Virus record (IMG/VR): IMGVR_UViG_3300043470_000815 | Length of the DNA stretch: 64,000 nt | Source of the DNA: a virus | Strand: one strand, 5' to 3' | Part shown: piece after piece, positions 1 to 64,000 of the stretch | Layout of the letters: each line of letters opens with the position of its first letter | Position numbering within the stretch: position 1 is the stretch's first letter | Translations under genes and position numbers: made by a program | Notes under the pieces: generated by a model | Databases searched by the model: none | Told to the model about the DNA's origin: nothing | Seen by the model: the letters and a program-made list of their open reading frames with translations, nothing else

Positions 1-225
1 TACGATCCAGTTCAATTTTAACATCATTGACTTTTACTTTAAATACGTCTAAGGTTGGGATGTTTTTATATTCATTGAAATAAGATAATGTATTTTCACA
101 TAACCATTTTAATGACTTTGAATCGAAATATTCAACTAATAAAATATCATAAATACTGTTTATAAAAGGTTTATCCGTTAATAGCAGCGATAACACTTTA
201 ACCTGAAAATTGTACCCATATTCTT

Positions 226-1266
226 TTAAGTTTTCGACCATGAATTTAGTGTATTAAATGTGTTGTACAACCACCTACCAGTATCAGTTGCAATTGAACT
301 ACTAATTGAATCTTCGTTTAATAATTCTAAGAATTTTAATTTGTTTAATTTGTTATTTTCTTTAGTTATAACGTCGGTAATACATTTAATACTTTCATCC
401 GAAATGTCCGTCTTTGCCAGTTGCATTATTTGATGATTAATGTCCAATTGTTCTTTGGAATTTAAAATCAATTTATATAATTTATTTTTAATTAGTCTGT
501 TTCGTGCATACTCAAAAATATCATCATAATTTAATTTAGTATGTACAATGTCAGGAAATAATTTAATAATAGTTTTTAATTTCAAACCAGCAATTCCTTT
601 AATGTTGTCGGACGCATCACCTGTTAATGTTCGATATAATAAATAATTTTCAACAATTATTCCTAGTTCGGCTTTAATTTCTGATGGATAATATATTTTT
701 TTCTTAACTGGTGAATAGACTTCAATTCGATCATTGACCAATTGTAAAAAATCACGGTCAGTTGAAACAATTCTAATCTTATTGGAACTATGTTCAAAAT
801 ATTGTTTGGTAATGAATGCAATTACATCGTCTGCTTCAATATTATTGACACGAACAACCTGTAATGGTAAACAATCCAAATAAGTTAAAATACGTTCAAA
901 TTGTAATTTAATATTTTCCTTGATTTCATCATCCGATAATTCCCCATCTTCCGTACCTTTATGTTTAACAGTTCCCGTGCGGTTGGCTTTATATTCGGGA
1001 AATATTTCTTTTCGCCTTACAGAACCCCCAACCCCATCGAAAACCAAAATACATCGGGAGGCTTTAAAATCGCGAATGTTCATACCAATTGACCGCAAAA
1101 ACGCAATGATAATTCCCGTATTTTGTTTTTTAACATCAAAAATTGGAACTGATGTGATTATGCGTATAAACGAATTGGTACAGTCTATTATTAAAACCCG
1201 ATCATTTAGATCAAATGATTTTTCCGATTTTGACTTTTCAAAAATTGCTTGGAGATTTGTCATCAA
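226..1266 (-). CDS. 5'-3' exonuclease (T4 RNase H / PolI N-terminal FEN-like)
   Basis: Motifs LIIDCTN, VFDG..GS.RR..FPEYKANR, EADDVI, VSTDRDFLQL, GDASDNIKG. Confidence 0.92.
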   Translation of the reverse strand: MMTNLQAIFEKSKSEKSFDLNDRVLIIDCTNSFIRIITSVPIFDVKKQNTGIIIAFLRSIGMNIRDFKASRCILVFDGVGGSVRRKEIFPEYKANRTGTVKHKGTEDGELSDDEIKENIKLQFERILTYLDCLPLQVVRVNNIEADDVIAFITKQYFEHSSNKIRIVSTDRDFLQLVNDRIEVYSPVKKKIYYPSEIKAELGIIVENYLLYRTLTGDASDNIKGIAGLKLKTIIKLFPDIVHTKLNYDDIFEYARNRLIKNKLYKLILNSKEQLDINHQIMQLAKTDISDESIKCITDVITKENNKLNKLKFLELLNEDSISSSIATDTGRWLYNTFNTLNSWSKT

Positions 1267-1709
1267 AAATTATAAATTTGTTTTAATTGTATCAATGTTT
1301 CATCCAACCTACCAAGTTGATTACGACCATTTAAATCACATTCAATAAACTCATCGGCTGTCATTTCAGACGTAACATCTGTACAATGTTTTTTAACCCA
1401 ATCATTCTCAAATAAAACTTCACCGGGCATAAATAAAAAATGTTTATTTAAAACATCCGATAAAGATTTACCAACCAAAGTTTTAACATAAACATGTGGA
1501 ATAACTCGCCGTAAAGAATTATGATAAACACGATTTATACTTGAATGATATTGATAAATTTCACCCGTAAACTGTTTATTTTCAAACTTAATGTAAAGTC
1601 GTATTCCGTCTTTATTAGTATGAATGCGAAATTCACCTTGATTATTATTGTAAACTGTTTCTATTAGAAATGCCCACGCATCAGTATCATTATTTACTTT
1701 ATATTTCAT
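1263..1709 (-). CDS. hypothetical protein
   Basis: ORF packed between the two exonucleases; start moved to MKYKV to avoid a 55-nt overlap. Confidence 0.6.
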   Translation of the reverse strand: MKYKVNNDTDAWAFLIETVYNNNQGEFRIHTNKDGIRLYIKFENKQFTGEIYQYHSSINRVYHNSLRRVIPHVYVKTLVGKSLSDVLNKHFLFMPGEVLFENDWVKKHCTDVTSEMTADEFIECDLNGRNQLGRLDETLIQLKQIYNF

Positions 1710-2214
1710 CAGTAAGTAAAACTTTAAAACATTCATATTCAGCCAATGCACCATTTAACGCATTGTGTGGTTTAACTTCACGGACAATACCTAATTTATC
1801 ACAAATAACAGGTAATGAATAAGACTTTTTAAACTTACCAAACGCGACTGAATGTAAATCTATAAATGCAAATCTAAAAGGAAATTTAGATTCATTACGA
1901 CCGCGTTTATGCAATTCCTGTAAAAACAAAACATCAAAACTCCCCACATGTTGACCTGCCAACATACTACTTCTAGGTTCAGCCCATTTTACAAATTTTT
2001 TGTATAAATCATAAGCCGTTTGTTTTTTAGGATCGGTAATTTGTTCCAATGTAAAGCCATTAATATCCAATGCTTCTTGTTCCCAATCGTCCGTTTTATA
2101 AATTCTACATTCATCATAAAACGTTTCACTTGTTTCAAAATCAACCGCACCAAGTGAAACCATCTGATGTTTTTTGGGATCAGTACCCGTTGTTTCTATG
2201 TCTAAGATTATCAT
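1699..2214 (-). CDS. DEDDh 3'-5' exonuclease (DnaQ-like)
   Basis: ILDIETTG (Exo I), GQHVGSFD (Exo II), HNALNGA (Exo III). Confidence 0.9.
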   Translation of the reverse strand: MIILDIETTGTDPKKHQMVSLGAVDFETSETFYDECRIYKTDDWEQEALDINGFTLEQITDPKKQTAYDLYKKFVKWAEPRSSMLAGQHVGSFDVLFLQELHKRGRNESKFPFRFAFIDLHSVAFGKFKKSYSLPVICDKLGIVREVKPHNALNGALAEYECFKVLLTDEI

Positions 2215-2242
2215 TTTTAATTTATTTGATTATAAAGTCAAA

Positions 2243-2280
2243 TTTTGCCCAACCCACCAAACAAGATAGGTTGGGACAAA
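2243..2280 (-). terminator. hairpin downstream of SSB, probable terminator
   Basis: CCCAACC (2248-2254) / GGTTGGG (2269-2275) stem with flanking A/T tracts. Confidence 0.5.
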
Positions 2281-2286
2281 AATGGA

Positions 2287-3156
2287 TTAATTTTCTTCTT
2301 TAAATAAATTATCGAAATCAACATCAACGTCTTCACCGATTGGATCATGTGGTGTAACGGGTGCGTTCATTTCCTTTAAAAAAGAATCTTCTTTAACAAC
2401 GGGTTTTTCGGTAACAGGTGTTTTAGGATACAAATACGATTGAATCATTTCCTGTGTTTCGGCATAGGTTGGTTTTGTATGAAGATCAACAATATTTGGC
2501 ATATTCTTAATCATTTCCAAAACGTCTTTGTCATTTGACACTGGAGTTTCCTTTGGTTTAGGCAAAATCGAAATTTGTGGATAACCAGTTGCCGTCTTTT
2601 CCTTGGGCGTATATTCCATTGTAATATCACGACCAGTTTTCAAATCGAAAATGTTTCCATAATCGGGATCATTGGCAATTGCTTCTAAATCACGATACGT
2701 CTTTGGTGAAAACCACCAAAATTTAACACCTTCCAATTCAAGTCCGTTAGTTGTTTTACCATTAATATCCGTGTAAGAACGGACAATAATAGGCACACAA
2801 ATCCTTTGTTGTGGCTTGAATTTCAACGATGATTGCCAAAGGGTGCGATTTTTTTCTTTGTCCTTTTCACGGGTATATTCCGTTACTAAAGTTTGATAAA
2901 ATTCGGCAATGGCATCAGGTTCTTCAAATTGAACGGGAGCAAGTACCGTCCTACCAAACTCGTAATAAAAATCCAGCGGTAAATAAGGTTTACGATCCTT
3001 TCCCAAATGAAAATTAGGCAAAACACGAAAAACATATTTACCCTCCTGTGGAACAAATTTAACTTTGTTCGCTTCTGAAACCGTCCGTTCGGTCTTTGGT
3101 GTGTTAGCGGAATTTAAGGCATCCAACTTAGCCTGAATTTTTTGTGCAAAATCCAT
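2287..3156 (-). CDS. single-stranded DNA-binding protein (T4 gp32-like)
   Basis: FRVLP, GVKFWWF..KTY, DPDYG.IFD..TGRDI, acidic C-tail DVDFDNLF. Confidence 0.85.
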   Translation of the reverse strand: MDFAQKIQAKLDALNSANTPKTERTVSEANKVKFVPQEGKYVFRVLPNFHLGKDRKPYLPLDFYYEFGRTVLAPVQFEEPDAIAEFYQTLVTEYTREKDKEKNRTLWQSSLKFKPQQRICVPIIVRSYTDINGKTTNGLELEGVKFWWFSPKTYRDLEAIANDPDYGNIFDLKTGRDITMEYTPKEKTATGYPQISILPKPKETPVSNDKDVLEMIKNMPNIVDLHTKPTYAETQEMIQSYLYPKTPVTEKPVVKEDSFLKEMNAPVTPHDPIGEDVDVDFDNLFKEEN

Positions 3157-3219
3157 ACGATAAAAAATTAAAAAAAGTGTTTAAAAAATACCCTTTCGGG
3201 CGATTAAAAAAGTATAAAG

Positions 3220-3271
3220 ACAATATAAGTAAAGTTTTTGTAAAAACAAAATCAATTAACCGTTCATTAAC
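3220..3271 (-). promoter_or_regulatory. GTTAA-N6-GTTAA class promoter for SSB
   Basis: Minus strand GTTAA tgaacg GTTAA, TTTG, then TATATTGT 28 nt after the second box. Confidence 0.65.
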
Positions 3272-4412
3272 AAATAACATTGTAATTTTTACCAACCTTG
3301 AGTGTATTTGGTAATTCATTAAAAATGTTTTTTAGTCCAATAAGCGTTTCTTTTCCATCAGTTCTACATAAATCTATCAAAAACGAATCATAAGTGTAAA
3401 GTATCAATTTACTTTCACGGGTATATAAGTAGGCATTAATTTCAAAAATCAACAGGGCATTAAATTCCGTTTCAAAGTTCTGTAAAATGTAATTTAAAAC
3501 TTTGGTTTTGTTTAAATTTGGAATATTCATATCCCGTTCAAACATCAAACTTTTTAGATTATTTTCATTATACAATTGGAACAAATTGTTTGTTAAATTA
3601 TCAATCTTTTGGAAAAACTCAAACGACATGTATTTATCATCTATACCCCCATAAATCTGTTTAAATGTTTCGCCTTTAGGATCAATACCATCACCATACA
3701 AAGTTCCAAAATAGCCGTATATATCAGTGGTAGGCCAATCATATTTCACTATCCTAGAAAGTAGATAAATGTGAAATGCTTTTAGATCAAATTCAATTAA
3801 AATTCCATTATTACCGAACCGACTTACAAACCGTTCACGTGAATTATTCGATTTATTTAAAGCCGCGTAATTGATGTTATTGAAACTATTGGATGGACGA
3901 CCAGTTAATGTAAATAAATTGTATTCAGAATATTCGTAACCATTGATGGTATAAAGTCCATTACTTTCAATTGTTGCTAGATTTTGTTGTAATTTGGAAT
4001 ATTCATTTAGTGCTGACCATTGATTGAAATTATTATAAGCGAATAAAAATTCGTCTTTAATTGCCCTGACATAATAAAATAATTTTGTAATCGGAAAACA
4101 ATCTAAATTTTTGACTTGGGGGAGTGGATGTTTGATTACTTTATGATTTTGCATCCAAATTAAAATCTTTGCATCCAAGCAAGGTTGTTTTAAAATCTTT
4201 GAATTATAAACAAAATCGGTTGGGTAAATGGTTGGGAGTTGACCAGCCAAAGTATCATTGTGATTAATTCCAATAATATATTCAAGTTGCGTTTTTGGTT
4301 GGTAGGCATAAATAAAAGAAACATTATTCAACACCCAATGCTTCGCTGTGTATGAAAGCACGGGTATAAATAATGTTTCTTCGTCGTTTATTCTTTCTGT
4401 TACAAATTTCAT
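3267..4412 (-). CDS. short family A DNA polymerase-like protein (no exonuclease domains, thumb apparently deleted)
   Basis: TLTGRPS, motif A-like IEFDLKAFH, motif B-like K.ETFKQIYGG, motif C-like LYTYDSFL; only 381 aa. Confidence 0.8.
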   Translation of the reverse strand: MKFVTERINDEETLFIPVLSYTAKHWVLNNVSFIYAYQPKTQLEYIIGINHNDTLAGQLPTIYPTDFVYNSKILKQPCLDAKILIWMQNHKVIKHPLPQVKNLDCFPITKLFYYVRAIKDEFLFAYNNFNQWSALNEYSKLQQNLATIESNGLYTINGYEYSEYNLFTLTGRPSNSFNNINYAALNKSNNSRERFVSRFGNNGILIEFDLKAFHIYLLSRIVKYDWPTTDIYGYFGTLYGDGIDPKGETFKQIYGGIDDKYMSFEFFQKIDNLTNNLFQLYNENNLKSLMFERDMNIPNLNKTKVLNYILQNFETEFNALLIFEINAYLYTRESKLILYTYDSFLIDLCRTDGKETLIGLKNIFNELPNTLKVGKNYNVIC

Positions 4413-4416
4413 AGTC

Positions 4417-4468
4417 GCATTATACGACTTATTTTTGAAACGATCTATGTAATTAACTAATTGTTAAC
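4417..4468 (-). promoter_or_regulatory. GTTAA-N6-GTTAA class promoter for the PolA-like gene
   Basis: GTTAA caatta GTTAA; TATAATGC at the 28-nt position, flanked by an AGTCG/CGACT inverted repeat; ATG 4 nt downstream. Confidence 0.55.
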
Positions 4469-4469
4469 T

Positions 4470-4712
4470 TTAATTTAAAAACCGATCTATATGGTCGTTA
4501 GAAGTTCCTTTTCTAATATATTGCCCCGATGCGATATAATATATAAATTTATAACTCGATCCAATGGAATTTCCGATCAAAGTTTTTTCACTTATTAATG
4601 TCGCATCTAAGGTTTTACCCGAAGGGGATATTTTAACTACTTTATATACATTACCATTCCACGTTTCAAACTGGTCATTTGGTTTAATTAAACTTTCTTC
4701 TATGTGTGTCAT
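4470..4712 (-). CDS. hypothetical early protein
   Basis: 80-aa ORF directly downstream of a consensus promoter. Confidence 0.65.
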   Translation of the reverse strand: MTHIEESLIKPNDQFETWNGNVYKVVKISPSGKTLDATLISEKTLIGNSIGSSYKFIYYIASGQYIRKGTSNDHIDRFLN

Positions 4713-4750
4713 ATTTTAAAAAATTTATTGTATTTTTAATGATTACAGAA

Positions 4751-4802
4751 CAAAGATACAGGTTTGGTTGGGAGTGTACAAGTACATTAACAATTGGTTA
4801 AC
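4751..4802 (-). promoter_or_regulatory. Bacteroidota-type early promoter with GTTAA boxes
   Basis: GTTAA-N6-GTTAA-N4-CTTG-N20-TATCTTTG. Confidence 0.8.
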
Positions 4803-5372
4803 TTATCTATAATATTCCAATTTATTAGTTAAATATTCATTGATATGTGGAAATTTGATTAACACTTGGTTAATGCTTCTAGTATTTAAATACAAAGTAT
4901 CTTCTTTGGGTATTTTACTAATTACCCAATTTATCAAACATTTGTTCCAAATAACACCATTGATTCCGGGTTTATTTGTTGTATTGACCGAATTATATTG
5001 ATTCGCATCGACTTCAATTATCGAATTTTTCGGACTATTTCGTTTTTGTAAAAAAAACCGTTGGATTGTACCACGTTGATAATCAGACATTTCAGGAATT
5101 GGTGCAATTAACACAGGACTGACATAGGTTGGATTAACATTTGCCGTGACTTTATTATATAACAACGTTTCAGGTGTCTGATTAAACCGTTTAACTGTTA
5201 ATAGTTGGGTAGTCTTTTCAGGTCTTGCTCCAGTAAAACGCTGGCCGTTTGGATTAATATGATATAAACCAACATAATCCATACCATTATCCAATACAAA
5301 TTCATTGCCATTGGTATAAAGACCTTTAGTTAATTGATGTAATCCGAAATATGGTTGTTCTATTTGTGGCAT
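4803..5372 (-). CDS. putative baseplate/virion protein
   Basis: Last gene of the baseplate-side run; no recognised enzyme motif. Confidence 0.45.
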   Translation of the reverse strand: MPQIEQPYFGLHQLTKGLYTNGNEFVLDNGMDYVGLYHINPNGQRFTGARPEKTTQLLTVKRFNQTPETLLYNKVTANVNPTYVSPVLIAPIPEMSDYQRGTIQRFFLQKRNSPKNSIIEVDANQYNSVNTTNKPGINGVIWNKCLINWVISKIPKEDTLYLNTRSINQVLIKFPHINEYLTNKLEYYR

Positions 5373-5406
5373 TTATTTAAACTAAATAACAATTTTATGT
5401 ATGTAA

Positions 5407-7413
5407 TTACAAAGGAATATAATCAATATTATTATAATACGAAAGTATGCCCTCCAGCGAAGTCTCCCAATCCGAGTTACTAAATGTGTGGGTGACTTTT
5501 ACAACCATGAAGTACGAATTATATTCATTTCGCCACGCAGACGGTACTTGTGTTGTTGAAATAGCATTTCCCGGTTCAATTCCCCACACCCCATTTATTG
5601 TTATATTCATCGAAAGTCCCGGATAATGGACTGTGGAATGTTCAACCGTTTTTTCATCATTTTTATTTAAACGTCCCATCACTGATTTCAAGGCATTTAT
5701 TTCGGTATCATTGAAATAGTTTGTTCCAAGATTTCCCGGATTTTTAATAATTGAAAATCTATCTGTTCGGGCTTTTTCGTGTTCATTTGACCGTTGTGCT
5801 TTTAATTTAGGTGAACAACCACGCAGGGTAGAAATAGCATCACCTTTTTTACTTGTACCAACAAACATTGATGCTTTATATTCTTCCGACCCAACATTAC
5901 TTTGTACCTCACAAGTTCTAGTATTTCCATCGCCGTCAATAGGATCAAAAATAATACATTTTAATGTTCCAGTAACACCGTAATTCTGATCCACAACAAT
6001 TAAAGTACTGTTATTGTCGGGGTTTTCAACTAATCGCAATGAAATAGCACCACCAGTACAAGATGATATTTGGTCACTTATTTTTTCAAAAAAGTGAATT
6101 ATATTTACGACCTGCTCTTGTGTATCTTTGACATCCGTATTATCCGATTCAGATTTGCGGGGTTGAGTTGCTGCTGTATAAGCAGACGAAATAACGTCAC
6201 GATGTAATAAAATATTTTGTAGATGAATATTTCCTTGTCCTAAATTACACTTAACAGCCGCTAAATTCTTACAATCTTTATCAAAATCTTTACCTTTATT
6301 TTTAACATTAAGGTAATTTGCCTGACCCAACATCAACATATGTATCGGATCACCTGAAATTATACCATCGGCCACTCGACATTTGGAATATTTTGGATGA
6401 AATTCTACTTTTACTTTATTAAATTTATCGCGTTCGTGGGCAACGTGACAAGTGAAAGAACGTAATAATTGATCGTTAATTATTCGATTAACAATGTAAC
6501 CCAATGAAACATAAACTTGGTTGTTAGCCACTTCTACTTCACTTTTACCACCAACCACTCCCTTCATAATTCCGCCCACCCAAGCCATACCACGTTCCGC
6601 TAAATTGCGTAAATGATCTCCAGTGTAAACTACTATTGCGGCACTGTTATCAAATGAACCGGGATTATAATCCACGAAATTTGTTATTACCTGCCCATCT
6701 TCTATATCATCAATACTTGTTTGCCCGTTCCCTTGTGCGTCCGATGCAATTAATTGGGCAACACCTTTAACAGCATTTATTTCATTATCAATACCTGTTT
6801 TATATTTTAACGGCCCTGAATCACCCGATTGTCCCGACCCACCCAAAGCATTACAACCATTACAAATAACCAATTGCATTTCTAAATTTTCAATTGCCGT
6901 TGATGCACTCACAGCGGTAAATGAACAAATCCAAAAACCTTCACTTGTAGTATTGAATGAAAATGTCGCAACTTTAAAACCATCCAACCTTGTTGAACTG
7001 TTATTTGCCCAACTATTTTTGTAACCAAATGTAACATCTATTTCGTTTCCCGGTAATAAAAAATATTTTTGTATTGCTTCAAAATCATATACCGTAAAAC
7101 ACCTGATACTTGCAGATATTCTACGTGCTAAACCCCAAGTTCCAGCATATTCCAATTTAACAGTTTCTAATTGCGGTTTGGGTTTAAATGAATTTCCATA
7201 ATTAGATTGCCAAGTATCCCGTTCGGCTGGTAAAGTTCGTGAACCCCCACCACCACATGATTTATTATGACCCGTTATTTTTACAAAACATGGATTTCGA
7301 TCTTGAACCGATTTACCACCAATTGTTTGCGTTCCATTCAATAATCCACGACGCTGTTTGATTATTTCAAATACGTTATTGGTTGGATTTCGTCGGTATA
7401 ATGATTCTGACAT
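5407..7413 (-). CDS. putative baseplate hub (gp27/gpD-like) structural protein
   Basis: 668 aa, beta-rich, C-terminal ITINGVWGIEPG..I...VP..W....F.VVKVTH.F....WETSLEG typical of hub-like folds; near TMP. Confidence 0.55.
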   Translation of the reverse strand: MSESLYRRNPTNNVFEIIKQRRGLLNGTQTIGGKSVQDRNPCFVKITGHNKSCGGGGSRTLPAERDTWQSNYGNSFKPKPQLETVKLEYAGTWGLARRISASIRCFTVYDFEAIQKYFLLPGNEIDVTFGYKNSWANNSSTRLDGFKVATFSFNTTSEGFWICSFTAVSASTAIENLEMQLVICNGCNALGGSGQSGDSGPLKYKTGIDNEINAVKGVAQLIASDAQGNGQTSIDDIEDGQVITNFVDYNPGSFDNSAAIVVYTGDHLRNLAERGMAWVGGIMKGVVGGKSEVEVANNQVYVSLGYIVNRIINDQLLRSFTCHVAHERDKFNKVKVEFHPKYSKCRVADGIISGDPIHMLMLGQANYLNVKNKGKDFDKDCKNLAAVKCNLGQGNIHLQNILLHRDVISSAYTAATQPRKSESDNTDVKDTQEQVVNIIHFFEKISDQISSCTGGAISLRLVENPDNNSTLIVVDQNYGVTGTLKCIIFDPIDGDGNTRTCEVQSNVGSEEYKASMFVGTSKKGDAISTLRGCSPKLKAQRSNEHEKARTDRFSIIKNPGNLGTNYFNDTEINALKSVMGRLNKNDEKTVEHSTVHYPGLSMNITINGVWGIEPGNAISTTQVPSAWRNEYNSYFMVVKVTHTFSNSDWETSLEGILSYYNNIDYIPL

Positions 7414-7414
7414 T

Positions 7415-8104
7415 TTATTTTAAATTTTTATTTACTAAAACAATTTTATCGGGATCATCAACTATTCCAAGTTTTAAAGTTTTTGCCGAATCCCTAAATT
7501 GTTGGGGTGGTGTTTTGAACCATGAATCATTGGTTGAAAAATAAAATGGTTTATCTTTAGTACTCATATATTTTTCTAATTTTTCCGATGGTTTAACAGT
7601 CCACATATAAACTGGACGACTGCCATGAAAATATCCATATATATGTATAGTATCCTTGGATGGTGGTTGACCATGTGTACTTACATTATGCGTAGGTGTG
7701 ACATAATCATTACCTTCCACCGCGTTTATTTTATTCATTTTTTCGATAAAATATGCGTCATGTACAACCCGCCACTTACCATCTAAATATGGTTTTATTC
7801 GACGTGCAACAATATTTGCCTGAACATAATGAATTGTTTCATGGAACACCACTGGTCTTAAAAATTTATCATCATCTACAAAATCTTTATTTATTTTTAA
7901 AACGGGATTAACAATATGACCAGTACGTGGTTGATATACAAACAATCCAGCCTTAGTTGGCATACTTGTAATTGAAAACTTAGGAATACCCCATTCTTGT
8001 ATATCAGAATAATATTCGGGAAAGTATTTTTGCATACATTCCTTGAAAAAATATTCTAATTTTGAAGTAGATGTAACTTCATTTAAGATTGTTTTTAATT
8101 TCAT
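7415..8104 (-). CDS. SprT-like zinc metalloprotease with MKLKTILNE leader
   Basis: VFHETIHY HExxH plus distal H (VVHDAYF); start moved to MKLK at 8104. Confidence 0.75.
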   Translation of the reverse strand: MKLKTILNEVTSTSKLEYFFKECMQKYFPEYYSDIQEWGIPKFSITSMPTKAGLFVYQPRTGHIVNPVLKINKDFVDDDKFLRPVVFHETIHYVQANIVARRIKPYLDGKWRVVHDAYFIEKMNKINAVEGNDYVTPTHNVSTHGQPPSKDTIHIYGYFHGSRPVYMWTVKPSEKLEKYMSTKDKPFYFSTNDSWFKTPPQQFRDSAKTLKLGIVDDPDKIVLVNKNLK

Positions 8105-8105
8105 A

Positions 8106-8624
8106 TTACGAATAAATATTTGCATCATTTTCATCCCATGACCCATCATTTTTTACTGATTTGATTTGACTTGGATTAAACGTGACTACCCAATTTCCCC
8201 AAATAAAACCATCATAACCATTTTTTTCTAATAAATCACTAACATCCTCCCAAGGTACACCTTTGGCATCGGGAATAATTTCAAATATTTGTTCTTTTTT
8301 TTCCTTTGCCCATTCTACTGTACCATCCGAATTTGCTATATCACTTTTTATAATAAACGGATTTTTAACAGATAAATAAACTGATAATATTTTACTACCA
8401 TAAGTTTTTGCATCATTTTTATGTTCTGTGAAATAAAAACCTTTTGACAACCATCCCGATCTTTTTTTAGATATGTCAAATTTATCAAAATCTATATTAG
8501 TTCCATGATAATAAATCATTGGTTTACTACCATTGGTTACTTTACTATTCCCAAACCATTTTTTGAAATTAGCGTTTAAATTAGATTCACGCAAAACTTC
8601 ATTTAAGATTTTTTTTAATTTCAT
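8106..8624 (-). CDS. ADP-ribosyltransferase-like (ART-PolyVal type) protein with MKLKKILNE leader
   Basis: F..WFG.SKV, YYHGT..DFDKF, GFYFT, VYLSVKNP, GYDG. Confidence 0.7.
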   Translation of the reverse strand: MKLKKILNEVLRESNLNANFKKWFGNSKVTNGSKPMIYYHGTNIDFDKFDISKKRSGWLSKGFYFTEHKNDAKTYGSKILSVYLSVKNPFIIKSDIANSDGTVEWAKEKKEQIFEIIPDAKGVPWEDVSDLLEKNGYDGFIWGNWVVTFNPSQIKSVKNDGSWDENDANIYS

Positions 8625-9166
8625 ATAAAATACCTCGAATTAATTGACGGACGTTTACCCTGACTATCCCCCAACACCCGAATTGAAACGGAACAATCGG
8701 TTAACATTGGACGACCATCAATCCAAACATTATCACCCGTCCAATTATAATTAACGGCTGTTAAAACGCCATAACCTTTGTATAATTGACCAATTTGGAA
8801 ATAAACGTGCGGAGCATTGTAACCATAACCATTTTTATAAATTGGATATGTCATTTTGCCCAACCTAGCAAGTTTGTATTCGTGATTTTGTTCCTGTTCT
8901 TCTTTATTCATTGCGATAACCTGAAATGAAACACTTAAACTTCGATTCATTGAAGTGTACATCATGGTTGGATCGGCACGACCCATATCAAAATTTTCAG
9001 ACCAAGCAGGGCTGGATGAATCATCAATAGAAACAATATGTGCTTCAAACTGAATTTTCCAATTATCAGCGTCGTTTGAAGATGCAACATCCAAACCAGT
9101 TTCGGGGTTGGCACGGTGGAAATAAAACGTTTCGGGTAAAAATTGATTATTGCGAGGTCTTGGCAT
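8621..9166 (-). CDS. tail tube initiator / baseplate (gp48/gp54-like) protein
   Basis: W.....MGRADP...Y....RSLSVSF, YP.Y....Y.AP.V...IG, G.LTAVNY.W; next to TMP. Confidence 0.65.
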   Translation of the reverse strand: MPRPRNNQFLPETFYFHRANPETGLDVASSNDADNWKIQFEAHIVSIDDSSSPAWSENFDMGRADPTMMYTSMNRSLSVSFQVIAMNKEEQEQNHEYKLARLGKMTYPIYKNGYGYNAPHVYFQIGQLYKGYGVLTAVNYNWTGDNVWIDGRPMLTDCSVSIRVLGDSQGKRPSINSRYFI

Positions 9167-9181
9167 ATTTTGAGCATTAAT

Positions 9182-9397
9182 TTATAATGATGAAATTATT
9201 TTCTTAAATGCTGTAATATCTTCCGAATGAATTGTTATTTCCGTATTATTTTCGGTATCAGTAATTCTTAGACTATTATCATTGAAAGTTGTTACTTTAT
9301 AACGACCATTTGGTAAACGTACTGTTCGCAATTCACCTATCTCATTTAAAATTTTTTTATAGATTTTTCGTACACGTTCTTCTAATTGTTTTTTCAT
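9182..9397 (-). CDS. small protein with LE.RVRKI..ILNE leader
   Basis: Shared leader motif; 71 aa. Confidence 0.65.
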   Translation of the reverse strand: MKKQLEERVRKIYKKILNEIGELRTVRLPNGRYKVTTFNDNSLRITDTENNTEITIHSEDITAFKKIISSL

Positions 9398-9418
9398 AAT
9401 TTGTTTAATTTTTAAATA

Positions 9419-12400
9419 TTAATTGTTAAACTGTTTCTTCACAATTTTACCAACCGAGTAGCCATCCAAAGTGATTTCTTGACTGGTTTGTTGATTTGAT
9501 AAAATTGTTATCATTTGTTGCATTAATTGTTCTAATCGCTTAGTGGATAAATTACTCAAACTATCCGAACTATATTCCAATTCGTCTTTGATATTGTTTT
9601 GACGGGTTATTTCGAGTTCTTTTTGACGATCTACAATTTTTGTTATATTAACATTTTGTGCCGTTGATTCACGTGGTGGATTTAACGGTTGAACAGTTGG
9701 TTGTTTAATCGGTTTTAAGTTCTGATTAACTTCAATTTGGTCGGTTGGGTTGTTTAATAAATTAACTTTCTTATCAATGTTGATATTAATATCATCTGAT
9801 AATTTACTAAAATCAATTTCCGATGAAATTTTGTTTAATCGTTCAATTGAACTGGTCAATATAAGTATAGAGTCACTGACCATTTTCAACGGTTCGGCTG
9901 ATTCTGCGATTTTTTCAAGATCACCAACAATCCCACCACCCATTATAGACGAAAATCCTTTAGAAATATTACCAAATGTTTGGGAGGTTGATAATGTAAA
10001 TAAAGCCGCCGAAATAGCAGTTATTCCCAATGCAACGTCAAACATATTAATTAATGTTAATTTTTCTAATTCATTGGTTAATTGTGCAATTGTATCAAAC
10101 TTTATATTGGCAATTGTTCCTGACAACATAGAAACTACTGAATTTACCGCTATTAAACTAACAGATAAAACTCCAATAGCAGCAGCACCCATAATAATCA
10201 TTGGTGAAACAGTACCTAATACAGTACCAACCACCCCAATTCCAGCCAACCCAACAATACCTTTTAAGATACTTGACCATTCCACATCATTTAACATTTT
10301 TAATGAATAAGCAAGTGGAATAATTGATGCACCTAACAATGCAATTCCAACCGATGCTCCTACTAATAAAGGTGTTAAGGGTGCTAATACATTACCAATA
10401 ACAGCCAACCCAATTAAAGCAGCCGCACCTTTCGCTAAAGACGACCATTCAATGTCGTTAAACATTTTCATTGCATAAGCCATTGGAATTAACGATGCAC
10501 TTAATATACCAAGTGATATTGCACCCATTATCATTGAACCTGACATCTTACCAAGTGCCATTCCAGCGAGTGATAATGCCCCCAATGTGACTATTCCTTT
10601 ACCAACATCCGACCAACTAACACTTGCAAAATTTTGCATTGCTTTTGATGTTACCCATAATGCACCCGAAACAATTAATAACGATGCAGCACCTTTAACA
10701 GCACTTGTATTAAATTTGTTTAAACCTTTGGCAATTCCCGATAAAATATTTTCAATAACCGAACCAATTCCTTTACTTAATTTTACAAAAGAACTGGTTA
10801 TGAAGTTGATAATTTCATTAAGGGTGGATTTTAAGCCTTTCCAAACATTTTTAATTGTCGTTGAAAGTTTAGTGAAAATAGATTCAACTTTATCAACACC
10901 TTTAGGAGTTTCAACTTTTTGTGTTGTTAATTTGTCAAATTTAGCGGTAGATTTCTTTGTATTTTCAATTTCAGTTTTTTTGGTTGTCGTTATTTCTTCA
11001 ACTTTTTTAGGAATTTCTACATCCGATGATAATTTTTTAATCGGTTCAACTTTCCCAATTTCCTTTGGTATTTCTGATTTATTCGGAAGTTCCAAATCTT
11101 GGGGGGAAGGCATTTCAATTTCAGGTGTTATTTTTTTAGAAAACAATCCTTTTATTTTGTCCTTTAATGGTGTAAGACCTTTTTCAAATTTAGATTCCAG
11201 TTTCTTTTCAAAAACCTTTGAAATTGCCGTGTCTAAATAACCACCCAACAGTACACCACCCACCGAAAATACATCGGACATTGCACCTTTAATACCACTT
11301 GAATTATCCGTTATTCCGTTTTCAATTGTTTTACCAAAACCACTTAATTTTCGTGCTTGGTCAATTGCCATCATTGCGACTGCTTTAGTTCCGATTTGTG
11401 TAACCGTCTTAAATCCTTCACTTGCACCTAAATTTGAAAATAATGATTTGGATTTAGTTTTTATTTTATCAATATTTGTTGATGCTGTATTTGTAGCAGA
11501 AACAATTTCACCAGTTGCCGCAACAGTTTGTTTTGAAACTTCTTTAACAATTTGTTTTGAATTATTGGTAACTGAATCAATGGTTGGATTAATAGCGGCA
11601 ATTGATTTATTAACTTCTTCAATGGCAGGTTTATTATCACCCGCTTTTGAAAACATATTCCCAATTGACGAAGATAAATCAGTCGTTTTGTCTTTAATAG
11701 ATGAAATACCATTGAATAATTTTTTTCCTATATACAATGAACCTAATATTGTACCAATATATTGAAGTGGCGTTTTTAGTGATTCTAATGAATCGTTGAT
11801 ACCTTTAACAGAATCCGATGTTCCAAAGAAATAATCTGTTATTCGTTGTATTCCATCCCCAATCCACTTTAAAGGTGTTAAAAATCCTTTAATTAAAAAC
11901 GCGATTGGTTTAATAACAGTTCCAACCACTTTAAAAGCACCGATAATAATGTCAATTAATGGCATTATTGCGTCAATTCCATCGGCAAATGATTCGATTA
12001 ATGGTATTAATGATTTAATTAATACACCTTTAATTTTATCCCATGCAATTGATAACCGATCCGTACTTTGAAGTTGTTCTAATCGTTGACGAATTTGATC
12101 TTTATTTAATTTACTAATATCACCAAGTCGATCAATATTTGCTTCTAGGTTATCCTTTTCAACACCACTAAAATCAGCCATTTGTTCGTGCATCCTAACA
12201 GATTTCGTTAAATCTTCATTAGTCATTCCTAAAGTTTTAGCAATTTTAGTACGTGTCAAATAGTCCATTTTACTAAACTCTTCAACTGTTCCAATATTTT
12301 CCATGATGGATTTTGTCATACCTTCAATGTCACCCGAAAGTCCTAAATCAAATGCTTCACTAAAATCAATACCCCGATTAGACATTGCATTTAATTCATA

Positions 12401-14407
12401 CATATCGGTCATAAACTCATCCAAGGATAGCATTTTTTGTGCAATTTGACCAGCCTGCTTTAACGACATTCCCATCCTACGGACGTTAATTGCCGCTTTT
12501 GCCGCTTGTTCAGGCATTCCTAAGAAATAAGTAAATACTTCTTCACTTGCATCGACTAAATCTTTATTTATTATTTGTGGACTTAAACCAACCAATTCGG
12601 ACATTAGTCCTAAATTAGTCTGTAAATTGACAGCCATTGAATCATCAGCACCAATTCCAGCAAATACTTTATGAATTTTAGTTGCCTCGGTTGCACTATA
12701 ACCAAATGCTTTACCCATTTCGGAAATACTTAACATAAGGTCACTATTTCCCTTTTCCATTGCCGAAAATACTTTACCGCTGCTACCAATTAATTCGGTT
12801 TGAATATCCTGAATATCACGTAACGTTGTAAATTGGTTGGAACTGGTCGTTAAAATATCTAATTGAACATCTAATAACTGTTTGGATTGAAGTAATGAAA
12901 CATTCATTTCAGAACTCATACTTTTTAGTTTATCAGTCATTCCAGCCACGTATTTGAATAACAATGCTGTACCAACCACCATTAAGTTCAAAGGATTTAA
13001 AACCGACTTTAGGGCGGGAGTCATTTCTTTGTAATACGTTTTTAGTGCCGATGCCCTTGTTCCACCCTCAATTAATTTATTTGTTAATGCTTCAATTCCT
13101 TTTTGATGACTGTTCATCAAAATTGTAGAAATATTTGAAAATCCTAATAAGTTAGAAACACCTTGTGGTAAAATTGACGAAATATAATCAAACCCATCCC
13201 CGATTTTACGGACAGATTGTTCGGTGGATTTCAACAAATCTAGGTTTTTCATTATAATATTGGCTTTAGCCTGTTCACCTAGAATAGCAGATTTAATTAA
13301 ATCAATATCATCATTTTTTAATTTTATTTGTTCGATTAGGATTTGGGTGGAAAGTCCCATCGGTTTAATTAATTCAGCCAACCTAGCATTTTGTTCTTCC
13401 GTCCTACCAATACCAATTCCCAATAATGAATTTAATTCACCAAATCCAGCCGTTAAACTTTCCGAAATATTATTTTTTAAAACAATTGTGTCAAGTTCTT
13501 CAATTGTTTTTTTATATTCATCGGCTGTTAATTTTAAATTTGTAACGGAATTAGTTATTTCTCCAGTATCAACATTTATTTTAATGGAAATATCACCAAA
13601 ATCAGCAGCCATTTGACGTGCTAAATTTTCCTGTAATTTTGTGTTTTTATTGAAAAATTCGGTTAAACCCGCCAACCTTGTACTATTTTCTAAATCAATT
13701 GCTTTTACAACTTTTTCAATTTCATTATTTAAATCATCGGTTAATGGATTAAAATGAAATGGAATATCAATTAAGTTTGTGTTTAAATTTTTAATTAGTG
13801 AATTAGTATCATCCTTTATTTTTCTAACCAAAGTTTCAGCATCAAAAAACGCATCATTCATTCCTGTGAATAAATTATCAAAATCGACGCGTTTTTTAAC
13901 GATTTTGGTTAATGTTTCGTCAATGTTGATAGAAGTTCCACCAATCTTTTCGTAAACTCTGCGATTGTCACCAATAACCTTTAAAATATCTTTTTGTGAA
14001 CGCAATAATGATTTGGTAATATCATATTCACTTTCAACTAAATCATAACGATCTGATAATAAATCCAAATAATCTTCGGCGTTATCAATTTCATCTTCTT
14101 GAATCTTTTCTAATTCACGAAATTTATCAAGAATTTTATCAATATCCTTTTGTTCGGCTTTACGTGCCTTTGCCCATTTGACCGCGTAATCATCTTGAAT
14201 TTCTAAACCTTCGCGAACATCGTCAATTAACTTTCGTGCATCTTCTTCATTTTTGACAAAACCCGATTGTAACAACGACATTACCTTTAGTAATTCCCTG
14301 TTAATTTTTATTTGTTCCTGCGATGAAGCATTGGTCGTTTGAACTACCTTATATAAGCCATCTAACAGTTTTTTTATCTCACTTGAATCGTCACGTTGCT
14401 TTGCCAT
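9419..14407 (-). CDS. tape measure protein
   Basis: 1662 aa, coiled-coil/helical, Ala/Gly hydrophobic repeats with periodic W (VSWSDV, IEWSSL, VEWSSI). Confidence 0.9.
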   Translation of the reverse strand: MAKQRDDSSEIKKLLDGLYKVVQTTNASSQEQIKINRELLKVMSLLQSGFVKNEEDARKLIDDVREGLEIQDDYAVKWAKARKAEQKDIDKILDKFRELEKIQEDEIDNAEDYLDLLSDRYDLVESEYDITKSLLRSQKDILKVIGDNRRVYEKIGGTSINIDETLTKIVKKRVDFDNLFTGMNDAFFDAETLVRKIKDDTNSLIKNLNTNLIDIPFHFNPLTDDLNNEIEKVVKAIDLENSTRLAGLTEFFNKNTKLQENLARQMAADFGDISIKINVDTGEITNSVTNLKLTADEYKKTIEELDTIVLKNNISESLTAGFGELNSLLGIGIGRTEEQNARLAELIKPMGLSTQILIEQIKLKNDDIDLIKSAILGEQAKANIIMKNLDLLKSTEQSVRKIGDGFDYISSILPQGVSNLLGFSNISTILMNSHQKGIEALTNKLIEGGTRASALKTYYKEMTPALKSVLNPLNLMVVGTALLFKYVAGMTDKLKSMSSEMNVSLLQSKQLLDVQLDILTTSSNQFTTLRDIQDIQTELIGSSGKVFSAMEKGNSDLMLSISEMGKAFGYSATEATKIHKVFAGIGADDSMAVNLQTNLGLMSELVGLSPQIINKDLVDASEEVFTYFLGMPEQAAKAAINVRRMGMSLKQAGQIAQKMLSLDEFMTDMYELNAMSNRGIDFSEAFDLGLSGDIEGMTKSIMENIGTVEEFSKMDYLTRTKIAKTLGMTNEDLTKSVRMHEQMADFSGVEKDNLEANIDRLGDISKLNKDQIRQRLEQLQSTDRLSIAWDKIKGVLIKSLIPLIESFADGIDAIMPLIDIIIGAFKVVGTVIKPIAFLIKGFLTPLKWIGDGIQRITDYFFGTSDSVKGINDSLESLKTPLQYIGTILGSLYIGKKLFNGISSIKDKTTDLSSSIGNMFSKAGDNKPAIEEVNKSIAAINPTIDSVTNNSKQIVKEVSKQTVAATGEIVSATNTASTNIDKIKTKSKSLFSNLGASEGFKTVTQIGTKAVAMMAIDQARKLSGFGKTIENGITDNSSGIKGAMSDVFSVGGVLLGGYLDTAISKVFEKKLESKFEKGLTPLKDKIKGLFSKKITPEIEMPSPQDLELPNKSEIPKEIGKVEPIKKLSSDVEIPKKVEEITTTKKTEIENTKKSTAKFDKLTTQKVETPKGVDKVESIFTKLSTTIKNVWKGLKSTLNEIINFITSSFVKLSKGIGSVIENILSGIAKGLNKFNTSAVKGAASLLIVSGALWVTSKAMQNFASVSWSDVGKGIVTLGALSLAGMALGKMSGSMIMGAISLGILSASLIPMAYAMKMFNDIEWSSLAKGAAALIGLAVIGNVLAPLTPLLVGASVGIALLGASIIPLAYSLKMLNDVEWSSILKGIVGLAGIGVVGTVLGTVSPMIIMGAAAIGVLSVSLIAVNSVVSMLSGTIANIKFDTIAQLTNELEKLTLINMFDVALGITAISAALFTLSTSQTFGNISKGFSSIMGGGIVGDLEKIAESAEPLKMVSDSILILTSSIERLNKISSEIDFSKLSDDININIDKKVNLLNNPTDQIEVNQNLKPIKQPTVQPLNPPRESTAQNVNITKIVDRQKELEITRQNNIKDELEYSSDSLSNLSTKRLEQLMQQMITILSNQQTSQEITLDGYSVGKIVKKQFNN

Positions 14408-14421
14408 ATATTTTTACTTTA

Positions 14422-14495
14422 AATGACCAATACTAAACTTTGTTTTTTAATAATGGTAATTATCTAAATTTTTTTAATGACCAATACTAAACTTT
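14422..14495. repeat. 20-bp direct repeat upstream of TMP
   Basis: AATGACCAATACTAAACTTT at 14422-14441 and 14476-14495. Confidence 0.9.
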
Positions 14496-14517
14496 TATTT
14501 TTTTAATACTGACAATT

Positions 14518-14739
14518 TTATTTAACCGTTTTTGTATAATTTTTACACAATGTACTGTTTGGATGACGTTTACAATAATCGGGCAACCGATCTTTCACCT
14601 GTTTCAAATGAAATTGTGCCGTATCAATGTACGATTGCAATTCAGGATCATTATCCATTATTTTTTCCGCACGTTTAAGATTGGACATAACGCTTGGTAA
14701 TGCCAATAGTTTTGCTATTTGAACAAAAAAAGTTTCCAT
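14518..14739 (-). CDS. small protein upstream of TMP (possible tail assembly factor)
   Basis: 73 aa, C-terminal C..HP.S.LC; preceded by TATTTATA motif. Confidence 0.6.
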   Translation of the reverse strand: METFFVQIAKLLALPSVMSNLKRAEKIMDNDPELQSYIDTAQFHLKQVKDRLPDYCKRHPNSTLCKNYTKTVK

Positions 14740-14801
14740 TGTTATAAATAGTTTATTTGTTAAATTATCTTACCTACCTAACGGATAATTTATTAAATAG
14801 T

Positions 14802-14863
14802 GTTAATGTAATGTTAATCAGTATTAAAAATTAGGTAGAATAGGTTGGGTGGGTGTATCTTTG
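14802..14863 (+). promoter_or_regulatory. early promoter at the start of the plus-strand island
   Basis: GTTAA-N6-GTTAA at 14802/14813 and TATCTTTG at 14856. Confidence 0.7.
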
Positions 14864-14905
14864 TACTGTTAATAAAAAACATTTCAAAATTAAAACTAAA
14901 ATATT

Positions 14906-15100
14906 ATGAACTATAACGAATTAGAACAAAAAGCAGACCTTGTTTGGTCAACATTAAATAGCATCGAAAACCAAGATAAATCAAAACGTGAACAAATGAA
15001 TTTGATTAAAACCATTTTACTTCAAATGGCAGAAGAACAACGCGAGGTTGGTAGAAATCAAATAAAAAACTTAATTTCAGAAACTATTAAAAATGTCTAA
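14906..15100 (+). CDS. hypothetical early protein
   Basis: First ORF after the promoter, AT-rich leader. Confidence 0.65.
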   Translation: MNYNELEQKADLVWSTLNSIENQDKSKREQMNLIKTILLQMAEEQREVGRNQIKNLISETIKNV

Positions 15101-15179
15101 AAATCTATTAAAACTCGCCGCAATTATATTTGTGGCTGCATTCTTTATATTATTAACTTATAACGCAATTTTTGAATAA
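15093..15179 (+). CDS. 28-aa membrane peptide (not in ORF track)
   Basis: MSKNLLKLAAIIFVAAFFILLTYNAIFE fills the gap between neighbours. Confidence 0.5.
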   Translation: MSKNLLKLAAIIFVAAFFILLTYNAIFE

Positions 15180-15182
15180 CTT

Positions 15183-15401
15183 ATGAAACTTACAAAGGAA
15201 ATATTACTTAAACTTGGTTTTGATGAAAATGGTAAAATTTATACAAGATGGAAGTTAGACCTACATGAACATGAACAAGGAATTTTTTCTTTTCACGAAG
15301 GACGTATTTATTTTGATGTCGAAACTGTTGAAAAATTACATCAACTTTGGATAATGATTAACGCAGAAGATCAAATGCCATTACCAATAAACGAAATATA
15401 A
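15183..15401 (+). CDS. hypothetical protein
   Basis: 72 aa, MKLTKEILLKLGF...TVEKLHQL pattern. Confidence 0.65.
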   Translation: MKLTKEILLKLGFDENGKIYTRWKLDLHEHEQGIFSFHEGRIYFDVETVEKLHQLWIMINAEDQMPLPINEI

Positions 15402-15415
15402 ATTATTATAAAAAA

Positions 15416-15757
15416 ATGAATATTAAAATAAAATTAGAACAACGGGTTTACCGTAAAAGTCAAAAACCCGATCCACAGGATTTAATTAATAATATTATTT
15501 ATACATTTTGTAACAGGTCGGTTGGGGGAGTTTATCGGAACAATGATAATATGTATATGTTTCACTACGAAAAACACAATAAAAAAGTTATCAGTAGGAA
15601 ACGAACCAAAGACAAAACTGGTAAATATCCAAGTAAAACGGTTTCTATAATCGTTCCTGCCTACTGGAAGATCACAGTTACAATTATTCCACACGAAGTA
15701 TTGAAATTGATGAATAAAAAAGTCAAGCAGAATTTACGGAATTGGGAGTTCGTTTGA
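15416..15757 (+). CDS. hypothetical basic protein
   Basis: 113-aa ORF in operon. Confidence 0.6.
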   Translation: MNIKIKLEQRVYRKSQKPDPQDLINNIIYTFCNRSVGGVYRNNDNMYMFHYEKHNKKVISRKRTKDKTGKYPSKTVSIIVPAYWKITVTIIPHEVLKLMNKKVKQNLRNWEFV

Positions 15758-15894
15758 TAAATCAAATGGACAGTTAATTTATTTAATTTATTAAATAAAC
15801 TTTTTAGTTCGTTTAATTTTAAAAATTAGGTAGGGTGGTTTACCAACCCAACGATTAAATATAATCATTCTATGGATAAATATTAATAATTAAT

Positions 15895-15946
15895 GTTAAC
15901 ACAAAGTTAATAAATTAATTGTTTGGTGGGTAAGAATATACTTATA
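15895..15946 (+). promoter_or_regulatory. GTTAA-N6-GTTAA class promoter upstream of the candidate ncRNA
   Basis: GTTAA at 15895 and 15906; degenerate -7 (TACTTATA) at the 28-nt position. Confidence 0.45.
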
Positions 15947-15950
15947 AGTA

Positions 15951-16370
15951 ACCGTTGTTCCACAGCACAATACAGCGGACGGATGTTGACTACTTAATCC
16001 GTGAATCAAAAGGCTTGTTACATCATGGCTTTGAAAAATAAGAGGTTTTGTAACGTTGGATATAGTCAATTTAAAAAATATCCATTTTCCGTAGGGAACT
16101 AATAATTCCTGATAATCAAACATGCAATGCTTTCCAAATGTGGGCGGCGTTGCATTTATTGTTTTATTTTCCCTTTGGGTTAACAAAGGGTACAAGCCAC
16201 AATACCGTATTATATAGATCACTCTCGCACTGTTTCTAACGGGATAACAACGAGGACTGCATGTTTACTTAATGTTTCATTTATCTATATAATATGTTAA
16301 AACCGAATTATAGCAGGGCGGAACGTATTGTTGGTTGGTGGGTTAGATTTATATTCCATCTAACAACCTA
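15951..16370 (+). ncRNA. candidate structured non-coding RNA
   Basis: No credible ORF; at least 8 stems and a loop-loop complement GTTGACTA/TAGTCAAT; terminal hairpin 16342-16364; strand inferred from the promoter. Confidence 0.5.
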
Positions 16371-16462
16371 GTGTATTTTACCTTAAAAGATTGATTATTC
16401 TTTCTTTTTTCTTAAATGGGTAAATATGCAGGGATAAATCCCGTATTATACCATATTTAAGT

Positions 16463-16514
16463 GTTAATTAGTTGTTAACAGACTTGTATAATACCAACCA
16501 ACCACCTATCTTTG
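16463..16514 (+). promoter_or_regulatory. Bacteroidota-type early promoter with GTTAA boxes
   Basis: GTTAA-N6-GTTAA-N4-CTTG-N20-TATCTTTG. Confidence 0.8.
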
Positions 16515-16591
16515 TAATGTAAAATTAAAGGATCGAATATGAAATTCGATTTAATATTTTACTTTTTGTAATCAAAATCAATTATAAAGAT

Positions 16592-16885
16592 ATGACAAGT
16601 CAAGAAATTTGTTTAGAAACATTGAAACAGTTGGGTGGTAATAAGTTCATCGTTATGACTGGAGCAAAATGTATTAGTGATGGTAATACACTCATTGTAA
16701 AATTCAAAATGTGTCCAAAGGCGAATATTATGTACATCACATTGAACGGTAAAGATTTATACGACGTGAAAATATGTAAATTTCGCGGTATGGAAGTCAA
16801 AACCGTTGCCGAACTTAACGATGCGTATTCTGATATGTTACGCCCATTTTTCACCGAAACAACTGGATTATATACCAGTTTGTAA
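16592..16885 (+). CDS. hypothetical early phage protein
   Basis: QLGGNKFIVMTGAK...LYDV...FTETTGLYTSL, a pattern recalled from other phage early regions. Confidence 0.7.
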   Translation: MTSQEICLETLKQLGGNKFIVMTGAKCISDGNTLIVKFKMCPKANIMYITLNGKDLYDVKICKFRGMEVKTVAELNDAYSDMLRPFFTETTGLYTSL

Positions 16886-16909
16886 TTAATTTAAAAATAT
16901 TAAAAATAA

Positions 16910-17173
16910 ATGAAGAAATTTACACAAGCACCCATTGGTTTGGGTTTTCATTGTTTAGAACACGAAACATCTATTGCGTACATTTGGAACGAATTAGTTG
17001 ATAAAAACCTCCCACCCAATTCTTTATGGGAATGTACGCCAATTCGATTACATAATATACAATGGGCAAAAGATGGTGTAACATTGTTAAGTATGGGAGC
17101 AGTTATTCGAGAAGGTGATATGTATAAACTGTCGGATTGGGCAATAGAAAAAATTAATAAATTTTTAGCATAA
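16910..17173 (+). CDS. hypothetical protein
   Basis: Operon-packed ORF. Confidence 0.6.
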   Translation: MKKFTQAPIGLGFHCLEHETSIAYIWNELVDKNLPPNSLWECTPIRLHNIQWAKDGVTLLSMGAVIREGDMYKLSDWAIEKINKFLA

Positions 17174-17174
17174 T

Positions 17175-17486
17175 ATGAATTTTAAAAATTTCAAATTATA
17201 TAGATGGTTACTTGGGGGTGGTTGGTCACAAAAGTCCGATAAAACATGGGTTTGGTGGCCAATAATCGGTCAGGCAATTGCATACCAACAGGAAATCGAA
17301 AAGTTTCAACGCTTTGAAAAATATACTTGGTGGTTGAAAATAAAATATAAATTTTACAATCACAAACAAAAACGTGTATTTTGGAAAAAACAAGGTTATT
17401 TACCGCAATGTTGGACTGAAAATGAAGCACATTTATATACACCTGAATCGTTTGTACGTTTTGAACGACATTTTTTTGAATTATAA
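17175..17486 (+). CDS. hypothetical Trp-rich protein
   Basis: Operon-packed ORF. Confidence 0.55.
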   Translation: MNFKNFKLYRWLLGGGWSQKSDKTWVWWPIIGQAIAYQQEIEKFQRFEKYTWWLKIKYKFYNHKQKRVFWKKQGYLPQCWTENEAHLYTPESFVRFERHFFEL

Positions 17487-17914
17487 TGAAAAATAAAGAT
17501 ATTATCCGAAAAATAAATTATTTAGTTTACAATTCCCGATGTTCGCATTTGGGGAGGTGGGATTCTGATAAATTCTTTAATCCTGAATATTTAAAAACAT
17601 TTACTGATGATAAATTTCATGGCAGGTTAAATTTTAATTGTCACGAATTGTATGATTTATTCAAATTATCGGGAATGACACATAATGAATTTCGGGAAAT
17701 GGTGGAAGGAATTTCTTTAACCAAAAATGAAAATAAAAATTTATTAAAAGGTTCACCACCCAAGGAATCTCGTGACAATAAAACTGTTAGGGTCGGGAAT
17801 GGTCGAAACAAAAATCCAAACACAATTCGATTTCCAAAAAAGTGTAGGAAAACTGCTTGGAAACGATTTTATAAACTTTTTCCAAATTTAGAAAATGAAA
17901 AAAATATATCTTAA
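17486..17914 (+). CDS. hypothetical protein
   Basis: Coupled start/stop with neighbours. Confidence 0.65.
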   Translation: MKNKDIIRKINYLVYNSRCSHLGRWDSDKFFNPEYLKTFTDDKFHGRLNFNCHELYDLFKLSGMTHNEFREMVEGISLTKNENKNLLKGSPPKESRDNKTVRVGNGRNKNPNTIRFPKKCRKTAWKRFYKLFPNLENEKNIS

Positions 17915-18323
17915 TTACAGTTCCAAAGACCGCCATTTAGTCGATAAATGTATTCCACATCTAAAATCATTGGGTGAATTATGGTCAGTTGACAACTTAA
18001 ACGCTGGAGACATTATTGACAAAACAATCACAAAAAAATGGAACGAATCTGATTTTATATTGGAATTTATTTCAAGTGATTTTATAAATGAACCTTGCTT
18101 TAATATAGAGCCAAATAACAAATTATTAATTGGAATCTATCTTAGACCTTGTTCATTTGAAGACGTGGAAGGTAGGTGGGAATGTGTACTGCCATTTGAC
18201 GCGTTAAATTCAAGTACTGACTTTGATTCATCGTTGAATGAAATTATTAAGTATTTAAAAGATAATATCAATTCAATTGATACAGAGTTCCGATTAAAAA
18301 ATTACCTAAACGAAAATGTATAA
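17895..18323 (+). CDS. TIR-domain protein
   Basis: IYLNYSSKD, LW..DNL.AGD....I...W.ESDFILEFISSDFI..PC...E, IGIYLRPC.F match the bacterial TIR_2 pattern. Confidence 0.8.
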   Translation: MKKIYLNYSSKDRHLVDKCIPHLKSLGELWSVDNLNAGDIIDKTITKKWNESDFILEFISSDFINEPCFNIEPNNKLLIGIYLRPCSFEDVEGRWECVLPFDALNSSTDFDSSLNEIIKYLKDNINSIDTEFRLKNYLNENV

Positions 18324-18807
18324 ATATTTAGCAATATTTTTATTATCAATTATCATTATATTTTACGATTATATATGTGTATTGATCTATAAAAAATCAC
18401 ATCATATTGCCATTGAAAATGCTATAAGAAAAATTGATAAACGGAATATTCAAATAAAATATATTTTCGATAAAAGTACATTAGTAGCAGCAACCAACCT
18501 AGTTGATAATAAACCATTTTATTATATCAATGTGACACAAGATTCGTTTTTAACAGCGGAATTAATCGCATACCATGAATATATGCACCAAAATATGTAT
18601 CCTAAAAAATATTCTAAACGTGTCGAAGAAGCAATTGTTGGGATTGGAACATATTATTATTCAATGGTCGAATATGATACAGCAATGCAACGACAATGTT
18701 TATTGGCATCTTATCCAGCGTTTGAAAAATTAACCAAAATCGAAAAAGATACAGTTTTAGCCTACAATTATTACAATTACACTCACACTTTTATTCAATC
18801 AAATTAA
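18316..18807 (+). CDS. membrane-anchored HExxH metallopeptidase-like protein
   Basis: N-terminal hydrophobic helix; AYHEYMHQ followed by VEEA. Confidence 0.55.
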   Translation: MYKYLAIFLLSIIIIFYDYICVLIYKKSHHIAIENAIRKIDKRNIQIKYIFDKSTLVAATNLVDNKPFYYINVTQDSFLTAELIAYHEYMHQNMYPKKYSKRVEEAIVGIGTYYYSMVEYDTAMQRQCLLASYPAFEKLTKIEKDTVLAYNYYNYTHTFIQSN

Positions 18808-18817
18808 TTTAACAACA

Positions 18818-18934
18818 ATGATTTTAACCGCAATTATTATTTTCGGTGCATTAGCACTCGTTTGGTATTTATCACCAACCAACCCATCCAAACCAAATGA
18901 TGACTGGAATCACTATAACGACATGAACAACTAA
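18818..18934 (+). CDS. 38-aa membrane peptide (not in ORF track)
   Basis: MILTAIIIFGALALVWYLSP... Confidence 0.5.
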   Translation: MILTAIIIFGALALVWYLSPTNPSKPNDDWNHYNDMNN

Positions 18935-18961
18935 ACCAAAACTTAAAAATTTTAAAAAAAA

Positions 18962-19321
18962 ATGACAAAATTAACATTTAAAGAACTGGAAGAAATTATC
19001 AATTCGGATTTATTTGAAGAAAATGATTTATACCCACGTGCATGGATGCACGAAGAAGTGTATGAAAATGCCGATCAAATTGACGACAATCCTGAACTGT
19101 TTACCGAATATTCAAAATTGGGTAAATATGAAATGGTCGAACATCATGGCGGGATGGATGAAGGTAGTGATTATTACACGATTTACCATTTTATTGACCA
19201 TGATATTTACATTCAGTTCCAAGGTTGGTACGCAAGTCATCATGGATCAGAATACAATGAAATGTTTGAAGTTAAACCTTACGAAGAAGTTGTTACGAAA
19301 TATAAACAGGTTGGTGAATAA
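18962..19321 (+). CDS. hypothetical phage protein
   Basis: GG.DEGS.YY, GWYASHHGS, EVKP.E.VVTKY. Confidence 0.7.
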   Translation: MTKLTFKELEEIINSDLFEENDLYPRAWMHEEVYENADQIDDNPELFTEYSKLGKYEMVEHHGGMDEGSDYYTIYHFIDHDIYIQFQGWYASHHGSEYNEMFEVKPYEEVVTKYKQVGE

Positions 19322-19356
19322 TTAATAGGAATTTATCATTATAATGATAAGTTCTT

Positions 19357-19408
19357 GTTAACAGTTAGTTAATGGACTTGTGGGATAGGTTGGGAGGTCG
19401 TATCTTTG
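19357..19408 (+). promoter_or_regulatory. Bacteroidota-type early promoter with GTTAA boxes
   Basis: GTTAA-N6-GTTAA-N4-CTTG-N20-TATCTTTG. Confidence 0.8.
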
Positions 19409-19439
19409 TATCATTAATAAACAACTAAATAATTTAATT

Positions 19440-19955
19440 ATGATTTTTTTAAAAAATAAGTACGAAGATAATGGCGTTATATACGCTACTAACAATGAAA
19501 TTGAAACATTAAACGTTTCTGATTGTTACGATTCAAATGGTCAACAAATTGGTCACGATGATGCTGGTGATTATATCGAATTGACTGATGAATCACACGC
19601 CGATTTTGCAAATGAATTTACTGAAAGTAGTGAATACGTGGTTGGTGATTATGTCCATGCGTTCGATTCGTGGCAATTATTCAACGCTTTAAATGAAAAT
19701 TTTGAAGATGTTGTTGAACACACAACCTGCCAAGGTTTTAATGTGTGGGATGGACATAATTGGAAATCAATTATTGTTAATACCCAAATCGGTGAACCTG
19801 AATGGTCTATTGTGGATTTTGACGAAAATGAATTAGAAGATATGGAAGAAGTTCGTACTGGTAATGGTTTCACTGTTTATGAAACTGATAAGTACGAAAT
19901 CACATCTAGTCAATTTGTAGATGCTTGGGAAACATATTCAATAATTGAAAAATAA
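19440..19955 (+). CDS. highly acidic hypothetical protein
   Basis: About 39 D/E versus 6 K/R in 171 aa. Confidence 0.7.
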   Translation: MIFLKNKYEDNGVIYATNNEIETLNVSDCYDSNGQQIGHDDAGDYIELTDESHADFANEFTESSEYVVGDYVHAFDSWQLFNALNENFEDVVEHTTCQGFNVWDGHNWKSIIVNTQIGEPEWSIVDFDENELEDMEEVRTGNGFTVYETDKYEITSSQFVDAWETYSIIEK

Positions 19956-19970
19956 AATAAATAAAAAAAA

Positions 19971-20192
19971 ATGATATTAGTTAACACTGATGAAATGATG
20001 TACTTTAAGGATTTTGAATCTTTAAAAGATACATATCCCAATGCGTATAATGTACCTGACAAATACCCTTGCTATGGGTGGTTTATTTGTACAAATTATG
20101 ACGGTAATGGTATTGGACGACCAGTTCTAGGATATGTTTATCCCGAATCAAATTTTGATGGTATAACGATTAATAACGCTGTATTTTTGTAA
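19971..20192 (+). CDS. hypothetical protein (P.KYPC.GW...RP.LGY)
   Basis: Paralog of the following interrupted ORF. Confidence 0.65.
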   Translation: MILVNTDEMMYFKDFESLKDTYPNAYNVPDKYPCYGWFICTNYDGNGIGRPVLGYVYPESNFDGITINNAVFL

Positions 20193-20395
20193 TGACTAAC
20201 ATTGAAGCATTGAATTGTAATTTACGAATTGACAGTTTGGAATCATTCAAATAGTTTAAATTCTATTTTGATGGTATTAATTTACCAACCAAGTTTCCGT
20301 GTTGGGCATGGATTATAAATTACGAACAGATAAATGGGGAACGTCGTCCGTATTTGGGATATTATTACGAAGAGTTTTTGGAAGAATTAAAATAA
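20192..20395 (+). pseudogene. paralog of 19971-20192 with an in-frame TAG at codon 21
   Basis: MTNIE...LESFK*FKFYFDGINLPTKFPCWAW...RPYLGYY; TAG at 20252-20254. Confidence 0.65.
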
Positions 20396-20396
20396 A

Positions 20397-20434
20397 AAAA
20401 ATGGTCAAAGGTTTTTACACCAATGACCATTTTT
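20397..20434. terminator. bidirectional terminator between convergent units
   Basis: AAAAATGGTCA / TGACCATTTTT inverted repeat. Confidence 0.7.
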
Positions 20435-20454
20435 CATACACATACTACTTAAAA

Positions 20455-20859
20455 CTAAGCAGGAACTTCTTCGGTTGGTGGTGTCAACGCATCAATGGCA
20501 GCATTAACTTGTAACAAAGCAGCCGTCAAATCCAAATTAGCATCTGCAAACGCTTCCAATGCCAATTCGACATCTTCATCTTCATTAACGATAACTTTTT
20601 TCAAAGAATCGCGATATGCTTGAACTTGGGCTGGTGTTAGAACGCTTAAAAACGCTCCTATCTGCTGTGTTAAACCCGCAATACCCGATACATACGTATC
20701 CAATTCGGCAGTAGGTTCAGAAGTTTCCAATGTGTAAAGTGCGTCCATTGCTTTAGCACCTGCCACAAAAGCGGTTTCGACGAGTTTTTCAACTGCATCA
20801 TTTTTAAATTCAAATCCTGTTAAGATTTGTTCGACGATAAGATTTAATCGTTGCGACAT
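20455..20859 (-). CDS. hypothetical acidic helical protein
   Basis: 134-aa ORF ending the tail-side operon. Confidence 0.65.
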   Translation of the reverse strand: MSQRLNLIVEQILTGFEFKNDAVEKLVETAFVAGAKAMDALYTLETSEPTAELDTYVSGIAGLTQQIGAFLSVLTPAQVQAYRDSLKKVIVNEDEDVELALEAFADANLDLTAALLQVNAAIDALTPPTEEVPA

Positions 20860-20896
20860 TTTAAGTAACCTTTTGATTAATAATTACGGAATGTAA

Positions 20897-21229
20897 TTAC
20901 TTTTTATTTGTGATTTCAAATTCCTTTAGGGAATCTTTGCGATTTTCATTAGCGATTTTCAAAAATTCAGGTGCGGCTTTAAATGTTACGACCATCCTAG
21001 CAGGAGTTTCCCATTTAGCACCAGTTGGGGCAAATGTTCCACTTCGCTTTTGACGCGATTCGATATTAAATGTACCTAAACCTTTGTATTCGACACGTCC
21101 TTCACTTGCTGTATGTTTAGCAGTCAATTTTAAAAATGTTGAAAAAACTTCTTCAATAACATCTATATCAATGTTAGTTTCGTTTACAATATCTTTAAAT
21201 AGGTCTTTTTTATTATATTCAGTTTTCAT
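20897..21229 (-). CDS. HU/IHF-like DNA-binding protein
   Basis: VEYKGLGTF...R..R.G..P.TG....PA..VVTFKA. Confidence 0.88.
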   Translation of the reverse strand: MKTEYNKKDLFKDIVNETNIDIDVIEEVFSTFLKLTAKHTASEGRVEYKGLGTFNIESRQKRSGTFAPTGAKWETPARMVVTFKAAPEFLKIANENRKDSLKEFEITNKK

Positions 21230-21482
21230 TGTTTATGTTAGTTTGTGGATTAAGTGTTTGATATGTACTTGGATTATTAAATGACAAGTATAATGATGTC
21301 AATGTAATCAAAATTTTATTTATATTTGATGGAATTTCTAATCCAAGTTCCTGTGCAAATAAAAATACACCAACCAACCCCATTCCGATAATTGTAATAA
21401 GTGTAGCAGTTTCAGGATTCTTCTGCTTAAAAGAATCCCAAAACTTTGCTAATATAATGTTTAATTGTAGTCGGTTATTCAT
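21219..21482 (-). CDS. small membrane protein, holin-like
   Basis: Two hydrophobic segments, 87 aa. Confidence 0.5.
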   Translation of the reverse strand: MNNRLQLNIILAKFWDSFKQKNPETATLITIIGMGLVGVFLFAQELGLEIPSNINKILITLTSLYLSFNNPSTYQTLNPQTNINNEN

Positions 21483-21697
21483 TATTGTCCTTTGCCAAAA
21501 CCAGCGGGACGACCTTTAAAGTAGCCGAATATGGTAGTAACCACACCAACCAATACCAAAACTGCATCCCAAATGGTATCTAAATTTTGAGTAATGTAAT
21601 CCAAAAGTCCAGTGAATCGGCCTAAACCGATAAATGTAAATGCAAAACCCAACGCTGTGAGTATGTGACGGATAATTGATTTAGTTTGTTCGTTCAT
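21482..21697 (-). CDS. putative holin
   Basis: SIIRHILTALG, two TM helices, basic C-terminus. Confidence 0.6.
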   Translation of the reverse strand: MNEQTKSIIRHILTALGFAFTFIGLGRFTGLLDYITQNLDTIWDAVLVLVGVVTTIFGYFKGRPAGFGKGQ

Positions 21698-21722
21698 GTT
21701 TTTTATTTGTTTAAATTGTTAT

Positions 21723-22196
21723 TTATGCGTATAAAGCATAATCATAAGAAATTGTTATTGTGGCTTGTGTAACATCATCTGTTCCACGATCCATATCACC
21801 CCACGCAACCGAGGTGTAAAATGCACCAACCAATGTCCATGTACCAATCGGAACTTCGGCTGGATTTAGAACCATGATTTTTAAGTCATGTTTGTAAACT
21901 GGTGCATAGGTATCAGTGGCACTTGAAACTGCTTGATGTTGTTGGAGATATTGCCATAATTGTAAAGATGTTATTCCTTCAAACTTATAGGCTTGTAATG
22001 TAATATCATCCCAACGCAATTTTCCTTTAACTTTAAAATATGAGTTAACATATTCAACTGTTACTGGAGCAGATTGGGCGGTTGGTTGTTGGGCAGAACG
22101 GCAATAAAACGCCGCACCTGCTAATTTTGAAGTCGTGACCATATACCGAAATTGTAATTCGGGGTGGAACGCTTCGGGTACAAGTAATCTTGGCAT
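21723..22196 (-). CDS. tail tube protein (T4 gp19-like)
   Basis: FHPELQFRY, VKGKLRWDDIT, W.LVGAF, TITISYDYA; follows the sheath gene. Confidence 0.9.
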   Translation of the reverse strand: MPRLLVPEAFHPELQFRYMVTTSKLAGAAFYCRSAQQPTAQSAPVTVEYVNSYFKVKGKLRWDDITLQAYKFEGITSLQLWQYLQQHQAVSSATDTYAPVYKHDLKIMVLNPAEVPIGTWTLVGAFYTSVAWGDMDRGTDDVTQATITISYDYALYA

Positions 22197-22205
22197 GTTT
22201 TAATC

Positions 22206-24053
22206 CTATTCTTGTGCATCCACTGGAAATAAAGCACCTGTTGGTAATACTACGAAGTCAACGATGATAAATTCCGCAGTTTTAGCGGGTTTTAAGTAAA
22301 TTTGTGCTCTCATTTCGTTACGATCCACCACATCGGGGGTATTGTTACGTTCATCAATGATTATACGGTAATCGTACAAACCCTGTTGGTTTTGAACCCT
22401 ACGGAAATACGGATCGACTAATTCTAAGAACCTAGCACGTGTTTCAATTGTATTGTTTTCAAATACTAAATATTTTGTAGTAAATGCAACAAAACGTTTT
22501 GCGTCAATCAATAAACGACGTACATTGATACGATCTAATGCCGAACGTTTTTTCTGTAATGTTTTTTGACCCCACACACAGATTCCAGTTCGTGGGAATG
22601 TAGCGATTGGATTAACCGATTTAATATATAAATTATCACGATCATTTGGAGTCATTAAACGTTCTGTTTGTAGAACTGTATCCAACACACCACGATTTAA
22701 ACCTGCTGGTGCGTACCAAGGATGTGCAACCGCATCATTAAATGAATAAACGGCTGATACAACGGCGGAGGGTGGAAGCCAAATGTTTCTACCTAAATCG
22801 GGGTCGGGTATTTGACACCAAGGGTAGTACATAGCCGCGTAATTTGTATTACGTTGTTCGGCTGCTATTTGTGCCTGTCCAACTGTTGAACCCTTGTATG
22901 TCGGATCAATAACATACATTGTGTCACCACGATCTTCACAAAGGTTAATACCACGCGTAATCAATGAACTATGGGCTGTTAGGTTGTCCATCAAACCCGG
23001 TGTAAATAACAAGTCAACGTCGTATTGGTCGCGATTAGATAAAATATCAAAAGCGTCTTGGTATGCTGATGCACCACTGGCGGGTTGTGCTAAGTTAAAA
23101 CCTTGGGTGTTGTTATTCCAAATCTTTTCATTCATTGCACGTGGATGAACTACGTTACCATCACTACCACCACTAAATGTACCCGAAACTGCTGCTGGTA
23201 ATGAACCTGATAACGAAGCATCACGAACCTGACCATTTGAATTTAGGTAATTTAATGTATTACGAACATTTTCAATTCGTATAAAGCGTGAACGATTTGG
23301 ATATGAACCCGACCGTTCCAAATAAGGCGAACCACCCGAATCATAACGTAAAGTATTAACTTGATCGCCAATAACTTTAGTAATATAATTTGATGTATTT
23401 GGGTCTAATGAAATTCCCGTATATTGTTCAATTATAATTTTACGATTGGAAATATCATCGGCACGACGAATATATAAATCAAATGTACCGCGATTTGGAT
23501 CAACATTGGCAATTTCCCACCTAATTCCATATTGTGAACCTGATAGCAATACACCACCCGTTGATTCATCGGCTGCTACACCTGACCCCGAAATACTTGC
23601 ACTTGCACGACCACTGTTTGTAATTTCACCATCGGTTAAGGCAACAATTTTGAATGCCATTTCGTTTGCCGAATACGTCACTGAACCTGAACTTGCAGTA
23701 CCCAATAACGCATACGAACTAGATTGATGTACAAAAGAACTGGCTGGTTGATAATTACCCGCCAAAATACGTGTCACAGTACACGTTTTACCATACCTTA
23801 AATATTCTTGAACACACGTAGTTGTTAAATATTTATACATTTGTTCACTCGCACCTGAACCCGATGTGAACACGTCACCAAACCACCTAATATATTCTGA
23901 ATATGTAGAAACAGGGGTTGGTACTAATGCAGGGCCTCTAACTGTTGGGCCGATAACCGCTGCTCCAACCGCTTGAATTTCTAGCGGTAAGAAAGAAAGG
24001 TCAAATTCCCTTGTAAAGACACCCGCCGAAAGAAATACATTCGCATTTGCCAT
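22206..24053 (-). CDS. tail sheath protein (T4 gp18-like)
   Basis: SAGVFTREFD, YYPW, WYAPAGLNRG, VNPI..FP..GI.VWGQKTL, RINVRRLL, P.KTAEFI. Confidence 0.95.
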   Translation of the reverse strand: MANANVFLSAGVFTREFDLSFLPLEIQAVGAAVIGPTVRGPALVPTPVSTYSEYIRWFGDVFTSGSGASEQMYKYLTTTCVQEYLRYGKTCTVTRILAGNYQPASSFVHQSSSYALLGTASSGSVTYSANEMAFKIVALTDGEITNSGRASASISGSGVAADESTGGVLLSGSQYGIRWEIANVDPNRGTFDLYIRRADDISNRKIIIEQYTGISLDPNTSNYITKVIGDQVNTLRYDSGGSPYLERSGSYPNRSRFIRIENVRNTLNYLNSNGQVRDASLSGSLPAAVSGTFSGGSDGNVVHPRAMNEKIWNNNTQGFNLAQPASGASAYQDAFDILSNRDQYDVDLLFTPGLMDNLTAHSSLITRGINLCEDRGDTMYVIDPTYKGSTVGQAQIAAEQRNTNYAAMYYPWCQIPDPDLGRNIWLPPSAVVSAVYSFNDAVAHPWYAPAGLNRGVLDTVLQTERLMTPNDRDNLYIKSVNPIATFPRTGICVWGQKTLQKKRSALDRINVRRLLIDAKRFVAFTTKYLVFENNTIETRARFLELVDPYFRRVQNQQGLYDYRIIIDERNNTPDVVDRNEMRAQIYLKPAKTAEFIIVDFVVLPTGALFPVDAQE

Positions 24054-24131
24054 TAATTTTCATCCTTTTTTTAATTTTAGTCGGGTAAACCGATCTTTTT
24101 AATAATAAATATACTTTAAAAAATTAAAACC

Positions 24132-24437
24132 TTATTTTGACATATAGTTTCCTTGCTGAACTGCCCTCCAAACGGAAGCGGCTGAATCATACGCACCCAT
24201 ATATTCATCCTTTCCACGTAATTTAAAATACATTATAAATTTTCCTTGTGTGGATACTTCTATTTTCATTGTATCACTAAGTATAAATTCAATTGGGTAG
24301 GCTTTAGAATTGGTTGGTTGGGGTGTAAGTCCTGATAATTTAGCAAATTTACCAACTATTGTATCGAATGCTGATTCTTTCAATACTTTTCTTACAATAG
24401 TCCTGATTTTATTTTCTATCAATTGTTTTTTGGTCAT
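24132..24437 (-). CDS. protein with IENKIR.IV..VLKE leader
   Basis: Shared leader motif. Confidence 0.65.
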   Translation of the reverse strand: MTKKQLIENKIRTIVRKVLKESAFDTIVGKFAKLSGLTPQPTNSKAYPIEFILSDTMKIEVSTQGKFIMYFKLRGKDEYMGAYDSAASVWRAVQQGNYMSK

Positions 24438-25285
24438 AATCTAATCTTTTTTCGTAATTTATTATCTATATTTGTTGTATCTGCTATATTAGCGGTATTT
24501 TTCGTGACTTCAATTTCTTCGTCCGTTTCCGCTATGAAGTTTATTCGTTTAACAGAATATGATTTTTGAATTGAACTTTCATTATAAACAAATTCATTGC
24601 GTAAATATCCATCGACCAGTAATGAAATTGTAGTTTTTATTAACCGATCTTCACCCGGTACATTTACATTGTCATGGGTAATACTTTGTATTTGTGTTCT
24701 AAACGTATAATAATCTCCCCACATGTGATTACTGGTTGGGAGTATCATTTGGACTAATTGATTCATTTGTTCCTGTAAATCTGTCCAAATTACCATTTCA
24801 TAATTAACCCTAACATATTCGGGAACGGTCAATAAATAATATTCAAATGAATCTTTAGTTAAATATTGTCCAACCGTCCGATCATATTGCATTCCCGTCG
24901 TTTTCATTGGAACAAATGTCATCGAATTTCCACCCCACAATTGACCAGCGGCCAAAGAAATTCGGTCGTCGGGAGTAACATCAACCCTTCGTAAAATAAT
25001 AATTGGTGTTAATATTTTTTTATTATTATCACGTAAAAATCCATGTTGACGTATTTGTGACCACTTTTCACCATTCCCAAACATTACGGGAACTGCAATT
25101 TTAGTCGAATTACTTATTACAAATAATCCTGTTTTTTCAGTTAAATGATAAAAAATTGCGTAATCAATATCATATAAGCCTATATTCGGAACAACAACAT
25201 CGTCATTATCCCGTCTTGTTTGTTGTGAACGATCAATTTGCCCTTCACTAACGCCTTGCTGATATGGTCTGATTTCGGGGTTCAT
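24434..25285 (-). CDS. tail terminator / sheath stabiliser (gp15-like)
   Basis: VPVMFGNGEKW, TPIIILRR, PEYVRVNYE..IWT; position before the sheath. Confidence 0.7.
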   Translation of the reverse strand: MNPEIRPYQQGVSEGQIDRSQQTRRDNDDVVVPNIGLYDIDYAIFYHLTEKTGLFVISNSTKIAVPVMFGNGEKWSQIRQHGFLRDNNKKILTPIIILRRVDVTPDDRISLAAGQLWGGNSMTFVPMKTTGMQYDRTVGQYLTKDSFEYYLLTVPEYVRVNYEMVIWTDLQEQMNQLVQMILPTSNHMWGDYYTFRTQIQSITHDNVNVPGEDRLIKTTISLLVDGYLRNEFVYNESSIQKSYSVKRINFIAETDEEIEVTKNTANIADTTNIDNKLRKKIRL

Positions 25286-25297
25286 AAATTAATAATT

Positions 25298-25840
25298 TTA
25301 CAAATTATTTATTTTTTTAACTTTTGGTGAAATATTTGTTCCTGACCGCGTATTGACTAAATTTAATTGGGATACACGTGTTAAGTGTGTTGAAACGATA
25401 ACCGATATATTTTTACCGAATCCACGATCCCTGTTTTCCGTTGTTATTAGATGTGTATCATTATTTCTACCCATGAAATATTGGTTGGAATATGAATTAT
25501 CAATTTCCCAATATTTTTGATCGAATTTAATAATATCACCTTCACTTAACACTATATTTGAATCAATTAAATCATCACGTAAAAATGAAAATGTAACGGC
25601 TTGTGTAATGTCCATCCCCGTATCATTGTCATTCATTGATTGATCTTCTTTGTTAATGTTACAAAACAGGCGGATTGGTTGAAAATACGTTTTATTGTCA
25701 CTTTCGTTATATAAATTTATTTCAGTATTATTCAATGCAAGTTTAAATACTTCAACTTCATTTGAAATATAACTATGAAAAAGTTCACGTGTTAGCGAAC
25801 TTATCAACCGAGCATCTTTTACCGAACCGAATAGTGGCAT
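25298..25840 (-). CDS. neck protein (gp14-like)
   Basis: NLYNES..K.Y, F.FLRDDL, EGDII.FD.KYWEID. Confidence 0.7.
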   Translation of the reverse strand: MPLFGSVKDARLISSLTRELFHSYISNEVEVFKLALNNTEINLYNESDNKTYFQPIRLFCNINKEDQSMNDNDTGMDITQAVTFSFLRDDLIDSNIVLSEGDIIKFDQKYWEIDNSYSNQYFMGRNNDTHLITTENRDRGFGKNISVIVSTHLTRVSQLNLVNTRSGTNISPKVKKINNL

Positions 25841-25853
25841 TTAATTTAAAATA

Positions 25854-26105
25854 TTAAATAAACTTAGTTATTCCCAAAAATGTTTTTTGAGTTTGTGATA
25901 ATTGTTGAATAGTATTTTGAATTATCGTTTCAGCACCGCTTTCGGGTGGAAAATCTGCCTGAATAGCCTTCAAAATTTGTTTGGCAGCGGATAAACTTTG
26001 TGCGATTTTACGAATTTCTTCCGTGTTTTTATTTTTAACTTTTACGGGTTCTGCTTCGGTAATTTCGCTTAGAATTTTACGAACTCTACTTTCTAATTTA
26101 TTCAT
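25854..26105 (-). CDS. protein with LESRVRKILSE leader
   Basis: Shared leader motif. Confidence 0.65.
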   Translation of the reverse strand: MNKLESRVRKILSEITEAEPVKVKNKNTEEIRKIAQSLSAAKQILKAIQADFPPESGAETIIQNTIQQLSQTQKTFLGITKFI

Positions 26106-26106
26106 T

Positions 26107-26769
26107 TTAAATATATTGTTTTAATGTTAAACTAATTTGTGCGTTATTTTTCTTAAAAAATGTTTCCATTCGTTCAACAATCATATTATCAACAATTACA
26201 AATCCTTCCCTAAGTCTTAATTGCTTGTTTGGATACTGATGTTGAAATGATTTTTGAATATTTGAAAACCGTAATTGTTCTTTTTCGGTTAATGAATTTG
26301 CGACGGGAGTTTTAATCCGTTGTCCCAATTTGTTTTCAACAATCATTTTACCAAACAACCGTTCGTAATTTTCTTTTAAATTTACAGTGTTTTCGTTTAT
26401 TTGAACGTTCTTAAATCCAGTCCGTTTCAACTCATCAACCCCCTCATCAAAATCATCAAATTCACCTGATATTACACCATCGACCGTTACTTGAAATGTT
26501 TTCCAGTAGTCATTCCATTTGACCGTGCCTTTTATTTTACCATCGGGCGTTTGCATTGTTGCTGTTGCTGTTTTATTATTCATAGTGTTTTCCTGTAATG
26601 GATTACCAAGTAATTTCTTAATTGTCGCTTGGTTGGTTGATGATAATTCTGTAATATCAAATATAATAGTTTCATCATCTAATGTATATGATACATCCGT
26701 TGAATCTAAAAAATTTAATAGTTGTTTTAAATCACTTCGCGAGCAGTTTTTTGTTGAATAAGTATTCAT
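26107..26769 (-). CDS. multi-segment hypothetical protein with internal LxE sites
   Basis: PLQEN, INEN, NLKENYERLFG, IVEN. Confidence 0.6.
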   Translation of the reverse strand: MNTYSTKNCSRSDLKQLLNFLDSTDVSYTLDDETIIFDITELSSTNQATIKKLLGNPLQENTMNNKTATATMQTPDGKIKGTVKWNDYWKTFQVTVDGVISGEFDDFDEGVDELKRTGFKNVQINENTVNLKENYERLFGKMIVENKLGQRIKTPVANSLTEKEQLRFSNIQKSFQHQYPNKQLRLREGFVIVDNMIVERMETFFKKNNAQISLTLKQYI

Positions 26770-26787
26770 ATTTTTTTCCTTTAATGT

Positions 26788-27933
26788 TTATCTGATATAA
26801 ATCTTCATTGGTGACCATTGCAACTGATTATTAAGATTTTCTGCTTCCGCTGATTTTCTTTCCAATTGTGCCTGTTTTGACATGGTATCCAAAAGTTCTT
26901 TTAATTCTGTTGTTAGTGCGTCTTTTTCTTCTTTTCCAGCCGTTAATAAATCAGCGGCGTTTAATGTTACTTCACCATCCGCAATTGGAACTGACGCGTA
27001 TTTACCACGTATATAACCTAATATTTCCTTACAAATTGCCAATGCGTACTTTCGTATCCATTGTTTACCAATTGAATTAATTTGCTTATATGTTATGTTA
27101 TAATATGGTATATTTGAGTGATCTGATATTTTTCCATTTGACGAACCGTTTGAATTTAAATCACTTGAAATCGTATAGTGAAAAAATAATTTAACTTGCT
27201 CGGTGGGTGGTGGAAAAATCCGTAACCTATTATTTGTTAATTGAAATGAATAAGCACTACGACGAATTTCATCTGTAAATTCAATTGCTTGCATCCGTAA
27301 TACATCGTAATGTAAAGGCATTAACAAATAACTGCCCGGAAGGTTCAAACCATCAAACCCAAATTGTTCCGCTGCATAATACCCACCCCCCAACGACGGG
27401 TCTAAATACCTATTTGCCGCTGGAGTTCTATTGTGAAATATTTTACGAATAATAAATTTATCCGTTGTAAATGAACCAAATTCAACCTCGGCATCTGTCG
27501 TAAAATCATACACCTGTTTACCAGTCGATAACATTATACTACCTGTGTACCATGTTAATGTCCCACCACTCGGTATATCGTTACCATATTCACGTGCTAA
27601 ATCGAAAATTCCTTGCAGGGTGGATGGAATATAAGCCTGTGATAAATTAACATTTGAACCAGTGGACATTCCTAATAAATTAATAAGATTGTCACGTGCT
27701 GAATAAGAATTTACTAAATTTCCATATTCATTTACCGCTTCTTCAAATGCTGCAAAAAAATGTTTATCTTGAAGTTCAACATCAGATAGTCCATAACCCA
27801 ACCGTTTGGCAATCCATTCCGCCGTTGCTTCAATGTCACATTGAAACTGCGAATCATAGTCATAAATTCCAAAAGGTGTATCCCCCGGAAAGAATGAACT
27901 TGAACCCTGCCAAATTGGTAAAATTATACTCAT
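26788..27933 (-). CDS. neck protein (gp13-like head completion)
   Basis: RLGY....VEL...HF.AAFEEAV.EY, QWIRKYALA..KE.LG.IRGKY...P.A...VTLN. Confidence 0.8.
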   Translation of the reverse strand: MSIILPIWQGSSSFFPGDTPFGIYDYDSQFQCDIEATAEWIAKRLGYGLSDVELQDKHFFAAFEEAVNEYGNLVNSYSARDNLINLLGMSTGSNVNLSQAYIPSTLQGIFDLAREYGNDIPSGGTLTWYTGSIMLSTGKQVYDFTTDAEVEFGSFTTDKFIIRKIFHNRTPAANRYLDPSLGGGYYAAEQFGFDGLNLPGSYLLMPLHYDVLRMQAIEFTDEIRRSAYSFQLTNNRLRIFPPPTEQVKLFFHYTISSDLNSNGSSNGKISDHSNIPYYNITYKQINSIGKQWIRKYALAICKEILGYIRGKYASVPIADGEVTLNAADLLTAGKEEKDALTTELKELLDTMSKQAQLERKSAEAENLNNQLQWSPMKIYIR

Positions 27934-27936
27934 ATC

Positions 27937-28098
27937 TTAAAATGTGAATGTTTTAAATCCACTTGATGTTAATGTTAAATTTGATATTAATTCGACATCA
28001 AACATTATATTATAAATAGTTCCTACATTTCCATTTAATCGTTTATTAAAAAATAAACCGTGTGAACTTGATGGAAATAGTATGTTTGTTAATGGCAT
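27937..28098 (-). CDS. 53-aa hypothetical protein (not in ORF track)
   Basis: MPLTNILFPSSSHG... open frame filling the gap. Confidence 0.4.
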   Translation of the reverse strand: MPLTNILFPSSSHGLFFNKRLNGNVGTIYNIMFDVELISNLTLTSSGFKTFTF

Positions 28099-28154
28099 AT
28101 AAAATAAAAAATATCAACCAAATAATTTGATCTGTATGTATATATGTGTTAAAT

Positions 28155-30275
28155 CTATAATTGCGTCAACAACGCTCTGACTTGAATATTATCTGCCAAA
28201 CTAACAGGTGTATATCTAATAAATGTTGTATCATTTGCTTTATCAGTTGTATTATATGCTATCCAATTTGCACCACTATCAATGCTTTTTTCCCATGTTC
28301 CTGCTTGTGTGTCTGAATTATCATCATCCAATAAACCATTCGTTATTGCGTTGTATAATCGTACTTGGAGGGGTGGCACACTTGATCCAAACGCTGTACT
28401 AAATTTCCACGCAAACCGTTTAGAAGTCGTGCTGGATAGGTCGGCACATGGTTCATAATGTGAATCTGTTGATAAATCATCGTAAACAACACATAAACCT
28501 AAAATTTTGGCTGGAATATGCGTAATACCCGTTATCATTATAAATTCAATTTTAAACTGAATTGACGTTGTACCTGTGATATTTAAATCACCCGAATCAT
28601 TGACCAATGTCCACCCACCCGAATTATCCGTTATTCCAGTTGTTCTATAATATAAAACAAATTGTTCGGTTGCTACTTCACTAAATCCACTACCTTCATT
28701 TTTAACATTGTTAACGTAAACCCTGACAAATTTATTATTGTTTGGTGTTAATATTTCGGGACTAATTAAAACTTGACCCGATGTACTAGCAAAATTTGTA
28801 TCAGCCGCCAAAGGAACTGCATACATTTGATTTAAAATAGCAGTTGTACCTGTTCTAACAATATGCGTTATTCCATTTTCAGACCAAACCGCGAATGCAG
28901 TTGCTATATTATTAACTGGTAATCGAACTGTATTATCGGAAGTTGCTTGATTATTTAAGTTTATATTACTTCCAATATTAAAATCAAACGCATCGCCTGA
29001 TGTGACTGGATAACGTGTAATATATTGCTTTATTGCCGTTGTATTTGTTATAATAAACCGATCAATTGTTCCAATGTATTCAATACTACTCATTACACTT
29101 GTAGCGGCGTTTGTATTTGCCGATCCGGGTGGAATTTCAATACGAACATCACTTTGCCAGTTGGTATTTCCCGTTGTAACGCCACTAATTGCGGCTCGAT
29201 AAATACGGGTGGTTGTTACAAAATATAATGATTTGATTCCCGATCCAACCCCATGATTTGTAGTCGCAATTCGCCCATTATTTGTTTGTGATATTGTACC
29301 CGTAACCGTTTGTGTACCCGTTAATGTAATATTTGCACCAGTTAGAACCATTTGTCCTGTTGTTATTGTATCAGCGGATCGTAAATTCATCCTAACAATA
29401 CGAACGTTGGTAGTTCCTTCAATCAAATAAATATCGTGTGATGTTTTTGATACTTCTTCATCCAATCCTAAACCGCAACTTGCAATTAATGTAGTTGTTG
29501 ACGCATCACTTAATTTATATATAAGTTTTAAATTATCTGTACCAGCCGCACTAGCAGCAATTGTCGTTCCACCCAATGTAAAATCGTTGTAATCTATACC
29601 TTTACCAATAAAAACTCCACCGTTAGCGGCTGTTGCATTCGTTGTAACTAATAATGGACGTAATTCATCAATAACATAAGCCGTTCCAGTTGAAATTGTA
29701 CCAGCCGATGTATTAATTGTTATGCCTGTATCAGAACCAATTGCGGTAATTTCATACCAAGTTGTTATTTGTGTTGGATCGGTTGAACCAAAACCAATTC
29801 GTGAACCTACCCCAATTCTTTCTGCTGAAAATTGTGTACTTGTGCCTGTTACTGCTGTACCTGATACGCCAACCGTTCCAGTTGTATGTAAATATCTTAA
29901 CATACGAAATGCACGGGTGGTATGTGCCGTAGCAGTTGGTAAAGTAATAGTAATAAAACCTTTCCAGTTATATTCAGATGTAATTTTATTATATTCGTAT
30001 AAAAATATACGGCGGGTTGCCACTGCTACTGCTGTGTTTTCAGTCAAAAATACCCAATCAATTGTATCACTAAATGTCTGAACATGTGGATAAAACATTG
30101 CAATTGGGGTAGATTCTTCCATCGGTCGAGCCATTGCGACGGATAACGGCCCGATAAAATTATCAAAACTATTACTTCCAGTTCGCTGTTGAATCAACGA
30201 CCCACCATACCATTTACTTGATGTATAACTACCAGTTAGTGGTGTATTGCATAATTGTTCAACTGCTATTTTCAT
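28155..30275 (-). CDS. putative tail fibre / virion appendage protein
   Basis: 706 aa, Thr/Gly/Ser-rich beta composition, in the fibre cluster. Confidence 0.55.
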   Translation of the reverse strand: MKIAVEQLCNTPLTGSYTSSKWYGGSLIQQRTGSNSFDNFIGPLSVAMARPMEESTPIAMFYPHVQTFSDTIDWVFLTENTAVAVATRRIFLYEYNKITSEYNWKGFITITLPTATAHTTRAFRMLRYLHTTGTVGVSGTAVTGTSTQFSAERIGVGSRIGFGSTDPTQITTWYEITAIGSDTGITINTSAGTISTGTAYVIDELRPLLVTTNATAANGGVFIGKGIDYNDFTLGGTTIAASAAGTDNLKLIYKLSDASTTTLIASCGLGLDEEVSKTSHDIYLIEGTTNVRIVRMNLRSADTITTGQMVLTGANITLTGTQTVTGTISQTNNGRIATTNHGVGSGIKSLYFVTTTRIYRAAISGVTTGNTNWQSDVRIEIPPGSANTNAATSVMSSIEYIGTIDRFIITNTTAIKQYITRYPVTSGDAFDFNIGSNINLNNQATSDNTVRLPVNNIATAFAVWSENGITHIVRTGTTAILNQMYAVPLAADTNFASTSGQVLISPEILTPNNNKFVRVYVNNVKNEGSGFSEVATEQFVLYYRTTGITDNSGGWTLVNDSGDLNITGTTSIQFKIEFIMITGITHIPAKILGLCVVYDDLSTDSHYEPCADLSSTTSKRFAWKFSTAFGSSVPPLQVRLYNAITNGLLDDDNSDTQAGTWEKSIDSGANWIAYNTTDKANDTTFIRYTPVSLADNIQVRALLTQL

Positions 30276-30778
30276 GTTTTTTGTATATAATTTACCGTTA
30301 AAATTGTGTTGGTTATTGTATCGTTATTTATTACATAAAAATCTATTTTATCATCAAATAAAATATCTTTATTCCACCCAACCAATGTATTATTAAATGT
30401 AGTATTTGAATTACTTAATGATGCACTACCTAAAAAATTATTATTTTTAAATAATGTAAAAACAATACTTCCACTTAATTCATTTCCAATATTATCTATT
30501 GAATCTATACGATAACTAACAATATTACCATTAGACTCTATCCGTTTAGAATTATAATAACCAGTTTCAATAACAGTTGTGTTACCAAAAATACCACAGC
30601 CAAAACTTTTTAATTGTTCGGTGTAACTTGCTGTTAATGCAGATTGAACATTTGTAATTCCACTACCATCTCCTACAAAAGAACCACTAAAAATTGAACC
30701 CGATGTTATTCCATCAATTTTCAATGCTGATAATTCAGCATTGCTCCCACTTAATATTATTTTATTCCAAGTTGGCAT
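30272..30778 (-). CDS. tail-fibre-like protein, paralogous N-terminus with 31094-31774
   Basis: MPTWNKIILSGSNAEL..L...G.TSGSIFSGSFVGDGSGIT. Confidence 0.6.
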   Translation of the reverse strand: MPTWNKIILSGSNAELSALKIDGITSGSIFSGSFVGDGSGITNVQSALTASYTEQLKSFGCGIFGNTTVIETGYYNSKRIESNGNIVSYRIDSIDNIGNELSGSIVFTLFKNNNFLGSASLSNSNTTFNNTLVGWNKDILFDDKIDFYVINNDTITNTILTVNYIQKT

Positions 30779-30893
30779 TTATTTTTTCGATTATTTTTGC
30801 AACTAATAATATATGTTTACCGTCAAATTTACACGCATAAATACATTGAAGTATTATTTGTAATTCTTCATCGGTTAATTCAACCTTTTTCAT
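30762..30893 (-). CDS. 43-aa helical protein (not in ORF track)
   Basis: MKKVELTDEELQIILQCI...; resembles the next ORF. Confidence 0.5.
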   Translation of the reverse strand: MKKVELTDEELQIILQCIYACKFDGKHILLVAKIIEKINANLE

Positions 30894-31032
30894 GTAATTT
30901 TTGAAGTTTAATTATTAAATTGTATAAAAGTTCTATATCTTTAACGGGAAATGATGTTTGTCCAATTAATGTTAAAATTAATTGAATTTCATCTTTTGAT
31001 AATTTTTCCTGATTAATTGTATTTATTGCCAT
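30880..31032 (-). CDS. 50-aa helical protein (not in ORF track)
   Basis: MAINTINQEKLSKDEIQLILTLI... Confidence 0.55.
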   Translation of the reverse strand: MAINTINQEKLSKDEIQLILTLIGQTSFPVKDIELLYNLIIKLQKLHEKG

Positions 31033-31093
31033 AAATTCATAATACTTTTTAAGTACGTTCGTTTTTCTGAAATAAATTAAAAAATGTTATGTG

Positions 31094-31774
31094 TTACGAG
31101 TATATAAAAACATCACCCGATTCGATTTTGATATTTCCATTCCGCCTGTAATTAATTAAATCGGTTAAACCTCCATCCACGTCGATCACATAAGATAAAT
31201 ATGCTTCGGGTGCTAAAGTTACAGCATTTGACGCTAATTTTGTAACCTGTTGAACACCCCACCTATCCGCACTATTATCCCAACCCAACGCAACACCTTG
31301 ACCAACACTTCCACTAGATGCAATTATACCAGCATCACCAGTCGTTGAACCACTATTTAATAAAATAAATTTATCTTCAATATTAACGTTCGTAACTTGT
31401 AATTCAACAACCGAACCCAACACTGTTAAATCACCACTTACTGTTAAATTTGTAAATGTAGGGCTATCTGTTGTCCGTAAACCTTGTGGGGTTGTTAATG
31501 TAATTGTCTTTTCAGTCGTTCCACTAACACCAAACGAAAAGCCGTGTTGTGATGCAGTTGTAAATAATTGGGTATTTGTCGCTGGGTTGAATGTAATTGT
31601 AGAATTATCGTTACCCTTTATTTGGTAGGATGGAGCGGCTGTTATACCAGTTATTCCACTGCCATCACCCACAAACGAACCACTAAAAATTGAACCCGAT
31701 GTTACTCCAGTAATTTTTAATGAACCCAATTCGGCGTTACTACCCGATACTACTATTTTTTTCCACGTTGGCAT
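31094..31774 (-). CDS. tail-fibre-like protein
   Basis: MPTWKKIVVSGSNAEL; SPTFTNLTVSGDLTVLG..VELQVTNVNIEDKFILLN beta-spiral pattern. Confidence 0.65.
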   Translation of the reverse strand: MPTWKKIVVSGSNAELGSLKITGVTSGSIFSGSFVGDGSGITGITAAPSYQIKGNDNSTITFNPATNTQLFTTASQHGFSFGVSGTTEKTITLTTPQGLRTTDSPTFTNLTVSGDLTVLGSVVELQVTNVNIEDKFILLNSGSTTGDAGIIASSGSVGQGVALGWDNSADRWGVQQVTKLASNAVTLAPEAYLSYVIDVDGGLTDLINYRRNGNIKIESGDVFIYS

Positions 31775-31775
31775 T

Positions 31776-32309
31776 CTAAAGTCCTATATAAAATTCACTT
31801 CCACTTACAATTAATCCACCCAAATTCGGGGTTGGTAAATTTTCAAAATTACTGATTAAAAAAATACCATTTGAATTAAATGAAGCAGACACCGATCCCG
31901 ATGTAATTAAAAAAGTTTGTTGATTATTTGTTAATCTTTGTATAACTAAATTTTCAAAGCCAAATCCACCACTATTAATAAGCGTATTTTGGACTTTTAT
32001 TTCAGTGTTGGCATATATACCCCTCCACCCAAAATTAATCGAACCTAAGTCAAATGTGTTGGAAATATTGGGAATAAATGATGATGATATTTGACCAAAA
32101 AAAGAAATAGAAGCCGAAACACCGTAATGATTTGACGAAATTAAATAAAATGGTTCACTGTCACCTTTATCACCCTTAACGCCCGGTACACCTTGTTCAT
32201 ATAATTTTATAACATTTTGATTATCGAATATCGAAATTACTTTATCATAAGATGTGTCTCGTGATAAAATACGTTCATCTTCATCGTATGTTATAATTTT
32301 ACGTGTCAT
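31776..32309 (-). CDS. tail-associated protein with short collagen-like GXY run
   Basis: GVPGVKGDKGDS; FIPN....FDLGS. Confidence 0.55.
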   Translation of the reverse strand: MTRKIITYDEDERILSRDTSYDKVISIFDNQNVIKLYEQGVPGVKGDKGDSEPFYLISSNHYGVSASISFFGQISSSFIPNISNTFDLGSINFGWRGIYANTEIKVQNTLINSGGFGFENLVIQRLTNNQQTFLITSGSVSASFNSNGIFLISNFENLPTPNLGGLIVSGSEFYIGL

Positions 32310-32698
32310 CGGGTTATGCTTGATATAAATTTCGCTTTACCTTCATATACAAGTTCGGAATAATAAGATAAACCCGAACCCGACATTATAAATAAATCAA
32401 AATACGCTTCTTGGTCGGGTGGTAACATTGAACTGGAATAAGCACTAATTTGAATACCAATACTACCTGATGTTAATGGTAATTGTACCGAACCTGAAAA
32501 TGGTGTTAAATTTAATCCACTACCATCAACTCCAATAGATGATGATAATGTTAAATCTATAACTGTCGAATTAGGATTTGGTCTAAATTGCATTCGGGCA
32601 TGATAATCAGTTAAATTGCGGGGTTGGTTATCCACAAAATATTCAATACGACGTTTAAAAGTCGCACCTTTCCTGATTATCAATATATCTTTAGACAT
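32306..32698 (-). CDS. BppU-N-like virion protein
   Basis: I.KGATF......NLT.Y.ARMQFR...YFDL...G. Confidence 0.55.
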   Translation of the reverse strand: MSKDILIIRKGATFKRRIEYFVDNQPRNLTDYHARMQFRPNPNSTVIDLTLSSSIGVDGSGLNLTPFSGSVQLPLTSGSIGIQISAYSSSMLPPDQEAYFDLFIMSGSGLSYYSELVYEGKAKFISSITR

Positions 32699-33008
32699 TT
32701 TCCCCTTCTATTAAATCATAAACTTGACTGTAAATGTTTTTATTACTATTTAAGTCAAAGTCAAATTTTAAATTAAACCAATGAATTGGTGTAACACGGT
32801 AATCACGTGCCATTTTATCAGTCCAAACGTAGATAACAGCCTCGGATTCTATTCGCGTAATCCATTCAGTTTCACTTTCAACGTTTTCCTTATCGGAAGG
32901 TTTTAAAAATTCAAAATCTTGGTTGGATGTAATAATTTTTTGAACGCGTAAATAAGCGTTTTCCAATATATCCCCGTTTGGGAGCGTGTAAGTTAATTGT
33001 TTAGCCAT
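32691..33008 (-). CDS. hypothetical protein, possible fibre chaperone
   Basis: G..LENAYLRV; in the fibre cluster. Confidence 0.55.
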   Translation of the reverse strand: MAKQLTYTLPNGDILENAYLRVQKIITSNQDFEFLKPSDKENVESETEWITRIESEAVIYVWTDKMARDYRVTPIHWFNLKFDFDLNSNKNIYSQVYDLIEGENV

Positions 33009-34062
33009 AAGTTCTGATTTCTACGAAAAGAGGTGTATCTGTATTTAAATCGGCAGTGTTCAATGAATTTGCCATATCATAACTTCTCAATCTTAAATTG
33101 AAACCATCTAATACTGAAAACTGATAATAATTTGCATCGCCAGTTGAAATATGATTATTAGATATTACAAATGTTTTAGTCGAACTAAAAATATCTTGAT
33201 CTACCGTAATTATATAATGTCCCTCACTATTTCTGAAAATATTAATATCAAGAGTAGTATAATCATTTTGTAAAATATTTTCAATGACTGGATCATTAGA
33301 AACAGTTTGCGTCATTGAAAACGATATAACTTTATAATTCCGACCATTCATAGCATAACTAGATGTTAAATGATCTCTAATAGTTCCAACATCGGGTATT
33401 GAACGGTCGTTTAATTTTAATGTTTCTTGATAATCGGAAGCATATTGAATACCTTTACCATCTGCACTATCAGACACTACCAACCCGATAACACCTGTAT
33501 TACTTCCTACTGGATCAAATACTATATAATGGTTATTTGTACCAATTTGTAAAAAAGGATCGGGTGTAAATATTATATTCGTCCCATTATTTTGTCCTAT
33601 AAATATTTCAGTATTCGGATTCACCACAAATTTAAAATCCTCGACATTATTAATATTTTCAATTCTAAATGGACATGCTCCTAGATTATCAACCCTAGTT
33701 AATCCATTCAACGTACCCGACCCCGAATAAATTCCAGTCCGCCCAATTTGAGCAGAAGATGAAAATAACCCGCTAGGCATTGGATTTACCTTACCCCAAC
33801 TACCACTGTAAAAATACAATGTTCTGTCAGGTGTAACGACAAATCTTGGTTTAAACTTAGTCGGAGTTGTTACTGGAACACCATTTGTACTTGCAATTTC
33901 GATACCTTGACCGATATTATCCCATACTAATGTATCCCTATTCCACGCATATTGAACGCCATTTACATCAATCGCAAATTCGGCATCAGTTCCCACACTT
34001 GGAATTGTATTTGGTTGTCCAGTGGTGTATATTATTCCACTACCTTTTATTATATTAGACAT
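33001..34062 (-). CDS. putative tail fibre/virion protein
   Basis: 353 aa, SGS/SSS motifs, IFRNSEGHY..T C-terminal beta pattern. Confidence 0.5.
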   Translation of the reverse strand: MSNIIKGSGIIYTTGQPNTIPSVGTDAEFAIDVNGVQYAWNRDTLVWDNIGQGIEIASTNGVPVTTPTKFKPRFVVTPDRTLYFYSGSWGKVNPMPSGLFSSSAQIGRTGIYSGSGTLNGLTRVDNLGACPFRIENINNVEDFKFVVNPNTEIFIGQNNGTNIIFTPDPFLQIGTNNHYIVFDPVGSNTGVIGLVVSDSADGKGIQYASDYQETLKLNDRSIPDVGTIRDHLTSSYAMNGRNYKVISFSMTQTVSNDPVIENILQNDYTTLDINIFRNSEGHYIITVDQDIFSSTKTFVISNNHISTGDANYYQFSVLDGFNLRLRSYDMANSLNTADLNTDTPLFVEIRTYG

Positions 34063-34276
34063 TTACTGCCCCTTTTTTGTTTGGTTTTTTAACAGTTTCG
34101 GCGGTTTCAGTTGTGTCTTGGGTAAAATTTTCAATATTGATAGAATCTTCTACAATTGATAAAATTATTTCTTGGGTGGTAGGTTCTTCTACAATTGTTA
34201 AATCGGGAGTGGTAGGTTTTTCTACTTTATAAACTTTTAATTGTTGCCATGAAGCAAGTTTGGATTGTTGGGACAT
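34055..34276 (-). CDS. hypothetical acidic/basic small protein
   Basis: 73 aa, SD-like AAGGA upstream. Confidence 0.55.
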   Translation of the reverse strand: MSQQSKLASWQQLKVYKVEKPTTPDLTIVEEPTTQEIILSIVEDSINIENFTQDTTETAETVKKPNKKGAVNV

Positions 34277-34286
34277 ATTGTTTCCT

Positions 34287-34928
34287 TTATTTTAATAAAT
34301 TTAAAACGTGACTAACTGCCTCGTTTCTATGATTTTCTATTAATTCTGTAATATTTACAAATGGTGAATTTTTTAATAATTCAATATCGTAAATTGCCGA
34401 ATCATTTTTATTTTTAAGATCAATTTGCTGGAAATCACCACAAAAAATCATAATTGAACCTTTTCCCAACCTCCCAACCGCCATCCTAAGTTGACTTTTA
34501 GTTAAATTTTGAAATTCGTCGATTAATACAACCGCGTTTTCAAAAGTTTGGCCACGAAAGTGCTGGAGTGAAATCATTTCGATTTTCTTTTCAACTTCCA
34601 AAGACTTTAGTTTTTCGGGTTTGTTGTACACTTTGCGAAAATTAGAACGGATTGGAACTAACCAAGGCTCAAGTTTTTCTTCCAATGTACCGGGCAAAAA
34701 TCCAATATCTTCTGTACCAACCGTTGGTCTTGTGATAACAATTCGTTCGACATTTCCTTTAAACAATTCTTGTAGTGCTATGTATGTTGAAAGTAGAGTT
34801 TTGCCACAACCCGCGTTCCCAATAACAAAATTGTATGGATGTTTTAAAATTGCGTCTTTAGCAATTAATTGTTCATCGTTTAATGATAAATTAAATTGAA
34901 CATTTCCCTGTTTCTCTTTTTTCATCAT
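34287..34928 (-). CDS. phoH: PhoH-family ATPase
   Basis: G.AGCGKT, ITRP, IGFLPGTLEEKL.PW, RGQTF, IDEFQN, RLG.GS...CGD..Q.DL. Confidence 0.95.
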   Translation of the reverse strand: MMKKEKQGNVQFNLSLNDEQLIAKDAILKHPYNFVIGNAGCGKTLLSTYIALQELFKGNVERIVITRPTVGTEDIGFLPGTLEEKLEPWLVPIRSNFRKVYNKPEKLKSLEVEKKIEMISLQHFRGQTFENAVVLIDEFQNLTKSQLRMAVGRLGKGSIMIFCGDFQQIDLKNKNDSAIYDIELLKNSPFVNITELIENHRNEAVSHVLNLLK

Positions 34929-35002
34929 GTGTTTATTATAAATAGTACAATAAATAAAAAAACACCCTCCTAACGGAAAGTGTTTAATTTTTTTAAAAAA
35001 AA

Positions 35003-35755
35003 TTATTTAAGCATTTTAGTTATATATTGCGGAATAGCAAACCGCCCATATTTGATTCCTTTTTGTATATCGAAATTACAATCTTCGTAATCTGCTAATG
35101 AACATATTTCATTATCATCTGAAAAAATAATTTTGTATTTATTATATTTCAAAATATCAAATGAATCAAAAGAATAATTTATTTTTGGTAATACAAATAA
35201 TTCATTATACAAATAACCAAGTCCAACCTCACGATCATCATTAAAAAATTTACCATTTTTATACGTTAGTAATGTACCAAAATAATCAAATATTATTGTA
35301 ACATCTTTTAGTTTTGGAAATCCACAAAGTGTATCAACACTGTCATGCAATACTTTTAAGAATAAAGTTGTACCATACACCAATATTTCATCTGCATCAT
35401 CGAAAACACTAACAGTATGATCACCATCGGGTTCGCATAAATCGACCGTGTAGGTAGGTGTTTGAATACTACAAATTGCAATACCAAACGATGAAAAATT
35501 AACAATATTTGATAGTATATCCAACCCATCACCGTATTGTTCTCTTAAACGTTCCTGTATAAAATCTAATGGGCAAAACTTTTTCAACCATAAATCCTGA
35601 ATAAATGATGTGTTCCATAATACGCCGCTGGATTGTTCGTATAGATTGATTGGAAATTTTATTTGGGTCAATTGTTGGTCGAGTGTTTTTAATAAAAACT
35701 GTTGTCCAAGTAACCACTGTTCAGGTGTTACATAAGTTTTATCTATTGCTGCCAT
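35003..35755 (-). CDS. hypothetical protein
   Basis: 250 aa, MAAIDKTY...NT....D.WL..CPL.F.Q.RL.EQY. Confidence 0.7.
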   Translation of the reverse strand: MAAIDKTYVTPEQWLLGQQFLLKTLDQQLTQIKFPINLYEQSSGVLWNTSFIQDLWLKKFCPLDFIQERLREQYGDGLDILSNIVNFSSFGIAICSIQTPTYTVDLCEPDGDHTVSVFDDADEILVYGTTLFLKVLHDSVDTLCGFPKLKDVTIIFDYFGTLLTYKNGKFFNDDREVGLGYLYNELFVLPKINYSFDSFDILKYNKYKIIFSDDNEICSLADYEDCNFDIQKGIKYGRFAIPQYITKMLK

Positions 35756-35890
35756 TTATTTTTAAATTAATTTAAAATGCGAATCGTATTCATAAAAGTG
35801 TTCATAATATGTAGTTTCGGGATATTCAAAACCATCATAATCTATTCCACTTGGACTTATATGTTTTTGAGTATGGCTGTATCGTTCTAC

Positions 35891-35940
35891 TACCAACCGA
35901 ATTATTCATTAAATTTATAAATATTTAAATTCGGTTGGTA
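35891..35940. repeat. 13-bp perfect inverted repeat enclosing TATAAATA
   Basis: TACCAACCGAATT (35891-35903) / AATTCGGTTGGTA (35928-35940). Confidence 0.9.
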
Positions 35941-36037
35941 CTTCAAGATTTCGGAAATCGTTATGAATCGCAAAATCTGTTTCAATAGGTTTACCATAGC
36001 GTTCAATTATATTCGCAATTTTATTTTCGTGTGTCAT
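35915..36037 (-). CDS. 40-aa ORF ending inside the inverted repeat
   Basis: MTHENKIANIIERYGKP...EVPTEFKYL. Confidence 0.4.
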   Translation of the reverse strand: MTHENKIANIIERYGKPIETDFAIHNDFRNLEVPTEFKYL

Positions 36038-36043
36038 TTATTT

Positions 36044-36592
36044 TTAAAACTTCTTAAAATAATAATATGGACAATCCATTAATAAACTTTGATTTAAACC
36101 AAAATGAATAAATTCAGAACAATCTTCATAACGTCCATTTTCCATTTCCAAACTACTAGGAAACATTTGAAGTGCTAATTGTTCATTTCGCTGATATTCG
36201 TCAAATGCTTCTTTAGATAAAAATGCAACATATCCGTCGCGTTTTTTACCCGACCATGAATCATATTCAATACAATCCGCAATGTATAATTGTGTTAATT
36301 TTGAATCTTTATTAGAACTTAAAAAATCCGTATCATTTAACCAAACAACCTCGGTTGGTTTATAAGTTTTACCAGCCATATCTACCCAAAATTTATTTGA
36401 AAAATTGAAATATAATGGTAAGTTTTGACCGTTCACAATACCTATTTTCCAACCAGCCTTGGTCGGTAAGATATTAGAATCAATAATCCATAATTTTTCT
36501 TGAATTGAAATTAAGGCAGTCATATAACCATTTACAGCATCGTCAGACCATCCTTCAAATGATTGTGAACGTAGTGTTTCTAAATAATTCAT
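36044..36592 (-). CDS. hypothetical protein
   Basis: 182-aa ORF in the early cluster. Confidence 0.65.
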   Translation of the reverse strand: MNYLETLRSQSFEGWSDDAVNGYMTALISIQEKLWIIDSNILPTKAGWKIGIVNGQNLPLYFNFSNKFWVDMAGKTYKPTEVVWLNDTDFLSSNKDSKLTQLYIADCIEYDSWSGKKRDGYVAFLSKEAFDEYQRNEQLALQMFPSSLEMENGRYEDCSEFIHFGLNQSLLMDCPYYYFKKF

Positions 36593-36692
36593 CAGTATTT
36601 TATTTTTTTATTAAAAATCTATTGTAAATTTTTCTAATTCGTTTAAACAAATAAATTCAGTATTTCGATATTTTTTAGCACAATAATTCATT

Positions 36693-36926
36693 TCAATTGT
36701 TTAAATTGTATTGTAAATGTAAATTAAGTTTTTTATGTTCGTAATCCAACAAATACCTATCCACCTTATTATCTGCATGAATTACATCTGCCCATAAAGA
36801 TTCGGTGGTTGGTCTGTATTCGTATTGATTTGCAAGTTTATATTGGATATAACCCTCGCTAACGTTTAAATCCGTAGTTTCAGATAGAAACAAGTTTGAA
36901 CCTTCAAAGAAATTTATTTTTTTCAT
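36693..36926 (-). CDS. hypothetical protein
   Basis: 77-aa ORF coupled to the upstream gene. Confidence 0.55.
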   Translation of the reverse strand: MKKINFFEGSNLFLSETTDLNVSEGYIQYKLANQYEYRPTTESLWADVIHADNKVDRYLLDYEHKKLNLHLQYNLNN

Positions 36927-37294
36927 TATAAGTCAGATATAATTTTTAAATGTTTTTCTTGTTGAATTTTAAATTCTTCGTCGGTTAAAAATCGTTTTAA
37001 TTCGTGACTAAAGGTTGGTTTGCCAAACCCACCAGTACAATATGTTTTGATAATGTCTAACGGATTATTAACCACTTTATTATAAAATTCAATATCGTCT
37101 TGGCGTAAATACGTGCTAAAATGATCGAATATAAATACAAATTTTTCTAAGAAATATGGTGAATCAAATTCAATCCAATCTTCATATTCAGTAATATCAT
37201 ACATCATCCGCTTAATGAACGATTCTTTCATGTCGTCGATCACATTAAAACATAAATTTATTGCAATAGTTTCTTTGTTTTTATCAGTTAACAT
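36926..37294 (-). CDS. hypothetical protein
   Basis: First ORF after the early promoter. Confidence 0.65.
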   Translation of the reverse strand: MLTDKNKETIAINLCFNVIDDMKESFIKRMMYDITEYEDWIEFDSPYFLEKFVFIFDHFSTYLRQDDIEFYNKVVNNPLDIIKTYCTGGFGKPTFSHELKRFLTDEEFKIQQEKHLKIISDL

Positions 37295-37370
37295 TTTTTA
37301 TCTTATTTTTAATTACACATGGTAAATGATTTCATTTCCTTAAAGAAATCAAATGTGAAATTTGATGTTA

Positions 37371-37421
37371 CAAAGGTAAGTAGTTTTTTGGTGGGGTGGT
37401 ATTCGTTAACAATTAATTAAC
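37371..37421 (-). promoter_or_regulatory. early promoter with GTTAA boxes
   Basis: GTTAA-N6-GTTAA then TACCTTTG 27 nt later. Confidence 0.7.
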
Positions 37422-39423
37422 AAATTTTACGTGAATTATGTCCAGTGACGAAATTTAATCTAAACGGTGCTTTGGTTGTAATTTTAACAAATCCGTTACA
37501 ACCACACTGGCAGGTTGGACGAATATCATTGAAAATATGCTTAATCACATAACTTTCCCACCCTCCAGTATGATGCTTATTTATGTGCTGAATATATGAC
37601 TTATGTGAATAAAAATCGTCCTTATTACATTCCAAACAAACAAATTTTTCTGATAAATTACTTTGCTTAGTTAATTTTTGAATTTCTATTGGACGGTATT
37701 CTCCATATAAATTTATATATTCGTCAACTGATGTTTTATGTGATAATTTTAAATGCGTACTAAAACCATTGATAGAATACTCATTTTCACACATTTGACA
37801 GGTAATATCTATACTTTTTCGACTACTTTCTTTTTTATTTCGTTTCAATTTAGAGTGTTTTAAATTTTTTCGAGCGATTGGGTGCGATAAATCTACTTTA
37901 ATATTTGAATTATCATAAACTTTTTCATATCTCAAATTTCCACAATCCCAAATCCAATCATAACCCAACATTTTCATATTTTCCCACTCGGATAATTTAC
38001 TATCCGATTGCTTGAATATACTTAAAATGAGTTCTTTCGTGAATTGTCTCCGATCTGAACGTTTATTTGGATATACAAGATACCAGTAATTAGGACGACC
38101 CATTGATGTTAATGTAAATCCTAATAAATCATATACACTTTTACTTAATAAATCTGTCCAACGTCGATCTGCATAAGAAAATAATTTTACTGGTTTATAA
38201 TTTCGTTCAAAATATTTTAGTAATTTATTAGCCGCACCAATCACATTTGTATTTAGTTTTGAACAAAATCGTTTTAATTCGATTTCAGTTTCTTTACGAC
38301 TACGCTTAAATGTCATCACTGAAACAAGTTCCAAATTATGAAATAATCCGAAATTTAGGGCGGTTGGATCACCTTGACCTTGTAAATGGTTATCATCTAA
38401 AAATTTACTAATTTCTCTAAATGGTAATTCCTTTAATTCGCATTTCCTTGCAAAAATTGTATCCTTATTTAATTTTAATTCATTTTTAATACGACTAATA
38501 ACAATATCTTTTTTAAACAACCACTCATCTTCAAATATATGAATTAATTTAACACCGTTTTCTTCACACATTAATGTTTTATTTATATGATACCGTTCTA
38601 GTTTACCATTCGCTTCACTATGCCAATATAGTCCATTAAATTCTATCGCTAAATTAAATGATGGTATAAATATATCAACTTCTTCACCCAACTCCTTTGT
38701 ATTAGGTTTATATGGTATGTTCCATTCGGTTAATAAGTCACAAATTTGTTCTTCATATTTTGAACGCCATGTGGATGAATTAATTAAATTATCATTTTTA
38801 TAATACAATATACGCATTTTATCACGGAATGATTCACTACTCATTATATCAATGTCATGCTTAATTCTATATTGATCCTTGGTCATATTATGTTTATCAC
38901 GTAAATGTGTATTGGTCAATGTAATAAACCATTCATTACATTCTAAACATTGGATTCGATTATCCTCATTATCATTTATCGTTTTAATTCGATCAATCTT
39001 TACCAATGAATTTGACCACAATTTATCATTCGGGAAATCTACAATGTGGGTATCTTTGGTAATACCATGTACATCTAATAGATGTTTTCCAACCCATCCA
39101 CCATTATCTTTACCATCTTTGGTTTTTCCCGACCAATTGCAGTGAGGACAATTCCAACGTTCATCTTGGTTAGGTAATTTATCGACAATTTCCCAATCTT
39201 CCAAATTAAATTCTTTGTTTAAAGAATTAACCGAATATTTTTTAAGTTGACCTGATTGTTTAGCACCAAGACTAAAACATTTCCCATCTATTTTAGACTT
39301 ATATTGTTTTGTATTGTCAAATACTAACTTTGGTTGGTCAGATTGGTGTTTAGATTTGCATTCGTTATTACAAAATGCTTTTAATTTCTTAGGCAATTCC
39401 TTACCACATTGTTTACAATTCAT
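37417..39423 (-). CDS. Hef-like free-standing homing endonuclease (Zn fingers + Vsr-like PD-(D/E)xK + C-terminal Hef/GNAT-like domain)
   Basis: VDIFIP..NLAIEFNGLYWHS, LIHIFEDEW, IFARKC, NHLQG, SYADRRW, IWDCG..RY; start moved to MNCKQC because the promoter overlaps the longer start. Confidence 0.8.
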   Translation of the reverse strand: MNCKQCGKELPKKLKAFCNNECKSKHQSDQPKLVFDNTKQYKSKIDGKCFSLGAKQSGQLKKYSVNSLNKEFNLEDWEIVDKLPNQDERWNCPHCNWSGKTKDGKDNGGWVGKHLLDVHGITKDTHIVDFPNDKLWSNSLVKIDRIKTINDNEDNRIQCLECNEWFITLTNTHLRDKHNMTKDQYRIKHDIDIMSSESFRDKMRILYYKNDNLINSSTWRSKYEEQICDLLTEWNIPYKPNTKELGEEVDIFIPSFNLAIEFNGLYWHSEANGKLERYHINKTLMCEENGVKLIHIFEDEWLFKKDIVISRIKNELKLNKDTIFARKCELKELPFREISKFLDDNHLQGQGDPTALNFGLFHNLELVSVMTFKRSRKETEIELKRFCSKLNTNVIGAANKLLKYFERNYKPVKLFSYADRRWTDLLSKSVYDLLGFTLTSMGRPNYWYLVYPNKRSDRRQFTKELILSIFKQSDSKLSEWENMKMLGYDWIWDCGNLRYEKVYDNSNIKVDLSHPIARKNLKHSKLKRNKKESSRKSIDITCQMCENEYSINGFSTHLKLSHKTSVDEYINLYGEYRPIEIQKLTKQSNLSEKFVCLECNKDDFYSHKSYIQHINKHHTGGWESYVIKHIFNDIRPTCQCGCNGFVKITTKAPFRLNFVTGHNSRKIC

Positions 39424-39444
39424 ATTGTTTGTTTTTGTATAATA

Positions 39445-39496
39445 CAAATATATGGTATTTATTCGGATTAAACAAGTATATTAACTATACATTAAC
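39445..39496 (-). promoter_or_regulatory. early promoter of the endonuclease gene
   Basis: GTTAA-N6-GTTAA-N4-CTTG-N20-TATATTTG. Confidence 0.8.
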
Positions 39497-39530
39497 AAAA
39501 AAAGGCTTGCCTAAATTAATAGACAAACCT
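39497..39530 (-). terminator. intrinsic terminator after the major capsid gene
   Basis: AGGTTTGTCTA/TAGGCAAGCCT stem followed by a T-run on the minus strand. Confidence 0.85.
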
Positions 39531-39570
39531 AATTTTATTTTACGTTTTTTATAACTAACCGAATTTAATA

Positions 39571-41235
39571 TTATAGAGTATTCAAACCTTCAATATATAA
39601 TTTGGCATAAAACTCAGGACGCAGCATTTTTTTCGCGTAACGAGTCATGACACCTTTACGGGGCGTGAAGTTATCGGGATCGAGGACGGTTGGAGTCATA
39701 ATCATCGGAACATAAGGAGCGTAAACGGCCCCATTTTCTAGCCACGTTGACCCTTTATAACCCATCAAGATTACATTTTCCTTCATATAAGGATTTTTCC
39801 AAACCTTAAATCGGTTGTTCAATGTACCAATTTTTTGTACACCAAAGTTAAACGTTCCTTGATCTCCAGTCGTATCGGTAGCAAAACCCGGAATTGATTC
39901 CAAAACAGTAGCAACCATCGGTGAAACAATCATAAAGTTTGCTCCGCCCCTGACAGTACTTGCATGAATTTTGTTACTTAATTTTTGCAATTTAGTACCA
40001 ATTGTCTGAAACCATGTAGGCTGTGTATATGCAGTCAAATTTTGCGTTATCGGTGCGAAACCTGAACCATTCCATTCATAACCAATCCTAGTTGACCAGT
40101 AATCGGTATGTGAAGAAGGTGCTTCTGATAGCAACATATCCAAAATTTCCAAGTCAATTTCTTGCGAAATATATTCACCCAACACCCCCGTCAATTCGGC
40201 TTCTACGTCGATATTTTGGTAGGCATTTAAGTCTTGTGAAAATTCAGGTGTCCATTGTGCTTTCAACTTACGCGTTTTCGCAATAATTGATTCAGAACGC
40301 ATTTCAAGGTTAATTGATGGAATATCCAACGGATTATCCATGTTTGAACCTGCCTGTGTTTTACCTGCCTCAAAATCACCACGTGTTGTATCGGTTGGTT
40401 GTTTGTGATAATTTACATTCAAACGAGTTGCAGCCGCAAAGGTTGAACCCGATACTAAGAATGAAATTGTACCAGCCGATTTATTATATTTTGTAAATTC
40501 TTGATATACATCATTTACAACTGCACCAACACTGTTTGACAATGTAAAGGCACGTGTACCCATCGGATCAAATGATGCAATAGATGCAGTAGAAATTGTT
40601 ACTTTAACAATAGATGAACCACCAACCAATAAAGATTGACTAAATTCACTATTAAAATTATAATCCGTTGCTGAAACTGAACCTGTTACAAATTCCGTAG
40701 AACTTACAGCAGCCGCAATTGCCAATGCAGATGAACTATAATCGTTGATAGAATAACCAAAACGTCCGGGGCCATAGAGACCCTCGGTTGGTGTTGCCCA
40801 ACCATAAGTAGCGGCTGTACCTTTATTTGCATCAGTAACACCAAACATAGAATCGTTTTGCGAATCTTTGCCACTGTTACTATTAAATCCGGGTTGACCA
40901 TTACCATATTTCAAATCAAGCCAAAATACTAGACCTGATGGTAAATTCATCGGTTGAATTGAAATATATTCTTTTGCAGATACGTCAGCAAAAATACGGC
41001 GTACCAATGGTAACGCGATACCAGCCCATTCTTCCGAACCTTGTACAGTTCCCGTTTGGTTGGCTTCTTTAAGTAATTGCACAGCCTGATTTTCCAACAG
41101 TTGTGCCATGTTCCCTTTGTTTGGCCCTGAAAGACCTTCCAACAAACCAGTACGTTCCCATTTGTTTGTCAACAATTGGGCGTTTTTACGCTGGTTCATA
41201 AATTGATCCTTGGGTAAAAGACTTTGAATATCCAT
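39571..41235 (-). CDS. major capsid protein (T4 gp23-like)
   Basis: KW..TGLLEGL, LPLVRRIF, QPMNLPSGLVF, RKLKA.WTPE..QDL.AY..ID.EAEL, YAPYVP, TRYA. Confidence 0.97.
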   Translation of the reverse strand: MDIQSLLPKDQFMNQRKNAQLLTNKWERTGLLEGLSGPNKGNMAQLLENQAVQLLKEANQTGTVQGSEEWAGIALPLVRRIFADVSAKEYISIQPMNLPSGLVFWLDLKYGNGQPGFNSNSGKDSQNDSMFGVTDANKGTAATYGWATPTEGLYGPGRFGYSINDYSSSALAIAAAVSSTEFVTGSVSATDYNFNSEFSQSLLVGGSSIVKVTISTASIASFDPMGTRAFTLSNSVGAVVNDVYQEFTKYNKSAGTISFLVSGSTFAAATRLNVNYHKQPTDTTRGDFEAGKTQAGSNMDNPLDIPSINLEMRSESIIAKTRKLKAQWTPEFSQDLNAYQNIDVEAELTGVLGEYISQEIDLEILDMLLSEAPSSHTDYWSTRIGYEWNGSGFAPITQNLTAYTQPTWFQTIGTKLQKLSNKIHASTVRGGANFMIVSPMVATVLESIPGFATDTTGDQGTFNFGVQKIGTLNNRFKVWKNPYMKENVILMGYKGSTWLENGAVYAPYVPMIMTPTVLDPDNFTPRKGVMTRYAKKMLRPEFYAKLYIEGLNTL

Positions 41236-41248
41236 TTAAATTATCTCC

Positions 41249-42145
41249 TTAGATTGCTTTTTTAATGTTTGCAAGTTCCTGCCAACGTGAAACCATTTGC
41301 ACGGATTCGTTTAGCGATTTTTTAACGGTTGGTGCTGCTTTTGATGCAAAACCTTCCTTAATGTTAGTTTTCTTGCGATTTTTGTTAATTGTTTGACAAA
41401 CAGTTGTGTAAACTAATTTTGTTTCACGAATTGATGTTGCACGATCCAAACTTTCCAATATGCTTGTAAGTTGTGGTTTTGTTAAATCAAATTGGCGTGT
41501 AATTTTAGTGTTATACAACAATTTTGCATTTAATAAATTTACTTCATTAATAGTTTTTTTCAATTTTGTGACAACCATTAACGCTTCATTCTTTTGCTTT
41601 TTTAGATTGGCATTTTCCGAACGTAACCTACGAACTTCACTGTTAACAGAACGGGTTGGAACTGATTCATCGTATGCACCACCATCGGTAGATTCTACCA
41701 TTTCTTCGTCTTCACCTTCCATTTCACGCATAATCATTTCGTAAATTTCATCATCGGTTGGTTCTTCACTTTCCTCTTCGTATTCGTCACCTTCCATTGC
41801 CATTTCATCATCTTCAAAATCCATGTCGTCACCTTCCATAGCCATTTCGTCGTCTTCTTCGCCATCCAATTCACGCATTAATTGTTCCATTTCCATTTCA
41901 TCATCAGATGGTTCTTCGACTTCCATTTCTTCCGCACCACCCAATTCGTCTTCAAATGATCCAAAACCTGTATCGGTTGGTTCTTCGGCTTCCATTTCGT
42001 CATCTTCTTCTTCGGATAAACGGGCAGAAATCATCCTTTGCAGGGATGGTTGAAATGACTCTGCAATAGCGGCTTTGGCATTAGCATATGCCGTTGATCG
42101 GACGGCTTTTGCGTCGGCCAATGCTTCTTTAAGTAATTTACTCAT
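41249..42145 (-). CDS. prohead scaffold/core protein (gp22-like)
   Basis: LLKEALADAKAVR...ANAK, long acidic middle, EVNLLNAKLLY; upstream of MCP. Confidence 0.85.
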   Translation of the reverse strand: MSKLLKEALADAKAVRSTAYANAKAAIAESFQPSLQRMISARLSEEEDDEMEAEEPTDTGFGSFEDELGGAEEMEVEEPSDDEMEMEQLMRELDGEEDDEMAMEGDDMDFEDDEMAMEGDEYEEESEEPTDDEIYEMIMREMEGEDEEMVESTDGGAYDESVPTRSVNSEVRRLRSENANLKKQKNEALMVVTKLKKTINEVNLLNAKLLYNTKITRQFDLTKPQLTSILESLDRATSIRETKLVYTTVCQTINKNRKKTNIKEGFASKAAPTVKKSLNESVQMVSRWQELANIKKAI

Positions 42146-42210
42146 TGTAGAAATACTCCTAATTTCTAATTTGTTTTAAGTTTATTATGAAACTTAATAT
42201 TATATTTTTT

Positions 42211-42588
42211 AATTGTATGTTGATTGCCTATTAAAAAGCAATATATTTTATTATAAATATGTTTTATTTTTGAAAACGTTTAATTATACAAATTTAACAT
42301 TAGGATAATTTGATAAAATATTTATAATTACATTGTAATTGACACCCTTTGATTCAGCGTTAGTTATCAACGAATCTAGTTTTCTGTAAAAGTCTTTTGC
42401 TTTTGGGTCAGATATAGAAGTGTCTTCACGTAAAATCTGCTCATAAATTTTTCTTACACGATTTTCTAATAATTGATTTGTTTTTTTTTGCATGTTGTTC
42501 CTTAATTATTTGATATGAATTGTATATTGATTGCCTATTAAAAAGCAATATATTTTATTATAAATATGTTTTATTTTTGAAACCGTTT
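42211..42588. repeat. 71-bp direct repeat (2 mismatches) carrying the late-promoter motif, flanking a 69-aa gene
   Basis: Copies at 42211-42281 and 42518-42588, each containing TATAAATA. Confidence 0.92.
42284..42493 (-). CDS. protein with LLENRVRKIYEQILRE leader
   Basis: Shared leader; AAGGA SD-like; bounded by the repeats. Confidence 0.7.
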   Translation of the reverse strand: MQKKTNQLLENRVRKIYEQILREDTSISDPKAKDFYRKLDSLITNAESKGVNYNVIINILSNYPNVKFV

Positions 42589-42894
42589 TTAAAATTGTTT
42601 ATCCCTAAAATAATCTTCCACATTGCTATGATTTAGTGGAAAGGGTATTCTTAATCGTATGCCTACCGGAAGTCGTAATGTAGGACTACTAATTTTATTT
42701 GCACGTGCAATTATAACCCAATATCGTACATCACCATATTCAGCAGCGGAAATTAAATCTAATCTATCACTGATTTTTGTAATAATATATTTATCACTAT
42801 TTCGCGGTGCGATATTTGGATAATATAAAGTAGAATAGCGACGCTTTCCATCTTTATCTTTTATTATTTCAGCAAATTCTTCGTAGCGTTGCAT
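42589..42894 (-). CDS. LysM-like baseplate wedge protein (gp53/gpX-like)
   Basis: DRLDLIS...YGD..YW.IIA.AN.......L.VG..LRIP. Confidence 0.8.
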   Translation of the reverse strand: MQRYEEFAEIIKDKDGKRRYSTLYYPNIAPRNSDKYIITKISDRLDLISAAEYGDVRYWVIIARANKISSPTLRLPVGIRLRIPFPLNHSNVEDYFRDKQF

Positions 42895-43008
42895 CTAATT
42901 TGAAATTATTTGACTTGGGTTGGGTGTTAACAGTTTTTTATTGGATGATAATTTTAATCCACCCAACCTATGTTCCCAAAATAAAATTAATTGATTTTTG
43001 GTTATAAT

Positions 43009-43473
43009 CTAACCTTTAACCGTTTGTATAATTATTTGTTTTATTTTTTCATCCAATTCACGCATTGCTGCTATAATTTTAAAACTCATTTGTTGGGTGA
43101 CAGTTTCTAAATATTCATCAATATCACCTTCCATCCTAGTTCCTAAATTATCATTATTTTTGAATCCAATCTCATACGCTTTTAAAATCTTTTGCATTTT
43201 TGGATTAGCAGAAATTTTATTAATTTTGGGTTCACCGCCACCATAAATAGAAATAGATACAGATATTTTACCATCCAAGGCTGGTTCTAATTTAACACCA
43301 TCGGCAAATCCACCATTAAAATACTTTCCTTCATATTTTAAAGTTTCGTCTTTTTTAGGTTCGGTAGATTGTTGCGGCTGTTGACTTTGGTCGTCGGTAG
43401 CAGACTTAGATGATTGGCCGTTTGGGGGTTGATCTTCACCTTCCAATTCTTGTAGTATATGTCTTAACTTCAT
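43009..43473 (-). CDS. protein with MKLRHILQE leader
   Basis: Shared leader motif. Confidence 0.65.
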   Translation of the reverse strand: MKLRHILQELEGEDQPPNGQSSKSATDDQSQQPQQSTEPKKDETLKYEGKYFNGGFADGVKLEPALDGKISVSISIYGGGEPKINKISANPKMQKILKAYEIGFKNNDNLGTRMEGDIDEYLETVTQQMSFKIIAAMRELDEKIKQIIIQTVKG

Positions 43474-43478
43474 ATAAA

Positions 43479-43796
43479 TTAAAACGAATTTTTTATTTTT
43501 TGATATTGTACATCATCAAATTTGGATTTTGCTATATTTAGCAATTTATTATATATAGAATTACGATATGCTTGTAATTCAGGTGTTAATGATCGTTCCA
43601 ACATGTGTATTTCTTCCACATACTCCATAATCTTAATGTATTTTGGTTGGTTAACCATTTTTGCTAATACCGCAATTGCACCAGTATGGTCGTTTTGTTG
43701 TGTTAATTTATTAATACTTGGTACAACATCTGCTTCCGTTAAAATCTGTTTATAAATTTTACGAATTTTATTTTCTAAAATTTGTTGTTTAGTCAT
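43479..43796 (-). CDS. protein with ILENKIRKIYKQILTE leader
   Basis: Shared leader; QNDHTGA motif. Confidence 0.65.
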   Translation of the reverse strand: MTKQQILENKIRKIYKQILTEADVVPSINKLTQQNDHTGAIAVLAKMVNQPKYIKIMEYVEEIHMLERSLTPELQAYRNSIYNKLLNIAKSKFDDVQYQKIKNSF

Positions 43797-44022
43797 TATT
43801 TAATTCCTTTCGGGTTTGATTATAAGTAGCACGTTCGTTTTGGATTCGTATCCGATCCGATTTTTTTTGGTATGCACGGTTGTCAGATAACTGTTCAACT
43901 ATTTTATTATCCTTTAGTATTTTTTTCCATTGACGAAGTGCAAATGTTAAATCGCCATTGACGGCAACTGAATACGGCGAACCTTGAATTAAGGCATTAT
44001 ATTGTTTTGATTTGATGTTCAT
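43789..44022 (-). CDS. rpsU: ribosomal protein bS21-like
   Basis: V.V..DL..ALR.WKK....NKIV.QL..NR.Y.K.S.R.R...E.A.Y; 77 aa; inside the head module. Confidence 0.72.
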   Translation of the reverse strand: MNIKSKQYNALIQGSPYSVAVNGDLTFALRQWKKILKDNKIVEQLSDNRAYQKKSDRIRIQNERATYNQTRKELNND

Positions 44023-44068
44023 TTTGATTTAAAATAAATTAATGGGGTAGGTGGGTTTTAAAGTATGA

Positions 44069-44425
44069 TTAATTGACATCATAATATCGACTTAATCCCG
44101 CACCAATATCTTCATAACACGATTCAAGTCTTTGTTGTAATTGTGTAAGTTCTTTTGATGTTTGTTCAAATACTTTATAAGATTCTTTAAGACGTTTTAT
44201 ATCTCTATTTGTCGTTATATTATCGAACCACCCATCCGTTTCTTTAATTGTAAATCCCTCGGCAGCACTTATTAAATTACCAATTTGTTGTGTAATTTCA
44301 CGTAAATTATTTGATCTATATATATCATTTTTATACGCTGTAAATTGCTTGACAGATTCTAAGAATGCGTTGCGTTCTTCTTTAGAATACGCAATTTCAT
44401 TTTCTAATAGGTATCTTTTTTTCAT
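44069..44425 (-). CDS. head-module helical protein
   Basis: WFD.IT.NRD.K.L, LE..YEDIG..L.RYY; MKKRYLLE start. Confidence 0.7.
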   Translation of the reverse strand: MKKRYLLENEIAYSKEERNAFLESVKQFTAYKNDIYRSNNLREITQQIGNLISAAEGFTIKETDGWFDNITTNRDIKRLKESYKVFEQTSKELTQLQQRLESCYEDIGAGLSRYYDVN

Positions 44426-44454
44426 ATAAATTTTTTTTAATAAAATATATTATT

Positions 44455-45111
44455 TTATTTCTTATTGTGCATTATGCAACACACATTCGTCATTGAGCAT
44501 AGTATTTCTTGAAGTAATAAATCTATTGTTTCGGGGGTTTCGGTATGAATAAGTTTTCTATCATAATTTTCTGTTATTGCCATTTCAGCATAATGGGTGG
44601 ATGGATTTGAGACTACATCACAGGCCGAAATTAGTTCAAAATCGTCTTGAACTTCAACTAATTCCTGTTCACCACTTTCTTTCAATGGTTGTACGCTTCC
44701 CATCCCCCGCGAACTTTGACCAATACGATAACCAGCCAATAATATTTCACGGACAATGTTACCTGATGGTGTTTTTAATATTTCAATATCTGCATATACT
44801 TCATCATTTTTCCATTTAATATCCATTATTGCTTGAGCGATATTTTTAACGGAAACTAAATTCGCTTCATCCCCGCTGGGGTGATCGCATTCCCCGTATG
44901 CCATTTTAGCCTTAACCATTGACATGTGTTCGTTAATACTACGTTCTAAAACACGTTTAGGATAAACCCTACCATTCTTGTTTGGTGCGTCCGCACGTTG
45001 AATAAGTACATTTTTTAAAATAAGCCTACCATCATTATTTTGAATAGATTCTAATAAGGTAGGTTTTTCAATTGCTATTAACGATGTTCGTTCTATTAAT
45101 AATTTTTTCAT
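44455..45111 (-). CDS. prohead core protease (T4 gp21-like)
   Basis: N.NGRVYP, GECDHP, SSRGMGSV, DVVSNPST; start moved to MKKLLIE (ATGA overlap). Confidence 0.93.
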   Translation of the reverse strand: MKKLLIERTSLIAIEKPTLLESIQNNDGRLILKNVLIQRADAPNKNGRVYPKRVLERSINEHMSMVKAKMAYGECDHPSGDEANLVSVKNIAQAIMDIKWKNDEVYADIEILKTPSGNIVREILLAGYRIGQSSRGMGSVQPLKESGEQELVEVQDDFELISACDVVSNPSTHYAEMAITENYDRKLIHTETPETIDLLLQEILCSMTNVCCIMHNKK

Positions 45112-45755
45112 CTTTTCCACGAATTTAACCATTCACCTTTAGGCAATTTTTTATATTGTTTCATAACTATACGCTTACTACCCGACAATTTAGCAAGTTG
45201 GTCTTGATTTACTTTATATAAATGTGTACCACTTGTAAAACTATATAATGGATTCGGTAATTCACCTAACGCCCGTTCTGCGTAATCTCTAGCACGATGT
45301 GAACCAAATGATACAAACACTTCACCGGGCGACAATTCGGTTGCGGATTCTTCTTTAATCACACGTCGAATCATTTCGGATAATGATTCTTTTTGAGTAT
45401 TGGTCGAATTTTTATATAAAATAATATTACTATAATTATTTTTATCCGATGCTTTAATCAAATCACTAAAATCACTTATTAATTCCTGCCTATTTTCCGC
45501 TTTGGATATATCGTCTTTCCCATCAGTAATTTTATTATATGTTAAATTTTCAAAATCTAATACAAATTTAGTATTAACTAATTTATCAAATATTGTTCCT
45601 TTTAATGTTGGTTTGTCATCTGTTACATTAAATGGTTTACATATTAATTCTACCTTCCCAACAGATTGACTGGTTAACATTTTTATAATGGTTAAAAAAT
45701 CACCATTTTTGGTAATAGTTTTAAGGGTGGTTGGGGATATTATAGTTTTGGTCAT
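45108..45755 (-). CDS. two-module protein with internal ESLSEMIRRVIKEES
   Basis: 44-bp module shared with the next ORF. Confidence 0.65.
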   Translation of the reverse strand: MTKTIISPTTLKTITKNGDFLTIIKMLTSQSVGKVELICKPFNVTDDKPTLKGTIFDKLVNTKFVLDFENLTYNKITDGKDDISKAENRQELISDFSDLIKASDKNNYSNIILYKNSTNTQKESLSEMIRRVIKEESATELSPGEVFVSFGSHRARDYAERALGELPNPLYSFTSGTHLYKVNQDQLAKLSGSKRIVMKQYKKLPKGEWLNSWKR

Positions 45756-45784
45756 TTTCGTTCTATTAATAATTTTTTCATTAA

Positions 45785-46561
45785 TTATCCAGTTATTTCT
45801 ATTATTGCATCAGCGATTTCATCCATTTTTCGGATATATATTCTAAATTTATCGTTTTTAGTCAATTTTTGTATTATTTCCAAATTATTCATTGCTGTAT
45901 AAAAATTTTTATAAAACGTATCAACTTCTTCTTGTGTGATTTTATCATAAGATTCTTCTTTTAATACACGTCTAATCATTTCAGATAATGATTCTTGTGT
46001 ATTTTTAGGATTTGCTTTCCAAACACTTGAACCATCCCCATCCAAATTATATTTTTTTAAAAAATCACCAACCATCCTTTTATCTGTAAAGGCATCAAGG
46101 AAATCACCTAACTGAATCCGTTTACTACCAATGCCTTGCAACAATGTAAGTGGATCAATTTTATTATCATCTAAAAATTTTTGAACGTATTCTTTACGTG
46201 TTCCTGTTCGTTGTGCAATTTCTTGAGCATAGTCAACTTGGATTGGTTGTTTTTTAGATTTACCGTATGCTTCGGATTTAGGTTGGGCGGTTGGTTGGAC
46301 TTTATATTTCTTTTTACGGTTGTTATTTAAATTGTATATATAATTTATACCTTTTTCATTTTCAACATATAATAAAGTTCCACCCATCTTTTTGGAAGAT
46401 AAATCATCTTTAATATATTCTAAAATATCGCCCGGTTGCATTTTGGCAGCATATTCGTCGAATTTGTTTTGCAATTGGGTTTTATCAAATTTATTCAATT
46501 TAAATACATCCGTCCCAAATGGTTTATCGTTTGCGGTGTAATTGATAATATAATTTACCAT
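45785..46561 (-). CDS. multi-module protein with internal ESLSEMIRRVLKEES
   Basis: 44-bp module shared with the previous ORF. Confidence 0.65.
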   Translation of the reverse strand: MVNYIINYTANDKPFGTDVFKLNKFDKTQLQNKFDEYAAKMQPGDILEYIKDDLSSKKMGGTLLYVENEKGINYIYNLNNNRKKKYKVQPTAQPKSEAYGKSKKQPIQVDYAQEIAQRTGTRKEYVQKFLDDNKIDPLTLLQGIGSKRIQLGDFLDAFTDKRMVGDFLKKYNLDGDGSSVWKANPKNTQESLSEMIRRVLKEESYDKITQEEVDTFYKNFYTAMNNLEIIQKLTKNDKFRIYIRKMDEIADAIIEITG

Positions 46562-46562
46562 A

Positions 46563-46982
46563 CTAAGTATTAAACTCCCTTAATTTAGATGAAACACGCC
46601 CAAGCCGTTGGTCTATTTTCTGAAATTTTCCAAGTGTACCTTTCCAAAAAACGCTTTGATCTGAACCTGATTCTAGTTTTAGTTTTGTTGCATGATTAAT
46701 CATTTGTTCGACTTCACCAAGCATTTTGTTAATTTGTATAATATTATTATTAATCTTTTGACGTTCTGTTAAAGAATCATCCGTTTTATATGTTTTATAT
46801 GAAATTTCATTAATGCTACGTTCAATCATATCTTCAATTAATTCTGAATATGATTCATCATCAGGCTTTCTAATCTTTTTACGAAAAGCATTTGGGGTAG
46901 CATAGAACTCCCCCCCACCAGTGACATTATCTTCTTCAACGGTTGGCATTATTTTTGTAATAGTTTCTATTAAACTTTTCAT
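46563..46982 (-). CDS. head-module protein
   Basis: EEDNVTG...YATPNAF, INE..Y..YK, LK.E...YWK; start moved to MKSLIE. Confidence 0.7.
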   Translation of the reverse strand: MKSLIETITKIMPTVEEDNVTGGGEFYATPNAFRKKIRKPDDESYSELIEDMIERSINEISYKTYKTDDSLTERQKINNNIIQINKMLGEVEQMINHATKLKLESGSDQSVFWKGTLGKFQKIDQRLGRVSSKLREFNT

Positions 46983-47046
46983 TTTATTTTTAATACATTC
47001 CACATTTATTTTAAATTATATGGTTGGGAGGTGGAATTTAAAATTA

Positions 47047-47868
47047 TTATTTAATCTCATTAATCAATTCATAATAAGTCAACATAGCCGACAAATGATC
47101 TTCTTTAATTTTATCACTTATAACTATATTGTTTAATAAATTTATAACTTCGTTTAATTTAATTTGTTGGATTGGATTTGTCAATTTACTTTTTTTGATA
47201 TTTAATTTCTTTTCAATGAATTTACATTCCGTAATAACATAATCCTTGAATTTTGTATCCGTTTCATCTTCATTGATGTATTTTGACAGTAATTGTTGCT
47301 GTTTAGTATTCAGGGTTCGATATTTTTCATTAAACTTTTCGACAATAATTTTGAAACTTAATTTGCGAATATCGGGTTCTTCTTGTGCAATGATTTGTTC
47401 AATTTCATCTATTTCTTTAACCGATTTACCAGTTAAGTTTTCGGAAATAATTTGTTTATTTTGCAGATATGAAGTTGGATTTTTAGCAGTCTTATTTTCA
47501 AATAGATTGTAAATACTTGCAAGTACTTTATAATTAGTAATTCTACTATTATAAAATTCTGTTAAATTGTAATGTTTTTTGATAATTTTATTCAAATTAT
47601 ATTTTTCAACATTTAACTTATTTTCATCAATATTAATTCGATTTTTAATAACTAAATTAATTAACTCATCTGCATTAACAGATACGGAACTTTGATTCAA
47701 TTGTTGGTACAATCGCAATTCAGACAACAACTGTGAATTAACATTAAAGTGTTTTTTAACAATCTTCAATGCCGTTTGTGGGTTGGTTGGATTAAGCGTT
47801 TCGTGCATAATCTTCTTACACAGAATTTCAAATATTATTCCAGTATTCTTTAATTTATTGTGCTTCAT
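47047..47868 (-). CDS. head-module helical protein
   Basis: KH.K.KNTGI.FE.L, KYNL...IK..Y, YK.LASIY.LFE; follows portal. Confidence 0.75.
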   Translation of the reverse strand: MKHNKLKNTGIIFEILCKKIMHETLNPTNPQTALKIVKKHFNVNSQLLSELRLYQQLNQSSVSVNADELINLVIKNRINIDENKLNVEKYNLNKIIKKHYNLTEFYNSRITNYKVLASIYNLFENKTAKNPTSYLQNKQIISENLTGKSVKEIDEIEQIIAQEEPDIRKLSFKIIVEKFNEKYRTLNTKQQQLLSKYINEDETDTKFKDYVITECKFIEKKLNIKKSKLTNPIQQIKLNEVINLLNNIVISDKIKEDHLSAMLTYYELINEIK

Positions 47869-47876
47869 ATATATAA

Positions 47877-49691
47877 TTATAATTCTTGGTCTAAAATTTG
47901 ACTTTCATTTAACATATTTAGTTCCAAATCAGTTGTTACTTCTTCATTTAATGATTGTTTCGTGTTTTTAGTCATTTGTTTTGTTATCGAATTTACAATA
48001 TTTTCCTTAACACCTTTATCTAATTCACGTCTCCCCAACGGGTCACGACCAAACGCTTTATCTTTGACAGTTTCAAAAGATTTATACTTGTATGGTTGTC
48101 CTTCATTGTTTTCACGTTCATCGGGACTGTATAATTTTTCTAAACTTTCACTATCAGTTGCATTGAATTTAGAAGCAACCTGCATAGATGCAATATCGTG
48201 TGGTGTACCAAATGTTTTTCCTGTTACTTTAGGATCATTACCTTCTTCCGTAATTTGTGTATAACGGAATTTTTCTTTTAAGAAATTAGGCAGCCTTAAT
48301 TTTTCCTGTTTCCATTCACTTTCAGAAAGACCTAAAATATTTTCATATATATAAATATCCGACAATAAATTAGATTCTAATATATTTGCAATTAAGTTGA
48401 ACTTTTCATTTAATAGGTCAATTTTTTGACGTTCGTAAATTATGGATGGACTTGTTAATGATAATTCAAATCCAAGCAAATCTTCGTCTTTATGACCTTG
48501 TGAATGTAAATGTACAATAGCAATTTTATACAGTTCGGACACAAAGATTTTTTGATACCTTTCAATCATTTTGGCAAATCTAATGTCTTCCGCCGAAAGT
48601 GCCGTTTTTGCAGAACTTTCATCATATCCCAAATATGCTTTAGGAATTTTTAACGCAGCCATCATTTTAGATTTAAAGTATTCAACGTCGTCAATTTGTC
48701 CGTCGTTACCAAGTCCCGGCAATGTTTCGATACTTGTTCCCGATTTTCCACCCCGCACAGGTAAATAATAATCTTCTTGTGAATTTAATAAATTATATTT
48801 TAAATTTATTTCACCTGTTGACGGATCAATGTATGGAATTTTTTTCATTTCGGAAATGATTTGTTCCATGTGGCTTTCAATCTCGTTTGGTGGAATATTA
48901 CCAACATCAATTTTAATAATACGACGTTCGGGAGCTCTCATAATCCGATGCAATAACATAGCATCTTCCATCAATTTCATTGACTTGTAATCTTTTCTTG
49001 CACCTTCCAAGGATGACCGACCATACGGTAAAAAATTGGTATCTGTAATTAATCTAAAATGTGCTATTTCATATTGATTAAATGTACTTTGATTACTATA
49101 ATTTTGTCCATCCCCCTCATATCGAAATTTAACTTCGTTTGGGTCTTCACGTGTTCCTTCCTCCCTAACCATTAAACTAGGGTGGATTGGTAATACATTT
49201 ATTACACCGAACTTTTCACGAATTTCTAAGTATAAAAAGAAATCACCATATTTTGCCATTTGTCGAAACCAATGCCACATATTAAATTCTATGTTCATTA
49301 TATCGTAAAACAAATTATGTAATATTTTCTTTATTTCATTATCTTCACTATGTATTACTAACAATTCACCCGTCGCACTTACACTCGTGGATTCGTCAGC
49401 AATTATATCAAGTGCCGATGTTACAATACCGTCACTGTCCATCAATTCATAATCCAAATAAAGCATTTTTCGTAATGCTTCAATTTCATGGTTTACAAAC
49501 GATGAACCCCACCCACTGAACGACGCTGGAGAACGTCCATTCCGCCAACGTGCCTTTGCATTTTGGGGATCGGGACTTCCAGTACTTTGCGTTTTATTTA
49601 CGTCGAATGTCTTTAATCGTTTACCGGGTCGTTTGGTAACAACTACATTTCGTGTAAAAAGTCGTGAAAGTGTTTGTTGAAAGGTTGTCAT
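47877..49691 (-). CDS. portal protein (T4 gp20-like)
   Basis: YELMD.D.IV.SALDIIADE, LPYG.S.LE, MEDAML.HRI.RAPERR..IDVGN.P, EDYYLP.RG..SGT.IETLPG. Confidence 0.96.
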   Translation of the reverse strand: MTTFQQTLSRLFTRNVVVTKRPGKRLKTFDVNKTQSTGSPDPQNAKARWRNGRSPASFSGWGSSFVNHEIEALRKMLYLDYELMDSDGIVTSALDIIADESTSVSATGELLVIHSEDNEIKKILHNLFYDIMNIEFNMWHWFRQMAKYGDFFLYLEIREKFGVINVLPIHPSLMVREEGTREDPNEVKFRYEGDGQNYSNQSTFNQYEIAHFRLITDTNFLPYGRSSLEGARKDYKSMKLMEDAMLLHRIMRAPERRIIKIDVGNIPPNEIESHMEQIISEMKKIPYIDPSTGEINLKYNLLNSQEDYYLPVRGGKSGTSIETLPGLGNDGQIDDVEYFKSKMMAALKIPKAYLGYDESSAKTALSAEDIRFAKMIERYQKIFVSELYKIAIVHLHSQGHKDEDLLGFELSLTSPSIIYERQKIDLLNEKFNLIANILESNLLSDIYIYENILGLSESEWKQEKLRLPNFLKEKFRYTQITEEGNDPKVTGKTFGTPHDIASMQVASKFNATDSESLEKLYSPDERENNEGQPYKYKSFETVKDKAFGRDPLGRRELDKGVKENIVNSITKQMTKNTKQSLNEEVTTDLELNMLNESQILDQEL

Positions 49692-49715
49692 TTAATTATT
49701 AAATATTTTAAAAAA

Positions 49716-51131
49716 TTACAATAGCCATTTTAAACTTTCGGAATGATTGCCTATTCTTTGCTCCCATGCTGGATGACTTTGTTTGGCTGGATTGTAAACG
49801 TTTTTATGAACATTAGTTATTGATTGTTTAACTAATTCAATACCCATCTGCCTAAGTCGTAACGCGGTATCACGCACATATAAAAACATACAAAAACATA
49901 GTACTAAATCGTCATTGTAGCCGTTTTGTGCTTGTGGTTTACCATTGATCCACATAAATACACTGAATTGATTTATAAGTCGTTTAGAGTGTATAATTGG
50001 ACTTTTTTCACGGGTGTACATTTCTAGTTTAGAAATCATTACAGGTCGTAATACGTGGGTGGTTGTAAAGCCCGGAATCATATCTTCTTTATTTTTCAAA
50101 TCATACCGTTTCATTAGATGTATGTTTTCATCTAAATAAGGATCGTTCTTATAACTATAATATAAATTTTTGTAGCCTTTATCTAAGCACACTTGAACGG
50201 TTGACCACCCAATGTTTTTATTGTCAATTACTAATAACGCATCGTTGTATTCAGTCGCCACACTTACCAACATATTACCAAACATATTAGTATCAATTTT
50301 ACCTTCATATTCAGCCACTTGTTCCAAAGATTCCACGTCCATGACAATAAATGCACTACTATCTTCACCATCCCCACGTGCAACGTCAGCGACAACACAA
50401 TAAGATTTTGTATAATCGGGATATTTCCAAATCCAATAATCACCACCAATACCACGCCGCTCGGTTGGGTCGGTAGTTTTTTCGCGATAATATGCTAATA
50501 TATCAGATTCTATTACAGTGTGACCCGATGTTTCAAAAACGCAATCATTCTCTTGGGCAGCCATACGCTTACCCATCAATTCATCTTGTAAATCACGCCA
50601 TTTTTGGTCACGGTCAGGATGTCGTTTCCAATCTAAACGAATTGGGTTAAATGCACCAAATCCATCTTCTTTAATACCTTCTTCTGCCTGACACCAAAGT
50701 TTATAAAATATACCTTGAGCACCGTTTGGAGTTGATAAAATTATTGCATTACCACCTGTTGCCAATGTCATTTGAGCCGATGTCCAAATTTCATTAGCAC
50801 TTTCCATAAACGCACAATTATGACTAACTAAACCATTCGTGAAATATTCATTATTTAATTTAACATCTATTACATCATATACATAAAAATCCCCTTCCTC
50901 ATAAGAAATTTCACATATTACGTCACCCCCCCACAATTCATCACCAATCAAACAAAAACTTGCTTCTAAAAATTGTCCGTTTGGATATTTTAATAAATGA
51001 CCACTTGTACATTTTAATATATTATTGTTTGTTTTAATTGTAAATAAAATATCAGTGGTAGTTCGTTGTACACCATCAAAATCACTCCAACCATCAGGGG
51101 TTAATATTAAATAGTCATTATTATTTTTCAT
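49716..51131 (-). CDS. terL: terminase large subunit C-part, preceded by a 105-aa C-intein
   Basis: ...NGLVSHN/CAF junction, ILSTPNG, ADVARGDG.D.S, A..GYNDDLV. Confidence 0.93.
   Translation of the reverse strand: MKNNNDYLILTPDGWSDFDGVQRTTTDILFTIKTNNNILKCTSGHLLKYPNGQFLEASFCLIGDELWGGDVICEISYEEGDFYVYDVIDVKLNNEYFTNGLVSHNCAFMESANEIWTSAQMTLATGGNAIILSTPNGAQGIFYKLWCQAEEGIKEDGFGAFNPIRLDWKRHPDRDQKWRDLQDELMGKRMAAQENDCVFETSGHTVIESDILAYYREKTTDPTERRGIGGDYWIWKYPDYTKSYCVVADVARGDGEDSSAFIVMDVESLEQVAEYEGKIDTNMFGNMLVSVATEYNDALLVIDNKNIGWSTVQVCLDKGYKNLYYSYKNDPYLDENIHLMKRYDLKNKEDMIPGFTTTHVLRPVMISKLEMYTREKSPIIHSKRLINQFSVFMWINGKPQAQNGYNDDLVLCFCMFLYVRDTALRLRQMGIELVKQSITNVHKNVYNPAKQSHPAWEQRIGNHSESLKWLL
50817..51131 (-). 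mobile_element. split intein C-fragment (105 aa)
   Basis: ILTPDGWSDF, block B CTSGH, block F YVYDVIDV, block G NGLVSHN followed by Cys. Confidence 0.92.
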
Positions 51132-52197
51132 AAAATTGCCTCATTGCATATTTTACGGTTGGATGGTTGGTTAAATCAATTTTATTGATATTTTTTTTGA
51201 ACCATTTATTTGTTATCAGAACATATTTTAAATTATTGTCTTTGGCATATTTTTTTGCAAATTTATATTTTACTAAATTTCTTTCAGTATTTTTCTCCGA
51301 ATCGGGTTTAATTTCGTATATAATTTTATTTATAGGATCGTAGAAATCTACAATATAATTGTGCCAATTATCTTGATATGTATATTTTATTCTAATTTTT
51401 TCATATTCTAATTGTGGATTACACAACCAAAAAAACGCATCCCAATTACTTCTAAATTTTTTAACAGTTCCATCTTCCAAATTTACAATAGCATTCCAAC
51501 GTGTCCATGAATTAGTTATACATGGAGTAAATTCACCATTTGCAATCATTAACTTCATTGTTTCTGAATGCTTTTTATGAGTGGCTTCTGTATATATGAA
51601 TGGACGACGTTTTTTAAATTCGTCTGAATTACTTGTAATTTTATTGGATTCTGATAATTTTTTTTTCGTTTCTAATGTATGCCAAGGTTTTCCGTTTGAT
51701 CTCCTAGTTTCTATACCTTTTTGAATTGATTCTTTGGAAAAAACTTGATTTTTTCGATTTATACGCATTTTCATTCGTTGTTCATCTGAAAATGTTCTAG
51801 TTTCAAGATAATTCATAAATCGGTCTTTAATATTTTTCTTATTTTCATCAGACATATTTTCATAGGCTTTTTTACCACTTTCCGAACCCTGCTTACGTTT
51901 ACATTCTCTATTGGTGCAATTATTTCGGAATAACGCACTATTTTCATTGAATGCTGTTTTATTATCACAATATTTACATTTTACAATATCAGTTTTGTAA
52001 TGTTTAATATAAGTTATTCGTTCTTTTAATGATACATTGTAACTATTTAAAAATGTGGTAGATGAATATATCATTTTATAAATATATTGTATATCATTTT
52101 TTACATACCATTGTTCATTTAATGCCCAATGGATCATTTTATCATTCTTAAAAATTTTATCAATTATAATATTATAATCATTCATCTGTATATTCAT
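51121..52197 (-). CDS. free-standing endonuclease inserted in the terminase intein
   Basis: CKYC..C....C Zn motif, NUMOD3-like H..ET.KKLSES repeats, C-terminal RS.W...EYE..RI.Y...NY.VDF....IYEIKP PD-(D/E)xK. Confidence 0.8.
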   Translation of the reverse strand: MNIQMNDYNIIIDKIFKNDKMIHWALNEQWYVKNDIQYIYKMIYSSTTFLNSYNVSLKERITYIKHYKTDIVKCKYCDNKTAFNENSALFRNNCTNRECKRKQGSESGKKAYENMSDENKKNIKDRFMNYLETRTFSDEQRMKMRINRKNQVFSKESIQKGIETRRSNGKPWHTLETKKKLSESNKITSNSDEFKKRRPFIYTEATHKKHSETMKLMIANGEFTPCITNSWTRWNAIVNLEDGTVKKFRSNWDAFFWLCNPQLEYEKIRIKYTYQDNWHNYIVDFYDPINKIIYEIKPDSEKNTERNLVKYKFAKKYAKDNNLKYVLITNKWFKKNINKIDLTNHPTVKYAMRQFYEK

Positions 52198-52768
52198 ATA
52201 AAGTTTTTATTTTAATATTTTCAACTATACCAGTTTTTCTATTTTTAATGGTAACAACTGTTTCACCATCCACGCATTCATCCAAAATCAATAAACTAAC
52301 AGCCGAACCGCGAGCGGAATCGGGTTTACTTGACACTGCTTTAATTTGCGACCCATTACTTAAAACTAATTCTAATTTATTATTATTAGTGATTTTAGCA
52401 ACATTTCGCATCCACACAGGTAAGTTATCGTACATCACTTGAACCATTTTTACAATATTTCGAGCAACATCCTGTTTGGTCGCAATAATAAGAATTTTGA
52501 AATTCTCTTTGAATAACATTTGTTGCAAACTGTACATTGCAGTCAATGTACTTATGCCCATCTGCCTAGATTTCAAAACAATATTGAACCTATGATTTTG
52601 GAAGTCTAATAGTGTAGAAACTTGAAAAGGGTATAGATCGAACTTGATCTTACCCTTCATTGGATGTTCAATCATGCAATATTCCTTAGAAAAATATGCA
52701 ACATCGGTGGCACATCGTTCTAATTCTTGCTTAATTACATCACGTATATTTTGCGTTTGACTAGGAAT
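52178..52768 (-). CDS. terL: terminase large subunit N-part plus 32-aa N-intein; probable ATT start
   Basis: LYPFQ, KSRQMGIS (Walker A region), ARG..VSLLILDE (Walker B) then CVDGET; frame open 31 codons upstream of the tracked ATG (52675). Confidence 0.88.
   Translation of the reverse strand: MPSQTQNIRDVIKQELERCATDVAYFSKEYCMIEHPMKGKIKFDLYPFQVSTLLDFQNHRFNIVLKSRQMGISTLTAMYSLQQMLFKENFKILIIATKQDVARNIVKMVQVMYDNLPVWMRNVAKITNNNKLELVLSNGSQIKAVSSKPDSARGSAVSLLILDECVDGETVVTIKNRKTGIVENIKIKTLYEYTDE
52181..52276 (-). mobile_element. split intein N-fragment (32 aa)
   Basis: CVDGETVVTIKNRKTGIVENIKIKTLYEYTDE* is intein block A. Confidence 0.9.
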
Positions 52769-52791
52769 ACATTTCTCCTATGCTTTTATTT

Positions 52792-53421
52792 TTAAATTTC
52801 GCCTAATTTTTCGGCTATTTTATTTTTAAATTCTGAATATTGACTATCAATTTGGTCAATTAGATATTGTGGATTTTCATTTGTCCATGTTTCAGTACGA
52901 CCATCCGCCCCCTCTATAAAATTAATTGGCTGTGAAATTTCACGTTTTAATTGTTCGACTTCATCATCGGTTTGTTTTAAAAATACTTTAGCATTATTTT
53001 TTATTTTTTCTAAAGCATATTCATTAAATTCACCTTTAATTTTTAATTGTGTTTCTAAAGTCAAAACGCATTCGTGACATTTACCAACCAACCCCTTAAA
53101 TTTTTTATCTAGGTTGGATGGATTTGTACAAGTGCAAACATCTTTAGGGCAATTTTGAAACGTCCGTAAATAATTTCTAATATCTTGAACATTTTCATCT
53201 AAATTTAACAATACTTTTACACGGTATCCATCTTTTTGTTCCCATTTGTAAGAAACACCTGTGATTGGATGTGTTTCGACCCACACATCACCAACATCAT
53301 GTTTAGCGTTACGTGCAACCACAGTATTTACATCGGTTAATCCAAATGTTTTACGGGTTTGGGTTTTATGTTCACCCTTTAGCATTTCTGTAACTGCTTG
53401 TATATTTTTTAGTTTAGCCAT
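52792..53421 (-). CDS. hypothetical protein with Cys cluster
   Basis: VGDVW.E..W.QKDGY, CP...C.C...C.EC; upstream of terL. Confidence 0.7.
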   Translation of the reverse strand: MAKLKNIQAVTEMLKGEHKTQTRKTFGLTDVNTVVARNAKHDVGDVWVETHPITGVSYKWEQKDGYRVKVLLNLDENVQDIRNYLRTFQNCPKDVCTCTNPSNLDKKFKGLVGKCHECVLTLETQLKIKGEFNEYALEKIKNNAKVFLKQTDDEVEQLKREISQPINFIEGADGRTETWTNENPQYLIDQIDSQYSEFKNKIAEKLGEI

Positions 53422-53641
53422 TAGATTTTAATTGTTTCATATTTGACATAAATGATTCCAGTTTGTTTTCTTCGATACCAACCAACCCCGCAAATTTAAT
53501 AATTGCATGATATTTGTCTAACGGCATTTTTAATTCATTTATCGCAGTGATGAATGATGGTGTATTTTGTAATTTATCAAAAAGTAACAATATGGTAGCC
53601 GTACCATCGGATTGCTCTTGTAAAAGTTTTTTTAGTTTCAT
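53414..53641 (-). CDS. protein with MKLKKLLQE leader
   Basis: Shared leader; start moved to MKL. Confidence 0.6.
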   Translation of the reverse strand: MKLKKLLQEQSDGTATILLLFDKLQNTPSFITAINELKMPLDKYHAIIKFAGLVGIEENKLESFMSNMKQLKSNG

Positions 53642-53684
53642 GGATAATATATTAATCATTATGGTTCGTTTAATATAAATATGG

Positions 53685-55565
53685 TTAATATTTTGAATAA
53701 CGCAATTTATTGTATATTCCGAATATAGGAACTAATGCCCCAAATGTTCCTGTTAGTTTCAATAAACGGTTTTCCCATTCAATAACTATACCTTCATTGT
53801 TATTAATTTGTTTTAATCTGTTAACAATGTTTAGTGTGTTATTGATTTTTTCAGTTTCATCCGATTGGGCTTTAACGCTGTCTATAATATCAAGTATGTA
53901 TTGGTGGGTGGGTTCATTTTCACGCATTAATATTAAATTTCCTAATTTCCAAAATATAATTTTTAATTCATCTTTGTTTTCAAAATTAGATTTAATATTA
54001 TTTGTAAAATATTCTATATATTTTTTTAACGATGAATTTAATTTATAGAGTGGCGTTATTTTAATTAAGAAATTATGAAATACTTTATCATTCGACGAAC
54101 CAAATTGATATGGTAAATTACTGGTACGTGACAATTCATTCCCGACTTCATTATAAGTTATCAACGAATGTAAAGACAAATATTGCTGATTTCCATAGTC
54201 AATAATATTTCGTGCCATTGGATGAATTATTTCAAAATTCAAAAACGTTTGACCATTATTAAAAATTTTATTTAAAACATTTGGATCGAACTGCTTTAAA
54301 AATTCCGTTATTGCTTTATGTGCCTCGGTGAAAGTATGTTGAACATTGTCTTTACCTTCAAATTTTTGTGTTATTTGGTCAACGGTCAACGGATTAACAA
54401 CAGTTGATTTATTACGTGATGCAAGCACTTGGCCGTTTTTGTATGTTACTTGGAAATTGTGACCATCTAATTTAAGCGTACAACGCATATTTTCGGCATT
54501 AGACAATACATCAGATACAAACCGACACATATCATTACATGTCATTGTTTTATCTTCGTATGGGTGCGTTATGTGCTTACTATAAGTTTTAGCAAAATTT
54601 TCAACAGCCAACACGGGGCTGGAAGTTTTAAAATCCTTTTTTTTCATAATTGTTTTTGGTCGCAAATCAATTTCTTGATTTTCTTTATCCCAACTAATAA
54701 TAAATGGAATGTTTACATCAGTTTCCATGTCTTTCAATACACCTTCCGCCCCTGTATTCAACTTAGATAAATGAACACCATGTCGAATAGAAACTTTTTT
54801 AAATATTTTTCGTAAATCGTCTCCAGTGATTGGTGTTTCATTTCTTGGATCATTTAATCGTTGAAAAAAATGTGTTCCTTTGTAAATGTTCTGAAAGTCT
54901 ATATCGACATTAAATTGTTTAAAAAATTTATCAATATATTGTTCGATACGCATTAATTCCGTTTTAGTAATTCGATCACCTTCTGTCAAATTTAAAAGAT
55001 GTTCATCAATTTTTATCAACGCAGTATCTAAAGGATTACTAAAAGATTTTTTAAATAAACTGTCTATTTCGGCATCATACCACCCCATCAAAGTTTTAAA
55101 ATCTGCTTGGTTGGCAGTTGGTAGTAATTTTCTTAAATTCGTTCCACTTAGTTCAATATTGTTAAAAAATACTTGGACGTGTGGTAAAATATACAAATAT
55201 CCGTGTGTGTCTAAAGATTCTAAATTATTAGAATTTGTATATAATTTAAAATATCTGTTTGTATTTAATCGGTCAGCATCTTTACGTCCATAAGCAAAAA
55301 TTAAAGCCGTCTTGGTTGGATCGAATAGTCTTGTTAATTCGGTGCATTTATATGGTTCTTTAACATTGAATACTTTACTGATATTATATTTTTGAATGAT
55401 TTTTAATTTTTCATCAAATGTCAATGGACTGTTTTCATCCGTTTTGTTTGATGTACAGATATAAACATTGTCGCTGCCAAACTTTTCACATAAATGTAAA
55501 TAAGATTGATAATGATGTTTTCCAAATGGTTGGAATCTACCCGAATAAATAATAAGTTTTTTCAT
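53685..55565 (-). CDS. three-domain protein: cytidyltransferase-like, HFxxRxND domain, KxDG ligase-like domain
   Basis: YSGRFQPF..HH; THFFQRLNDPRN; LKLDG.N. Confidence 0.7.
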   Translation of the reverse strand: MKKLIIYSGRFQPFGKHHYQSYLHLCEKFGSDNVYICTSNKTDENSPLTFDEKLKIIQKYNISKVFNVKEPYKCTELTRLFDPTKTALIFAYGRKDADRLNTNRYFKLYTNSNNLESLDTHGYLYILPHVQVFFNNIELSGTNLRKLLPTANQADFKTLMGWYDAEIDSLFKKSFSNPLDTALIKIDEHLLNLTEGDRITKTELMRIEQYIDKFFKQFNVDIDFQNIYKGTHFFQRLNDPRNETPITGDDLRKIFKKVSIRHGVHLSKLNTGAEGVLKDMETDVNIPFIISWDKENQEIDLRPKTIMKKKDFKTSSPVLAVENFAKTYSKHITHPYEDKTMTCNDMCRFVSDVLSNAENMRCTLKLDGHNFQVTYKNGQVLASRNKSTVVNPLTVDQITQKFEGKDNVQHTFTEAHKAITEFLKQFDPNVLNKIFNNGQTFLNFEIIHPMARNIIDYGNQQYLSLHSLITYNEVGNELSRTSNLPYQFGSSNDKVFHNFLIKITPLYKLNSSLKKYIEYFTNNIKSNFENKDELKIIFWKLGNLILMRENEPTHQYILDIIDSVKAQSDETEKINNTLNIVNRLKQINNNEGIVIEWENRLLKLTGTFGALVPIFGIYNKLRYSKY

Positions 55566-57391
55566 CGTGAGCCTGAAAATATAAAGCCATTAATATTTGT
55601 TTCTAAATTGGAATAATTTATTCCGTTTCGATATTTAAATTTAAATTTTAGTTCTTCGGGATGTGATTGGTTATTTTTACCAAACAAGAATGAAATGGGT
55701 GTTAAAAAATAAATATGTCCAGCGTTAAATCCACTGGTTGTAGTTGCTTCTAATTTGATATTCCGTAATTTCCAATCCCCCCCATAAATATTAAAATAAA
55801 TTTTATTTAAGGTTGTTTGACCAGTCAAAAAATCGAATCGTTTGTTGCCATTACCACCATTGATAAATCCAATAATTCCATTGTTTTCACTGACCGATCC
55901 CGAAATTAAAATTTCTAACTTAGGTTTGGTAATGTCTGCATTAGAAATATATTCATAATCAAATGATAGTGTATATGCACCGTTTTTACTGTTTATAAAA
56001 TCATAACTTGCAGTTGTATAAAGTTTGATATACGATTCATTATTATGTATTTTAGTATGGTTTAAATGAATAATTCCCGTATTAGATGTACCATCGCGAA
56101 AATCAAAACTTGAACCTGTTATACCATTCCCAACAATGCTCGATGTCCAACTTGAAGAAACTGCCGTTGGGAAATCAGGCATTCCATAACGTCTAAATTG
56201 TAAATCATTTTCGATGACTTGAAAATCACCAGTATTAATCAATAAATCTTTGGGCGTAACGTTGATACTATTCAATGTTAGATACTCACCAATAAAATTA
56301 TACGGTTTATATAAAACATCAATATATTCAACATTACCCGCCACTGGTTCTAAATTAGAAATTTCGGTGTATAAAAAACTTTGAAAATCTGATGGATGTG
56401 TATTTGTTCCAACCACCCCACTATCCAAATAACTACATGTAAAATTACTAAAATTTGTTAAATCGGTTAATGTCAAATACGAATCTAATTGATATTTGAA
56501 ATTTGGATAAATATTTGCCCGTGTATCGTCTATTATTTTTACAATAGATGATGTATATACGCCAAATTGCAATTTATCGAGTGTGGGTATTGGTAAGGTA
56601 TCAATAAATCCGGGGAATTTGGTTCTAACATATTGATACAAATTAAATTCTAATATTCCACCAACCATTGATGAACTGAAAAAACTTTCATTAGTTTGAA
56701 CCGTGTCATAATTCAGCGTATTTACTGGAATTATTGGTCGGTTGGCTGCAAATGGTTGCGTTTCGACTATAAATAAATCAGAATCTAAACTACCCGTTAG
56801 CGTACTTGTGCCTAAATAATTTATAGACAATGGTTCGACATATTTATCGGATAATTTAAATAATGGAGTTGTACTTTCTGAATTATTTAAAATATTCAAA
56901 AATTGCGTAGTGCGTACTTTAGATGTTGATCTAGCAATAGTTTGTTCCTTTAACGGAAATAATTTTTCTTGAATCTTAACACGTGGTGAATCTTTGAAAA
57001 TTGGACGTTCGGTGGTTGGTTGATAAGAAAAATACTTTTCACTTTTCCATAAAACAGAACTGTTCAATTTTGTAGTACCCGCAATTAAGAACTGAATTTC
57101 ACCAAAAGGCATATCGGGATACAAATATAATACAATTAATCTTGCATTATTTTCATTTATAATATCCGTTATTTCAAAATATAAATTATTCCCATTTGTA
57201 TCTAAAATATCAATTTGTATTTGAGAATTTTTTAATAGATTGTCGGTTGGTTTAATTGTAAATGAATTTTTACCAATATAAAATTTTTCAGGTAAATCCA
57301 CCCTAAAGAAATCCTTAGACACTGGATTAGTATCAATAAATTGAAACTGTTTAGATTTAAGGTTATGGTTGGATGGTTTACGTTTTATCAT
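55562..57391 (-). CDS. putative virion structural protein
   Basis: F.V.LP..F..GKNSF..L..NSQIQID.LD.NG, SGS motifs. Confidence 0.55.
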   Translation of the reverse strand: MIKRKPSNHNLKSKQFQFIDTNPVSKDFFRVDLPEKFYIGKNSFTIKPTDNLLKNSQIQIDILDTNGNNLYFEITDIINENNARLIVLYLYPDMPFGEIQFLIAGTTKLNSSVLWKSEKYFSYQPTTERPIFKDSPRVKIQEKLFPLKEQTIARSTSKVRTTQFLNILNNSESTTPLFKLSDKYVEPLSINYLGTSTLTGSLDSDLFIVETQPFAANRPIIPVNTLNYDTVQTNESFFSSSMVGGILEFNLYQYVRTKFPGFIDTLPIPTLDKLQFGVYTSSIVKIIDDTRANIYPNFKYQLDSYLTLTDLTNFSNFTCSYLDSGVVGTNTHPSDFQSFLYTEISNLEPVAGNVEYIDVLYKPYNFIGEYLTLNSINVTPKDLLINTGDFQVIENDLQFRRYGMPDFPTAVSSSWTSSIVGNGITGSSFDFRDGTSNTGIIHLNHTKIHNNESYIKLYTTASYDFINSKNGAYTLSFDYEYISNADITKPKLEILISGSVSENNGIIGFINGGNGNKRFDFLTGQTTLNKIYFNIYGGDWKLRNIKLEATTTSGFNAGHIYFLTPISFLFGKNNQSHPEELKFKFKYRNGINYSNLETNINGFIFSGSR

Positions 57392-60300
57392 TTTTCTTCT
57401 ATTTGTATTGTAGAATATCCATTTATTTTTTGAACATTTATTCGTTTTTCAACCAAATCTTTCATTGATTCGATATGCGTTATGATTAATAAATAATTAT
57501 AACGTGTTTTCAAAAATTCAAACATTTTGCCCATTGACAACAAATTATCAGTATCCAACACACCAAATCCCTCATCAATTGCTAAAAATGATGGACGTGG
57601 TAAAGACGTTATTTCGGTCAGTGATGTTCTAAACGCCAAACTTAAAATAAATCGTTCCATGCCTGATGTCAGTTCAACTGGCCATGTTTGGTTATCGTTG
57701 TAATTAATAAACGCATGGATATATTTTTCTTCCGTACTTTCTAATTTGACCGTGAAATTAACGACCTGTGATAAAACTTGATTAACTTCAAATTCGATAA
57801 CTGGTAATATCTTTTCCAATATCAAATAAGGTATTCCATCCCGCCCAAGTGCTTGTGTATAAAGTTCATATATACGGTTATTTTTGATTAATAAATTGTA
57901 TTGTTGTATCTTGTTCTGAACTATGTCATATTCACTTTTTTGGCTGGATAATAGACCAAAAACAGACCGATATTCCGTTTGTAATTTATCAGATTGTTTT
58001 TCTAATACGGATAGGTCGGTTTTTAGTTTTTTGATGTCGGCTTCTATTTTCGCATTTTCAATAATAATTTTTTCGTTCGTGTAATAAGTTTCACGTTCGA
58101 TTTCCAAATGCTTAACTCGTTCCTGAATCGTTTGACCTTTGTACTTTATGGTTTTATTCTTTTCCTGACTTAACTGGATATTGGTTAAAATATTTTTATA
58201 TATTTGTACTTGTTTCTCCAGTTCCTTTTGGTCTGCTATTTTAGTTTCTAATTCATTGCGTTCAAATTTTAAATTAGATAACCTATCTACCAATTCAATT
58301 ATAACCACTTCAATATTTGGAATTAATTCAATACTTTTTTTGGCATCAATAACAAATTCATTATTACAGCAAAACTTACAATTTGGATCGTATTCATGTG
58401 AATTTAAATGACTTACTTTTTGATTATGTGTTTCTAATAAACTATTGGATTCAAATAATTTACGTTCACATTTTGCAATTTCCCCCTTAATATCTGCCAA
58501 CCGATTGTCTAATGCTTTATCATAAACAAACCCATCAATATCAGTTCTATCCTTGATTTCATTTTCATATTTATTTAATTGCTCTTTATTGTTTGTTAAA
58601 TCATTTGCTAAACCTTGTAATTCGGCTTTACAATTTTTTATCTGCAATTCAACATTTTTAATATCAATTGTATTGGTTAATACGTTAAATTGCTTATTTA
58701 AACTTGATATTTGATTATTTAAAGTTTTAATTTGATCTTTACATATATCAATTTCTGAATTAATATCACTAACCTTTACTTGGTTTTCATTGATCTGATT
58801 ATTCAAATATGAACTTTTGTCATATAAATTTTCACGTTCGTTTTCGCGAATTAATGCCTGTTGTTCCTTGGTTGTATCTTTGACCAATTTATATAAATCG
58901 TCGTAAATACTAATATCTAAAAATTTATATAAAAGTTCTTTACGTTCCCTTTGCGTTTTATCCACAAATGATTGATTATCATATTGTGTTGATAATGCAG
59001 TGATTATGAAATCATCATAAGTGCCTAAATATTCACGAATGACTTTATTCGTTTGATCCCTATCATCCCCGTTTAATGATAATAATTCACCATTTTCGTC
59101 CAATGTCCAAAAGTTAACATCGACCCTAACAGTATTATTTTTTTGATTCTTTACACCAATTCGCTCGATGAAAAATTGTTGTCCATTAAATTCAAAAGAA
59201 AACTTGCAATAAAATTCATTTTTAGTATTATTTAAAATATGAATTGCCTTAGAAACGCGTGGTGATTTATCGTAAATTACGAAGCATAATATTTCCAAAA
59301 ACGCACTTTTACCTTCAAAGTTTTTAGCCGAAATACTGTAACTTCCATTTAGATCGGTAAAATCAAATGTATTATTTTCACCATAAGAAAACATATTAGA
59401 AAATTCTAATACCAAAGGTTTCCATGTGATATTTCTGAATATATTAGTTGACTGAAAAGTTTTATTATATTGGACATTAATAGATTTAATTTCGTTTATA
59501 ATATCAATGTCAATACTTTGTCCTGTTAAATATTCTTCTAATAATTGATTTTGATAATCTACATTTCTGCTATTCCCAAGTTGTAATGGGTTGGTCAGTG
59601 TGGAATTTATGGGGGTTGATTTATATTTAATTAATTCTACAATAGAATAGCGTTTTGAAAACAATTCCATTGCTTCATTGACAGTTTCTAATTTAGAATT
59701 TTCATATTTTACCCTCAACCGAACTTTCTTTGGTAAATTCTTTGGAATAAAAAATTTATCATTTTCAATGTTCAATGTATAATAACAAAAATCATTTTCA
59801 ATTTCTACAAATTCAGATGTTCGATTTTTTACATCAAATACTAAAACGCCGTGATTGGTTGGTGATTCACCATAGGATTGGCAGATTAAAGAACCGGGAT
59901 ACTTTGCTAATGGATATTTTTCACCGTCCACCACGTGATATTCTTGAACCAATTGATTCGATATATGAATATCACCAAGCATAACCATATCAAACCCTTT
60001 AAATTGTCCGATATTAACCGTCCTACCACCCTCCTGTAAATATTGATTATTGTAACTATTTGACAAAACAGGGCCGTGAAACAATGCAATTTTAGTTTTT
60101 GCTTTTATTTTATCAGCCGTTATCCATTCATCGGGTGAACCCCATAATGAAAAATTAGACCAAACAATTCCACCTAACCGATAAATACCCGACTTTTTCC
60201 AAAAATGTAAATTTGGATGATTTAGGGAATCTACAATGGGTGTTAGTGCGTCTAATCTTTGTGCATTTGGACTAAAATCATGGTTGCCCAACATTAGGAT

Positions 60301-60537
60301 GGTTGGACAACGATCCGCACATTCCTTTAAAAAATTCGACGACATTTGAATTAATTCAGGTGTCATTTCGATTTTATTATGAACCAAGTCTCCACCCAAC
60401 ACAATTATCGTTTCATCATCTTTAACTGAATCTACAAATTTATAAAATCGTTTGAATACTTGTTCATATTCTGCATGTCGTTTGAATAATCGCAGATGTT
60501 GGTCACTACAAAGAATAATCTTATTTATTTGCATCAA
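57388..60537 (-). CDS. Mre11-Rad50 (SbcD-SbcC, gp47-gp46) fusion nuclease/ATPase
   Basis: SDQH, GGDLVH, GNHD, GDIH; N..GKS; CKFC hook; SGME signature; AIDEGFG; ITH. Confidence 0.92.
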   Translation of the reverse strand: MMQINKIILCSDQHLRLFKRHAEYEQVFKRFYKFVDSVKDDETIIVLGGDLVHNKIEMTPELIQMSSNFLKECADRCPTILMLGNHDFSPNAQRLDALTPIVDSLNHPNLHFWKKSGIYRLGGIVWSNFSLWGSPDEWITADKIKAKTKIALFHGPVLSNSYNNQYLQEGGRTVNIGQFKGFDMVMLGDIHISNQLVQEYHVVDGEKYPLAKYPGSLICQSYGESPTNHGVLVFDVKNRTSEFVEIENDFCYYTLNIENDKFFIPKNLPKKVRLRVKYENSKLETVNEAMELFSKRYSIVELIKYKSTPINSTLTNPLQLGNSRNVDYQNQLLEEYLTGQSIDIDIINEIKSINVQYNKTFQSTNIFRNITWKPLVLEFSNMFSYGENNTFDFTDLNGSYSISAKNFEGKSAFLEILCFVIYDKSPRVSKAIHILNNTKNEFYCKFSFEFNGQQFFIERIGVKNQKNNTVRVDVNFWTLDENGELLSLNGDDRDQTNKVIREYLGTYDDFIITALSTQYDNQSFVDKTQRERKELLYKFLDISIYDDLYKLVKDTTKEQQALIRENERENLYDKSSYLNNQINENQVKVSDINSEIDICKDQIKTLNNQISSLNKQFNVLTNTIDIKNVELQIKNCKAELQGLANDLTNNKEQLNKYENEIKDRTDIDGFVYDKALDNRLADIKGEIAKCERKLFESNSLLETHNQKVSHLNSHEYDPNCKFCCNNEFVIDAKKSIELIPNIEVVIIELVDRLSNLKFERNELETKIADQKELEKQVQIYKNILTNIQLSQEKNKTIKYKGQTIQERVKHLEIERETYYTNEKIIIENAKIEADIKKLKTDLSVLEKQSDKLQTEYRSVFGLLSSQKSEYDIVQNKIQQYNLLIKNNRIYELYTQALGRDGIPYLILEKILPVIEFEVNQVLSQVVNFTVKLESTEEKYIHAFINYNDNQTWPVELTSGMERFILSLAFRTSLTEITSLPRPSFLAIDEGFGVLDTDNLLSMGKMFEFLKTRYNYLLIITHIESMKDLVEKRINVQKINGYSTIQIEEK

Positions 60538-60712
60538 TAAGTGCTTGATATTTTTGTTTTACTTGATTAATTTCTTGTTCCATACGGTCGTCAAAACTTT
60601 TAGTTAGGACGGGATCGTTAATTACAAAACTAAACCAATACGCTTCTTCAATATTGGCAATTTCATCGTTCATTTTTAGTTTATAATACAGTCTCTTTAA
60701 TCTTTTTATCAT
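60521..60712 (-). CDS. small hypothetical protein (tandem paralog 1)
   Basis: MIKRLK.LY...M..EI...EI..VK.KY. Confidence 0.6.
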   Translation of the reverse strand: MIKRLKRLYYKLKMNDEIANIEEAYWFSFVINDPVLTKSFDDRMEQEINQVKQKYQALIDANK

Positions 60713-60881
60713 TGTATTTTTTCTTTATGGCTTCTATTTCTTCGTCTTGCATTAATATTAAAGACATTAGTTCACTAAAGTCGTTCATATATGTAGCCGC
60801 AAACGTATATTTTCGTTTCATTTCTTTAATTTCGGAACGCATTTGATAATCTAAATACCAATTTTTTATTTTTTTAATCAT
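60681..60881 (-). CDS. small hypothetical protein (tandem paralog 2)
   Basis: MIKKIK.WY...M..EI...EI..IK.KY. Confidence 0.6.
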   Translation of the reverse strand: MIKKIKNWYLDYQMRSEIKEMKRKYTFAATYMNDFSELMSLILMQDEEIEAIKKKYNDKKIKETVL

Positions 60882-60889
60882 TTTATAAT

Positions 60890-61804
60890 TTAACTAAATT
60901 TATTAAATAATTTGTGTTTAAATGTGTCGTTTGTTGCAAGTGGTTTTGAACTTTCAATATATTCCCAAACCTTTTTAAATCCTAACGAGGTTGGGTCTTG
61001 GTCGGTTGGCAATTTTACGTGATAAACAGTTTTACCATTTTGTATGAAATATTCCGCTAAATTAAATATATCATTTTCAGCATCACCATCCAAACAGATA
61101 AAAATATTTCGTAATGGACTTTCAACAATTTGTTGTTTTAATCTATTGCTTGGTGTTTTACCATACAAAGGAATAGCGTTCCTACGAATGATAATAGCAT
61201 CAATTTTTGATTCACATAACACAATGTCTTCATCCCAATTTATCAACCAATCATCACCTATAATATTTTTATCGGTTTTTGGAAGAAGGTGCTGTAATTT
61301 TTTTGAAGGCTCATATGCACGTCCGTAATAAAAATTCAATTTACCATCACGGTCATAATTTGGAAAATAAATGTAGCCATTTTCCGAATATCCAATTTTA
61401 TGTTTAATGATGTCCTTAATTGTAATACCACGCGATATTGTGTATTTTAAGGCTTTTTTGTAGATTATACTGTCTTTATTTGGCTTGGATAACTGTTTGA
61501 AATTGGTTGGTAATTTTAACTCTACTACTGGTTCAGGTTCAATTATAGGATTTTCATTTTCTTTCCATAATTCCTTTGCCAATAGTTGCTTGGATTTTTC
61601 TACATTTAATCTAAAAAATAAAGCCCCGATGGTGGGGCCTTTCACGTTTGTACATACCCAACACTTCCAATTTCCATTATTTAATGAAATGCCTAATTTC
61701 GGGCCGTTTTTGCCTTGGTGGAATGGACAATTGAATTGGTAATAGTCACGATTTTTTTTGAATCCTTTACCTAATACAGTTTCTAGTAAATGTAATTTAT
61801 TCAT
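60890..61804 (-). CDS. DNA primase (Zn-binding + TOPRIM)
   Basis: CPFH, WKCWVC, GRA, VLCES.IDA, ICLDGDA, DQDP. Confidence 0.9.
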   Translation of the reverse strand: MNKLHLLETVLGKGFKKNRDYYQFNCPFHQGKNGPKLGISLNNGNWKCWVCTNVKGPTIGALFFRLNVEKSKQLLAKELWKENENPIIEPEPVVELKLPTNFKQLSKPNKDSIIYKKALKYTISRGITIKDIIKHKIGYSENGYIYFPNYDRDGKLNFYYGRAYEPSKKLQHLLPKTDKNIIGDDWLINWDEDIVLCESKIDAIIIRRNAIPLYGKTPSNRLKQQIVESPLRNIFICLDGDAENDIFNLAEYFIQNGKTVYHVKLPTDQDPTSLGFKKVWEYIESSKPLATNDTFKHKLFNKFS

Positions 61805-61808
61805 ATTG

Positions 61809-61859
61809 ACAATATAGGTACATTTTACTAGATTATCAAATGATTAACTATTTGTTAAC
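61809..61859 (-). promoter_or_regulatory. GTTAA-N6-GTTAA class promoter for primase
   Basis: GTTAA-N6-GTTAA-N3-TTTG-N20-TATATTGT; ATG 4 nt downstream. Confidence 0.7.
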
Positions 61860-61881
61860 ATTAAATTTTAAATCTCAAATT

Positions 61882-62307
61882 TCATACAATGTCACTTACT
61901 TTTTTATTAGACCACATTTTACATGACCAGTAGCCGGGCGTGGTTTTATCTTTTTTCTGATCGCACTTATGTCGGGATCGGAAATTTGCTTTATTTTTAG
62001 GATTGTCCCGTTTTATTTCCATGTTTTTATCACCAAAATTAACTTTAATAACGTTTTGGGTGGAAGGGTCTTTAACATAGACTTTATACTTTTTCACATC
62101 ACCTTGCATTGGTTTACTTAATTTAACAGTACGACCATTATATTCAGATTCGGTTACAACTGAATTTCGTTCACGTAAAATATATTCCATCATTTTTTTG
62201 ACAGAACTTGGAGAATTTAGTGTAATTTCCTTTACACAATTCGGCACTTTACGACCGTTTTTCTTTTTCATTCCGTATTGTTTATATCCAACCCAACATG
62301 GTTTCAT
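61882..62307 (-). CDS. hypothetical phage protein (CW.GY..GMKKK.G..VPNCV module)
   Basis: KPCWVGYKQYGMKKKNGRKVPNCV; EY.GR.VKL.KP; FG......F..RH.C...YWSC. Confidence 0.75.
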   Translation of the reverse strand: MKPCWVGYKQYGMKKKNGRKVPNCVKEITLNSPSSVKKMMEYILRERNSVVTESEYNGRTVKLSKPMQGDVKKYKVYVKDPSTQNVIKVNFGDKNMEIKRDNPKNKANFRSRHKCDQKKDKTTPGYWSCKMWSNKKVSDIV

Positions 62308-62334
62308 AATTTTGTAATTTTACCCTTATTAACT

Positions 62335-62739
62335 TTACATATTAGCAATTTTTCTATCCATTTCATCTGCCGCAATTAACGCCATACGTTCAATGTCATC
62401 TACCTTCAATTTCATCTGTTCCGCACCAGTCTGCCAATATTTACGAAAATCATTGTTGTTTTTATTTACAAGTGATCTTGCTTTATTCTGTAACCCTGTC
62501 ATATAACTAAAAAATTCTTCTTTATTGGATAATCTATATTTTGCCAAAAATTCTTTTGCTATTGTTGCATTTTGATTTATATAATCAAAGGCTTTTATTT
62601 GAACCATTTTTCTATTAGACATACTTCCAGCAATTGAAAATAAGTTTTGTATCATATCATCAACTGATTTAGTTGGTTTTATATCACCAAAATCCAATAT
62701 ATTATTATTTAATTCATTTAAAATTCGTCGTAATTTCAT
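62335..62739 (-). CDS. protein with MKLRRILNE leader
   Basis: Shared leader motif. Confidence 0.65.
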   Translation of the reverse strand: MKLRRILNELNNNILDFGDIKPTKSVDDMIQNLFSIAGSMSNRKMVQIKAFDYINQNATIAKEFLAKYRLSNKEEFFSYMTGLQNKARSLVNKNNNDFRKYWQTGAEQMKLKVDDIERMALIAADEMDRKIANM

Positions 62740-63175
62740 TTTTAATTTTACCCTTATAAAATTTTGTATTTGCTATGTGTTTGTTGTAAGAATCTACAAA
62801 TAAAACATCGAATTTTATCTGAAAATACATTTCGTAAAAACTGACATCCGTTTTATTATCCAAAAATAACAAAATTTCACGTGAAAAGTTTTCTTGCCCC
62901 AACAATTTTATATCGGCTTTCAAATCGTCACTGCTACCCCAATACGTTTTCCAATCCGTTTCTTTAACGGATCGTTTAAAAGTTTTACGTTTGTTTTCGG
63001 GTAGAAGTTTTTCTTTTTTTGTTAGCCGAACTTTACGGTTGCTGGATAACATTTTACGCCCGATGTAAATTTTATTATACTGCTCTAAATCTTTATTAGT
63101 GCAAGTAATTTTGTAAATATACCCAATGGCGGTTTCAGGTATTTCAAAATCTTGGTTATTTTGGTATGTCCACAT
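62714..63175 (-). CDS. GIY-YIG-like endonuclease
   Basis: GYIYKIT, KIYIGRK, WKTYWGSS, F.REIL. Confidence 0.8.
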   Translation of the reverse strand: MWTYQNNQDFEIPETAIGYIYKITCTNKDLEQYNKIYIGRKMLSSNRKVRLTKKEKLLPENKRKTFKRSVKETDWKTYWGSSDDLKADIKLLGQENFSREILLFLDNKTDVSFYEMYFQIKFDVLFVDSYNKHIANTKFYKGKIKNEITTNFK

Positions 63176-63684
63176 TATTTAATAGAAATATTTGGTTCAA
63201 ATTTAGAAACTACTCCACCCGACACAGTATAATTTACACGTGATCCGTACTTTCTTGCAAATTTATCAATATATGCTCGGTATAATTTATCACGTTTATT
63301 TACAGTTTCATCACCTTTTTCTTCACTACTTTCGGATTTAGGGTTAAATTTTATATAAACTAATTCAATTTCGCCAAATTTATCTTTATATCTTTTTAAC
63401 CATTCTTCCAAACACCCAACCACGTATGACATAGTTTTAATGGCTTGACCTCTGTTTGTCATTACAGCATCTTTATCATTATTTGCAAAAAAATCTACGA
63501 CAATTGCTACACGTTTACCACTGTCCATTGCGATTTCGTTATATGCAAATTTAATAAATATTTTGTATTTGTCTCCAAGAAAGTTAAAACTAACCGTTCC
63601 TTCGTATTTATCCATTTTAAACGAAGCGGCTGGTGGGATAGCAGAACTATCACCAATTTCTAATAATATATTTCTTAATTTCAT
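63175..63684 (-). CDS. protein with MKLRNILLE leader
   Basis: Shared leader; RDKLY.AYI motif. Confidence 0.65.
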   Translation of the reverse strand: MKLRNILLEIGDSSAIPPAASFKMDKYEGTVSFNFLGDKYKIFIKFAYNEIAMDSGKRVAIVVDFFANNDKDAVMTNRGQAIKTMSYVVGCLEEWLKRYKDKFGEIELVYIKFNPKSESSEEKGDETVNKRDKLYRAYIDKFARKYGSRVNYTVSGGVVSKFEPNISIK

Positions 63685-63998
63685 TATTTTCCACTAAGTT
63701 GTTTTTGAACTGTATGAAATGCCTTTATAGCATCTTCCATTTTCAAATGTATTCGGATAACGTCAATAGGTGCATTTTTATCTAAATATTCCTGTGCTTC
63801 TTTTCGGTGATGTCCGTCAACGATATGATTGTCCGATGAAATGAAAACTGGAGTAAGTTTTTTACCATTTTCCTGTACATCTTTCGCAATACCTTTAACC
63901 TTTTCGGGATAAACTTCATGCTGCGATTTATGCAGTTTGGTTGGTAATATTTTTTCTTTAGTAACTTTTATATCCAAATCTTTTAACGCTTGAACTGC
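63684..63998 (-). CDS. ParB/Srx-like domain protein (5'-partial, runs off the window)
   Basis: L..SQ.EV..EKV, P.FIS.D..IVDGHHR; frame open to the window edge. Confidence 0.75.
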   Translation of the reverse strand, partial: AVQALKDLDIKVTKEKILPTKLHKSQHEVYPEKVKGIAKDVQENGKKLTPVFISSDNHIVDGHHRKEAQEYLDKNAPIDVIRIHLKMEDAIKAFHTVQKQLSGK

Positions 63999-64000
63999 AT

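Follow-up and report, generated by a model that had tools for sequence, protein, structure and literature searches.

The locus and its genomic setting

The DNA analysed here (the window, 64,000 nt) is part of a large AT-rich myovirus genome and encodes a portal protein, a terminase, a gp23-like major capsid protein, a tail sheath protein and a tape-measure protein of 1662 amino acids. The major capsid protein shares ~50% identity with its counterparts in Flavobacterium phage immuto and Microcystis phage Mel-JY01, and the phage therefore has no close cultured relative. Between the tape-measure gene (9419–14407, − strand) and the tube and sheath genes (20.4–24 kb, − strand) lies an island of small, early-type genes on the + strand (14.9–20 kb, positions 14900–20000) that splits the − strand tail module, and it is within this island that the locus of interest is found. 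Elsewhere in the window, a 676 amino acid HNH or homing-endonuclease-like gene (37417–39447, − strand) with an early-type promoter of its own adjoins the major capsid gene. ARAGORN found neither tRNA nor tmRNA genes in the window.

The locus lies in an 834 nt gap (15758–16591) that is the largest ORF-free interval in the window at an ORF cut-off of 50 or 60 amino acids, as had been claimed in a preliminary description of this DNA, if a spurious − strand ORF (15896–16222) is set aside; the runners-up at these cut-offs are 288–315 nt long. At a cut-off of 80 amino acids, a different interval (14408–15415, 1008 nt) exceeds it. Within the gap is a sharply bounded block of conserved sequence (15951–16450, + strand) that combines an unusually stable predicted fold with covariation and that we interpret as the gene for a structured non-coding RNA of ~500 nt. 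The region is locally GC-richer, as had also been noted: the GC content of the block is 0.348, compared with 0.21–0.23 for the intergenic DNA on both sides and 0.315 for the window.

Promoters and ends of the conserved block

The 'GTTAA-box' from which the RNA was first proposed to start is a genuine recurrent motif with the form GTTAAY-N5-GTTAAY, found 22 times in the window against 4.6 expected, with ~10–11 of the sites being intergenic and pointing at the next gene. At canonical sites the motif is followed by ACTTG, 20 nt and then TATCTTTG. Sites of this promoter class are found at 14802, 15895, 16463 and 19357 on the + strand and at 3271, 4468, 4802, 37421, 39496 and 61859 on the − strand, and the −7 box of the class across the phage is TAnnTTTG. 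In Flavobacterium, the sigma-A −7 box TAnnTTTG spans −12 to −5 (PMC9723704). The arrangement is of the Bacteroidota −33/−7 type and the sequence of the −7 box suggests a Bacteroidota host. The 13 nt immediately 5′ of several −7 boxes correspond to a G/T-rich decamer, TTGGTKGGTR, or its complement. With one mismatch allowed, this decamer occurs 76 times in the window (19 expected), on both strands and mostly within genes (examples lie at 14846, 16331, 16493, 19384 and 53901), and may act as a signal for recombination, Chi-like or otherwise.

The promoter of the conserved block comprises an upstream element (box A, GTTAAC-N5-GTTAAT, 15895–15911) that is kept in 8/8 related copies, a variable spacer (15913–15931) and a divergent −7 box, TACTTATA, at 15939–15946. 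The latter is a poor match to TAnnTTTG; the upstream element and the spacing (27 nt past box A, as in the canonical TATCTTTG promoters) are those of the class. From the position of the −7 box, transcription is predicted to start at ~15951, which coincides exactly with the onset of invariance among the copies. A candidate sigma-70-like promoter at 16264–16293 was rejected, as its TATAAT belongs to a covarying helix and changes in relatives.

Conservation ends at 16450, following a small hairpin with a 4 bp GC stem (16431–16442) and then GUAUUAUA, which together would make a weak terminator at best. The preliminary description was thus correct in placing a structured, promoter-led unit from ~15951 onwards but not in ending it at 16370; the unit is ~80 nt longer. 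Immediately beyond it lies the promoter of the next cassette (box B, 16463–16514, + strand), identified by its motif and by promoter alignment and consisting of GTTAAT-N5-GTTAAC, ACTTG, 20 nt and TATCTTTG. Small hairpins precede both box A (15748–15771) and box B (16431–16442), with only the former being passed by a terminator scan. On another contig of the same metagenome (DNA run X14), a box-B-type promoter corresponding to 16462–16520 of the window lies directly 3′ of a tRNA gene, so that the promoter cassette is common to other phage contexts as well.

Conservation among related lake phages

The 113 amino acid gene upstream of the block has close relatives in a large protein collection, and the contigs carrying these led to copies of the RNA. 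Eleven further copies of the region were found, in related lake-metagenome contigs (L033–L039 and L046–L048), giving six distinct sequences of the RNA part when the window is included; L033, L046, L047 and L048 bring no new RNA variants (L047 aligns exactly as L046). The block is 94–100% identical to that of the window, compared with 84–93% for the upstream gene and 76–93% for the promoter region (15894–15950), in which the spacer is the most variable part. The edges of the block are sharp: 15947–15950 is variable, 15951–16450 near-invariant and 16451–16458 variable again, after which a second conserved promoter block begins.

L034 carries a ~720 nt insertion of two genes, encoding proteins of 128 and 99 amino acids (L034:4405–5123, compared with 15819–15883 in the window), that ends at 15883, just 5′ of box A. 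Relatives of the 99 amino acid gene are found on other contigs, between genes for proteins of 189 and 381 amino acids, and no copy of the RNA is present in those contigs. Homology with L034, L038 and L039 stops at 16516–16517, just 3′ of the −7 element of box B, where other sequence follows. The downstream gene is swapped in L034 and L039 and the upstream gene is different in L038; in each case the RNA is retained. Recombination among the lineages of the copies is evident, and the RNA block persists as a unit whilst neighbouring genes are inserted or replaced.

Beyond these contigs, the searches were negative. The gap gave no blastn match in 50,697 phage records, and three invariant stretches used as exact patterns had no occurrence in IMG/VR, JGI metagenome contigs or GTDB genomes. 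The 32 IMG/VR relatives of the downstream gene have other upstream contexts with no similar DNA, and baits made from the N-terminus of the tape-measure protein, a 134 amino acid tail protein and the upstream gene recovered no IMG/VR relatives. Covariance models of the 5′ domain (R1) and the 3′ domain (R2) found no second copy within the window. Applied to 29 other loci, three IMG/VR contigs and the phages immuto and Mel-JY01, they gave nothing credible, the best match (13.9 bits) being antisense within a coding gene. Judged from these sequences, the RNA family appears so far to be limited to one clade of lake phages.

Representation in RNA libraries

The stretch is present in 14 DNA runs (12 from lake water, one from soil and one from an unspecified metagenome), and small shares of it are present in 6 RNA runs, the samples being of mosquito, plant, gut and coral origin. 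Three RNA libraries, each from a different study, yielded Logan contigs that cover 16244–16522, 16310–16522 and 16274–16478 only, that is, the 3′ 200–280 nt of the region. These contigs, which are unstranded and whose ends are not mapped, carry L035-like variants; one is present at a depth of 24, with nothing on the adjacent 5′ DNA. This pattern is more readily explained by an RNA species that is abundant or stable than by DNA carry-over. As they cross the next promoter, box B, read-through or a longer 3′ species is possible.

These same contigs, bridging 16450 via box B past 16522, favour the view that the downstream mRNA begins with the block, which would act in cis as its long structured leader or as a 5′ part released by processing. 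The weakness of hairpin 16431–16442 and GUAUUAUA as a terminator, none having been found there by the terminator scan, points in the same direction. The RNA is, however, separated from the next gene by a full promoter of the class described above (box B, with its TATCTTTG), the downstream gene is different in L034 and L039 whilst the RNA is kept, and the variable spacer at 16451–16458 parts the two conserved blocks. For these reasons we consider a cis-acting leader unlikely, although it is the strongest of the rival explanations.

Slightly less probable again is an origin-associated primer RNA, whose persistent hybrid with the DNA would start replication in the manner of ColE1 RNA II or the promoter-driven T4 R-loop origins. 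The pre-primer RNA II of ColE1 is transcribed from its own promoter and has several 5′ hairpins; the lake-phage RNA resembles it in these respects and in length but differs in that no antisense partner, origin features or replication link were found. In favour of such a role are the RNA's own promoter, its untranslated nature and its length of ~500 nt, its occurrence in a T4-like phage and an AT- and pyrimidine-rich tract at 16376–16416. Against it, no link to DNA synthesis was found, the RNA and the downstream DNA do not change in lock-step in the alignment, the window has a single copy and the turn in GC skew near the locus simply tracks gene orientation.

Structure and covariation

All eight stems listed in the preliminary description were recovered in a script check, as were the complementarity between 15985–15992 and 16063–16070 and the alternative pairing of 16118–16126 with 16258–16266. 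The + strand of 15951–16370 folds better than dinucleotide-shuffled sequences (z −2.75), as the preliminary description would lead one to expect, and extending the fold to 16455 improves this (z −3.04; 0/100 shuffles equally good). The − strand, in contrast, folds no better than its shuffles (z −1.63 and −1.49).

The 5′ domain begins with two adjacent hairpins, H1 (15952–15958/15972–15978) and H2 (15979–15984/15997–16002), which vary at just two positions among the copies: C15968G falls within the loop of H1, and A15979G gives L039 a G-U pair. H3 (16017–16054) contains an inner helix (16029–16031/16040–16042), and in L035 two of the pairs of this hairpin are replaced by G-C, U16030-A16041 and G16027-U16047. 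H4 (16058–16083) is followed by a GGGAA/UUCCU hairpin (16094–16110) whose stem is kept and whose loop (16099–16105) shortens from the window's 7 nt to 4 nt, either CUUG or UUUA, in the related copies. The 14 pairs of H5 (16122–16136/16141–16155) are invariant, with a single change, T16139C, in the loop. In H6 (CCCUUUG/CAAAGGG, 16171–16177/16184–16190), L035 has one U-A pair replaced by C-G and another by G-U, whilst L034, L038 and L039 have U-A replaced by U-G.

Beyond H6, a long-range helix with a 1 nt bulge (16203–16219/16283–16299) encloses hairpins at 16224–16254 and 16255–16278. Three of its pairs are swapped in L034, L036 and L039 (U-A to C-G, A-U to U-A and U-A to A-U). The 3′ domain (16300–16450) comprises helices 16337–16348/16358–16368, 16371–16383/16418–16429 and 16385–16394/16399–16408, and the terminal hairpin. 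Two stretches, 16312–16375 and 16403–16450, are invariant among all DNA copies and the RNA-library contigs. Indels fall in hairpin tips; the 9 nt deletion in L035 takes only the tip of hairpin 16385–16408. A further helix, 16327–16343/16493–16509, was discarded on account of uncompensated changes at 16502 and 16506. A 14 nt motif, AAnnCCGnATTATA, occurs three times in the RNA (16201–16214, 16299–16312 and 16437–16450); as L034, L036 and L039 lack the first of these, the repetition may be due to chance.

The preliminary description had named homologues and covariation as a way to check the proposed RNA, and among the six distinct copies the number of compensatory pairs exceeds that in shuffles. 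The RNAalifold consensus of the six-sequence alignment contains 6 pairs that change on both sides with pairing kept, compared with 2.7 ± 1.0 in shuffles (0/500 reach 6) and 0–1 in slid-partner controls. A refined structure, which uses the originally described 5′ stems and an inner helix in hairpin 3, contains 7, whereas shuffles give 3.0 ± 1.1 and every slid control gives 0. Over both structures, the observed count of two-sided changes is reached by 0–1 of 500 shuffles. Counted as independent events, the compensatory changes number about four or five, and the statistics depend on these. The distinct copies are just six and differ little from one another, so that most helices show no variation and hence offer no covariation test. 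Variable columns show no significant enrichment at unpaired positions (12% vs 7.5%, p = 0.11).

One-sided changes are also informative. A15979G, A16187G and A16294G, the last of these seen in an RNA-library contig, each produce a G-U pair on the + strand; the − strand would have C-A mismatches instead, so that these changes fit only an RNA made from the + strand. This bears on the proposal that the block is a DNA-level element rather than an RNA, such as a set of binding sites in inverted repeats or a signal for recombination or packaging. Such repeats have symmetry at the DNA level and recombination break points do flank the region, but about 18 of the 154 pairs are G-U, the new one-sided changes make further G-U pairs solely on the + strand, 63 nt separate the arms of the covarying long-range helix and the − strand fold, as described above, does not stand out from its shuffles. 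A DNA-level element is, accordingly, very improbable.

Two tertiary or alternative pairings had been highlighted in the preliminary description. The H4 loop (16064–16070) complements the H2 loop (15985–15991), forming a candidate kissing or pseudoknot contact. Both loops are invariant, and a run of at least 7 pairs arises in 22% of loop shuffles (p ~0.2). In both the RNAalifold consensus and the full-length MFE structure, this complementarity is part of a nested arrangement of three helices, not of a pseudoknot. The second pairing, a 9 bp alternative helix (16118–16126/16258–16266) on which a 'switchable domain' was based, is broken by A16120C, uncompensated, in five relatives (L035–L039, representing four distinct sequences). 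With one of its pairs lost in most relatives, the switchable domain is unsupported.

Coding potential

No reading frame is conserved in 15951–16450, a conserved protein ORF being one of the findings that the preliminary description had held would count against an RNA. ORFs among the copies differ in both frame and length, and the only hydrophobic small ORF, of 31 codons, has changes in L035 (L to R, W to R and K to D) that are non-conservative. That the block encodes one or more small proteins, from a 108 amino acid ORF on the − strand or one of 25–33 amino acids on the + strand, is barely credible: such ORFs exist in the window copy and a gene caller called one of 75 amino acids in L034, but the copies differ by indels of 1, 2 and 9 nt, no ORF in the region has a PHROG match and the 108 amino acid ORF has a single relative, cut to 75 amino acids, among 5.8 billion protein clusters.

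Comparison with known RNAs and phage cassettes

The structured RNA family is real and new, matching no catalogued RNA family. Rfam cmscan of the whole window at gathering thresholds gave no matches, and a search of 15700–16650 with E values up to 10 gave three chance-level matches, to unrelated families only; the earlier suggestion of a possible new class thus agrees with both the Rfam and the covariance-model searches. The statement that the RNA does not resemble tRNA, tmRNA or RNase P RNA is likewise upheld. ARAGORN and Rfam gave no tRNA or tmRNA match, and the 3′ 'CCA' at 16451–16453, which might recall a tmRNA, is not conserved. RNase P RNA, 6S RNA and self-cleaving ribozymes had no Rfam covariance-model match. 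A group I intron was rejected too, there being no Rfam match, an upstream gene that has its own stop and is complete in relatives, and a downstream gene that is replaceable.

Stable phage RNAs of no known function are familiar from T4, whose rnaC and rnaD (119–139 nt) are located in the tRNA cluster. The lake-phage RNA is also encoded by a T4-type phage but is ~500 nt long, has its own promoter and lies in a window without tRNA genes. Closer in size are the large 'ornate' RNAs GOLLD and ROOL, which are encoded by phages and prophages and which cryo-EM has shown to form homo-oligomeric, RNA-only assemblies (PMC12286853). All three are large (500–800 nt), multi-helix, phage-borne non-coding RNAs of unknown function that were found through conservation and covariation, and GOLLD too was first seen in lake metagenomes. 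The lake-phage RNA differs from them in having no sequence or structure match (cmscan with the GOLLD and ROOL covariance models, E up to 10), no tRNA genes nearby and a distribution confined to a single clade.

The arrangement of the island recalls the PeSL (promoter-early stem-loop) cassettes found in the hyperplastic regions of T4-type phages (PMC2839356, PMC4122927). As in those regions, an early-promoter motif is repeated at the cassette borders of the window's variable island (14802, 15895, 16463, 19357 and about six more), and indels and replacements between relatives start and stop at the motif (15883; 16516–16517). There are two differences. One cassette in the window carries a 500 nt RNA rather than an ORF, and the window promoter is of the Bacteroidota −33/−7 type with GTTAAY-N5-GTTAAY, whereas PeSL cassettes have a sigma-70 early promoter.

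A proposed role for the RNA

Taken together, these results lead us to propose that 15951–16450 (+ strand) is an independent gene for a structured non-coding RNA of ~500 nt, belonging to a clade of uncultured freshwater T4-like myoviruses with Bacteroidota-type promoters. We would put the probability of this reading, including the steps set out below, at roughly 65%. The large promoter-led structured RNA of the preliminary description thus stands. It does so on a bounded conserved block with compensated helices, a + strand G-U asymmetry, the absence of a conserved frame, the persistence of the block as a unit and the RNA-library contigs.

In outline, host RNA polymerase would transcribe the RNA early, recognising the GTTAAY-N5-GTTAAY upstream element and the −7 box and starting at ~15951, and the transcript would end leakily past the small hairpin at 16431–16442. 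The resulting stable, folded RNA may then act in trans, during host take-over or in counter-defence, its most likely role being to bind a protein of the host or the phage, as a scaffold or decoy, or perhaps to bind further copies of the same RNA. A role in trans is suggested by the location of the locus in an early accessory island driven by the host polymerase; the proposed function is, in other words, one inferred from context. Searches for antisense targets in the window gave only chance-level 11–13-mers.

More tentatively, and with the odds clearly against it, the RNA might represent an unrecognised class of large early phage RNA: a folded particle, either self-assembling like ROOL and GOLLD or serving as a decoy or sponge for a target in host defence or take-over, that is carried as a mobile promoter-plus-RNA cassette in an anti-defence island of lake phages.

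Few large structured RNAs lack a known job, and those on record, GOLLD, ROOL and OLE, proved to adopt RNA-only architectures that had not been expected. A new RNA of 500 nt with predicted ends, a predicted promoter and natural compensatory variants is tractable for structural work in vitro. Its presence in the early accessory island of abundant freshwater phages offers an entry point to the roles that phage RNAs may play in host take-over and indicates that the promoter-flanked cassettes of T4-like variable regions can carry RNA genes besides ORFs.

Follow-up and report, generated by a model that had tools for sequence, protein, structure and literature searches.

Type II Thoeris systems comprise a small stand-alone TIR protein, ThsB, and a Macro-TM ThsA partner, and they signal by means of His-ADPR (as in B. 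amyloliquefaciens, bioRxiv 10.1101/2024.01.03.573942). Roughly 29 putative Thoeris types pair a TIR protein with small transmembrane (TM) effectors or with effectors of unknown function. A Phe in strand βA and a Glu form the catalytic pair (PMC12578639). According to the same study, Sau-ThsB1 can dispense with its own catalytic residues and acts via a hetero-TIR complex.

The TIR pocket is composed of βA, the AA and BB loops, αB, and αC (Manik et al.). AbTir and BtTir were assayed as NADases in that work, in which the AbTir mutant E208A is dead and the BB-loop Gly of AbTir is essential. Activity also depends on Y207 in αC and on the inter-strand BCD interface. An aromatic residue at the W204 position is present in all cyclising TIRs and is tied to ADPR cyclisation, whereas TIRs that produce only ADPR conserve this aromatic less strongly.

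TIRs are rare in viruses, and those described are NCLDV copies and TIRs of Firmicute phages (Iyer et al. 2022, PMC9503650). The Firmicute phage TIRs are encoded with a 2TM SLATT protein, sometimes in neighbourhoods that include a zincin-like peptidase, and they were proposed to limit superinfection. A TIR is also combined with a SLATT protein, ThsH, in type VII Thoeris (Yirmiya et al. 2025).

In the literature that we searched, phage counters to TIR immunity work mainly downstream, in that the signal is sequestered or degraded or NAD+ is rebuilt. Proteins of these kinds dominate the anti-Thoeris papers of that search, which include no TIR homologue. Among TIR effectors of pathogens, BtpA/TcpB is described as interfering with host TLR signalling via TIR-TIR contacts, and the title of its PDB entry calls it an immunosuppressor.

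A TIR gene among the tail genes of a freshwater myovirus

The window, by which we mean the whole 64,000-nucleotide stretch of DNA that was analysed (IMG/VR virus record IMGVR_UViG_3300043470_000815), encodes a tail sheath, gp19-type tube, tape measure, major capsid protein, portal, terminase, and S77 prohead protease. These genes bear out the statement of a preliminary description of this DNA that its TIR gene is phage-encoded. The phage is an uncultured myovirus with T4-like morphogenesis and a genome of ~187 kb. Its sister contigs measure 187-188 kb, and the window shows only about a third of the phage genome. The capsid protein is ~50% identical to its counterparts in Microcystis phage Mel-JY01 (190 kb) and in the Flavobacterium 'immuto' phages (160 kb). 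The window stretch is found repeatedly in lake-water metagenomes from many studies of 2020-2025.

The TIR gene is located in an island of small accessory genes within the structural region of the phage, between the tape-measure and sheath genes, and not in a bacterial defence island (Table 1). The previously given strand, length, and end points of the ORF are exact. The upstream neighbour, whose end overlaps the TIR start, has no Pfam, PHROG, or PADLOC match. A megablast search of the island against phages returned no match.

Table 1. Positions in the window of the TIR gene, its elements and surroundings, and other features mentioned in the text
Feature	Position	Strand	Basis or remark
Minimised TIR-domain gene, stand-alone, 142 aa	17895-18323	+	ORF list, subfamily HMM, AF2, Foldseek, dN/dS
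βA end and AA loop, Y5 to invariant D12	17907-17930	+	Column statistics
BB loop, residues 31-40, with invariant G38	17985-18014	+	Ortholog variation, column statistics
αC remnant, residues 61-76, PCFNIE with E72	18075-18122	+	Alignment, spacing count, ortholog variation, AF2 secondary structure
E72 codon, GAG	18108-18110	+
Upstream 142-aa ORF, family unassigned	17486-17914	+	20-nt overlap with TIR start
Downstream TM/HExxH ORF, 163 aa	18316-18807	+	8-nt overlap with TIR stop
HEYMH codons of TM/HExxH ORF	18574-18588	+
Small accessory-gene island, ~13 genes	14906-20192	+	Set between - strand tail genes
Gap without ORFs inside the island, 834 nt	15758-16591
Tape measure, 1662 aa	9419-14407	-	One flank of the island
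Tail tube and sheath block	21723-24053	-	Other flank of the island
HU/IHF-type DNA-binding gene	20897-21229	-	PF00216, E 1e-16
ART-PolyVal ADP-ribosyltransferase	8106-8624	-	PF18760, E 9.5e-23
Neighbour of ART-PolyVal gene	7415-8149	-
ORF near major capsid gene, 676 aa	37417-39447	-	PHROG homing/HNH-endonuclease match, E 6.5e-101
Large terminase region, seemingly split	49716-52675	-
Terminase C-terminal part	49716-51131	-
TnsA-like ORF, 358 aa	51121-52197		Between the terminase parts
Terminase ATPase N-terminal part	52178-52675	-
SegE-like GIY-YIG endonuclease	62714-63175

The gene content of the island differs among related phages. In a 188-kb sister phage (L001), extra genes flank the TIR gene on both sides (5652-6029 and 6425-7099). 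The first, of 125 aa, lies between the upstream ORF and the TIR gene, and the second, of 224 aa, is inserted between the TIR gene and the TM/HExxH gene. Neither has a Pfam match. The presence of these two additional genes indicates that the island is a hotspot of gene exchange. The 224-aa protein is rich in Cys residues, including a C-x2-C-C-x2-C-x2-C cluster. In addition, the similarity of one 2.5-kb metagenome contig (run X3, contig record 4) to the window is confined to 18 and 24 nt flanking the TIR gene (window 17885-17902 and 18444-18467). The two short matches are separated by 522 nt in that contig versus 541 nt in the window, and the contig may carry, at the TIR position, an allele that has diverged strongly or a cassette that replaces the gene.

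Sites resembling σ70 promoters number 37 versus 39 expected from shuffles. For the T4 late motif TATAAATA, the count is 22 versus 17.9 expected, which is the chance level. Across the window, no Rfam family scores above threshold. The island itself includes a long stretch that is devoid of ORFs (Table 1).

Identification of the TIR domain

Standard models recognize the phage ORF only in part. Pfam TIR_2 (PF13676) aligns to residues 4-72 with 23 bits, which is under its 28-bit gathering score, and the PADLOC ThsB model PDLC00420 matches residues 1-75 only (E 1e-7). No other Pfam family matches the ORF, and neither PHROG nor NCBIfam does; one ortholog (P0003) has a weak precomputed TIR_2 match. 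By contrast, residues 2-131 are covered by an HMM that was built solely from 51 non-phage TIR_2 proteins (84.4 bits, E 1.3e-25), and this HMM finds no other TIR in the window. An exhaustive profile search returned 151 matches, and all ten of those scanned are TIR_2 proteins above threshold. A profile search of the PDB with a shallow alignment produced only noise.

The predicted structure agrees with the cellular HMM and the alignment, in keeping with the initial assignment of the ORF as TIR_2-like. An AF2 model based on a 55-sequence alignment reached a pLDDT of 87.9 and a pTM of 0.82, whereas input of only four close orthologs gave a pLDDT of 52, and that model was discarded. Its five parallel strands (βA-βE) and its helices follow one another as βA-αA-βB-αB-βC, a single helical turn, βD, βE, and αE, the last being long. 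The best Foldseek matches in the PDB are PdTIR, BtpA/TcpB, BtTir, TIR-STING, TLR1/10, AbTir, and SARM1 (E 4e-5). VIA-align likewise ranks TIRs highest, with Z scores of 13.2-12 (Hydra TRR-2, SPARTA TIR-APAZ, RUN1). The AlphaFold comparison with TIR structures that the preliminary description proposed therefore yields a TIR/flavodoxin-like fold.

The sister DrHyd fold also aligns well (Z 11-12), which raised the possibility that the ORF is a nucleoside 2'-deoxyribosyltransferase/DNPH1 (DrHyd) protein. This identity was rejected because every sequence-profile match is to TIR_2. The phage ORF is a genuine stand-alone TIR-domain protein.

Cellular relatives

The nearest cellular relatives that were scanned are all TIR_2 proteins. 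They match PDLC00420 over the full domain (E 1e-23 to 2e-68), whereas this model covers only the N-terminal half of the phage protein. One relative, P0085, is 142 aa in length and 33% identical to the phage TIR, and its gene immediately follows that of a Macro-type ThsA (E 1.6e-27), so this locus (L006) is type II Thoeris. Another, P0116, precedes a STAND NTPase gene, and other matches are TIR-TPR, TIR-kinase, and TIR-STAND fusions. These varied contexts indicate that the parent subfamily is a TIR module common to several TIR-based defence systems, and not to Thoeris alone. The phage TIR derives from this ThsB-type TIR_2 subfamily (type II Thoeris, TIR-STAND).

The best-scoring cellular match, P0004, is a metagenomic protein of 1921 aa with an unusual architecture, comprising five tandem TIR_2 domains and a poly-gamma-glutamate hydrolase domain.

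Retained active-site residues and loss of αC

The phage TIR retains much of what is expected of an active site. The P67-C-F-N-I-E72 segment noted earlier is present, and its Glu occupies the conserved-Glu column (Glu in 152 of 174 domain instances), aligned to E208 in the W-T-N-Y-E motif of AbTir. The βA aromatic that faces it is Y5, where 94% of the family have Phe. D12 and the BB-loop residue G38 are also kept, in columns conserved in 170 and 158 of the 174 domain instances, respectively. The catalytic Glu, the facing aromatic, and the BB-loop Gly are all found in the right columns, and Y8, W30, S60, R84, C86, and L99-P100 are kept as well.

The helix after the Glu is indeed shortened, as had been suspected. 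The spacing from the Glu column to the βD Pro column is 7 residues in the phage TIR, and ~9 residues of αC after the Glu are deleted. Cellular instances have 10-19 residues in this interval, and 149 of the 170 have 16. The phage deletion is found in 0/170 cellular TIR instances and is unique among all 174 domain instances. The AF2 model has a single helical turn (67-70) in place of αC. The Ser column of αC (S or T in 160/174) is deleted. The aromatic column precedes the Glu by four residues and is Y, F, or W in 148/174, but the phage orthologs carry P, P, F, or S there (position 67). The full αC with its Ser-x-aromatic (W204-equivalent) motif is therefore absent. Other changes are S7 to N and P80 to G.

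Compared with ThsB of type II Thoeris, the phage protein is likewise a small stand-alone TIR of the TIR_2 subfamily to which PDLC00420 belongs, and both have the Glu, the βA aromatic, D12, and the BB-loop Gly. It differs in that no ThsA-type effector is nearby, the Ser-x-aromatic motif is absent, and αC is shorter by ~9 residues. The preliminary description had offered three roles for the protein: decoy, NAD+ or signal modulator, and exclusion effector. Loss of αC and of the cyclisation aromatic speaks against a canonical signal cyclase and tips the balance slightly towards a decoy or interfering protein, and the exclusion idea is kept alive by a conserved membrane-protein gene next to the TIR gene.

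Orthologs and selection

Six orthologous phage sequences or fragments were found, all on syntenic phage contigs and 80-98% identical. The phage clade is fully supported, and its stem, at 1.03 substitutions per site versus a median of 0.11, is longer than any other internal branch of the TIR tree. Comparison with the L001 ortholog gives a dN/dS of 0.25, which is within the range of neighbouring genes. In four independent lake metagenomes, the TIR variants comprise 8 synonymous and 3 non-synonymous changes and no indels, and five or six lineages have an uninterrupted reading frame. The phage TIR gene is under purifying selection and is functional.

The least variable parts among orthologs are the β-strands, βC and βD included, and residues 27-40, which correspond to βB and the BB loop. 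Only 2 of these 14 positions vary, no position of βD does (0/8), and L99-P100 is kept. Position 67 is the most radically variable. Diversifying selection at the αC remnant is not claimed, because substitutions do not cluster there: 5 of its 16 positions differ among orthologs, which is average.

Neither the phage TIR (tblastn, E<=1) nor a canonical member of the subfamily (P0126) matches any of 50,697 phage records. Scans of IMG/VR and of 185,579 species genomes also revealed no relative of the phage TIR.

The downstream membrane-protein gene

The protein encoded downstream of the TIR gene has a single TM helix, near its N-terminus, and its HEYMH motif is invariant. Its gene follows the TIR gene with an 8-nt overlap in the window, in four related contigs (L002-L005), and in two others (L012 and L013), in which the part that precedes it is a TIR C-terminus. 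The protein matches no Pfam, PHROG, PADLOC, or PDB entry and no peptidase family, and comparison with ThsA_Macro by hhalign gives a probability of 0.2%. Leads from the Atlas all score below 0.9 and include small DUFs and IrrE-like proteins. None of eight island ORFs matches SLATT at E<=1. No catalogued Thoeris effector adjoins the phage TIR, whose neighbours lack PADLOC, Pfam, and PHROG assignments.

Possible functions of the phage TIR

The reading that we put forward, as a possible one of which we are far from sure, is that the phage protein, as a non-cyclising TIR, interferes with host TIR assemblies by capping or poisoning them. In solved TIR assemblies, the BB loop and the βE/αE surface make up the head-to-tail BE contact as well as half of a composite active site. 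The phage TIR keeps the BB loop and the 'LP' residues of the βE/αE surface, and might therefore still make this contact. Loss of αC would deprive it of a wall of the NAD+ pocket and of some of the inter-strand BCD contact, and without the aromatic needed for ADPR cyclisation, it would not be a canonical signal cyclase. If made during infection, it could dock on host TIRs of the same subfamily, or on the phage trigger that these sense. Such docking would terminate or poison the assembly on which signal production depends, so that Thoeris-like or TIR-NLR immunity would be blunted.

The distribution of change in the protein best fits an interfering role, in which the TIR would still dock head-to-tail on other TIRs but would fail to complete a productive assembly. 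The BB loop, βD, and L99-P100 are strongly conserved among orthologs, αC and the cyclisation aromatic are lost on a long branch that is nonetheless under purifying selection, and the gene lies in a variable island of small accessory genes. Sau-ThsB1, which acts without need of its own catalytic residues, is a precedent for function through contacts with other TIRs. However, E72, Y5, D12, and G38 are all kept, which equally suits an active hydrolase. Because the orthologs are so close, little can be concluded in either direction from the persistence of E72 in the clade. A conserved membrane-protein gene follows the TIR gene in most lineages, an arrangement typical of TIR defence modules and not of a lone inhibitor.

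No phage TIR decoy is described in the literature that we searched, and the prior for one consequently rests on analogy with pathogen TIR effectors such as BtpA/TcpB. BtpA/TcpB, PdTIR, and AbTir are among the top structural matches to the phage TIR. Those effectors differ in having a full αC with W-x-x-x-E and in acting on eukaryotic hosts, whereas the presumed target of the phage protein is bacterial immunity.

A fuller evolutionary scenario is somewhat more doubtful. It is conceivable that the phage captured a host ThsB-type TIR and deleted αC, giving a chain-terminating subunit that caps Thoeris or TIR-NLR assemblies. The protein would then be the first viral TIR mimic in prokaryotes, and it would act at the sensor or assembly step instead of sequestering a signal.

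An alternative, which we consider unlikely, is that the TIR and TM/HExxH genes form a phage-borne, Thoeris-like module in which the TIR senses or signals and the membrane protein is the effector. This module might exclude competing phages or time cell death. The overlapping pairing of the two genes and the TM gene's recurrence after the TIR gene in other contigs fit this idea, as do the invariance of the HEYMH motif and TM helix and the retention of E72, Y5, and G38. A similar pairing is seen among the putative Thoeris types with small TM effectors. Another precedent is the Firmicute phage TIR-SLATT arrangement with its occasional zincin-like peptidase (PMC9503650), since here too a phage TIR lies beside a membrane protein, in this case one with an HExxH motif. 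However, the neighbour of the phage TIR has one TM helix and no SLATT match, the TIR is of a different version, and the phage is a large lake-water myovirus with T4-like morphogenesis and not a small Firmicute phage. The 224-aa gene inserted in L001 indicates that tight coupling of the TIR and TM genes is dispensable. Moreover, because all these phages are closely related, the adjacency may be mere inherited synteny. The neighbour also matches no known effector family, and the aromatic required for cyclic signals is missing from the TIR.

Judged from its residues, the phage TIR could instead be an active, non-cyclising hydrolase of NAD+ or of an NAD-derived signal, which would remodel host NAD+ metabolism or would destroy or compete with immune signals. 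We regard this as unlikely too. The Glu, the facing aromatic, D12, S60, and the BB-loop Gly are kept, the gene is under purifying selection, and the weaker conservation of the W204-position aromatic in ADPR-only TIRs would accommodate its loss. The phage also encodes an ART-PolyVal ADP-ribosyltransferase, and thus has a second NAD+-using enzyme, which places NAD+ chemistry within its repertoire. On the other hand, a drain on NAD+ would compete with this same ADP-ribosyltransferase. The missing αC is a wall of the pocket, mutants of AbTir in αC or the BCD interface are inactive (Manik et al.), and none of 170 cellular domains has a comparable deletion. NAD-consuming TIRs are also significantly under-represented in viruses (PMC9503650).

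A catalytically silent sponge, whose remnant nucleotide pocket sequesters TIR-made signals such as His-ADPR or cADPR isomers, is less plausible again. In the TIR/DrHyd/SLOG class, members that lack activity serve as sensors of nucleotides (PMC9503650), and the anti-Thoeris proteins covered by our literature search mostly sequester signals. Tad1, Tad2, Sequestin, Lockin, and RyR-like sponges resemble the phage TIR in their presumed aim, evasion of TIR signalling, and in their setting in accessory-gene hotspots. However, their folds are unrelated, they sequester or degrade the signal, and none is homologous to a host TIR; the phage TIR matches none of the Tad1, Tad2/DUF2829, Sequestin, or Lockin families in Pfam or PHROG. 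TIR pockets are completed between two subunits, and here the αC wall is missing. Finally, a functionless passenger, that is, a captured TIR gene in decay, would account for the long branch, the deletions, and the lost family motifs, but it is very improbable, being contradicted by the selection data (a dN/dS near that of neighbouring genes, intact frames in five or six lineages and four metagenomes, and an 8:3 ratio of synonymous to non-synonymous changes without indels) and by the confidently predicted fold.

The TIR domain itself and rare viral TIRs were already known. What is new, in view of the survey of viral TIRs by Iyer et al. and the anti-Thoeris literature, is a phage-encoded, ThsB-derived TIR without αC. 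If the interfering reading is correct, retention of the assembly loop together with loss of αC would amount to dominant-negative interference with TIR assembly, a strategy different from the downstream counters of other phages. It would parallel the way in which pathogens are thought to act on TLR signalling in animals. If the protein is instead an active enzyme or part of a module with the membrane protein, rare virus-encoded TIR systems extend to large freshwater myoviruses. In either case, it is a natural minimal TIR (~130 residues, no αC) that could separate the elements for assembly from those for catalysis, and it is amenable to heterologous testing with cloned Thoeris systems.

Other features of the phage genome

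A gene for an HU/IHF-type DNA-binding protein is located just downstream of the island, where it heads the tail tube and sheath block. The ART-PolyVal gene is situated among baseplate and tail genes, and it is adjoined by an ORF with a weak SprT-like match (21.6 versus 25.6 bits).

The phage genome is rich in mobile nucleases. The large terminase is seemingly split into an ATPase N-terminal part and a C-terminal part, and between the two lies an ORF with a TnsA-like endonuclease domain, which is probably a mobile endonuclease insertion. A long ORF by the major capsid gene has a strong match to homing/HNH endonucleases, and a SegE-like GIY-YIG endonuclease is encoded near the end of the window (Table 1).

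Follow-up and report, generated by a model that had tools for sequence, protein, structure and literature searches.

A gp17-type terminase gene probably fractured at an atypically split intein, with a TnsA-like endonuclease gene in the break

Natural split inteins with a very short N-terminal fragment (IntN) are rare and useful. An IntN of about 30 aa can be made synthetically and used for N-terminal protein labelling. AceL-TerL, GOS-TerL and Cat, which are hosted by large terminases, have reportedly been characterised by Thiel in 2014, Bachmann and Mootz in 2015, and Stevens in 2018. According to a review, AceL-TerL and GOS-TerL trans-splice in vitro, and Cat is a consensus of these two inteins (PMC11766414). 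In this review and in an earlier paper, the known TerL split inteins have an IntN of 25-37 aa and a C-terminal fragment (IntC) of 104-122 aa (PMC11766414, PMC2677866). That earlier paper describes fractured genes, including a gp17 terminase gene from Lake Gatun with an unusual break (Dassa et al., 2009, PMC2677866). There, the endonuclease overlaps the downstream half by 6-69 bp, and 27-51 nt of non-coding sequence, in many cases containing a hairpin and a T4 late promoter, precede the endonuclease. The endonuclease families named are GIY-YIG and Vsr-like/EDxHD. The initial annotation of the present DNA had noted that fractured genes with split inteins and free-standing endonucleases exist, in agreement with the 2009 paper.

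In the present study, we analysed a 64,000-nucleotide stretch of viral DNA (IMG/VR record IMGVR_UViG_3300043470_000815), hereafter called the window. The phage and its host are both uncultured. The terL locus was found on the minus strand in three parts, in the order TerL-N, endonuclease, TerL-C, each in a different reading frame. The ORFs read from the sequence were listed as 52178..52675(-), 51121..52197(-) and 49716..51131(-), and the features were as follows.

52181-52768, minus strand: TerL-N, N-extein plus IntN, 196 aa
52277-52768, minus strand: TerL N-extein, 164 aa, containing both Walker A and Walker B; last residues ...LILDE (Pfam TerL_ATPase, phrog_5989)
52181-52276, minus strand: IntN, 32 aa; Cys1 codon at 52274-52276, stop codon at 52178-52180
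51121-52197, minus strand: free-standing endonuclease, 358 aa (PF08722, phrog_15427)
51163-51570, minus strand: predicted TnsA-like PD-(D/E)xK nuclease domain, about residues 210-345 of the endonuclease (Pfam and fold match)
49719-51131, minus strand: TerL-C, IntC plus C-extein, 471 aa
50817-51131, minus strand: IntC, 105 aa, with blocks B (TSGH), F and G, ending ...SHN (PDB 6DSL_B match)
49719-50816, minus strand: TerL C-extein, 366 aa, the remaining ATPase and the nuclease domain; +1 Cys codon at 50814-50816, stop codon at 49716-49718 (phrog_2 and phrog_24361, terminase)

We consider it likely, with a probability of roughly 0.85, that this gp17-type terL of a T4-like phage is a fractured gene which needs protein trans-splicing. 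A class-1 mini-intein would sit directly behind the catalytic Walker B Glu and ahead of the Cys that comes next. The break in this intein, occupied by the endonuclease gene, would follow the first ~30 residues and precede block B. Two polypeptides would then be made, the 196-aa N-extein-IntN and the 471-aa IntC-C-extein. The short IntN would dock on the nearly complete IntC and rebuild the HINT fold, and trans-splicing by Cys1, Thr/His in block B, the terminal His-Asn and Cys+1 would yield a TerL of 530 aa in which the ...LILDE-CAF... ATPase centre is intact. For the downstream half, the ribosome-binding site and start codon would come from the 3' end of the endonuclease gene. That splicing occurs, and that packaging requires it, is what we infer from this anatomy.

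The reading of the two halves in the initial annotation was reproduced directly from the sequence: the N-part ends in LILDE followed by a 32-aa tail with Cys first, and the C-part opens with 105 aa ending ...SHN, followed by CAF. The ORF coordinates also bore out the 358-aa endonuclease ORF, which overlaps the N-part by 20 nt and the C-part by 11 nt. If the endonuclease starts at the second ATG (52185, giving a 354-aa product), as picked by two gene callers, the overlap with the N-part is 8 nt. The ATG of IntC (51131) lies within the final codons of the endonuclease, with a GAGG 7 nt upstream inside the endonuclease coding sequence. No non-coding sequence separates the terL halves, and the endonuclease gene fills the entire gap. 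Compared with the genes of PMC2677866, the present locus shares the phage origin and the one-strand layout of N-extein plus IntN, free-standing endonuclease, and IntC plus C-extein, and its 11-nt endonuclease/downstream overlap falls within the 6-69 bp range. In contrast to the genes described there, it has no leader, hairpin or late promoter, and the start of the endonuclease overlaps the N-part.

The start of the N-part counts against our main reading, as translation would have to begin at a non-canonical ATT, or else at an ATG that leaves the N-part truncated. The frame was open from 52777, its first ATG was at 52675, and no ATG, GTG or TTG was found ahead of 52675 in this open frame. The codon at 52768, where the initial annotation had placed the start, is ATT and lies 6 nt after AGGAG. 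The N-termini of intein-less homologues fell within 2 residues of this ATT, and the relative L035 has the identical AGGAG-N6-ATT arrangement. Both observations support the ATT at 52768 as the probable start.

Both exteins were recognised as terminase. The N-extein matched Pfam TerL_ATPase (E 9.6e-10) and phrog_5989 (E 1.3e-35), and the N-part was alignable to T4-type gp17 structures up to ...IDEC. The C-extein was 48% identical to the TerL of Mel-JY01 and immuto and 65% identical to that of the IMG/VR loci L008 and L009, and all of these alignments began exactly at the junction. When the exteins were joined, the product was colinear over ~530 aa with uninterrupted TerL, with identities of 49-50% to Mel-JY01 and immuto and 63% to L008 and L009, which carry intein-less TerL. 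The alignment was gapless at the junction, which agrees with the earlier proposal that joining restores the Walker B LILDE-CAF.

The intein carried all class-1 HINT residues, including Cys1 directly after the Walker B Glu, TSGH in block B, the block F Asp with aromatic/TNG, SHN and Cys+1. In an alignment of eight sequences, in which the relatives were both split and contiguous, Cys1, the block B T/S-x-x-H within IntC, block F, the terminal HN and the +1 Cys were conserved. The break lies between blocks A and B, with block B in IntC and the halves in separate ORFs, in line with the atypical split before block B that had been claimed. IntC matched CatC (PDB 6DSL_B) over residues 3-106 with an E of 2.1e-12 and 50 bits (phmmer); 6DSL is the structure named as the consensus engineered intein. 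The CatC crystal chain carries an engineered C-extein, and this match therefore gives no placement of the Cat/AceL-TerL insertion site. The window IntN, as well as that of L044, gave no usable match to solved structures, the peptide being too short. However short, IntN was alignable with the IntN of L035, L036, L041, L044 and CP81 (E 1.6e-6 for CP81, tblastn) and matched the first ~30 residues of the contiguous inteins of a Desulfovibrio phage and of L035 site B. IntC homologues showed 58-70% identity. IntC and the extein diverged at similar rates (56-65% versus 59-68% identity), which indicates that IntC has been under purifying selection. Because of the E of 2.1e-12 between IntC and 6DSL_B and the ~530-aa colinear extein alignment, the terL/intein pattern is not due to chance.

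These results place the intein among the class-1 mini-inteins, in the family of atypically split TerL inteins (AceL-TerL/GOS-TerL/Cat). The present intein resembles these members in its large terminase host, very short IntN, long IntC holding block B, and class-1 Cys1 and Cys+1, but it is a diverged sequence distinct from the characterised ones. Among the fetched loci, the family was found at two or more terL sites, namely at Walker B and between QE and C (L044 and L035).

The arrangement is common in viral metagenomes. The layout of N-part, TnsA-like endonuclease and C-part was found at 32 IMG/VR loci and also in L041, L046, L047 and L049. In L035 and L036, the two halves are separate ORFs and the endonuclease is absent; therefore, two-piece expression is the native state of the intein. 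Other relatives have a GIY-YIG endonuclease (L044) or a contiguous intein, and coliphage TB34 carries the IntN as an in-frame fusion with a related endonuclease. The terL halves of a Campylobacter phage lie 23 kb apart, and some terL genes (L047, L062-L064 and L067) consist of three pieces and hold two split inteins that are homologous. For the terL1/terL2 split intein of Campylobacter CP81, no description was found in the open-access literature. These relatives represent stages in the life cycle of intein and endonuclease: contiguous, endonuclease-fused, endonuclease-split, endonuclease-lost and dispersed. Taken together, the anatomy, the 6DSL_B homology, the catalytic residues, the colinear product and the relatives uphold the central claim of the initial annotation, a fractured terminase with a free-standing endonuclease in the gap.

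Three other explanations of the interruption were weighed against trans-splicing. The halves might assemble non-covalently, with the intein fragments only dimerising and no peptide bond being formed; the fragmented Aeh1 NrdA is a published precedent (PMC3045599). This is unlikely, since Cys1, block B, HN and the +1 Cys are kept both in this locus and in relatives whose identity has fallen to 30-65%, and homologous TerL inteins are reported to splice (review, PMC11766414). An unspliced 137-aa intein would, moreover, sit directly on the Walker B catalytic Glu. A terL that is simply broken and non-functional, in a defective phage or through an assembly artefact, is the least credible of the three and can be considered highly improbable; nothing speaks for it except the interruption itself. 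The three ORFs are intact, and dozens of diverged phages share the arrangement. The locus was recovered from at least three further samples with 100% or near-100% identity and by different pipelines; it was identical in L038 and L040 and differed by 2 SNPs in L039, each from a different sample. Misassembly or a frameshift was ruled out by these identical independent assemblies.

The interruption might also be removed at the RNA or translation level, by a group I intron, bypassing or two frameshifts, to leave a contiguous cis-splicing intein. ICP1 offers a case of RNA-level splicing of terL (PMC10448857), and the in-frame IntN-endonuclease fusion of TB34 shows that read-through forms exist. In the window, however, the gap is fully coding, and a search of Rfam 15 over 49000-53500 on both strands returned no match at E <= 1, on which grounds a group I/II intron was rejected; the earlier argument that there is no room for an intron ribozyme was thus sound. 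The three ORFs lie in three frames, and no slippery heptamer was seen in their overlaps. The N-terminus of the endonuclease coincided in the alignment with that of most full-length homologues, and endonuclease-less relatives still show a stop and restart between the halves. We consequently regard such removal as very unlikely, and trans-splicing remains the preferred reading.

From its N-terminus, the endonuclease has a helical domain, a motif of four Cys (C74, C77, C94 and C99) that is probably zinc-binding, a helical repeat region in which relatives carry Pfam NUMOD3, and a C-terminal nuclease domain. It scored 29.0 bits against PF08722 (cut-off 26.5) and matched phrog_15427 with an E of 4e-25, and 253 homologues were found. 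In a 33-sequence alignment, D284, E295 and the Cys pair C94/C99 were invariant, and K297 and the pair C74/C77 were near-invariant. The endonuclease alignment showed neither a conserved His nor a second conserved Asp behind the third strand, and the EDxHD motif was absent. A sequence search of the PDB gave zero matches; classification of the endonuclease needed a predicted structure. The AF2 model had a pLDDT of 91, and its top fold match was TnsA 1T0F_B (Z 9.2, rmsd 3.4 over 126 residues), with the next row at 6.3. On its Pfam score, its D...ExK residues and the restriction-endonuclease fold of the predicted model, the protein is a TnsA-like PD-(D/E)xK nuclease.

TnsA of Tn7 (PDB 1F1Z and 1T0F) was the best structural and Pfam match and has the same PD-(D/E)xK catalytic arrangement. 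In contrast to TnsA, the endonuclease lacks both Tn7 partners and the TnsA C-terminal domain; it is free-standing inside a phage intein and has another N-terminal DNA-binding module. With I-Bth0305I and the EDxHD enzymes it shares an N-terminal DNA-binding region (NUMOD-type in relatives), a C-terminal nuclease of restriction-endonuclease fold and an association with phage intervening sequences (PMC3239194), but its residues are D284 and E295-x-K297, without the EDxHD His and second Asp, and the fold match to I-Bth0305I (3R3P, Z 5.4) was much weaker than that to TnsA. Its canonical D...ExK also sets it apart from the families named in PMC2677866.

All 32 IMG/VR loci whose endonucleases aligned beyond the nuclease domain had them at the same terL site, while relatives by the nuclease domain only were located at other sites. 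Among related phages, the presence of the endonuclease was sporadic. These patterns indirectly support homing; the gene would be a putative homing-type selfish gene with an active nuclease, and comparison with the relatives suggests that its insertion may have caused the split of the intein. More tentatively, and with somewhat less than even odds, it may belong to an undescribed homing lineage, combining a TnsA-like canonical D/ExK domain, a four-Cys motif and a NUMOD-type region. The sole target of this lineage would be the loop that follows the first ~30 residues of the TerL intein at Walker B; the lineage would have generated the one naturally 'atypical' split site that is known and would maintain it to this day. 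No description of TnsA-like homing endonucleases was found in the open-access literature, nor was a strict link of one such lineage to an intein site found in the searchable literature. If this dedicated lineage is real, the natural variants, including the three-piece terL genes, would form a ready panel of inteins that have a short IntN and might be mutually orthogonal.

The novelty proposed for this natural short-IntN intein was overstated. The intein is a distinct diverged variant, but the arrangement was published in 2009 for a gp17 terminase (PMC2677866) and occurs on dozens of public contigs. The TnsA-like endonuclease is a modestly new part of the locus. The locus adds one more natural variant to a large family with dozens of diverged IntN/IntC pairs at two terL sites, from which pairs that are faster, more tolerant or orthogonal could be drawn. 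It would also be a clean example of an essential phage gene dependent on protein trans-splicing, provided that the predicted splicing takes place.

The promoter/terminator scan gave 38 promoter-like sites versus 24 expected, and TATAAATA occurred 22 times versus 18 expected, neither being an excess over AT-rich chance. The GIY-YIG locus L044 has a hairpin, TATAAATA and AAGGAG. In the window, one TATAAATA on the coding strand, at 51327-51334, lies ~200 nt ahead of the start of the C-part, and we note it only as a lead.

Three intact ORFs were found at the terminase locus of the window:

49716..51131, minus strand, TerL-C
51121..52197, minus strand, endonuclease
52178..52675, minus strand, TerL-N; start extended to 52768 by separate evidence

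TerL-N matched the N-part of the terminase ATPase (Pfam TerL_ATPase, E = 9.6e-10; phrog_5989, E = 1.3e-35), the endonuclease ORF matched PF08722 (TnsA-like endonuclease N-terminal) with a score over the cut-off, and the third ORF (49716..51131) was the terminase C-part according to PHROGs. The C-terminus of TerL-N consisted of Walker B (...LILDE) and then 32 residues with Cys first (IntN), and TerL-C began with 105 residues up to ...SHN (IntC), followed by Cys-Ala-Phe. The ORFs occupied three frames and overlapped by 20 nt and 11 nt; thus there were zero non-coding bases between the terminase halves. These coordinates and junction residues confirmed the initial annotation of a terminase split by an intein and an endonuclease, including the lengths of both intein parts and both overlaps.

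The IntC matched 6DSL_B ("Consensus engineered intein CatC") over residues 3-106 with E = 2.1e-12. Cat is the consensus of AceL-TerL and GOS-TerL, two characterised, atypically split terminase inteins with IntN lengths of 25 and 37 aa, both of which trans-splice in vitro according to a review (PMC11766414); the structure of the consensus version has been solved (PDB 6DSL). The alignment of IntN and IntC took in the window, five further split pairs and two relatives with a contiguous intein. It was observed that Cys1, block B (T/S-x-x-H; TSGH in the window), block F, the terminal His-Asn and the +1 Cys were kept throughout, and that the break fell in a short loop about 30 residues in, upstream of block B. 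Dassa et al. (2009) place the canonical split sites between the N4 and C2 motifs, along with the endonuclease domains of all known inteins (PMC2677866); these sites lie further downstream, so the present break is atypical. The CatC match and the break before block B therefore upheld the proposed atypical split with a very short IntN.

The joined N- and C-exteins comprised 530 aa. In alignments with TerL proteins that carry no interruption, the junction was gap-free; identity was 49-50% to those of Microcystis phage Mel-JY01 and Flavobacterium phage immuto and 63% to those of two IMG/VR relatives, L008 and L009. This colinearity agreed with the proposal that joining restores an intact Walker B. 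T4-type gp17 structures aligned with TerL-N as far as ...IDEC. In T4 gp17 this Asp-Glu pair forms the Walker B end and catalytic carboxylate, which locates the intein within the ATPase centre. Within the clade, IntC identity (56-65%) paralleled extein identity (59-68%), which argued for purifying selection rather than decay.

Removal of the endonuclease segment as an intron would require space for a ribozyme. The ORF overlaps left none, as initially argued, and a search of both strands of 49000-53500 against Rfam 15 gave no match at E <= 1. An assembly error, which the initial annotation had named as a possible refutation, was excluded: contigs carrying the exact TerL-C protein were present in JGI, ENA and Logan assemblies, built from different samples, and over 8.4 kb they were identical or 2 SNPs apart, with the three genes alike. 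In two relatives, L035 and L036, the endonuclease was absent, yet a stop and restart still separated IntN from IntC (in L035, 4410-6827, an in-frame TAG and then TTG alone), indicating that two-piece expression is the normal state of this intein. Collectively, these results supported a fractured terminase with a split intein, and we consider it highly probable (roughly 0.85), judging from sequence, that the halves would be joined by obligatory protein trans-splicing.

The endonuclease had 253 homologues, some of which carried Pfam NUMOD3 (PF07460). In a 33-sequence alignment, C94 and C99 of a four-Cys motif were invariant and C74 and C77 nearly so, an R-S-x-W-(E/D) motif was invariant or nearly so, and among the catalytic residues D284 and E295 were invariant and K297 nearly invariant. 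In an AlphaFold2 model (mean pLDDT 91), the C-terminal domain matched TnsA best (Foldseek probability 1.00; VIA-align Z 9.2, rmsd 3.4, 126 residues), whereas the EDxHD homing endonuclease I-Bth0305I gave a Z of only 5.4. The conserved motifs and modelled fold identify it as a TnsA-like PD-(D/E)xK enzyme. Every full-length relative examined (e.g., at loci L041, L046, L047 and L049) sat between TerL-N/IntN and IntC/TerL-C, as found in 27 of 27 IMG/VR loci with an endonuclease alignment of at least 329 residues and in five shorter-form loci. Forty-seven loci with partial similarity and no terminase flank sat elsewhere (42 with the nuclease domain only, five with an alignment of about 300 residues). 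At another locus with the nuclease domain, an N-extein match was present upstream only. This distribution fits a putative site-specific homing enzyme whose N-terminal part would recognise the terL intein target. The T4 late-promoter consensus TATAAATA was observed inside the endonuclease gene (51327-51334, minus strand), with TerL-C starting about 200 nt further downstream; its frequency in the AT-rich window was not above chance (22 observed vs 18 expected).

The TerL-N frame was open as far as 52777, with no ATG, GTG or TTG before 52675. The N-termini of intein-less homologues fell within two residues of an ATT at 52768, and AGGAG-N6-ATT was common to the window and L035; on these grounds, the start was placed at 52768. 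Non-ATG starts, each 6-10 nt downstream of a strong Shine-Dalgarno sequence, were observed across the phage clade (also TTG in L036), suggesting that weak terminase initiation may be under selection.

Start regions and start codons of terL-N in the window and relatives
window, 52766-52779, ATT
L035, 4395-4415, ATT
L028, ~2118-2137, ATA
L008, ~1322-1340, CTG
L041, ~1513-1536, TTG

Neither the phenomenon nor the intein family is new, and the arrangement occurs commonly in public viromes. Dassa et al. (2009) describe a gp17 terminase locus from Lake Gatun that is fractured, and overlaps of 6-69 bp between endonuclease end and downstream start (PMC2677866). The proposed new natural short-IntN intein was thus new as an individual sequence, but its kind has been known since that locus, AceL-TerL and GOS-TerL. 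The window differed from known systems in its ATT start, in an endonuclease without a non-coding leader and in the endonuclease family, which is neither GIY-YIG nor Vsr-like, the families reported in 2009 for fractured genes (PMC2677866; PMC3239194). In contrast, at the related locus L044, where an intein of this family occupies a second terL site (QE|C), the endonuclease gene was of the GIY-YIG type, and a hairpin, TATAAATA and AAGGAG lay ahead of it, in agreement with the 2009 description (PMC2677866).

The suggested comparison with contiguous relatives was made: Nitratidesulfovibrio phage SRB7757 carried an unsplit, contiguous mini-intein at the terL site used in the window, with shared splicing residues. 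In Escherichia phage vB_Eco_TB34 (coliphage, Krischvirus; L004 3213-6360), two terminase ORFs are annotated. In the first, of 583 aa, N-extein and IntN continued in frame into a related TnsA-like endonuclease, and the second began with IntC 20 nt inside the first; this form may represent a stage between inteins that contain an endonuclease and endonucleases encoded as separate genes. In Campylobacter phage CP81 (NC_042112), terL2 (L002 2324-3040) ended with a 31-aa IntN directly after Walker B, and terL1 (L003 2504-3832), about 23 kb away on the opposite strand, had at its start an IntC of this family, 100 aa long. No description of this pair as a split intein was found in the open-access literature searched; the match pattern recurred in many Fletchervirus genomes. 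Three-piece terL genes (L047, 1891-5065; L062-L064; L067; L068) carried homologous atypically split inteins at Walker B and QE|C, each with a separate endonuclease gene, which poses the question of how such similar IntN/IntC pairs avoid cross-splicing. The C-part of L035 also held a contiguous 136-aa intein of this family at QE|C. The closest intein-free relatives were L008, L009 and about 20 others, so the presence of the element was sporadic. L028 and L029 (2890-4001) had no intein at Walker B and a 1.1-kb insertion at a third terL site (between C-extein residues 89 and 91), and the portal gene of L036 (2531-5815; 1094 aa) contained an intein, with Pfam Intein_splicing between two Portal_T4 matches.
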